Source of the DNA: Dimargaris cristalligena
Taxonomy: Eukaryota
Direction: 5' to 3'
Assembly (NCBI GenBank): GCA_003614675.1
Contig: ML002321.1
Location: forward strand, 1-42,033
DNA length: 42,033 nt
A program made the translations under genes and the position numbers. Below the pieces are notes generated by a model. The model made no database searches, was not told the origin of the DNA, and was given only the letters and a program-made list of their open reading frames with translations. Positions 1-42,033 of this stretch are shown here, in pieces (the first letter of the stretch is position 1; every line of letters begins with the position of its first letter).

Positions 1-1859
1 TGAGGAGCAAGTGACCTTTGGCTCCGGAGGACGAAGCCAGGCCAATAGAAGCTAGTAGTAGTAGTAAAATAGCCAGTGCGGGGGGAGGCTGCTCTCTACT
101 CAACTTCCGGTTAATCGTATGCTTATATTCTATTATATACTCTAATGTAATAATAATCTACACCCCACAACCACACAGGTGGAGCACAGCAGCAATCGTA
201 GTGGATGGTTAGGTGGTAGGTTAGATGTAGTATATAATGCTCAGTCAGACCCATTCGTTGGTTGGCTGTTAATAACGCACCAGAATGTCCCTTCATCCCC
301 ACCCATACACACACCTCACCCAAGCACACTGGTTGCTTTGCCTTTTTAGGCAGTTTCTATAATAATGTCTCATTGTGGTGTGCCTTCATATTCTTATTAA
401 AGCCATCTATGGAGCATTGCTCTTCTCTCTCTGTTGCTTGGGATGGTCATGACCAACCGGACCTTAAGTCTATTAATACACCAAATCACCTTCGGATTGC
501 ATCAGGTTCACCCCTCAAAGGCCATGTGGAATGGACGATGACCTTGAACATCCATCGTCCACAAAAGATAACGGAAACGATCCGGAAGCCAAGTGGTCAG
601 TCAGTACGTTACGAAGTCCTGGTCCCCTAGGCCTAGGCCCCCGGGGGAGGCGGAAAACGAGAAGGGTGGGGGGTGGGCGATCCCCACTTTCAAACCAGGA
701 AGCTGGAATCCGAGTCCTATTCATTACCCCCACAGCCCTCCATACCTCTCACTCTTCCGGTTACAAAGGAATACCCACATCTACTACTACTCGTAGCCAA
801 ATGCTTTGCTTTCCGGATCTTCCAGTAGGGGGAACACCGCCGTACCCTACCGGTACGTGGAATGGCTGGTGTAGTCGATGGCGTCCTCGCACCATTAAAA
901 CCTACACTTGCATCTACAAGCAGCCACCGCGTCCATCAGCCTGTCAACTATTCCATCGGCACGGCCTCCTGCAGTGCAGCGTAGATAGGAGCGGGGGAGA
1001 TGTATAATGGTGCCTGGATTGCTTTGCAAAGCATCACAAGGCAGGTGGACAGGGTCTGCTATAACCCCAACAATGGCCTGCATTTCCACACTAATTTAAG
1101 AGAGTGGGATAAAATAACACGGCCACGTGAAGCTCCTCTGGCCGAAACATAATCAAATGGGATGCAGGGTACCTGATACTCTCCCCCTTAGAGTGTGCGG
1201 TTCACCTTCAAGGGTAGCATCCTGCAATATAAGAGAAGAGGCCTTTATGACGAAGAATCAAATCCGTGGGCCTAAAATTGGCCTAATACACCGGTTTGGT
1301 TCCCCCGAGCTCGCCAGTCCCCCTGTCCGGTTTGCCAAACGACGGTGCCATAAGCACCCGGCAGCCGTTCTCATGGCCGATCCGCTACCATTCAGTTCGA
1401 GTCACAGCCGCCATCCTCCCCCCTGGCACCCCTTTAACAGTCGAACCGATTCGGCAGTACGCCATACTCCTCTTTTCTACCGAAGTCGAACTACCCCTTG
1501 GATCACACGAAATACCCAGGCTACACTGAATCAGCTTCGGCCGGCATGATGTATACCCTGAACTAGTCGGCCCCGAACTATACAGCATACACCGCCTCCG
1601 AATGGGCAGGGCAGGTTAGATTCAACAACCATCTGGTAATATATGCAAATATATATATAATAGTAAACCTGATATGTTTTATACGCGTATGTATATATAG
1701 ATATAGATATATGGGGGGGGGTTGAAGAGCCCAATCCCTCGGAATGCCCCATATCATTAAACGATGGTTGATATTACTATTGATGACTATACTGATCACC
1801 CATACCACCAGGGGATTCGGAAGGTCTGGTTATCTTCTGATTCAGACCAGACAGATGAA

Positions 1860-3316
1860 CTACTCCATACCCTGCATCGACAGACCAGGTATCCAGGAGC
1901 AGATATGGGTAGGGGTAATTTGCCGAAACTGCATCTGGGCACCCAGGGAGATGGCCTGGTCTGAATTTTGCAAGTCGTCGATATATGCGATGGCCACGGG
2001 ATGTTCCGAATCAAACGCTGTTAACAAAAAATGCCAGGAGGGCTGCGCGTGGCCATCCAGGGTAACACTGATATTGGTTTCCGTGTTCTAAATTGGGAGA
2101 ACAAAAGTAGATGTGGCAGTCCAAGAACGGAGTGATTAATCGATCCGATCGGCTTCCTATGGCTGTCGAGCTAGTGGGAGAGAATACAAAATAGACCACT
2201 CAACTTTCTCATTTGTACATGATGGCCTACTGCCATCAAAGGCTCTTACATTAATGACCACGGTGTGGTCGTCGTCGGTAACGATAAGCGGTGCCACCCG
2301 ATGGAATTCGATCCGCTGAAGGTCCAGGTTGAGGCCGACCCCTTTGGCTTTAACAAAGCTTTCCTTGAGACACCAGAACCGGTGGAACTGAGCCAACTGG
2401 ATTCGGGGATCGGGTGACCGTTGGATACAGGCCCATTCGAAAGGGGTAAACTGCTCAGTCATGTAACTGAAAAAGTCGGAGACCGATTCGTGGCGGGGTG
2501 GCTCGATTCGACTGACATCGACGCCCAACGCCGCCGCCCGCCCTGCGACAAAAATCACCCAGTTGCCGTGGTGGGATAGATTAAATCGGAGGTCCAGGAG
2601 GGCCTGGCGGGTAGTCGGGGCCAGTTTGGTCGCAGCGGCGGAGTTGATTATGGGTTTATTATGGGCCGAACGGGTTAATTGGACGTCCCACCAACGGGTT
2701 GGGGAGGGATGCGTTTCTTCCAAAGTACTGTGGTCTATGGCCCGACAGTAGTGGAAGAGAAAACAGCGCATCAAGATACGACCGACCAGAGCGAGCCGGC
2801 GATCCTTATCAAACATAAATTGTTGGATTCGGGTGCGCTCCTCGGTCTGTACCCAGGTTAAGAGGTGGTCCATGAGCTATCCAGCGGCCGAGCGATATAT
2901 ATAACACATATATGCATGGGTAGATATGGACAAGGTCAGTGAGATACAAGTTGAGTCTTAAGGAAGGTAGTAAGGCAATGAGGCCAACCGAGGAGGGTTT
3001 ACTGATTAGTAGTGAGTTGCGTGCCGAAAAAGTTAGTCGAGTGGTCAAGGCATGTGGCATTCTCTAAAGCGCATAAAGGGAGTCGAGGGTATTTGGCTGG
3101 AGCTACTGGCTCATTCCCGTAGTGGTGGTGGGGGGGCCGTTTTAAAATTACCCTTTGGTCTAACCCGGGCTGCGTCACATTAAAAGCCCACTGCACTAGC
3201 ACAGGTCGGTTGAGATCAGTAGGTACCGGTGAAGAGTCCGTCGACGGTGGTGCGGGAAGGCCGGCGTTGCTATTACCCATGGAAAACGGCGAGGCTGAGT
3301 GGTCCGCCGCGGCCAT
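1860..3316 (-). CDS. LYS5: Sfp-type 4'-phosphopantetheinyl transferase (Lys5/AASDHPPT/NpgA family)
   Basis: Exons 3316-3152, 2876-2250 and 2087-1860 join in frame across GT-AG introns. Motifs: VQWAFN, RSAHNKP, FNLSHHGNWV, LGVDV, FHRFWCLKESFVKAKGVGL (WxxKE), C-terminal LDG..W.F....DSEHPVAIA. Confidence 0.92.
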
Positions 3317-3790
3317 GGTTGAAACGCTATATGATACACAAGATATACTCAAGAAGAGGAACTGGCAAAAAAATGGTACGTTTGGAGAAGGGGGCAGCAT
3401 TCGGGGTTGAGTTCTGGGGTAGCTCTTTTTGGCGGGCACACTACGAGGCGCACGGAATAGGGGGGCTTGGAATGATGTATCGGCGGCACCCTCGTTGAAC
3501 AAGGGAGGTGGGGGGGGGCATTGTCAATGAAATGCAGCTAACCGACCCCCTCCTACACACACAATGTTATTTCTTTACCAGCCATTAGATACACTTATTA
3601 TTAGGTAGTAAAATCACCTATTTGACGCGCGGTGTATTTTGAGCAGTTTCGCCGAATCATAGCGGGCAAGGCAGCTGGGCCAATGTTTGAGCCACGGCAA
3701 ATTATACCAGTATAATAGGGTTACTAATTACGACCATTTAACGATACGCTACCATTCGAATGAAAACAGCCCAAAGCCAACCCCACGGTC

Positions 3791-3828
<38 letters not shown>
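3791..3828. repeat. Compound microsatellite (AT)10(AG)9
   Basis: Read directly from the sequence. Confidence 0.95.
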
Positions 3829-4256
3829 GACTGGTGGGGGAAACATGGCAACTGGATATGGGAGAACCAGTGTCACGGAGATCTAATCTAATGAGTAGGG
3901 CGAAGGAGATTACACCTATCATTGTTATATCTCATCTCCGAGCCTGGTGGAGGGTACTTTATCCCTTGTTTCTATTCTCCAAATACATCGAGTCAATATC
4001 ATCATAAATCATTGATTGTTATTTTATAGATAGATAGATGCCTCCCTACCCATTGCTTTTTAATAGGCAGAGTTACATAAAAGACATGTTTATGCATAAC
4101 AAAATCAAAAGCACATCTCAGCCCAAACGAGGAAGAGAAGATGTGTAAAGAGCCACAGAGGGCCAAATAATTAATACGCCAACTGGGGCCTTTTCAAAGC
4201 AAGATGGGGAGGAAGACAAAAGAAAGGTCGATAGAGCAAAGTAAGTCGGGATAAAC

Positions 4257-4724
4257 TTAGTTGTTTTCCTTGTAGGCCATGGCCATCTCCTCACCCATGG
4301 CGGTCAGGACAGTGATGCTCAGGTCCTTGCCTTCGTCAAAGTCCGCCTCGATCTTCTTGCCCAAGTCGTTGTCAGGCACCTTGATATCGTCCTTGGCGAC
4401 ACCTTCGGAGGTGATCAAATTTAAGTAACCGCCGTCGATGTTGCAGAGCTGGTATTCGACACGGGTGACGTTGGGGACGTCCATATTGTGGGTAGAGGGA
4501 GACAGATCTTCGTACTTCCGGCCAGTGAAGATATCAATACCGACCATGTTGACCTTGGCGTGACCGTGCTTACCGGTCTTGGAGGTAGACATATCCACGA
4601 TCTTGCAGGGGCGACCCTTGATGACGACGTAGCCGTTCTTACGCAGAGCCGAGCACTGGATAGGGTAAGTCATGGAGGCACCGGAGACGGCGGACTCGAA
4701 GGTGTGATCATGTTCTTCAGCCAT
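4257..4724 (-). CDS. eIF5A: Eukaryotic translation initiation/elongation factor 5A
   Basis: 155-aa uninterrupted ORF with the hypusination motif [12 protein letters not shown] and [12 protein letters not shown]...[10 protein letters not shown]. Confidence 0.98.
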
Positions 4725-4756
4725 AGTGATGTATTGGGGGGGATAGAGGGGAAGAA

Positions 4757-5032
4757 CTAATGAGGAGGGAAAAGGAGGTTGCAGAAGATGGGTATAGAAA
4801 GATGAAAAGAAGGTGAGAAGAGGCGAATCATATACTGCAACGGGTGAATCCTACACGCCCTTTGCAGCAGTGAGGGGAGAATTACTCTACGGCGGGAGTG
4901 AATAGTCACGATGATCAACCGGGAACAGCTTGGATCTGCTCCACCTATATTATAGGATACTATACCCTAGATAAAGACGCCTCCCACCACTATGGGAGGT
5001 TAGCATTAAAGCTTGAGTACATTGCAACTTAC
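4757..5032 (-). other. Probable 5'-UTR intron of eIF5A
   Basis: Strong donor AG|GTAAGT at 5032 and a pyrimidine-rich tract ending in TAG at 4759-4757, 32 nt upstream of the ATG. Confidence 0.55.
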
Positions 5033-5390
5033 CTAAAGGGCAACGAAGTCGAAGGAATGAGGAGCCGAATCAACAAGATTGGGGAATAAGCAGGAAAACA
5101 AACCGAACGAAACCGGACAAAGCAGTGGCAAACGACTTAGACGGGGCCAGGGGTACTCTTGTATGAGAGTAGAGTAAACGAGCATGCGTGGTGGGGGCTT
5201 TTTTTCCTTTGGGAGATTGTCAGTGTTAGGGTGAAAAAAAAATCCACCGCCTCAACCCCAGTGGGAGACGAGAAGAAATAACACTACAATACCGCATTGG
5301 TGGTGGTGGTGGTGGTACTACTACTCTCCCCCATTGTCATTATTATCTTCTATTTTTCCTCTTTCATCGGCACGCTAGTCCTTCTTCACA

Positions 5391-5501
5391 ATATATATAT
5401 ATATATATATATATTATAGAAAGGATGTGGTGTATACCACTATTATAATCATTAGTATTAGTATTAGTATTAGTATTAGTATTGCTATTAGTATTAGTAT
5501 T
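5391..5501. repeat. (AT)12 microsatellite (5391-5414) and hexamer tandem repeat (ATTAGT)x~8 (5451-5501, one ATTGCT variant)
   Basis: Read directly from the sequence. Confidence 0.95.
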
Positions 5502-6089
5502 CCCACTATTCATTGGTGCATACATTGCCTGTGTGGGCTGCCTGGGAATCTCGTCATACCATTGGCCGGTTCCCACTGTGGTCTGGCCTGGGTCAAATGT
5601 GTGAGGAGGAGAGGGTTTGTTTCATCACCATTTTTAAACCATGATTGGGGTTGCCCCTCCTTCTCCCTTCAACCCCCCCCCCCTGTAAGTACAAAAAAGC
5701 CAATCATATACCCAAAAGGCACGTGACTCATTCCGCACTATCTCCGTCGGATTTGCCGGTGCCCTTTAACTCCTCCTTAAGTAAGGGAGATATAATTACC
5801 GCAAAATGATATGAAACGCCGTTGCTAGGTAGTCTCATTGGGGGGATTATAATAGCCATCCACCACCATTAAAAGATCCCTCTAACCATAACCATTTAGA
5901 AATTACATGAACCCTCCAATTTAATATGCTAAAATATGTATCTCGTTCGAATGAAGTAAATGATGTCCCCATTAGGTAGAAGACTTCGATCCACTCACAC
6001 TATACTCCCTTTACATATATCCAAGGGCACACACCCCACATTACCATACGAAAATGGAAAAAATTGGCTTTATTGTTCTACCAAGTGTT

Positions 6090-7182
6090 TCAGAAAAATT
6101 TGACACCTGCTTCGTTAGCCGCTTCATCGTTGTGGAACACCTGCGCCTTGCCTTTGCTCACTAGCGTCGAAAGTACCCTTCGCAGCATCAGGGCATCCAT
6201 ACCATGGAACTCTAGCCAGTTAACAGAAACGGGATGGAATAGGATGCATATATGATGTATGTGTCAGTCCATAAGGTCACGCTAGCAATCCATTACCCTT
6301 TCAAGTTGGTTGTATAAACCGATAAACAGTCGTACTTCTACCATATCACCAGGAAAGAAATAAATATATAAGTAAATAAAGGAAGGCAGGAAGGTATATT
6401 ACTACTACTACTTACCGGCCCCTTGGCTCAGGTCGTCATGGGTTAGTTCGTACAGCGTCAGTACCGAGTTATTAAGTGCCCGGTCTTGAATCTATGCATG
6501 CATACAAGGAGTGATCGGGTATATAAACAGTTGGAGTTAGCCACTAGCTAGTTAACCAACTAACCAGTCATACAATACCAGGCCCGACATGGAGGAATGA
6601 TGTCCTTCGCCACTACATCATCGTGATCAACCCCTTTCATTAATGCCAGTCAAACAGACTCGATAACCTAAAGGCGAGGGAGGAGGAGCTGTTCGATGGC
6701 CATTGCCTTACCCATTGGTAAATCAAATCGGCCCATTCCTCCGGTGAATGCCAGTAAATGAGGCATTGGTTACGCGACGTTTTCTTGTCATCGAGCCACT
6801 CTGCCCGGCCCTGATCGACCATCAACTGAATAACCTCGTGGATGGCTGCTAATGGCAGTTTACCTGCACATATATATGTATGTGATAGGGCGGGGAAGTA
6901 TAGTTAGTTTAGTATTGATTGGAATGGTACGGGAGTGGGTATTGGGGTAGGCAGTATGAGATATGTTGGTAGTATATAGAAGCAATATAAGGAAGGGTGA
7001 GTGAAGACAAGTACTTACGGCCAATGGCGGTATTATTAAACAGTTCACTATTGGCGGCTTCCGATAGGGTGAGTCGGAATTGACGTTGATGTCGGCAGTA
7101 GTTTAAAACGAGAGTTTGCCATTGCTTTGCTTGATCCTGCCACGTCGAAAGGGTGGGTTGTCGACTATCATGTCAACCGACA

Positions 7183-7216
<34 letters not shown>

Positions 7217-7462
7217 TATGGTGGTGGATTATTGGATCGCAGTATCCGATTATGGTATAATGTTAGCCTACTTTGCTCGACTATTGCTGCTTCGCTGGAA
7301 TGCGCTTGGTGAGCGGAAGGGGCCGGCTGGGAGGGGGGGGTCGACGCCAAGGGCCCAGGAGCTCCAAGGTACCAAAAGGAACACAGTACCGAGACTAACT
7401 TACGTGAAAAACGGTGGAAAGTCGTAGACGGGGGGAAATTGGAATGAAGTTGGCGAGTCCAT
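6090..7462 (-). CDS. VPS25: ESCRT-II subunit VPS25 (184 aa)
   Basis: Five exons 7462-7404, 7164-7019, 6863-6712, 6491-6416 and 6211-6090 join in frame. Motifs: FQFPPVYDFPPFFTRQP, W..LVLNYC, LFNNTAIGRKL, GRAEW, IYWHSPEEWADLIYQW, NSVLTLYEL, EFHGMD, GKAQVF, terminal GVKFF. Confidence 0.96.
7182..7217. repeat. Perfect 36-bp palindrome ATGC(AT)14GCAT within VPS25 intron 1
   Basis: Read directly from the sequence. Confidence 0.9.
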
Positions 7463-8082
7463 TCTTTGTATAAAGAGGCGTGCGGCCAAGCCCAATTACT
7501 AACTAGATGGAGCGAATGGTTTTCCGAGTCACACAGTCGAGGTAGATAGAGAATATGTGGGAGGAATGGCTGAAGACAATGCGCAAGGGGTGTGGGATAG
7601 TCAGGCAGCCATAGAACTAACCATCTTATTTGGCCTCCCATGTAGTTGGGGCCTCTGGAAATTATCCCTGTTCTTGGCTTATGGAAGGTCTTTCCATACT
7701 GAACGAACGAAGCGGCATACTTCTTCGTCCCTGGAACAAATCCCGTTAGTGCGGCGAAGCCCCGCACATTCAGTTTCACAGGGAAGGACTGGCTTGGTCT
7801 GGCTTGACTTACAATTCCAAGACCTCTCTCCCCTATGAGATGGTTCGAGAAGCCAGGCCAGCTGACGTACGTGTTCTTTTAAACTTAAGCAGTAAACCAA
7901 GGAAAGTGACCACCAATCAAACAACCTTGGATTCACCCGTTCTATTACGTCCCTTTTCGCTAAAACAGCAGCGCGGCCTTGTTTCCCCGTTCGGGCTTTC
8001 TTTGTTACTTTACACTTTGGTCTTGTCTTATATTTTACTTTCCGGCTCGTCGTCCCACCCCACTCGTCCGCTCTTGTTCGTT

Positions 8083-8760
8083 ATGGCCCGTTCCCGCAAT
8101 TCCGGCCCCGTGCAGGCCTACCTAGTGGCCTACAACCTCTTCTCCATGGTCAGCTGGGCCTGGATTCTCTACCTCACCTGCGCCCACCTGCTAACCACCG
8201 GGTCGCCCCAAACCCTCTACCCGGTGATTGGCTACCCCCTCACGGTGATCCAGACCCTCATGTTTCTTGACCCCCTGCACTCGGCCCTGGGTCTGGTGCG
8301 CTCGCCCCTCCTAACGAACCTGGTCCAAGTGGCCTCCCGGATCATTGTGGTTTGGCAGCCCCTCCAGCTCTTCAATGTCCCCGCCGTCACCACCAGCTGG
8401 GCCCTGGCCACCATGACCATTGCCTGGGGGGTCACGGAAGTGGTCCGCTACGGTTACTACGTTTTCAATCTGCTCGGTATGCAGCCCTACCCCCTGACCT
8501 GGGCCCGGTACACGTTCTTTTACGTTCTCTACCCCGTCGGGGCCACTAGCGAAGCCGTGCTTATTTACCACGCTCTCGACGCTGCCAAGGCCTTCAGTCC
8601 TCTGATCTATTATATCATGTGCCTCGAAATTTTCCTCTACGTGCCCTTCTTCCCGCAAATGTACATGCACATGATTCGCCAGCGCAAGAAGACGTTGGCC
8701 CCCGCTACCCCGGTCAAGCGTGCACGCACCCATTCCACACCCATCAAGAAAAAGATCTAA
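8083..8760 (+). CDS. PHS1: Very-long-chain 3-hydroxyacyl-CoA dehydratase (PTPLA/HACD family)
   Basis: Start taken at MARSRNSG (ATG 8083). Motifs: YLVAYN, HSALGLVRSP, QVASR, AWGVTEVVRYGYY, WARYTFFYVLYPVGATSE (catalytic Y/E), MYMHMIRQRKK, C-terminal KKKI (KKXX ER-retrieval signal). Confidence 0.96.
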   Translation: MARSRNSGPVQAYLVAYNLFSMVSWAWILYLTCAHLLTTGSPQTLYPVIGYPLTVIQTLMFLDPLHSALGLVRSPLLTNLVQVASRIIVVWQPLQLFNVPAVTTSWALATMTIAWGVTEVVRYGYYVFNLLGMQPYPLTWARYTFFYVLYPVGATSEAVLIYHALDAAKAFSPLIYYIMCLEIFLYVPFFPQMYMHMIRQRKKTLAPATPVKRARTHSTPIKKKI

Positions 8761-9002
8761 TTGATTGATCCGGTTTTTTGTATAGCCGCCGGTTGTCAAC
8801 ATGGTTTTTATTTTTTCTTATTATATAGAGTGGGGATGGCTACAGCTGACTGATTCCCACTGATATAAGAATAAACAGCTTCATTGCAAAAATAAATTCC
8901 GAAGTTGAGCTTGCTAATGCATATATAGCTATTCCCCTGGATTAATAATCATTCAAGTAACATGAAGGGGATAGGGGGGGGGGGAAAGCTAACCCCTTCG
9001 GC

Positions 9003-10397
9003 TTAGGAAGAGGAGGGGGTCTTGGACGCCGGAGTCCAGTTGGGGTCAAATGTTTTGGGGATGGCCAACCAGGCCTGGTTGTAGTTGGGATCAACCTTCT
9101 CACACCCAGTGAGGGCCCACGGGGTCACCTTAAGCATGAGACTCGACTCAAACATAAACGCTTGGGTGTTGTCCGCCACTCGACCGGGTTTCAATTCACG
9201 GGCCGTGGCCGCCTCGACGGTTTTAGCGTCCGGACCGTGGGGGGTCATGAAGCTGTGCAGGCTGGCACCCCCCGGTAGGAAGCCGTCCCGTTTCGCCTCG
9301 TATTCACCGTGGATCAAGCCCATGAATTCCGACATGGCGTTGCGGTGGAAATAGGGTGGGCGGAAGGTATGTTGCTGCACTTCAAAACGGGGTGGGAAAA
9401 TGACAAAGTCGGCAATGGCCGTGCCAGGGAAGGCCGACTTGCAGGTGAGGACAGTGAATACGGAAGGGTCAATGTGGTCGAACGTAACGGAGTTCACGGC
9501 GCAGAAGTCCGCCAGATTGTAGCGGTAGGGTACGTAGTTGCCGTGCCAGGCCACGACGTCGAATGGGCAGTGGGCCTGGCGAGCGGTAAACAACCGGCCC
9601 TGGTACTTGGCTACGATTTGCCACTCGGCGGGGTCATTCTCCGGATCATCGTCCTGGTAGGCCGCGACGGGGGCCTGGAAGTCCCGGGGGTTGGCCAGCC
9701 CATTGGCCCCAATGGGGCCGAGGTCGGGTAGTTCAAAATGGCCGTTGAAGACCTCGAGTACATACCCGCGACTGGGTCCGTGTGGGGTTTCCACGCGGAA
9801 CCGAATCCCGCGGGGCACCACGACAATTTCGTTGGGGCGGACCTCCAACCAGCCAAACTCGGTCTGGATCACAAGCTCACCAAGCTGGGGCACAATCAGC
9901 CAGTCCCCGTCGGCACTATACAGGGCCCGGTGGGCCATGGAACGGTTGCAGGTGTACACGTAGATGGCCAGCCCCTCGCGGGTGGCTGGGTCCCCGGCTC
10001 CGGCCAGGGAGTTCAGACCCTCGACAAAGTCGCGTGCGTCATCCTCCGTGGGCAAGTCAAAGGGGCGCCAGCGGAGTTGAGTGGGGGTTACAATAGCTTC
10101 AGTATGGGGGTCGGAATAGCTGGCACACACGTGCTGACCTAAGGTATCGGTAGCGGGTTGAAAGGGCTGGTGAACGGCGGCGGGGCGGATGCGATAAAAC
10201 CAGGTGCGGGCGTTTTCGTGGCGCGGAGCCGTAAAAGCGGTGCCAGAGAGTTGCTCGGCGTAGAGGCCGTAAGGACACCGTTGGGGGGCGTTTTGGCCCA
10301 CGGGAAGAGCGCCAGGGAGTGCCTCGGAGCTGAAATGGTTGCCGAAGCCGGAAAGGTACTTAAAACGCAGGGGGGAGTTGTCGGAACGAACGGACAT
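9003..10397 (-). CDS. hmgA: Homogentisate 1,2-dioxygenase
   Basis: Intronless ORF, first ATG at 10397. Motifs: YLSGFGNHFSSEA, GQNAPQRCPYGLYAEQLSGTAFTAPR, GPIGANGLANPRDF, FRPPYFHRNAMSEFMGLI and SLHSFMTPHGPD (Fe-ligand His/Glu/His). Confidence 0.98.
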   Translation of the reverse strand: MSVRSDNSPLRFKYLSGFGNHFSSEALPGALPVGQNAPQRCPYGLYAEQLSGTAFTAPRHENARTWFYRIRPAAVHQPFQPATDTLGQHVCASYSDPHTEAIVTPTQLRWRPFDLPTEDDARDFVEGLNSLAGAGDPATREGLAIYVYTCNRSMAHRALYSADGDWLIVPQLGELVIQTEFGWLEVRPNEIVVVPRGIRFRVETPHGPSRGYVLEVFNGHFELPDLGPIGANGLANPRDFQAPVAAYQDDDPENDPAEWQIVAKYQGRLFTARQAHCPFDVVAWHGNYVPYRYNLADFCAVNSVTFDHIDPSVFTVLTCKSAFPGTAIADFVIFPPRFEVQQHTFRPPYFHRNAMSEFMGLIHGEYEAKRDGFLPGGASLHSFMTPHGPDAKTVEAATARELKPGRVADNTQAFMFESSLMLKVTPWALTGCEKVDPNYNQAWLAIPKTFDPNWTPASKTPSSS

Positions 10398-11235
10398 GGC
10401 CACAGGGGTAGTGGGGGTTCAAAGGAATGGGGGGGAGAGATAGAAAGAGAGGGAGCTGTAGCAGAATGAATAGCGGAGGAGATGAGCATGTGGGAACCTC
10501 TGTGACTGGCCTCGGCTGGACAAGTTCTTATGGGGCGGCGTTCAGGTCAGCTGCTGTATCCATTGTAGCTGTGTCGATCAAATTAAATCAGCTGGTTCTC
10601 TACTTGCCCTGACTTCTGAACACAAAATCCCATACTAATAATGTTGTAACAGCAGTCACTTTTGCCCAATCCACGCCATACCTGTGCGATTTGTCCCATC
10701 ACGTGAGAATAGTTTCACCACTACTCTTGGCCTATTGGCCGGGCAGTCTGACTCCTAAGTGGCTGGGAATCCTCTAAGTAGCAGTGGGAGAAACATCCCA
10801 TTTGGGTGGTGACATGGCTAACTAACTGATCCCAACATCATCGTATATACATGATGCCTTTGGCTGGGGCGAAACAGGGCAGCAGCTGGCACGGCCATTT
10901 TGTTTCGGGCCAACAAGCCCCTTTCCGAATTCTAGGTCTATGCATACGTAGACGGCCGAACGATCAGCACGTCGAGATCGATTCAGGACAGGAGCTACGA
11001 TGAGTAGAGAACTTCCCTCCATTCTAAACTCCTGTGTCTACTCGGTTATTATGTCCACGCTGAATTAGTCCCATCACCTCCTTTCGCATTTTATCGGGAA
11101 GTCGCTTATTTGCCCCCTCCTACAGTCCCCCCCTCCCGGCCATAAACCACCCCCTCCATGACCACGATCCTCGGCGGAGCTCGAGTGCTGGGGCTACTAT
11201 CGTCTCCGATTCGTCAATTCGTCTTGACTCACCGC

Positions 11236-13235
11236 ATGAGCACCCATTTACCTCGCTCATTATGTGTGAATTCACGGAGAATCGCGCTGGTCTGCGCAGG
11301 TAAAACCGGTCGTCCTTCTGAGTAAGTGGCTCTATATAATTATAGTAATAAGACGTGCCTATAGGAATAATCGACCCGACGTACCAAATACTCTCTACCA
11401 GTCCAGGGTTTAACTCTAGCCTGATTAAGGCTTGGTCCACACGATTCCTTTATAAACCATATTATCAGAGCCAACAGGTCCAACGGGCCCATTTTCAGGC
11501 GCCGTTTTCTAGCGTCCGAAGGTTCGGTTCGGCTATGGCATTCTACTTCGATGGCCCAAACTTCGGAGAAACCGAAACGGTTACAGAAAGCCAAAGAAAC
11601 GGCCCAACAGGTGCTACATAATGCGAAATCCACAGTGAGTATCCCCCTCCCCTCCAATACAGCTCGAATCCGTCTAACTTATTTCATCTGCCCGAATCAA
11701 CACCCATCGCGTTAAGCGCTTCCCCTCTGTGCGGATCGTGTAATTGATCTCTAACCCGTGGCTCTGCTCCTTTGGTTATTCCTACTTTTGTTTTACATAC
11801 CCCTCCCTCTCCATATCCATTAATCGTCATGACCAGCTTCAAGACATTCCCCTTAAAGAGAATATTTATACAATTCCAAATTTTCTGACGCTCAGTCGCT
11901 TGGCATGTTCACCCTACATCGGGTATTTGATTGTCCAGCAGCAATACGAATGGGCTCTCATCGGTTGCTTGGCTTTTGGAGCCACCGACTTTCTGGATGG
12001 TTACATTGCCCGGCGGTTTAAAATGCAATCGGTCGTAGGGTCGATTCTTGATCCAGCAGCGGACAAGGCCCTTATGACAGTTCTAACCGTGTCCTTGGCC
12101 ATGGGCGAATTGCTTCCATGTAAGTTACAGATAGTCTGATTTCATTTTTGAATGGACATATGCTGATTGCCTTTAGGACTGTTTTTCCAGGTGTTCGAGG
12201 CCAAGCTTGTATTACTGGACTAGATTTCCGGCGAATGAAAGAAAATGCTGCAACAACAGATTGGGTATATTCTAATATTTCACGTCGCACCTTTTTTGCC
12301 CCTTCTAACCTTCCGAATGACTGGGTTTCATACATGATTCGCTCGTCCTCCCATCTACCATTGTGGATTCTCAGTACCGCTTGCCGCGCTTATTTTAGCA
12401 CGCGATGCCGGACTCGTCATTTCTGCCTTCTATTACCGGTACATATCCCTCCCCCCGCCGGTAAGTTGCGTCCGTATCGGTACTCCTAATGCATACATTT
12501 AACCCAGTGGAGCCAATATGGTCTAAATGGCTAATTATCTAGACCCATGAACAGTATTCCAGTGAATGGTAGCGTATACTAACCCTACTACGACGAATTC
12601 TCCGCATGCATATTTTTACTTTCATCTGTACACCAGAAAACCCTCGTCCGGTATTTTGATTTTTCCCTGCCCTCGGCCGAGATCCATCCGACCACTATTA
12701 GCAAGGTAGGTTGCTCATTGAAGCCAAATACATTAATTTATTTTACTTCAACCATCAATCACTATTCATATATATCGACGTGCCGCTAACACGTGTGCAT
12801 TACGATGGGCTAATTTTATCCATAATCACCTGTTATTTTAATCATATTTGTGTGGACCCCGGCTTTGTCGGATCAATGTTCTGTAACACACCAGATCAAT
12901 ACCGGTCTCCAATTAGGTTTAATGGTAGCATCGCTGGTTTCGCCGGTATTCGGAGTTGTAGATAGTCATTTCTTAAAGGCGTTACAGTAAGTAACTGGTT
13001 GGTTTTCTTTTATAGATTGATGCTTGCTTGCATTAAATTGGAAATTAGAAGCTGTCAATCGTCTAGAGAAAACTTACCATTGGTCATCGTTTTGTATATA
13101 CTTTACCCATCCCATCCATGTAGATATACCGTTGGTGCTACAACAGTCATGTCCGGCTTCAGTTACATCCGGTCCAAAGATGCTGTCAAAATTCTAAGCC
13201 GCAAGCAGCAAGTGCCGAAAGATCCCCAACCATGA
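11236..13235 (+). CDS. CRD1: Cardiolipin synthase (CDP-alcohol phosphatidyltransferase), 297 aa with a mitochondrial-presequence-like N-terminus
   Basis: Exons 11236-11321, 11469-11634, 11837-12119, 12375-12460, 12637-12705, 12895-12986 and 13124-13235 join in frame. Motifs: ENIYTIPNFLTLSR, TDFLDGYIARR...GSILDPAADK, LILARD, RYISLPPPKTLVRYFD, PTTISKINTGLQ. The first two exons are less certain. Confidence 0.92.
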
Positions 13236-13989
13236 CCTCGATCGACTCATTCCAAGCCTCAAACAAAGGACTTGCATTATAAAATTTAGATTCAAAGCTG
13301 TAATTGGTTAAAATCCTTTTCCATTTTGTACTCTAAACCCCCCTGCCCTTAATATTTATCTAAATATATAGATACGTGGATAATGCATGCTATATACTCT
13401 ATTAAATACATCGGGGAACATATCCGTTACTTAGGTGGTTATTATTTGGAACAACTGGTCATAAGTACGGTTTTTATTCTGGGTCGAAACACACTGACTG
13501 ATGTCTTTATATATGCAACCCTGTCAGTCGAGTGTAAGTCTAGCCTAAAACTCGTTGGTATCCAGCAAGATAAAGGGTGTCTATGAAAATGTGGGAGGGG
13601 ATGCGGGGTTTGGAAAGATGAGTGAAACAATAATACAAGCCCAAAGTATATAAAAAATATACGACGAACAAGAACATTATACAAGGTGGAAGAAGCAGTA
13701 GAGTGGAAGTCTAGAAGCAAAACAATGGTGGCAAAAAATAGTGAGGCTAAATACTCTCTAAGATCTATAGAGAGAAGATGAAAGATGACCGTATTAAAAA
13801 GGGTACAAAACCAAACATAATCGAATGCAATAGGAATGGGATATATTCTATATCTGTTATAAAACGAATACGAAGGCGAAGATTGTCAACAAGCGCGTCT
13901 ACTCTAAAGAACCTACGCGTGTGACTTAACAGACGGGAGGCGAACCGCGGGGCTCAAAAGAGGAAGGTGGGAGGGGGAAACGGACAGTA

Positions 13990-16176
13990 TTACTTGAGCC
14001 AAAAACCGCCGCTCTCTTGAATGGCCCGAAGCAACTTCTCCTCCAGTTTAGCGGGCGTTGCGTAGTTGTACAGCCCCAACTGGTTGAAGCAGGTATGGGC
14101 GACCGGGAACCGATCGCTGTCGGCGCCGTTTCCGAGGCAGGTGATTTGGAAAGTGAACATTGGGGTTCCGGCCACGGGCACGCGGTCACTCCCGGTCACG
14201 AACACCAGAAACTGGCGCTGGCGCTGGCCGTCCCACGATTCGAGGAGGGCCCAGAACTGGGCGATGATCGGATCGTGTTCGGGGTCGAACCCGTGGTAGA
14301 CAGTGACGGATTTGAGCTGGTCCCAATCAATGGATTCGGCCGAGCTGCCGCGGACCAGGAGTTCGATTTCCTCGGGATGGAACAGGGAGAGGGCGTTCCC
14401 ACCGCAGACCAGGTGGAACCCCCGGCGAAAGGGGTCGAATTGACGGGTCACTGATTCATTGAGGACAAAATCAATGTAACGGCGTACGTAGCGGCCCCGG
14501 TTGGCTCGGGTGACGGGGGTATTGACGCCGTCGGGAATAAGGGGGACGGCGTGCCGGCGGCCGTAGATATCCTGGTCGGCGGTGAAAGTTAAACCAAAGA
14601 CCTCCTCGATATCGTCGCCGGGGTAGTCGAGCAGTTGACGCAGGCCCCGGGCCAGCGACGGACGTAGCTCGCGGAGGTCCCGGAGGCCGACGGAGGCGTT
14701 ATGCAGTTTTTTATAGCAGGCGAGGGGAAAGCGGACGTCTAGAATCGTGGAATTATAGATGGCCAGGCCCAACACCACACCCACTAAAAAGTACTGGTCG
14801 CTGGTCTCTAAACTGGCGGGGTTGAACCAAAACAGCCCCGACTCCTCGTCCAGGGTGAACATACCGTGCATGGGATTAAACAAATCGCGCAATAGTAGCA
14901 TAAACCATTCTTTGGTTAGACCGCCGGCGTCGACCCCGGCTTCGTCGGCAAATTTAACGTGGAGTTTCTTTTTTAGGTCCGTTTCCCGGGCGGCCAGCTG
15001 GTTGAGCGAGTCTTCCAGGACGCATTGCCGGCGAACCTGGAGGGACAAAAAGGGTTCGGTCTGGCGGTTCCTCAGGATATTGGTCATCAGGGCCTCTTTA
15101 ATCTTGGAATCCATCTGGCGCCGGGCATCCAGGCGCATGATTTGGAGTTTGGCCCCCATGGTGATCAAGGTGGGGTATTGGCAGAAGGCGAACTGGCCTG
15201 AACGCTGCTGCCAGGCATCGTAGTCGGCGGGCAGGTCCACAAAATCGACCATAGAGTTGTAGAAGTCGGGGATGGGGATACTGACTTGGCGTAGTTTGTT
15301 GGCAGCGAACAGAAGGGACATCACCCGGGCGGCGGCCTTGAAGCACCAGTCGGACTCGTAGGGCATAGCCGACCGAATGGTCCCGGCGGCGGTCAAGCGG
15401 CGGTATTTGGTCAGGCGGTGGGTGATGAACTGGTTGACCCATTCGACGCGGCTCCGGAATAGGGCGAGGGGCAGCTGGGAGAACCAACGGACCAGATCAT
15501 GGTGCAGGGAATTGCTGAGACAGGAAAGGAGCCCCAAGAGCCGTTTAGTGATTTGGTGGTGATAGGCCGTTTCGCGGGGAAAGGTGTATTGGACCAGGAG
15601 GGGGTTTTCGAGTAGAATAACGAGGACCCGTACCTCCTCCTTATGGCGCAGGGTGCGGGAGGGTCGCCGAAGTAGGCGTTCGATAGCCCGCATCATGGTG
15701 CGGACGTAGTCGGGCGATAAATCGAGGATAAGCCGGTAAGCGTCACGCACCTCGGCTAGGGCCACCCCGGGGTCTTCGGAGGTGGTCGGGCGACCGTTGC
15801 CGAAGCTATGGTTGAGACGGTCCCAGTGGGAAAAGGTTTCCCCCAACAGGTGTTTGAACTGCCCTTGGCTAAGCTTGCCCCGCCGGTGGTCCTCGAGGGC
15901 CTGGCGTAACACAGCCAAGGTCAGGGGTTGGTGGCGTTGCTTCTCGGCCGCGGCCGGGTCCCTGTCGTGTAAGTCATTGACAGTATCACAGACGGTGCAG
16001 CGGAAACAGGTGGAGCCCATTGGGTAGCGGAGCTTGCAGTCACAGCACATGCAAAAGGTCACGGTGGTGTCGGCGTGTTCGGGACTCCCGGGGGGGCTGG
16101 CCAAGGCAGACAGGTCCAGTAAATCGGGGGGCGATGTGAACCGCTTCCATTGAGCCGGGCCGCGAGTTTGGGCCAT
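13990..16176 (-). CDS. HECT E3 ubiquitin ligase, Hul4/HECTD2-like
   Basis: Intronless ORF, ATG at 16176. HECT motifs: FAFCQYP, LQVRR, DLKKKLHVKFADEAGVDAGGLTKEWF, GLAIYNSTILD, FVTGSDRVP, PVAHTCFNQL (catalytic Cys). N-terminal Cys cluster CMCCDC...FRCTVCDTVNDL. Confidence 0.93.
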   Translation of the reverse strand: MAQTRGPAQWKRFTSPPDLLDLSALASPPGSPEHADTTVTFCMCCDCKLRYPMGSTCFRCTVCDTVNDLHDRDPAAAEKQRHQPLTLAVLRQALEDHRRGKLSQGQFKHLLGETFSHWDRLNHSFGNGRPTTSEDPGVALAEVRDAYRLILDLSPDYVRTMMRAIERLLRRPSRTLRHKEEVRVLVILLENPLLVQYTFPRETAYHHQITKRLLGLLSCLSNSLHHDLVRWFSQLPLALFRSRVEWVNQFITHRLTKYRRLTAAGTIRSAMPYESDWCFKAAARVMSLLFAANKLRQVSIPIPDFYNSMVDFVDLPADYDAWQQRSGQFAFCQYPTLITMGAKLQIMRLDARRQMDSKIKEALMTNILRNRQTEPFLSLQVRRQCVLEDSLNQLAARETDLKKKLHVKFADEAGVDAGGLTKEWFMLLLRDLFNPMHGMFTLDEESGLFWFNPASLETSDQYFLVGVVLGLAIYNSTILDVRFPLACYKKLHNASVGLRDLRELRPSLARGLRQLLDYPGDDIEEVFGLTFTADQDIYGRRHAVPLIPDGVNTPVTRANRGRYVRRYIDFVLNESVTRQFDPFRRGFHLVCGGNALSLFHPEEIELLVRGSSAESIDWDQLKSVTVYHGFDPEHDPIIAQFWALLESWDGQRQRQFLVFVTGSDRVPVAGTPMFTFQITCLGNGADSDRFPVAHTCFNQLGLYNYATPAKLEEKLLRAIQESGGFWLK

Positions 16177-17680
16177 GTTATACAGAGCGAGGGGCAAAAG
16201 TAGGGTGGGGAAGCCTTTTTGCTTAAAGAAAAAGAAACAGCAGGTCGGAGCTGCGGGGGAATGCTATAGTCATAGACAGACGTAAAGAGGGGAGTGGTTT
16301 AATAGGAATAATAGCAACAGTGAGTGGAATCGGGGAAAAAGGACCCGGAAAAGGTCGGGGAAAGACGAATGGGTGTGTTGGGTGGGCTATCGTGGCGGCG
16401 ATGGGGTTCAAATAACAGCAGGGGAACTATGCCGATAGGGAGGGGGCAGCACCATGCAGAAAGCCGCCCACTTATGCGAACGGTCGACCTTTCGAATAGC
16501 TGTACTGTACTGTAGCCCAAAACCAGCTGTCGTACCAGTCATACCTTCCCAAACAGCTGCCACACCCCCGTACAACTCGTCCGGATGATCGGCTGGTGCC
16601 ATAGGCCTGTTGATTTTACTTTTCAATTTTTAAAGCAAATGGTCGACCCGTTAACTACACGCTATAGTGTTTTTCCGGTGCATTTTACTTTGCTAGGTTA
16701 AAAGTCCGCTCACCCCTACTCGGTTGAGAAAGAGTATCTCTACCTAACCCAGCCGATGTATTGCGAGACTTTAAGCACGGAACCTTCAACTTTCCCATCC
16801 ACTGCTATGTTGTTCTCCAATGGAGTCACCTGGCCCAGTGTGGCAATCCTACCCAAGTCCAGAAATAGCGCACATGATGTATCGAGACCACCACTCAGTC
16901 AAATCAATTTCCACCTTGATCAGTCCCCATCACTAACCAGTCCTGCTTATAACAATGGTATGGTCTAACCAGGGGGATTACCCCTCCTTGTCACCTTTTG
17001 CACGTCCAGGGAGCACAATCCAACATGGTGAAAGCGGCGACAAAATTATGGGCAAAGCACTGGCTGTCCTCCCAACACTACGCCCAGGCCGGGAATTACA
17101 ATGGCCATCAAGTTGGTTTTTCTGGAATTTGAGTTTTTTGTTTTTATAGACAAATGTTTAATTACTACTTTATCAATAATTAAATGTCCCTGGAAGCATG
17201 TGTATAATTTGCTATTTTATGCCCCGACGTATTTAGTATGGCCGATAAGGCGTGTAATTAACTACCGATTGCTCTCCGGGAGGTGCTTTTCGTCTAGGAG
17301 GCCAGGTAACATCCTCGCCACTTGGACAACGGGCTTCTTCTGACGGTTGTACCAGTTCCCCGTCCCTATTCCCACTGTCACTGAGCCCGCTACACAGAAC
17401 CAGCCACTCAGATGCCTCTACGTTTTTTTTCTTGCGCTACTTGCTTATTTTTGTTAGTCCGCTTTCCACCAGGCAAGGAAAGGCATGGTCATAGATGGGG
17501 AAGGAGGGGGTGCTTTATAGGGGAGAGGTTCAGCTAGACTGTATAACGAAAGATCCGATTGGCGAGGCTATCACTTACTGGTTAAAAATAGCCAATTTTC
17601 CCATACACATATCATTCAAAATCCTGTGTAGTGGGGTTGGATCTCGCCCATACCCCAACCCCCTGACCCACTCGATAACC

Positions 17681-19932
17681 TCAAAGACTCGTTTCGTATT
17701 CGACGGCCCAGTGGCGGATAAGTTGGTGGGCGATACTATACGGCGGCGCCAGTCGTAGCTCAGTCGGGGCCGCCTCAGAAATATCCGTTGGGGTATACTT
17801 TGCAATAGCCGCCTGGACATCCTCCCGCGTAAACCACTGGGCATCTACAAAAATCAATGCAACATGGTGATGCGCATATCGCAGAGAGCGTTGTATTTAA
17901 ATATATGGGGAAAATTCAAACCAGCTGTATAAGGTTTTACAATATACGTGTATGGGCAAATATATGTGAGAATAGCTTTTAACCAGTAATCTTAGCCTCT
18001 TCCAATGGATTTTTCATTATACAGCCTGAATGAACTTCTCCCATATTGTAATCCAGTTCTACTAGGATGTGTCCTGTAAAAACAAGTTTCAGCTGACAAC
18101 GTAACGAATACACCTACCTTCCAGTTCCTATAGGCCCAATATTGAAATTCGGGTTGTGGATATGGTTTAGAGCGGAGCAATGTAGTTAAATTAGATTTTT
18201 TTTTACAATACTTCTATACTAATAATCGAACAAAGGGTTCCATCTAAATATCGTCCTACTATAACCCTCAGCAAAATTCTAGTGAAAGGAGTAGTCAGTC
18301 CTCGCGCTTACCGTGTCCTCGAGGACAACCCTCTCACTCGTGGCCTGGGCATAGAAGCCAACCATAAGGTTATTGGGAAACGGCTGAATATATACAATGG
18401 CAAATAAAGTAAAACATACCCCCCATCCAGCTTTAGAGTCGGTTGGTAACAGCTACTAAAGAAGGTTCCAAACTCGGCTGCTCGGTACTCTATGCAGCCA
18501 TGATCGGTATTTTCTCTCCGGTACGATGCCCAAAAAACCTTCCCTAGAACTAGGCAAATAGATACCTGGAACAATGAAACCAGAGAAATAATTTACTGTA
18601 CCCAGGGTTGATTGCCGAAATAGAGCACCGGACCAACAGCCACGCCGGTTTCCTCGAGTACTTCCCGACGGACCGCCGCTTCCAGGGTTTCCCCCGGTTC
18701 GACAAACCCGGCCACACAGGTGTACCAGCGGGTGGGAAAGCTAACCTTGCGTCCGAGTAGAATCCGGCTTCGGTCGGGGGACAGCACGCAGACAATAACA
18801 ACCGGGTCAGTGCGGGGGTAGGCTGAGTTATGGATACCTCGTCGGTTGACGCAGGGGGGCTTAGCATCTTGTCCCGTAATTTCACCGGAAACCTCGTCCG
18901 GCGGGCATATCCGTTTGTACCCCGCTTCCTTGGAAACTAACGGCGGATGTAGTGTATACACGGTAATTTAGGCGGAGGAAATGAGTGTGCCACAGGACAT
19001 TGTCGGTGGGTGTAAAGGGCGCTGATTCCATGAGCCAGTTACTAATCACCCTCCCTAGGCTTAAAAGGCGTATAATGTGCGAGGCTCGGTTAACTTACCG
19101 GTGAGTCTGCCACAGCTAGGGCAGTATCGATTCCGATGGTTCCAATCAACCTGGATTTTTACAGGACAGTCACCAAAATGCGGGTTGTTTAACCGAATAA
19201 GCACTTTTCAATATAGTACGAGGGGTCGATAGGGAGGTAAGAAGGGGGAAAAGGCCATCCCAGGCCATCCCAGGCCAGACCAAGTGACCCGAACCAGAAT
19301 TAACCGGCTGGGCCTATTGATTGCACCAGCCCACTGTAAATCTATTTGTAAAACACATCACCTAAAGACAACCATAGCCTGCTTACCATGGCCGATGCCT
19401 GCGCGAACAAAGTGCTATCCATGGCATTAAAGTGGAACGCTACCGAGCGAGCTTCGCTAAACCGATAATTTCCCTGTTGCATAGCCGTGTCCAATAACTG
19501 GGCAGTGTTCTTCAAAGGACCTTCTTCTTGGGCCTGATAGACGGGATTCACATCAATTGCCCAGTAAACCGGTTGATTGGCGTAGTAGGCAGGTAAGTCA
19601 ACTGCCAAGTAACTATCCCCCGTGGGGTGTTCGGCATCGTCAATACCCAGGAGAACCCAGTCCTTTAGGACCACTTTAGGCTCGTGGCTCCCCGGCCCGT
19701 CGAAGGGATTTGCAAACCACGTCAAGATGTCAGAGGCTCCAAAGTAGCCCAATGTGTGGCCACTCTCCGCAGCTGAGACGGTGTTGCTGCCTCGGAACAA
19801 AAGGAACTGGGCCCGGGGACTGCTGAAAAGCTGTTGGAGTAATGCCGGATTGCTACGCTGGGGACTGATTCTAAAGTGGGTGTTAATCGCCAACCCAAAT
19901 ATTGGGTTAGCATCGGGGACAGGCCAAGCCAT
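17681..19932 (-). CDS. NPY1: NADH pyrophosphatase / NAD-cap decapping Nudix hydrolase (NudC/NUDT12 family), 392 aa
   Basis: Exons 19932-19387, 19150-19099, 18936-18602, 18383-18312, 18127-18118 (10 nt) and 17844-17681 join in frame. Motifs: DWNHRNRYCPSCG zinc knuckle, YPRTDPVVI, Nudix box AGFVEPGETLEAAVRREVLEETGV, NQPWPFP, ELEDAQWF, IAHQLIRHW. Confidence 0.95.
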
Positions 19933-20851
19933 ATTAACCCATTAGATACCTAGTACCTGATGAAGTAGCGCGGGTTGATAAACGGGGATCCTGTGGACAC
20001 CGTAACCGCTGTATTCCACGACTGTGCTATTCGCAGAGACTCCCTTCCCCATTAGGACTCTTTGTAGTATCCCAATACACAGACGACTGTTGGTGTATTG
20101 TTATGTCGGGGTTTACCGCCCCACCTACCTGTTCAGAGTAGCTCCCGTAAAAGCGCCGGTAGAGGGGTCACAACTATTCGAACTAGGCGCCAGTCGAGTC
20201 CAGGAGTCAAGCAGCTGGCGGTAGAGAGTCGCTCGGTTGCGCAGGGCCATGGAGCTAGTCGGTTATTAAACGCCGGGACCGCCTGGAGACGGGGAGGAGG
20301 CAGGACAAGCTGGTTAGGTGAGGGGTTGGTTGGTTGAAGTACAGTTAGTTAGACGAAATTAAGAATAGACTATAGGACGAGTTGGAAATGCACGGAAGGG
20401 TAAGGAAAGAGTGGTTTTGGAAAGACCGCAATACACCTGCTGACCAAGCCAAGATGTGGGAGGGATACGTGTTGCGACATTAAACCGATAAAGGGCTGCG
20501 TAAGCCACGTGTAGAGCGGCGATATTTCCTCAGCCTAAGTTAAGGCACAGCAGGCCCGTCACTACTAGATATAAATGGCAGCTTCAAACTGAAAGTCCCA
20601 GTCCAATTCGAACAACCAGGCCCGAGCTTGCCTGGGGTGTGGTGCGGAGGCCATAAGGTAGTTGAGCATCGGGCCCTTGGGGAATGGCTATCCATCTCCT
20701 TCTTTGCTTTATTTACTGCCTCTTTCCTCTCCCAAGTCTGCTATAGTGCCTTGTCTGCTTGCCTATTGAACGTGTTGACCACTCTCTCCGGCTGCCCACC
20801 CGATTCCCCCCCATCCTAACCCTCCGTCCGCGACTTTTGTGTTCCTCCCCC

Positions 20852-22923
20852 ATGGCATTTCGTGGACCGACGGTTGCCCTGTGGTGCGTACTCTGGTTCA
20901 GCCTACTGTGCCCGTGGTTCGTACAGGGGCGGTTGGAACTAGTGGCCCTCCACGATTCACGGCCTACCATCCCATTGGTCCAGTTTGGCGTGAAGCCCGG
21001 GGGCCAACTCCGGCTGTTCCTGCAGGACTTCCAAATCACCGGACCGGCTCTCGCCAGCCCGGAGGCGGTCTCTATACTTATGCACCACGACTCGACCCCC
21101 GCCCGGGCTAAACTCTATCTAACGGGCTCTAAAAAGGACGACGATTGCCCATTGAACGACCCGGCCCTCGCCAAACTCGACGGGAGCGGCCGGCTGCTGC
21201 GGTTTCCCCTCGGGGCCCTGGACCTGGCGGGTGAGTGGCGCTATGAACACAACGTCACCGCGGCCGACCACGGCACTTGGATTGCCGCTCTGGTCAATTG
21301 TAACCATGCCCAGACGGCCCTCAGTTTTAAATTCCACACCGAAAATCGCAATCCCGGCAATAATCACCTGAGTGCCGGCGATATTCCCCTGCCCCGCCTG
21401 TACCTGGGGGTGGCCATTGCCTACCTCGCTCTAGTCGCCCTCTGGGTGCGGACGTGGTACAGCGGCAACCCGAAGCGGTCCCCCGTGCAGTGGCACCATA
21501 AGCTGATTCTGGTGTATCTTATCCTGGTTGCGGTCGATAAATTCTTGCAGAGCTACCGGTACGCTCATTTAGCCGAGGGCCGGGAAACCGACGTGTGGAT
21601 TGTGGGTTTCTACGTGTTTGCATTCCTCAAGGGGATTCTGGGCATCATCATTATTACCATGATTGCGTCTGGATGGCTCTTCATCCGCCCCTTTCTCACC
21701 TCTCGGGACAAGCAAGTTATTTCGTGTGTCGTGCCCCTACAGGTATGTGGATTCATTCAGCAGATTTCGCTTCTTGAACCGCTAAATGTGTGCTAATTAT
21801 CTTTGCCGGATTGTTTAACCCAACCAATGCCAGCACTCAAAGGCTGGCCGACTGATCATTTCGTAGTATATCCTCTGACACCGCTTACTCTAACCCATTT
21901 CGCATCGACCACTTTTGAACTCCCATGCTCCTACCACCACCAGATTCTTGCCAACATCGCCCATATTGTGCAAAGCGAGACCCCGCTAGGTTCGATGGAA
22001 CGGTCAACCTGGACCCGTATTATCCCCTTTGTCGATTTTGGTGCATTTCTGGTCATATTATGGACTATAATCCAAACCCGGAAACATCTCTACCGAGCCT
22101 CGCAGATCGACGGAAAGGGTAAATACTGATTACTGTTATGTCCACATTGATCATTTTAAGATCCTTCCAAGGCCGTCTTAGTTCATCTTCGACAGCCATC
22201 TGCTCGTTCGGAGTTTAGGATTGGGCCAAATCTAACGAAATATCCCTTCCGTATTTTATGTATTTAATATTTGTCTGGAACAGCGGCCGAGAACCTCCGC
22301 AAGTATAAGATATGGGGGACTTTCTACGTGTTGACGCTGGTTTATCTGTACGGTACCCGGATTATCGCCCAGTTACTCAATGTTTCGCTCCCCTACCAGT
22401 GCGTGCGGTGGGTCAGTGAACTTATCGTTGAGGTGACCAGTATTTTATTTTACATCGCCATCGGGTAAGCAATTATCGAACCTGTATAACCTTGGAAATG
22501 ATCCGGCGCATCTCCCGGAACCTATGCCCCGGGCCGGTGTCAAGACAAACCATACTGGTATATATTGCCCCAATATCGGGGCCAATGGATCTGTCTCATT
22601 GCACACCACTATGCTAACCGCCAAACCCACTATGTGATCATACATTGTATCTATCCCGGTTTCTATCTTATTATTATTATTATTTGGGGTGGGGGGATTT
22701 TCTTCCTATTCGTAGTATGAAAATTCGACCATCGTCGGCTGCTGACTATGGTTTACTAGATGATGGGACCACCGAGGACAATGGCCAAGCAACATCGCGT
22801 CGTCGGGCTCGCGAATCCGATGAATTTGCATTGGATGATCCGTGGCAGGACCATAGTGACAATTTGTATATTCCTCTGCAGGTGTCTGGGGATGCCTCCT
22901 CTTCTCGCCGGCCTATCCGCTGA
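20852..22923 (+). CDS. GPR107/GPR108-like GOLD-domain seven-transmembrane (lung 7TM) Golgi protein, 484 aa
   Basis: Exons 20852-21742, 21944-22118, 22284-22464 and 22716-22923. Signal peptide followed by NPGNNHLSAGDIPLPRLY, IASGWLFIRPFLTSRDKQVISCVVPLQILANIA, ASQIDGKAAENL, FYVLTLVYLYGTRII, GMKIRP. Confidence 0.88.
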
Positions 22924-23246
22924 AGCAACCGTCGGATTACCATTTTGCAGCCAAATCAAATTAATACACCATCCTATTTCCGGCCGGTATGCTCATAGTT
23001 GTACAATACAATGGCCTTCCGAAGCACCCTCTCAAGTGTGGATTTTATTTTGCACTGGTTCTTCAGCGATATTTATTGAATCAGTCAATGGGGGTGATTT
23101 AGAGGCCTCCCAAAATCCAAAGCCCAGATTTAGCAATAGTTTGAAAAATAGATGGTATTACATCCCTAATAAACGAATTCGCCCCAGCTCGGAATATACA
23201 TTGGCTTAGCTTATCGAACAGTTAAGCCGGCTATGACTAGGGTCGA

Positions 23247-26200
23247 CTAAGGACCATTCGTAACTTTAAGATGCAGGCCAGGAAACTTTTGGTATAGCGC
23301 GGAGTCACATAGAATGCATGAGGGCGTGCACTGTAAGGTCCAATCCAGGAGACTACCCTGAAGAGCCGATGGTGATGACTCAAGTGAGGGCGGACAGAGT
23401 CTTTTAGCAGTGCAGGTACGGCAGGATTGGTTAGTAGGGGTATCAATCAAGGTGAAGGTTAGGAAACAACGGGCCGACGAGTGTCCATTCGGGCATTCAG
23501 CCCTATCCAGCTCGGCCTTTGATAAAATTTCCGCCTGGCACAGGGGGCACCGTTCACTGGACGTTGCTGCTGTTTCGGCCATGGGGGAGGAGGAGGAGGG
23601 CAAAAAGGAAGGAGAAGAAAAAGAAAGCGAATCGACCCATGCTTGTAGAGCGGGGAGACTAGGGTGGGTGGGTAAGAACTGCCGGGCCAACCGGATACTC
23701 GTAGTCAACCACTGCCGCTCGGCGTCCCGGAGCAACCGGTCGGGGCAGCGGGTCCGGACCGACTGGAATAGCTGGAGCACCAGGGAAAGCCAGTGCAACT
23801 GAATATGGCGCCGACTGGTCGCCGCACGCGCGGCCAGAAGATCCTGGAACCAGGGAATAGTGCGGCCAGCGTGCCAGATGGCATTCGTTTTCTGCTGACA
23901 TTTCACGGCCGGGTCGTGGAGAAAATGCATCCAAATCGCCGTTTGCCACCAAGTGGACAGGTCCGCTTCGGCGGTACCGCACGCGGTCGAAGAGCCGGAG
24001 GGGATCGTCAGCCCTAACTGGAGGTTGGGTTCCTCGTCGAGGCGTTCCGCTAGCAAAGGGTAGTCCAGCGCTTCGCTGAGGAACTGGCTAACGTCCTCCG
24101 GTTTCCAGAAGAATTGGGGATTGGGTTCCGTTGCCCGCTGGTTGAGAACCGCGCACTGGTACGCGTCAATGACGTACTGACAGGTGTCCCAAATGCTCCG
24201 GGCAGGGACTTGGGGGTCGGCCAGTCGTCGACTCAATTGACCCATCGTATTGCCCAAGCCCCGGAAGTTTTGGTCGATGTTAATCATCAGCAGGTACGAG
24301 TAGTTGATGGTACGGAAAATATAGGTATCGTGAGGTCGCCATATATTCAGGCATAGGGCGATGTAGTCGCCATGGGGTGACATGGCAGCACCCCAGAATA
24401 TAATCTTCATATTATTGGCCGCCTCGCCGTCATCCATCAGGTCATCCTCGTCCGCCTCGCCTTTCTGGTCGTTGTTATCATCATGGCTTTCGGTGGCGGT
24501 GCTGCCGTGAAACATCTGGTAGACCCCACGGATATAAGTCGTAATGGTCTGGCTATTCCGGCGCGTAAGCGTCTCGCAGGGAAGGAGGGACCAACTCGTA
24601 TGAGGGTGAGGGGTTGAAAGGTCGGTTTTTTCTAATCGCAGCGCATAGTACTGCCCGTCTGAACTGAATATGTGTAGAAGTCGCTCGACTTCCGACCATG
24701 CAGTGCCTACGAAAAGCAGATGATACAAATGGCCGAGTGGGTAGGAGAGGCGTTAGTTCAAGAGCGACGGTAAATACAATAAACATCGGATAATAACCCG
24801 GAAAAGGGCCGGCCGGCATAAACGATGACCAGATAGGCAGGGTGCTCTAGGTAAGGTGTATGCTACATATCACCCCCAACAGTTTAAAAAATATAGTAGC
24901 CAAGGCCATCTCATCTTACCGGCAATCATTCCCACATAAGGCAGAGTATGGAGGGCGACAGGCGACAACTCCCAGGTTAGGTCCTCCGTGGATTGGAGCG
25001 TAGGTAATGGAATCAAGCCGATCGAATAGTCTTTGGCTACCACCAGCAGGGGTTTATCGCCGTCTAAAATGTAAGTCAGGGTGGTAACGGGTCGCTTATC
25101 GGCTTCTAACGACTGCCGAATGAGAGGGGCCTGAACCAAAAACACTTTTGGATCATCCTGGCTAATCTGGAGACACACCCTGAAGATATCGACCGAACCG
25201 TCAATGGCGACACTTAATAGGGCCGAATAAGCCGGGGGAGATTGGGACTCGGTCGGTGATTCGACAAAATTGGACCAGGCCAGGCGGGTCGCCCGACCGG
25301 ATCGAATTGAAATTGTGGCTAGGGGTTCTCCTCGATCAGAGTAACTGGTGCCCGGGAAATTCATTAGAAAGAAACAATAAAAATAAAAGAGACGGTGTCA
25401 TGGTTAAGGTGCCGGTGGGCCACTAAAGTGTCTGTTCAACGATGATTATGAAAAAAAACTCCGGTTGAGTAGTATTATAGTAGTCGATATCAACTGATTC
25501 CAGAAAATAGAACTAACCTCCAAAAATGAAGTTGGCCTTTGGAGTTGGCCGCGGCGATGATGGATAGGGGCGATTCGTAAGTTTGGGGTTCGCTGATCGG
25601 TTCTGACCAACTTATTGCTACCGATCATTGTAAACCAAAATACATTCGCAATATTTCCGGAAGCCAATGGCTTATCAGGTAGTGTTAGGATAATTGGGTG
25701 TCAAATAGGCTGGATTGCGGCAAGCTGTCATATATTGATAATGGAATACGCGTAGGGACCTACCTTGGAGGGGGTCGACGGGTGTGTTATCAGCAGGGAC
25801 TGTCAATTGCTGGATCTGGGGAATAAATTATACAATTGGGAAACACAAGCAAACGACCAATTCAGGGAGAATGGTGTTAGACTAGCGGTGGGTGGCCGAG
25901 AGACAGGTGCAGGCTCAAGTCTAGGGGGGCCGCTGCCTACAATTATGGCATACCGTAATGCAAGAAATCGATGGACATTATTTAACTACATACCTTCTCC
26001 CATGTCTCCCCGCCTGCCGATACAGAGCACGAAAAAATGAGCAACTGATGGTCAATTGTCAGACCCAGCAAACGGCAGCCCCCATAATTAGCACTATACG
26101 GTGACCATTCAACTCCCCGAAATGCTTTAGTATTTGATTGCCATTGCTTGCGAACAACGCTGTCAGCTACGAGTGGTTTAGCGGGAATATAGCAATAATG

Positions 26201-26748
26201 GTAGTAGAGAGTGAGGGTCTGATGGCGCAGTATGGTATGGGCTTGTCCGCGTTGGTCAGCGTGTCTGTAGTGTATACCATGGTGCGATTCAGAGCGTGAA
26301 GATAGATACCCGGTTTTTTAAACTTACTGGATACTGGGCCGTTGTACGAGGGTGGGTTGACAGACTGATGGTTCAGTACTATAGCCGGGAACCCCCGGAT
26401 ATCGGGGCTATGGTCCAGAGTCTACCGATGGGTTCGTTATAGAATATACGAAAGCAAGTTTTTTAGGTTAGTGTAAATTTACCCCGGTCGGCTTCAACTG
26501 AATGCCTTTATAGCCCCACTCTCGCCAATGGCTCACTCAACGCGTACCTGCCCAATTTTCACGCTGGGCATTCCGCCTGGGCCAACTGGACCCCGCGTTG
26601 GGGTTTCACTTGGCTTGGTTGCGAATACCAGCTTTTAAGAACCACTTACGAACACATTGGCGCCGGACTGGTTCACGGCAGAAATGCGATTGAGAGGGGA
26701 CCACCGTAGGTTGTCGGTGACATGGGACGTCCCACGATAGCGCAACAT
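23247..26748 (-). CDS. RNA polymerase III transcription factor IIIC subunit (tau60/Tfc8/GTF3C4-like): WD-type N-terminus plus C-terminal zinc finger, ~800 aa
   Basis: Exons 26748-26650, 26421-26328, 26166-25994, 25815-25764, 25617-25518, 25344-24920 and 24706-23247 join in frame. Motifs: LRWSPLNRISAV, VEWSPY...GCRLLGLT, WGAAMSPHGDYIAL, and zf-TFIIIC-like ERCPLC...CPNGH..ARCFLT...CRTC...SCILC. Confidence 0.82.
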
Positions 26749-27189
26749 GGTGAATGGGGTTAATGGCAAGGCGAGTCAATGAGAAAAGGGTTTAAAGGCT
26801 CAATTGAAGCCATTTGGCCTATTGTAGTGGACCCTACTCTATGGGGCATTGGGGTGGGATATTATTTTAACTATAGTCACAAAACTGTCATATTTCTCCC
26901 ATCTGTGGAAGACTGGGTGTTTTGGGCTATTCCTTGGTCAAACTATTTTATATACTTTTTTTTTTCATAGAGGAAAAATACGAGGCAAAAGTTGGTTATG
27001 AAATATAATATTCTAGTCCAGCTTTGGCTTGAATCCATCAGTTTCGGTTCGTTTTAGTGCAGGTCTTCTACTATTTTCTATTACCAGTTAGCTGAGCGAT
27101 ATATATATATATATATACTTGTACTTGCCATTACCCTCATTGTTAGCTTGAACCCTTTTCCCCAAGCCCTCTTTAATAGTTCATTCAGT

Positions 27190-28184
27190 ATGTCAAGTTC
27201 CAAAGCTTCCGCTAAAGCCGCCCCAGCCCCGGCCAATCCGGCTATGGAGGTTGACGATCAGCCCACAAAACCCCAGTCGAAGGTCAAGAACAAGCAGCGT
27301 GTCCTCATGGTTTCCACGCGGGGCGTGACGCAAAGGTAGGTTAGATTCCCTTATTTATGACCGGAACATTATTTACCACGCCCTTCCAATTCAACCCCCT
27401 GAAGCCGCTCCACCCGCTAACCTTATGCAAAACCCCACGTTTACCTACTCCACCCCCTTAACCCCTTTCGGCTATTAGACAGCGTCATTTGATGCAGGAC
27501 CTCGAGGCTATGTTCCCCCACTTCAAGAAGGATAACAAGCTGGACTCCAAGAGCAATCCTATTCTGGTCAATGAATTGGCCGAGCTCCATAACTGCAACA
27601 ATGCCATGTACTTCGAGGCCCGCCGACACACCGACCTGTACATGTGGATTTCCAAGACCCCCAACGGGCCCAGTGCCAAATTCCAAGTTCAGAACATTCA
27701 TACCATGGACGAGCTGCGTCTCCCAGGCAACTGCCTCAAGGGCTCGCGCCCGCTTTTGTCCTTTGACCAGCAATTCGAAACCAAACCGCACTACCAGCTG
27801 CTCAAGCAAATGTTTATCAACATCTTCAACGTGCCCAAGAGTACCCGCAAGAGCAAGCCGTTTGTGGATCATATCCTGAACTTTAGCATCGTCGATAACC
27901 GCATCTGGTTCCGTAACTACCAGATCATCGAGAAGGACCCGACCTCCGAGAAGGGCACCAAACCCGAAACCTCTCTGGTCGAGATCGGCCCCCGCTTCGT
28001 CCTTAACCCCATCCGGATTTTCGATGGGAGCTATTCGGGGGGACCGCTGTGGGATAACCCCCACTACGTATCGACCGGTCTGCTCCGCAAGGTGCAGAAC
28101 AAGGATAACCGGGGAGGGTACGACTCCATCGAGAAGGAGGAGGAGTCGGAATCAGAGTCGGATTCGGAGCCCAAGTCCGACTAA
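27190..28184 (+). CDS. BRX1: Ribosome biogenesis protein BRX1 (Brix domain)
   Basis: Exons 27190-27335 and 27479-28184. Motifs: NKQRVLMVSTRGVTQRQRHLMQDL, PHFKKDNKLD, ELAELHNCNN, PNGPSAKF, HTMDEL..GNCLKGSRPLLSFD, KSKPFVDH, IWFRNYQI, LVEIGPRFVLNPIRIFDGSYSG. Confidence 0.95.
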
Positions 28185-28854
28185 AAATGAGGAACGGAAC
28201 TTGTCGGGACTGCCATCCCCTAAGGGAGGGGAGGCTACACTGATCCAATTCGGAGTAGTAGTAGCGTAAATAAATGGCGGGACCGGCTAGGGACCTTTAA
28301 TAAACTATCTACCCTTTTAAGGCTGGCCACGGGTGGTCTGGATCACGTAAACGAGTAACCTGATAGTTAATCAGGCAAAGAATGCGAGTGAGATGGGGGG
28401 GAGAGTGTCAAACCTGGTCCAAATAGAAGGGCCATAAAACAGATGGACCTAGAAGGCAGAGGACCAAACCACGACAAAGTAATAGGGTGGATCAGAACAC
28501 AGTGAGTGGAATGGGCCTGCTCCACTGCACTACAGGTTGACTCTACTCCCAAGTCTCACATGACAACTCACTGTATGAATATGATCGCAAAGATGATACA
28601 TGTCCTGGTCTATTACATACATTAGTCGTTTTTATTAAGAGTGACTCACGAACAAAAACTATCCGGAACCAGAGAGGTAATACATTACTATAAAATAACA
28701 TACAGGGCAAACAGATGCCTAAACTAATCCAAAATATTTCCAAGAATGCCGGGATTCGAGTATTTCCCAAGGGAATTAATAGGGACCCTATTCAGACTGC
28801 ACTTTCTGAGGTTTTGGGAGAGAATTTAGTAACACCCATTGGGTGAGGCGTCGC

Positions 28855-29876
28855 TTAGGAAACCGACCTATACCGAGCTTTACGACAAAGTTGCCAGGTC
28901 AAGACACCGCTAGTGATTATCACTATTGTTAGTTATACGTTTAGGCCAGCGGTGAAAATTGCGTCAGAGTGCATAGTGATAGTGGGTGGGTGGGGGATCA
29001 GGGTATTAGTTAAGTGCAGTTGGTCAAATATGCCAATTATGGCGGCCGGACTAGCCAAGCACGCACTCCATGTCTACCGAGTTCATGCCACGTACTCTAA
29101 CGCCGGTATTATACATTGCCATGTAGGCCTTCCCACTTACGGTAAATAATAGACAGTCCGGTGACGAATTCATATACAGTTGTCGTAAAGCTCGCGAGGG
29201 AGATGATGATGGGGAATAGAGACGTGGCCAGCCAAAACAGCATTCCGTCCCGAAACAAAATCATATACGGGGCCGAGTTGAAGGCGCTGTAGGCCCGGAA
29301 GATGTACACCAGAAAAATGGCGGACATGGTGCAATTAAACAGGCAATCGGTCGCCATGGAGATGACGAAGCTCGTTCGGTCGAATTCAATGTCGCACATA
29401 AACGTCGAGTGGTTGGTGGTCACCGTGGTGCAGGCGGAAGCGACAATGTGGGCGGCGACGGTACCGGCTTGGAAAGCGATGGTCCAGCCCAGTATCATCT
29501 TGGAGAATCCGCTGGCATAATAGGCCTTCATTAGGAGAATCGTACCCGCAAACGCAATGCCAGTTACGTAGATGGTAAATATCAGACCACTGTACAATTC
29601 GCAGGAGTAGGCGAGGGGGTCGCGTAGGCTGATCACAACGCCCAGCAGAAATAAGGAGGAGTTCATGGCCAGGCAGACGATATGGATGGCCTGGGGGTTC
29701 CGTCGTACCAGCGCAATTAGCTGGAAGATATTGTGACTGAGCAATACGAACATAATGGAAAATAATGTGGTATATAGCATGCGTTTTTGTAAACCACTTT
29801 TGGGCACGTCCATCACGGGCTGCATCAAGTTCGCCCTTTGAAAGTCATGAGGGGCAATAATAGTAGAAGAGTTCAT
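28855..29876 (-). CDS. Orphan seven-transmembrane, GPCR-like protein (267 aa)
   Basis: Exon 1 is 29876-29141 (donor GTAAGT) and exon 2 is 28922-28855 (LIITSGVLTWQLCRKARYRSVS*). Seven hydrophobic segments and N-glycosylation sequons NSS and NHS. Exon 2 is less certain. Confidence 0.7.
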
Positions 29877-30028
29877 GGTGAATAGTAGACGAGCGAGTAG
29901 CAAGGCCAAGAATGATTATAAATGGTAAAAGTAAGAGGGTAAGAAGGCCAGGGCCAATGGGGGCAGAAGAATTCAGTGTACAAGAGATAAGTGTTACCGA
30001 AGGCGCCGGGCTACCGGGCCCGGGTAGG

Positions 30029-30036
30029 TATTTATA
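30029..30036 (-). promoter_or_regulatory. Candidate TATA box (TATAAATA) of the 7TM gene
   Basis: About 150 nt upstream of ATG 29876, inside a GC-rich stretch and beside the near-palindrome CTACCGGGCCCGGGTAG. Confidence 0.4.
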
Positions 30037-31695
30037 TGGCCCGGACTCTTTGGCCCATTGGCCGGGGAATTTCAGTGAAAATAAGCCTAAAAAGACGAGG
30101 ACCATTTTGGTGTTGGTAATTGCCTCAAACGTTGCCTAATACTATCAGATTATTCACTACTACTTTTTGTGCCAAATAAGTAATGGCTTTGGTTTGGGCC
30201 GAAGAGTGGGAGGCACAGTGTTGCAAAGTGAATCGTTTTCTCATGGGGCGGGTGTTTTCCCAGTCGAAACATCGTTACAAACTAAACATGCTGAAATATC
30301 GGCCAACTAAGTCCCTCTAGACAAGGCCAGGCTCATACAATTGGCACCTGGTAAATTGAGATAATAAGCCACATAGCGCCGTCACCAACAAATAATCCAA
30401 GATACTGGCGAGGCTGTGGGCAAATATCGACTGGTGGCCCCCATGGCAATGGCCCTCTGGCTCTCAGGTCCGCATTTGGCTGTTGCCTTTTGGAGACCGT
30501 CCTGGCCATCGTCGCCGACGCTTATACATTTCAAGCTGTATTGTCGTATGTCGATCCTAAAAACCCAAGGCTGAACAGAGAATAGTGCAGAAGCCTTGTC
30601 GATGAAACTATCCGCCTGCTTTTTGGGATTGGTCCTCTTCCCATGCACACACTGGTCGCCTATTTAATCCAGGCCAACACCTACCAGAATGATCGACTGC
30701 CACATATGGGTAGATGTATTGAATTTTGCATTTCCTTTCCTTTCTCAGAGGCCACAGTTTCCCCCAATTCTACTGGATGGCTTTGGGACTCCTCCTTCCC
30801 CATTTTATAATTTAGACACATGCCCCTACCAAATCCCCCCACTCCATTCTACGTATATGAGGGGGTTTTTTTGGCTGAAGAGATGGATCCGCTGGGCAGT
30901 GAGCTCCAGTGTGTATTATGTTGTAATATGGGTGAAATTAAACACAACGATTCAGGATTTTGAGTGAAATGCAAGTGAAAACTGCGTTTTGTAGTCAGTA
31001 TACCTCGGCTCACCAAACTGGTTTTTCGATATATGACTGGACTGAGCCTCACCCATATTTAGACTAACAGTGGTAAAAAGCTCTAGCCAAGTTACCTTCG
31101 AATGTTCTTGGGAATAAAAATGGGCATATGTGCTTAGATTTAGAAGGTATGATTTACCCAGGCGATAAACAATAGTACGCTGGTCATTTAGGTTTTTCGG
31201 AGTCGACTACTGACAGTGCCCAATTTCCGATGGCAAATACGATGCAACCCCCACATAGAAAAGTCCAGCGGTATAATATAACATCCCGTTGCGCACCAAT
31301 ACATTAGTGGCCGCTCCCCACCAACGCAGCACAAGAAAGCCTATGGTCCACCACCACTCTTGGGCAGTTTTAGTTAGACTTAATACACTTTTGGTTGTTC
31401 CGAAAGGCTCGCCGCATCAGGCCTGGCCAACTGCAGATACCCCAGTGAACCCCATAGTGTCTTATGTTACGGGGGGAGGGTAGTTTAGTTGTTTATTCCC
31501 CCAGTCAGCTCCTCATTCCGTGGCTGGGGGTACTAGCAGCTGAATGAAGCTTCCAGCGAAGAGGTTTTATCCTTGGTTCCTATTTTATTCGTGCATCCGC
31601 TTGGCTGGTATTTGTCATCTAACAAATTGTCTTTTTCCGTTTTCCCGCCCGAATCCCACTCCAACTAACCGCCGCACCAACCCCACTACACCGAC

Positions 31696-32391
31696 ATGGC
31701 CAACCTTGTACCACCCGGATGGGAGCTCGGCTCGCTGGCCTACAAAGACCTCTTACTCCTTATGCAAACCTACTGGACGGAGTTTCAGGCCGATGCCCAG
31801 GAGTTCTACCAGGCCGTCAACTGGAGCCAGCCCTGGCTTCGTGCCTGGGCCGTATTTTACGGTGGCCTCGTCGTCGCCACTGTATATTACCGCGGGGACG
31901 AAGGGCGTCTCGCGGCCCTCTTTATCACTCTGAGTAAGTTGGCCTTTCTAGAATAATTCTGGTTTAACTTGCGTGGCCAGCCCCATTTCGCTGCAGAGTA
32001 CGCATACCTTTTAGTAACAATGGCTCCGTTCAACCGCCACTCCCCATTATTACCCACTTCGGGACTATTCCACTAACAACCATAGTATCACTCTATTATT
32101 TTTACATTGGTCCATATCCCATGGCCTCGGGGAATAGGTATCATGGTTCTCGGCGCACAGCCGCTCAATACCTTGGCAGCTGGCTACTGGTCGGACTTTT
32201 CGGATGCCAATTACTTCCAAGAGCACGGTCATTTTATATCCCTGGTGTATTCGATACCCCTACTTTTACTGCTGCTGACCGTCTTAGTCATGCTGATCTT
32301 CCACGCCGGGAGTCGTCTGATCCAAGTTAAGCGACAGCAGATCCGGCAGGCTACCAAGACCAAGACCACGTCTAAGAAAAAGAGCCAATGA
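31696..32391 (+). CDS. TMEM18: Transmembrane protein 18 (TMEM18 family), 163 aa
   Basis: Exons 31696-31933 and 32138-32391. Motifs: FYQAVNWSQPWL, AQPLNTLAAGYWSDFSDANYFQEHGHFISLVYSIPLL, basic C-terminal tail LIQVKRQQIR...SKKKSQ. Confidence 0.85.
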
Positions 32392-32839
32392 GTTAACTGA
32401 CAATGCGCCTAGTACACCCTGTATCCTTGTGGTATATATATTGGTCCAGCTAACAAGGCACCTAAGTAATTACCTGCTGTTCCACGGCATTCTTTTAACT
32501 TAAAATACACCGCTACTGACTTGGTCTCTATAGCCGATGGAAATTGTATGGACTTGTAGGACTGCTTTATTGATAAATCCATGTTTCTTCCAAGCTGATG
32601 CCCTTACCAACTATACTTTGAAGGACCCTGGGCCCTCATGTCCCCGACACTTACTCCACGCAGTCTAATCCACCCTCAAATTCATCAGGTACGGCTGAGC
32701 TACTGGAGACTCCCCCCAAAAAATATAACTAAAACCAAATGTACATACTGAGCTATTATTGGGTCAGTCAATGGTCGACGACTAAAAGGAATTCCTCCAA
32801 CTAAAAGTGACACAAGTCATACATACCTGAGGTTCAAAA

Positions 32840-35272
32840 TTAGACAAGATGGAAGGTGCGAATAGTGCCATGGCTGCTGGCCGCTAGCAGCACATCGGCG
32901 TCTGGTTTCCAGCAGACTGCGCTGACAAACGACGGAGTGGCCGGGTTGGTGGGGGTGGGGAGCACCTGGTTGGTGGTGGACGGGAGTTCCTGATCAAAGG
33001 GGGTGCGAAAGACGGGTTGGGACAAGGCGCGGTGGTAAGTAAAGACGCAGTTAGTTTCACTGCCGCAAGTGATCCAGTCATTACGGACGGATAGCCCCAC
33101 GAAATTCTTTTCGTTGGTGTGGCCACGGTAAGTGCGTTGTCCGATGCCCAGGGGGTTGGATTCCGGGATGCCGTGGGTCAGGGCTTGGGCTTGGGCGTTT
33201 TCAGTGGGCGAGTCGAGCGTTGGCGATCCGTCAAATACGGACCTGGGGCGGTCCAGTGACCACGTCTTGAGACTGTTATCGATGGAGGCCGACACCAATT
33301 CCCGGCCGTTGATAAACCGGACGAAGGATACGGCTTTGCGATGGCCCTTCAGGGTGGTCACCGGTGTATTCGGGTTGCGTAAATCGTAGTAATAGATATG
33401 GTGATCCGCCGTACCCAAGGCTAGGCAGTGACTCACCGTCGGGTTAAACTGCACGCAACACACATTCGCCCGGCCGTCTAGGGTGAGGGCCGACTGCGAC
33501 TGGCGCATGCACCATATTTTCACTTTGGTATCGTCGCCCCCGCTGGCCAGACGGTTTGGGTCAGTTCGGCTGAAGTCGAGCGACCAGATTCGCTTGGCAT
33601 GTTCGGACCAGGTCAGGGTTTCGACTCCGGTATGGGCATCCCAGAGGGTGACCACCCCTGTGTAGTCCGAGTTGGCGATCAGCGATTTGACGTAGGGGTT
33701 CCAGGAGAGGCAGCTGATTTTATTCCGGCAGGTGAGCTCGTAGGTGGGATAGTAGTGGGGGAGGAGGCCGTCGTCCGTCAATGACCGGGAATCCGGCCGG
33801 TCGGACTGGACCTGGTCATCGACCGGGCCGTAGTGGGACTCGGCCAGCGCAGCCATATCCCGGGCGGTCGTGCTGTTGATGAGCCGTTGGATTCGGTCGT
33901 AGGCAAATACCCGGATCCGGTTATTAACCCCAGCCGTGGCAAAATACTCGCAGTCCCGGTCGAATCCGATACTTGCAATAATCGCTGATGACCGGGTACC
34001 TTCACCGATACGTAGAGTAGCCAGGTGGCGCAGTTGTTTGGACGACGCGCAGGCGGCTAGCGTACGGCTGAATTGATTAAGCAGGTTCGGTTCGTACGGC
34101 GCCTTGAGCCGGTGTTCAAAATAGTCGAGCTGCAGGTCCTCAAAGTGCTGGGTAATTCGCTCGGTTTGGAAGTCAGCCAGCAGGGGACCCGCCAGTTCAT
34201 TGGAGGCCTGGTGGGGCACGAGAGAGAGCGATGGATCGGAGTGATCGTATTCAATCTGCTTAGCGCTAATCGGGGCGGATAGGGTGGGGACATGAGGGCT
34301 TTTGGCGGAGGTCAAAGCGGGCTCGTGGCCCAGGCCATGGAGGGACATTTGGGTGTCCGTGATGTCCTTTTGCACACATGCCAGCTCCTGCTGCAGCATG
34401 ACCAGCAGCTCTTCCTGGCTCGCCTTGGCTTTATTAAGGAACACCAGGAGTGCAGAGAGTTCGGTCCGCTTGGCCTGATCCTGAAGGGCTCGGCGCTGGT
34501 TGAGTAGGAGGCCCAGCAGGATGTCAATGTCCTCGGGTCGGTTCCACGACTGCGTCTGCAGCACCTCTTGGGCCCGCTGAAAGGCCGGTGGGAAAGGAGC
34601 CCGGGCCGGCGGCCGTGTGCGTTCCAACAGGTGATTGAGGGCGTAATTAGGGAATATCTGGTTAGACTCCAGGGCGGCCCGGCAGTTGGGGCAAGTGGCG
34701 GACCGGCGGAGGTGGCGGGATATACAGGTGTAGCAGAATGAGTGACCACACGCGGTCACATGGGCCTCCGATATAGTTTGGAGGCAAATGGGGCACTGGG
34801 TACTGCAGTCGGGCTCAGCCAAGCCTTTGGCCGATTCGAAGGGGGATAGAGCATGGTCGTCGGCCGAGGGCGACTGGGAAGACTGTTGGCCAAAGGTCAG
34901 CGACTGGCTATTGGTGGACAAATGGGCCGGTGACGAGGCGACACTGTTGAGGGCCGGGACTGCCCGACTGGGGTAGTGGCGTTTAGTGCTGCGTTCGTCT
35001 ACGCTGGTGAACCGCCGTGGCCGCCGATTCCGGGGAATGTAATAGGGGTTAAACCGGGCATGTTGCCAGGCCGGAAGTTGGTTCTGGGCTCCCGCCCTGG
35101 TCCCAATCAAAGCGGTATGGGTGGCGGGGGGAAGGTGGCCGGTTGGTAGACTTGAAGGGGCATTATCTTGGACAATGGGGCTGGTAACGGGAGAGGCGGT
35201 GGTGGGTGGTGGCAACGGTGCGACGTTAAATTCCGACGAGACATTAGGAGCCTTGGAAGACGGATTGTCCAT
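32840..35272 (-). CDS. COP1: COP1/RFWD2 E3 ubiquitin ligase (C3HC4 RING, coiled coil, WD40 propeller), ~810 aa
   Basis: Intronless from ATG 35272; an upstream exon is possible (acceptor-like TTTTTCTTTAG at 35349). RING CPICLQTISEAHVTACGHSFCYTCI...CPNC. COP1-specific WD40 motifs: SIGFDRDCEYFATAGV, KISCLSWN, EHAKRIWSLDFS, ANVCCVQFNP, ADHHIYYYDLRN, GHRKAVS, RGHTNEKNFVGLS, CGSETN, FVSAVCWK. Confidence 0.93.
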   Translation of the reverse strand: MDNPSSKAPNVSSEFNVAPLPPPTTASPVTSPIVQDNAPSSLPTGHLPPATHTALIGTRAGAQNQLPAWQHARFNPYYIPRNRRPRRFTSVDERSTKRHYPSRAVPALNSVASSPAHLSTNSQSLTFGQQSSQSPSADDHALSPFESAKGLAEPDCSTQCPICLQTISEAHVTACGHSFCYTCISRHLRRSATCPNCRAALESNQIFPNYALNHLLERTRPPARAPFPPAFQRAQEVLQTQSWNRPEDIDILLGLLLNQRRALQDQAKRTELSALLVFLNKAKASQEELLVMLQQELACVQKDITDTQMSLHGLGHEPALTSAKSPHVPTLSAPISAKQIEYDHSDPSLSLVPHQASNELAGPLLADFQTERITQHFEDLQLDYFEHRLKAPYEPNLLNQFSRTLAACASSKQLRHLATLRIGEGTRSSAIIASIGFDRDCEYFATAGVNNRIRVFAYDRIQRLINSTTARDMAALAESHYGPVDDQVQSDRPDSRSLTDDGLLPHYYPTYELTCRNKISCLSWNPYVKSLIANSDYTGVVTLWDAHTGVETLTWSEHAKRIWSLDFSRTDPNRLASGGDDTKVKIWCMRQSQSALTLDGRANVCCVQFNPTVSHCLALGTADHHIYYYDLRNPNTPVTTLKGHRKAVSFVRFINGRELVSASIDNSLKTWSLDRPRSVFDGSPTLDSPTENAQAQALTHGIPESNPLGIGQRTYRGHTNEKNFVGLSVRNDWITCGSETNCVFTYHRALSQPVFRTPFDQELPSTTNQVLPTPTNPATPSFVSAVCWKPDADVLLAASSHGTIRTFHLV

Positions 35273-35497
35273 TGTGATTTGGCTGGGCCTACGGAAGCGG
35301 CCAAGTGGACTATAGTAGGTGGTTTGGGGTATACGTATGGGTGAATATCTAAAGAAAAAGTAAATAGTGAACAGGGAAATGCGAGGCTGCGAGTTTAGCG
35401 ACTGGGGGCCAAACAAGGGTGGGTAGGGGGGTATGTAGGGCAGGAAAGGGTTGAAGGTAGGGAAAGTCTTGCCAGGCGGGAGGAGGGCAGACTTGAT

Positions 35498-35520
35498 GTA
35501 TATATATATATATATATATA
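35498..35520. repeat. (TA)n microsatellite upstream of COP1
   Basis: Read directly from the sequence. Shorter (AT)n tracts also occur near 27100, 38550 and 40985. Confidence 0.9.
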
Positions 35521-37592
35521 ATGTGTATCGTTGAAAAAGCTACGGGTCAGCGAGGGAGGATTTAAGCATGTTAAATTAATTGAAAGGGAAAAGGGATTAT
35601 GTACAGATAGACTATTTTATTGAAGAGAAGAACGACGGGCGAAAAGGCTGTTGCCCAAAAGCCAGCCCTATAACTTACTTTATTTCCCTTGTCTTCCTGG
35701 CCTTGGCACCTACCGGTACAGCAGGTCTGAATCCAAGTATTTAAAAGGGGGAGGGGTTATTGTCAAGGACGTGCGTATGGCCGAATATTCCATGCCAGGA
35801 CGTCCAGTTCATTTTAATTTGCTCGCTCCCAACGCGTTGTGTGCAACCCTTGGAGTCGATGCTTGGCTTCGTACCAGGTCCTCTCAGTTGGTACGTTGCG
35901 GTGGCACCATTCCATTAACATGGTAGATGGTCCCGAAAGGCCGCAAGTACTGGACCTATATGTTCCTTGCTAGATCGGAAATAATCAATCCTTCATCCCT
36001 TCTCCATCCACAATCAGAGACCGAAACCCCCGTTTAGCTATAAAGCATGGTTGTATTAGCGGATCTCCGCCTCAACTGACCAGCTGCGTGGTACATGGTT
36101 TGGCACCCAAACAGACATCCCTCATGGCCGAAGGGGGAAGCAGCAGCCGGCACATCCCTTCATTCTCATCGTCCCTTATCTATTCGGTATTTTCGCAGTG
36201 CATGGTCCACCACATATGTCCATTTTCCAAGTCAAGGAACCGCTTGGTTAAAAATTGACATCCCGTGAATTCCATCTAGTAATACAAAGTAGAAAATATA
36301 CCAATAAAACTTACAGTATATCATGGTGGCTAGGGCCTTACAAATCCCCTTTAATAGATTTCCATTGTGCGATACCATGGCCAATCTGGCTCCGTTTTAG
36401 GGTATAACAATAGTGGGAAATTACCCTTTGGGTAATAAATACGCCGAGTTCTGAGTGCTAAAGCCCCATTCCTATTGGCCTTGTTGGGATACCAACGCAC
36501 CTCGATTCGGACACCACCAATGAGAACTGCCGCTTCACTGGTATATTTTCAAATAATTAAATGGTCAAATCATTTTGGATTTTGCTAAAATATTAAATAT
36601 ATAAATCAACCTAATGGCGGGGTGGTTGTCTGGCTGACTAGCTCCGAAATCCACACGGGGGTATATAGCTTGGGTACTCTAAAGCAGACTGTCGCTACCC
36701 ATGGCCTCGAGCCTATCCTCGTCAGCATATTTATTTGAAGGGCGTAAAAATGGATTGGCATTTGTCCACCTACACCACCAAGTACAATTGATAATGTGAT
36801 CTATTCAGGGTTCGAAGTAGTTAGCAAGCCAGGGTATATACAACATACGGGTTAGCTTTCGCATTTGGCTTATCTCTTTTGAAAAGGGGCTGGCTTTGCC
36901 TAGCCCCAAGTCATTCAATGCCCGATTTGCCTACACCCGGCAGCTGCCACAGAATCCTGGTTTGTCTGTATTTATTTATATACGATGGAGAGCCCGTAAA
37001 ATGTTTATTTGTATCCTAGTACCCACCGTGTTTTCCTTCTTTCTAATTATTCCCGGACCAGTTAGTTAATTTAGTTATCCAATTATATTTACATCTGCCC
37101 GAGACTTTAATCGCTGTAAGCATACAGTTGCATTTACGCTAGTAACGAAAGAGGGACTGCCTATTAGGCACGAAATACAAAAATAAACAAAAAACATAGG
37201 CTGCCAACTAGTAGCGGTAGAACGGTACATCTGACCATCCTACTGCGGACTCCAACATGTGTTGGCCGTATTGCCATTTCTAGGATAATTTCACCTATTC
37301 AACCCTATGCAACCCCCTCGGAATCTGAGCGGCTATAGCGGAAACTAATAATACAGACGGGTTTATTGGCAGGCTAATGTGGGAGTGGAATTCCATACGG
37401 GCCACCGAGAAAAAGTAAGTACAGACAAGATAAGATAAGATAATAATTATTCGACTCATTAGTTGTTGCAGGACCACTATTGATAAGGAGGTCGATGGAG
37501 AGGCGAGGAGTGACTGTTAGAAAGGCAATCCACGGACAAGCGCCCCGTTCCGTCGAGCAACACTGGGAGAGGATTCGATATATGTAATTCAT

Positions 37593-38310
37593 TTAGAAGC
37601 GCACGTAGGCATTGAGGCAGGTCAATTGATCACCCTGGCTTTTAGTCTGCGAATCCTTGGTATCGGGCAGACGGGCGATGGCGTTGACAGTGTAGATACC
37701 CTAAACAATATCAAGCAATGCAACAGAGAGCAGAGAAAGACCGACCCAGCAATGTTGGTTAGTAAAGTAGCCAAAGGTGATTTTTGAGAAGAGGGAGCCG
37801 AGGGGCGCGGTTGGCGACGAATGTAATACAGATGGCGTAAATAATTCCTATCAATAAAAAAGGACTTACCGGGGGGATTTCCTTGGGGATGTCGACCTCC
37901 TTGCTGAAGCGAATGTCGCCCTCCTCAATGGGGCACTTAAGCCCGATTTCGCCAACCAGGTCGCACAGGTCAAAGCGGCGAGTCAGCAGCTTGATGAGGC
38001 CATACTTGACAGACACATCGATATAACTGCCGTTGACGACGCGTTGGTTGACATGGCCAGAGCCTTCGATGAAGAGCTTTTGGCCCTTGTGGGGGGGATC
38101 GGGGTTCAGGCGGACCGACTCGATGGTAACTAAGTCCTGGTCATTACCACAGTAGTAGAGGCTTTTTCCCAGAGGGGTACCAGTGGGGGGGCGATTGAGG
38201 GACTGGCTGCCGAACTTGGGCCAGGTTACGGTGTCTTTGAGGACAGGCAGGACGTCAAGCAGTTGGGCACCGGCCAGACTTACAAGTGAAAGGACCACGA
38301 GGGCTTTCAT
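37593..38310 (-). CDS. NPC2: ML-domain phosphatidylglycerol/phosphatidylinositol (sterol) transfer protein, 182 aa
   Basis: Exons 38310-37870 and 37700-37593. Signal peptide, LYYCG, LNPDPPHKGQKL, VKYGLIKLL..FDLCD, KCPIEEG, DIPKEIPPGIYTVNA, QLTCLNAYVRF. Confidence 0.95.
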
Positions 38311-40713
38311 GGTGAGAATAGTTGTTGAGAAGGGCAGAAGGGTAGTGTAATGGGTAGAAGAGCCTACGGTGAAGAAGCTCGGGGATGTGGGAGAGACAGA
38401 TAGAACTAAAGTAGAGGAGAGGGGTTGGGAGAAAGGGATGAGACAGGGTCGCTGGGAGAGGGAGCGTGTACGCGGTGGCTGGATAGACAGCGCCAGCGGG
38501 TGATAGTTTTATACTTGAAAGTACTTTCTTATAAAAGTAATAGGTATTATTATATATATATCGTCCCACTGGTGGCGGTAAATGACAGGGTTGAGGGGTC
38601 ATGTGATAGGGGCGATGGTCCCAACAGCCCAAGGGATATGGCAATCCTGCTAAATGGGTCTGAGGAGAGGGGGGGGGATTGCCACTGATGCTCCCCCCTC
38701 TCACTCTTTATAGATATTAGTATACACTGCTTATAAAAGCAGCCTGCGCCACCACAGGGGCTTAATGGAATCAAATTCTAATTTCCTATACATAGGTTTA
38801 ACACAATCAATTAACTATCCGGAGATATTTCATTTGTTGGATAGCGATTAGCCATATAAAAAATAGAAGTTACTTCGACTTCTGTTATTCGGCCCAGCTA
38901 GATTCCAATGCACCTGCTCAGCCCCCTACTGACCGTCGACAGCTTTCCCCTTTGACATGTCCACGCTCCCGGTTACAAGCCTCAGGCATTATCCCAGAGA
39001 GAGGAGCCCTGCCGATATTACTCCACGAAATAAGTATGGGTTTATCTATAATATCTGGTCACCAATATATTGCTGTTAGTATGGTGCGAGGCAAATGTGT
39101 CTATGGGTTTCCATCATTTTTCCAAACAAGCCTTACCAAGTAAGGAGTGTAGTGAGGGGGACCCGTACCTTGACCAGCCAGTGGTGTTATTATATATCTT
39201 TCCGATTTTTATCGATTAATGCAAATGCTAAACTAGCGGGGCCACATAGGCCTCTGTATACACAATCGTAAAAATCTAGCCAAAAACTATATAGGTATGG
39301 TCTATCCTAGTCGCTTTGTTTTTCATGAATCTTCTATTACGCTACTAACATGAAATATTATTCATATATATTTAAGCGATTGCGAGGGGTTTTCCCTTGG
39401 AACGTCACTAAATCACGGTAGCCACTTTGGTCATGCAATTGACAGTTCATTTTCCGCTTGACTGTCACTTTGTCATGCAGGCTTAGGTCAATAAACATAC
39501 CTATCATTTTGTTATATTGTTTAGGGGTATAAGGCCCCACCTGGGTGCCGCCCAGATAGAATGAAGAGAAAGTAGCTATAGAACTCGATCCATTGTGAAC
39601 CAACATACACCAGTCCATTTTTCCTTGCAACGGGTATTGCAAAACTCAGGTTAATGGCATTCACGGACCTGGACACGGGTTGGCATGGATGAAGTTGGCA
39701 ATGATGGGGGGGTAGGCAAATTTGGCCTATTCCAGTTACTTGGGTGTCATTGGATCGGCCACTAACTAGTGCTCATGCTACTCAACATACCCCTATGATC
39801 ATTCATAGTTAAACGGGACGGGGGGGGACCAAAATAGTATTTTATCGCGCCCCACAGCAACCCTTTACCGCTGTTCCTTGTTCTTCATCTATCATAAGGT
39901 TGTTAATATAAGGGTTGTGTGTCTATCGTTGGCTATTATAAAAAAACTGTACATAGTTTCGCGCAGGAATGGGTGGGTTACATTTGCTTACTATATTAAA
40001 CACCACTTAAAACAAGTGCCCTAGCCAAAGGCTTGCTCAAGAAACTAGGGATTGGGCATCCGGCTTGGGCTAATATTTAGGTGAGTATTATATAGCTGCG
40101 GTCTAAATACCTGTAAGTCAACTGCCATTAATTTGATCAATATATATTATTTACTGAATACTTATATTTATTATTTAGCATATCACAGACTACAGTTATT
40201 ATACTTATTAGTGACTCTATTTGTGGTTTTGGCGCACCCAATGCCTGCAATTTGGGTGTTATGCTAAAATAATTGAATATTCTCTCTATGTCCTTGCTAG
40301 CTCTGGTGAATATATGTTTCGGCTGGAATAGGTGTTATTGCCTTGATCTAACTCTTGGAAAATGTTCTTAATGGAATCTATACGCCAGGGGAAGTATCAA
40401 ATGAAGAATAAGAGTCAAGATGCAATGAGAACCCAATTCCCCCTTCACTAACGTATTTAGTACGCGGGTTACTTAATTAATTCTGTAAATATAGAGACCA
40501 GACGAACCAGAGTAGAATACATACAGCCTTAATTATAAGGTATTGAATTTCCCAACACCCATGTGTTCAGGGCTTAAAATTGGTTGAATGTTATAGTGGT
40601 GCCAATAGTTTGCTATGCTAGATATATACTCACTAGGGCTTGTGGGCATAAACTCCGGCTGAATGGACTACCCATATGTAAGAGCAGCCCTTGGGGCTGG
40701 TTGTTTCAAGCCG

Positions 40714-42010
40714 ATAAGTCTAATGTTAATAGGCAGTGTCTTGCAACCTGGCTGCCTGGGTGGAAATGTTCAATTTTGGAAGGCCATTAGGATGAGTACA
40801 AGGCTAAAGTAAAATATAATTATGAGGATACAATGAAAACAGCTGAAAATAGTAGGCAATAAACTGGCCATGTCAGTCTCTATTCAGGGTTGCCAGCCAT
40901 GCAGCAATCTGGGGGATTACTGGGGTCTTCATCAACCCACTCAACCTCATAACCAATGGTAAGCCTGGCCTAGCCATTAGATATATTATATATATATACT
41001 TTGTAATACCCACCTTGGCTGGTGACTATTCCATGGACCAGATATAAAGGTATGCTTGAATGCCATCTATTGAAATCCATCTGCCCTGATTTCAAATATG
41101 AAAGGAAACACAGGTGAATGTGCTGGTATTTTCAAGTAGTCAAGGTAGAAGTGAAGGTGCATTTCATTATAGATGAGCTGAAATAAGCCATGGTGGTGAA
41201 CAAAAACCACTTTTTATTGCCTTCTGATAGAAACCAAGAATAATTACCCATCCCACCAAGTCCCCTCTTGGACCCTGACCTGCCCTTTGCTTAGCAAAAA
41301 GGGACCAGCAGCATCAGCAAGAGGTAAAATGGGCAACTATAAGTAATTACCTTTATTGTAATAGTATATGGGTACTGCATAGTACTAAGACCAATAGAAA
41401 GTCAGTTTATGCAAGCCAGCCATAGGCCAAAGAAAATTTGGAGAACCCATTCCAAAATAGCTGGGTCCCTCAGGCATCCTGCTGACCATTGAGCACCACC
41501 TACATTAATGCACCGGCAGTGAGGATCCTCATCATATTTCTTTTCCAACTAGAGTCTACCAGAGATGCTTACCCTGCTATTCAGGACAAGGGCAGCAGAT
41601 CCCCACTCCCCTTGGTGACCCAGGCCTGGGCACCAACTCCTATGGCCAAGGTGATGGTTAGTTATCCAGGTGCCATTGCAGGGTCTAGTTCCATTAACCT
41701 TAGTTGAACAATGCCCTTGGAAATTACTTGGGGCCATGCTGCAAACATAGGGATGGTAGCCAACCCTACTACACCCCCCTTTAAGATGCTACAGCCTCTT
41801 AATACCAACCAACCACTACATAGAGACTGCAATCTGCTTAGGCACTTCCAAAACACATATAAATTCCACCCCCTTTCTCTCTTCCCAAAAATTATCATTA
41901 ACTGCAATGTCCTCTACAACTCCACTTGACAACTGTCTTACCTTACTACCTGTGGTGAACTTACCACATTTTTTACCTACTTTTATTTTTTATCTATTTT
42001 TTGCACTTAT
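40714..42010. pseudogene. CpG-depleted decayed sequence (probably a methylated repeat/TE or duplicated-gene remnant) with a stop-interrupted + strand ORF at ~41400-41930
   Basis: One CpG (41514) in ~1.3 kb. ORFs 41489-41707 and 41711-41929 are in the same frame, separated by a TGA. The family is not identified. Confidence 0.55.
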
Positions 42011-42033
42011 CGGAAGTATGCCCCTGACGAGTA

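Follow-up and report, generated by a model that had tools for sequence, protein, structure and literature searches.

A probable orthologue of the ubiquitin ligase COP1 (RFWD2), with a conserved VP-peptide pocket, in the early-diverging fungus Dimargaris cristalligena

Introduction

In plants, COP1 is a central light and stress switch; in animals, it regulates the factors c-Jun, ETS and C/EBP. To our knowledge, budding yeast and the model Dikarya are generally described as lacking this protein. One gene on a contig of the haustorial mycoparasite Dimargaris cristalligena (GenBank assembly GCA_003614675.1, contig ML002321.1, positions 1 to 42,033, the entire stretch being referred to here as the window) raises the question of whether a fungus encodes a complete COP1 ligase, whether the gene belongs to the fungus and descended within it, and whether the protein is likely to be active. 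A sequence-only reading of the window had proposed that the gene encodes the complete ligase, with RING, coiled coil, WD40 domain and VP-peptide pocket, and had presented its occurrence in a fungus as a surprise. We followed up this proposal by database searches, alignment, phylogenetic analysis and structure prediction.

Results

The gene and its domains

The coding sequence occupies positions 32840..35272 on the minus strand, exactly where the sequence-only reading had placed it. It is complete and intronless, consisting of a single unbroken open reading frame of 810 codons plus a stop codon (32840-32842), with the ATG at 35272, no internal stops and a product of 810 aa. The stop-to-stop frame reaches 35539, and the DNA 5' of the ATG, which is AT-rich and includes a (TA)n run, looks like a leader. 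The product is identical to the D. cristalligena protein H4R33_001367 at NCBI, annotated as "hypothetical protein". In a second study, a 22,109-base contig spans the entire gene with three substitutions and no indels; the differences are A546V, a silent change at I586, and L641M.

The N-terminal extension (residues 1-156; 34805..35272, minus strand) is rich in Ser, Pro, Ala and Gln and is predicted to be disordered (pLDDT 27-43). In an alignment of 15 COP1 sequences (A1), M1 is its only conserved residue, and long N-termini that cannot be aligned are found in other fungal COP1s as well. The extension is followed by a C3HC4 RING finger (residues 159-198; 34679..34798, minus strand; pLDDT 81-89), which was matched by the Pfam families zf-C3HC4_2 (E 1.1e-10) and zf-RING_2 (E 7.1e-10), and all eight of its zinc ligands (C160, C163, C175, H177, C180, C183, C194 and C197) are invariant in the 15 aligned COP1s. 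A single long helix (residues 246-315; 34328..34537, minus strand) was assigned by DSSP on the AlphaFold2 model (pLDDT 75-90) and aligns with the coiled-coil region of human COP1 in the first phmmer stretch (158-461). The coiled coil between the RING and the WD40 domain is present in the form of a predicted helix; a homodimer prediction for two copies of residues 155-320 scored 0.27, against a mark of 0.32, which counts neither for nor against pairing.

The C-terminal half (residues 414-810; 32843..34033, minus strand) forms a predicted seven-bladed WD40 propeller, as indicated by Pfam (PF00400, E 5.9e-20), phmmer, AlphaFold2 (pLDDT mostly above 90 for residues 414-809) and Foldseek. Target-normalised TM-scores against the WD40 crystal structures of Arabidopsis and human COP1 were 0.90-0.94, and the best nine Foldseek matches were human COP1 chains from DET1 complexes.

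The VP-peptide pocket

The codons of the VP-peptide pocket span 33101..33721 on the minus strand. Residues were numbered via the HMMER alignment to the Arabidopsis COP1 chain 5igo_A, where the chain index plus 339 gives the Arabidopsis numbering; this offset was checked by confirming that positions 422, 441, 467, 509, 528 and 595 of Arabidopsis COP1 are K, Y, W, C, H and F, respectively. All six are identical in D. cristalligena, namely K518 in the motif RNK (33719-33721; K422 in Arabidopsis), Y537 in SDY (33662-33664; Y441), W563 in KRIW (33584-33586; W467, and W517 in human COP1), C605 in NVCC (33458-33460; C509, counted as a pocket residue in the sequence-only reading), H624 (33401-33403; H528) and F724 in KNF (33101-33103; F595), and all six positions are invariant in the 15 aligned COP1s. 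The five residues named in the sequence-only reading (K422, Y441, W467, C509 and F595) were therefore aligned exactly, and His528 can be added to them. The roles of the other five pocket residues are taken from Lau et al. (2019; PMC6745501), according to which Trp467 and Phe595 contact the VP pair, Lys422 and Tyr441 bind the anchor residue and a salt bridge is formed by His528. The main text of that paper makes no mention of Cys509.

Two insertions in the propeller

The propeller contains two insertions. The first (residues 462-505; 33758..33889, minus strand) lies in the first blade and is predicted to form a helix (459-478) that gives way to a disordered stretch. It is present, with varying length, in all 10 fungal sequences of A1 and absent from animal and plant COP1. 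The second (residues 677-712; 33137..33244, minus strand; A1 columns 1048-1083) is a predicted disordered loop (pLDDT below 50 at 676-709) that is limited to the five Dimargaritales sequences of A1 and is in frame in all five. Unspliced introns were considered as the origin of both insertions. However, in-frame segments with a GTAAG, GTATG or GTGAG donor are absent from both insertions, and the second also lacks any in-frame GT..AG segment of 40-160 bases. Because, in addition, the second insertion is shared by five species and the first by all 10 fungal sequences, an intron origin was ruled out.

Family identity and fungal origin

The top full-length phmmer matches in the PDB were human COP1 chains (E 1.8e-116 and 3.9e-116), aligned in three collinear stretches from the RING through the C-terminus, followed by Arabidopsis COP1 with a full-length E value of 2.9e-113; matches in this range are not due to chance. 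For phylogenetic analysis, a quick maximum-likelihood tree was computed from 25 sequences (23 COP1s and two SPA proteins as the outgroup, with no RUP sequence), with SH-aLRT as the sole measure of support. The SPA sequences and one further COP1, from Polychytrium, had been obtained in a profile search with 12 fungal COP1s, which retrieved 16 proteins at E 1e-20 among 8000 candidates; both SPA proteins carry PF00069. All 23 COP1s were separated from SPA (SH-aLRT 100), and within COP1 the fungi (91), Kickxellales plus Dimargaritales (92) and Dimargaritales (99) were recovered as groups. When seven further representatives were added, the support for Dimargaritales was 100, and six of the seven were placed within named COP1 groups or next to them; the seventh, P0142, has an end branch of 1.62, and its position near the base of COP1 was not resolved. 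The comparison with COP1 and SPA that the sequence-only reading had proposed thus puts the D. cristalligena protein inside the COP1 clade and, in these quick trees, within Dimargaritales at 99-100. With SPA as the outgroup, the gene tree matches fungal taxonomy, and the inheritance of COP1 in D. cristalligena therefore looks vertical.

Two other explanations have to be weighed against these results, namely that the protein belongs to another WD40 family that merely resembles COP1, such as SPA, RUP or an unrelated RING-WD40 protein, and that the contig comes from a plant, animal or amoeba contaminant. The former gains some plausibility from the fact that SPA and RUP also possess a COP1-type propeller with a VP pocket. 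However, the protein has a RING and a disordered stretch at residues 1-156, and no kinase family was found among the best 25 of 44 matched Pfam families; these features rule out membership in SPA, whose N-terminus is kinase-like. Membership in RUP is likewise ruled out, as RUP proteins comprise the propeller alone, at about 370 residues, in contrast to the 810 residues with a RING and a predicted coiled coil found here. Searches with the WD40 part alone gave 298-308 bits for COP1 WD40 chains but 140.5 bits for RUP2, and WDR5, in the PDB search with the full-length protein, reached about 68-72 bits. Among the 60 PDB sequences listed, COP1 chains are the only RING-WD40 ligases by name. Together with the position of SPA outside all COP1s in the tree, this makes assignment to another family exceedingly improbable. 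A foreign origin of the contig can be dismissed with similar firmness. The identical NCBI protein is assigned to Fungi, Kickxellomycota, Dimargaritales, and among the best 120 matches, the nearest relatives of the protein are from four other Dimargaritales (44-46% identity), followed by Mortierellomycotina and Kickxellales. The neighbouring gene for homogentisate dioxygenase (HGD) encodes a protein 100% identical to H4R33_001377, ten locus tags from COP1, with Tieghemiomyces and D. verticillata as its nearest relatives, and groups with Dimargaritales (SH-aLRT 98); the remaining neighbours of COP1 are ordinary eukaryotic housekeeping genes. Furthermore, the stretch is present in five runs from two studies, under a single organism label throughout. 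By protein identity, neighbouring gene and gene tree, the contig is fungal. Taken together, the domains, PDB scores, alignment and tree bear out the proposal of a complete COP1 ligase.

Distribution in fungi

At least 45 COP1 orthologues were found among the best 120 matches, in Kickxellomycotina, Mortierellomycotina, Glomeromycotina and Umbelopsis, and several of the listed matches are named 'RING finger and WD repeat domain-containing protein 2' or 'E3 ubiquitin-protein ligase RFWD2' at NCBI. No dikaryal protein was among the 120 matches listed (all at least 409 bits), which is consistent with an absence of COP1 from Dikarya. The existence of fungal COP1 orthologues, and that they are unstudied, is already mentioned in a review (Han, Huang and Deng 2020). 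The surprise expressed in the sequence-only reading was therefore overstated: orthologues are common in fungi other than Dikarya, and the D. cristalligena protein is one further intact member of a known family, not new in kind. Its statement that the fungal substrates and signals of COP1 appear uncharacterised agrees with our search of the literature on early-diverging fungi, Mucoromycota and Zoopagomycota, in which no functional study of any fungal COP1 was found.

Fast evolution and the DET1 interface

The D. cristalligena sequence is unusually divergent. Its terminal branch in the 25-sequence tree is 1.72 substitutions per site, compared with a median of 0.23; measured from the Dimargaritales node, it is about three times as long as those of Dimargaris verticillata, Dimargaris xerosporica and Dispira (1.72 versus 0.49-0.63). 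The excess is seen in every domain, the WD40 core being 61% identical to that of Podila, compared with 72-73% for the relatives, and the amino-acid composition of the protein departs from that of the alignment. For HGD, which was used as a single control gene, there is no excess (terminal branch 0.16 versus a median of 0.26). At the 131 columns that are invariant in the other 14 COP1s, 12 residues are changed here, compared with zero to six in any other sequence.

A further substitution concerns the interface with DET1. According to Wang et al. (2026), Glu492 of human COP1 contacts His485 and Arg488 of DET1. The equivalent residue is Thr538 in D. cristalligena and Glu or Asp in all of the other 14 sequences. 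Of the five human residues in this first interface, three are identical (E511, H512 and D525, corresponding to E557, H558 and D571), another falls in a column that varies, and the fifth is the Glu492 position. Conservation does not extend to the second loop that contacts DET1 (human 686-691), either in D. cristalligena or in the other fungi.

These features could mean that selection on COP1 has been relaxed or redirected in this mycoparasite, and that the protein is either drifting towards loss or has been retargeted to other partners or substrates and uncoupled from DET1-CRL4. The roughly threefold branch, the excess in all domains in the face of an unremarkable control gene ten locus tags away, the unique changes at otherwise invariant columns and the replacement of the Glu492 equivalent by Thr all point in this direction. 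However, the reading frame is intact in two studies, and all RING ligands, the six pocket residues and 119 of the 131 invariant columns have been retained. The 12 changes are for the most part conservative (F/Y, K/R, V/I, V/L and Y/F), and at the first DET1 interface three of five residues match those of the human protein. Moreover, there was just one control gene, and no Tieghemiomyces COP1 was among the matches listed; since Tieghemiomyces is the closest relative by HGD, part of the long branch may reflect time that no other sequence breaks up. On balance, relaxed or redirected selection appears quite improbable, and we regard the faster evolution of the D. cristalligena protein as a small lead and not as a finding. 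Because the functional residues are kept despite this faster evolution, the D. cristalligena COP1 is most likely active.

Discussion

Considered as a whole, the observations are very probably best explained by a D. cristalligena orthologue of the E3 ubiquitin ligase COP1 (RFWD2) that was inherited by vertical descent and is most likely active. Its origin would go back to the ancestor that fungi share with animals, amoebozoans and plants. By analogy with plant and human COP1, the RING would recruit a ubiquitin-charged E2, the central helix would join COP1 molecules as dimers or larger oligomers, and the top face of the propeller would capture short degrons of the VP type, carried by transcription factors or adaptors, with W563 and F724 facing the Val-Pro pair, K518 and Y537 holding the upstream anchor residue and H624 an acidic residue. 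Proteins captured in this manner would be ubiquitinated and then degraded. A scan for the VP degron ([DE][DE]x2-4VP[DE]) across the 70 ORFs of at least 100 aa in the window gave one match, compared with 0.095 expected from shuffles. This match lies inside eIF5A (window positions 4260-4850, minus strand); as a lone occurrence within a conserved translation factor, it was not read as a degron.

A more far-reaching scenario is that early-diverging fungi kept a working COP1-VP-degron system that was lost by Dikarya, and that this system was remodelled in D. cristalligena, where it would dispense with DET1-CRL4 or turn to new substrates, perhaps ones related to the host. The COP1-specific acceleration, the change of Glu492 to Thr and the lineage-specific loops suggest this scenario, which we nevertheless consider unlikely.

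The value of the orthologue is modest, as the same gene is present in dozens of related fungal genomes, in part annotated, and fungal COP1 is already mentioned in the review. The gene does confirm the conservation of the VP-degron pocket, down to the level of residues, across fungi, amoebozoans, animals and plants. The fungi that carry COP1 are little studied, and the conserved pocket allows a direct test, in which plant or human VP peptides are offered to the fungal propeller.

Comparison with known systems

UVR8, CRY and the phytochromes are plant-specific inputs to plant COP1 and imply nothing for the fungus. Arabidopsis COP1 (PDB 7vgg, 5igo and the 6qto series) is similar to the D. cristalligena protein over its full length (E 2.9e-113), with the six pocket residues in common; it works as a tetramer with SPA, which is limited to green plants according to Han (2020). 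SPA1-4 share a related WD40 propeller and a coiled coil but have a kinase-like N-terminus, lack a RING, give far lower scores and fall outside the COP1 clade; RUP1/2 consist of a related propeller alone, and RUP2 scores far lower than COP1.

Human COP1/RFWD2 (PDB 9ltr, 9lul, 9w90, 5igq and 5hqg) is collinear with the D. cristalligena protein in RING, coiled coil and WD40 domain (E 3.9e-116), and the WD40 cores align without gaps over 171 residues, with W517 kept as W563. In contrast, the N-terminus is Gly/Ser-rich in the human protein and replaced by 156 disordered residues in D. cristalligena, which also has the extra loops 462-505 and 677-712, and Thr538 in place of Glu492. The closest counterparts are the COP1s of other early-diverging fungi (Dimargaris, Dispira, Coemansia, Linderina, Mortierella, Podila, Linnemannia, Geosiphon, Dentiscutata, Umbelopsis and Polychytrium), which have the same architecture, including the insertion in blade 1, and are 36-46% identical over 66-100% of the query. 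Among the fungal COP1s compared, that of D. cristalligena is the most divergent and, at 810 residues, is shorter than those of its Dimargaritales relatives (909-975 aa) owing to its shorter N-terminus.

Identity and domain structure of the COP1 protein

An uninterrupted reading frame of 810 codons on the minus strand (window 32840–35272) encodes a complete COP1 (RFWD2) orthologue, which confirms the observation of the sequence-only reading, namely a complete plant/animal-type COP1 ligase gene, and bears out its view of identity and ancestry. The start codon is the first ATG downstream of a leader that is rich in AT and contains a (TA)n run. This microsatellite of approximately 12 units (window about 35500–35530, minus-strand reading; ~230–260 bases upstream of the ATG) lies within the stop-to-stop frame, yet before the ATG. 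The encoded protein shows 100% identity to the NCBI record 'hypothetical protein H4R33_001367 [Dimargaris cristalligena]', which lies on a contig of 76,406 bases and comes from a species that NCBI taxonomy places in Fungi, Kickxellomycota, Dimargaritales.

When all PDB sequences were searched with the full-length protein, human COP1 was the top match (E 1.8e-116 and 3.9e-116), Arabidopsis COP1 was among the best (E 2.9e-113), and each aligned collinearly in three segments that run from the RING to the C-terminal end; WDR5 reached about 68–72 bits. When the query was reduced to the propeller, eight COP1 WD40 sequences scored 298–308 bits, compared with 158 bits for the designed protein Tako8 and 140.5 bits for RUP2. 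Foldseek ranks 1–9 were all human COP1 chains of DDB1-DDA1-DET1-Ube2e2-COP1 complexes, and the TM-scores (normalised to target) against the Arabidopsis and human COP1 WD40 crystal structures were 0.90–0.94, whereas RUP2 appeared only at rank 30, followed by WDR5. In every testable feature of sequence and structure, the protein is a COP1, and not one of the plant propeller paralogues SPA and RUP.

Pfam places a C3HC4 RING at residues 159–198 and WD40 repeats throughout the C-terminal half. The AlphaFold2 model, computed from a 15-sequence alignment (mean pLDDT 66.5, pTM 0.57), contains the RING (pLDDT 81–89), a single long helix at residues 246–315 (75–90) and a seven-bladed propeller at residues 414–809 (mostly >90); confidence is low for the N-terminus (1–156), the linker (316–362) and the loops 482–503, 676–709 and 763–777. 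The alignment with animal and plant COP1 is broken by two insertions. That at residues 462–505, in blade 1, varies in length and is present in 10 of the 10 fungal sequences of the alignment, whereas that at residues 677–712 is found, within the alignment, only in five Dimargaritales. Neither has the appearance of a retained intron.

VP-peptide pocket and DET1-contact residues

Together with the architecture and the metal ligands, the residues of the VP-peptide pocket are in place. In the HMMER alignment, adding 339 to the 5igo_A chain index lands K, Y, W, C, H and F on Arabidopsis positions 422, 441, 467, 509, 528 and 595, a register consistent with the tagged full-length chain 7vgg_A (index minus 29). 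The equivalents K518, Y537, W563, C605, H624 and F724 are invariant in all 15 aligned COP1s (fungi, a dictyostelid, fishes and mosses). The five pocket residues named from the sequence alone (K422, Y441, W467, C509 and F595) were all matched in the alignment to 5igo_A. In Arabidopsis COP1, according to the main text of Lau et al. (2019), Trp467 and Phe595 pack against the Val-Pro core, the anchor residue is bound by Lys422 and Tyr441, and His528 forms a salt bridge; Cys509 is absent from that main text, so that its pocket role is putative.

From the structure of human COP1 with DET1, Wang et al. (2026) assign the COP1 residues E492, T494, E511, H512 and D525 to one DET1 interface and V686–R691 to the other. 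Over residues 460–630, the number in the D. cristalligena protein is the human number plus 46. E511, H512 and D525 are retained as E557, H558 and D571, and T494 falls in a variable column. Thr538 stands at the position of E492, where 14 of the 14 other aligned sequences carry Glu or Asp, and the loop of the second interface is conserved in no fungal sequence of the alignment. With the human contacts taken as a guide, these differences (E492 to Thr538; the second loop) are a hint at most.

Distribution and phylogeny

Among the matches listed, the closest after the protein itself were from Dimargaris xerosporica (46% identity), D. verticillata (45%) and two Dispira species (45 and 44%), followed at 36–40% by Mortierellomycotina, Geosiphon and many Coemansia. 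A fungal species name is borne by 45 of the 120 best matches listed; we take all 45 to be Kickxellomycotina, Mortierellomycotina, Glomeromycotina or Umbelopsis, the taxonomy of D. cristalligena being the only one looked up. No ascomycete or basidiomycete is among these 45, which is no proof of absence as the 120 matches listed all score at least 409 bits. With a profile, one further orthologue was recovered from a chytrid, Polychytrium aggregatum, along with two SPA proteins of plants, and when 1.84 billion representatives were searched exhaustively, 1,935 proteins reached E ≤1e-30. For several of the listed Mortierellomycotina proteins, the record name is already 'RING finger and WD repeat domain-containing protein 2' or RFWD2. 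By contrast, two COP1 records of Actinomortierella ambigua are wrongly named 'coatomer subunit alpha', as is that of the snail Bulinus truncatus, presumably by a COP1/COPI mix-up; name-based surveys may thus miss fungal COP1s.

A quick maximum-likelihood tree of 25 proteins (696 columns, LG+C20+F+G4; support as SH-aLRT only) was rooted on two SPA proteins, which were split from all COP1s at 100. Plants, dictyostelids and animals each formed one group (100 each), as did the fungal COP1s (91), within which Kickxellales and Dimargaritales were united (92) and the Dimargaritales grouped together (99). A second tree, which gained seven representatives and lost six named rows, still gave the Dimargaritales group a support of 100. 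The gene tree mirrors organismal relationships, which favours vertical descent over contamination or transfer. The neighbouring homogentisate 1,2-dioxygenase (HGD; intronless, 464 aa, window 9006–10397, minus strand; 100% identical to H4R33_001377, whose contig is likewise listed at 76,406 bases) clusters with Tieghemiomyces and D. verticillata. In the HGD tree, D. cristalligena is paired with Tieghemiomyces parasiticus (SH-aLRT 93) and not with D. verticillata, and the COP1 tree shows a three-way fork of the Dimargaritales lineages with no resolved branching order; Dimargaris as a genus may therefore comprise more than one clade.

Among the runs listed, five DNA runs of two studies, and no RNA run, contain the stretch; the five carry a single organism label. 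A contig of 22,109 bases from the second study covers the entire COP1 gene with three substitutions (window 33352, L641M; 33515, I586 silent; 33636, A546V) and no insertions or deletions, which suggests variation between strains, the two replacements in the propeller being conservative. The remaining long frames of the window encode ordinary eukaryotic proteins according to Pfam: a 4'-phosphopantetheinyl transferase (2157–2876, minus), a PTPLA-type 3-hydroxyacyl-CoA dehydratase (7750–8760, plus), a TFIIIC zinc-finger subunit (23247–24752, minus), a Brix-domain ribosome biogenesis protein (27462–28184, plus) and an ML-domain (NPC2-like) protein (37759–38508, minus), in addition to HGD, eIF5A and a HECT ligase. 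The HECT frame (13990–16263, minus; 757 aa between stops) ends in a complete HECT ubiquitin-transferase domain (PF00632, E 3.6e-89) and thus represents another E3 ligase gene, ~17 kb from COP1; its N-terminal part probably sits in further exons. The eIF5A frame (4260–4850, minus) holds the window's sole match to the degron pattern [DE][DE]x2-4VP[DE] (…DDIKVPDND…; one observed versus 0.095 expected from shuffles), probably a coincidence in this conserved translation factor.

Rapid evolution of the D. cristalligena copy

This copy is clearly the fastest-evolving COP1 of the set. Its terminal branch in the 25-protein tree is 1.72, compared with a median of 0.23 and with 0.49–0.63 for the sister lineages from the same node; Tieghemiomyces, to which the control gene HGD is most closely related, has no COP1 among the sequences listed, and one might shorten this branch. 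In most domains and comparisons the identities are 8–15 points below those of relatives: in the WD40 core, 65% to D. verticillata versus 80% for Dispira, and 61% to Podila versus 72–73% for relatives. Of 131 columns that do not vary among the 14 other sequences, 12 are altered in this copy alone (F210Y, K286Q, V432I, E436G, K454R, V565L, S579G, Y650F, T664I, S666N, L670T and N799S), against 0–6 for the other rows. HGD lacks this pattern (terminal branch 0.16, median 0.26), and by this one control gene the acceleration looks gene-specific.

Discussion

The surprise at a fungal COP1 expressed in the sequence-only reading was too generous, given at least 45 fungal-named orthologues among the 120 matches listed and the account of Han, Huang and Deng (2020), in which COP1 orthologues are widespread in eukaryotes and those of fungi are noted as unstudied; a 2025 review cites that work for COP1 being 'conserved from yeast to mammals'. 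Our literature search found no work joining COP1 with Zoopagomycota, and none treating RFWD2, fungi and Dikarya together. The protein is a so far unnamed addition to a known family that is common yet unstudied in this lineage. By analogy with plant and human COP1, its RING would most likely engage an E2, its central helix would drive self-association, and the top of its propeller would bind VP-type degrons; the degradation pathway proposed in the sequence-only reading may run on the ligase by itself or on a DET1-DDB1-CUL4 scaffold. The proteins so bound would most likely be ubiquitinated and then degraded, as in the plant and human systems.
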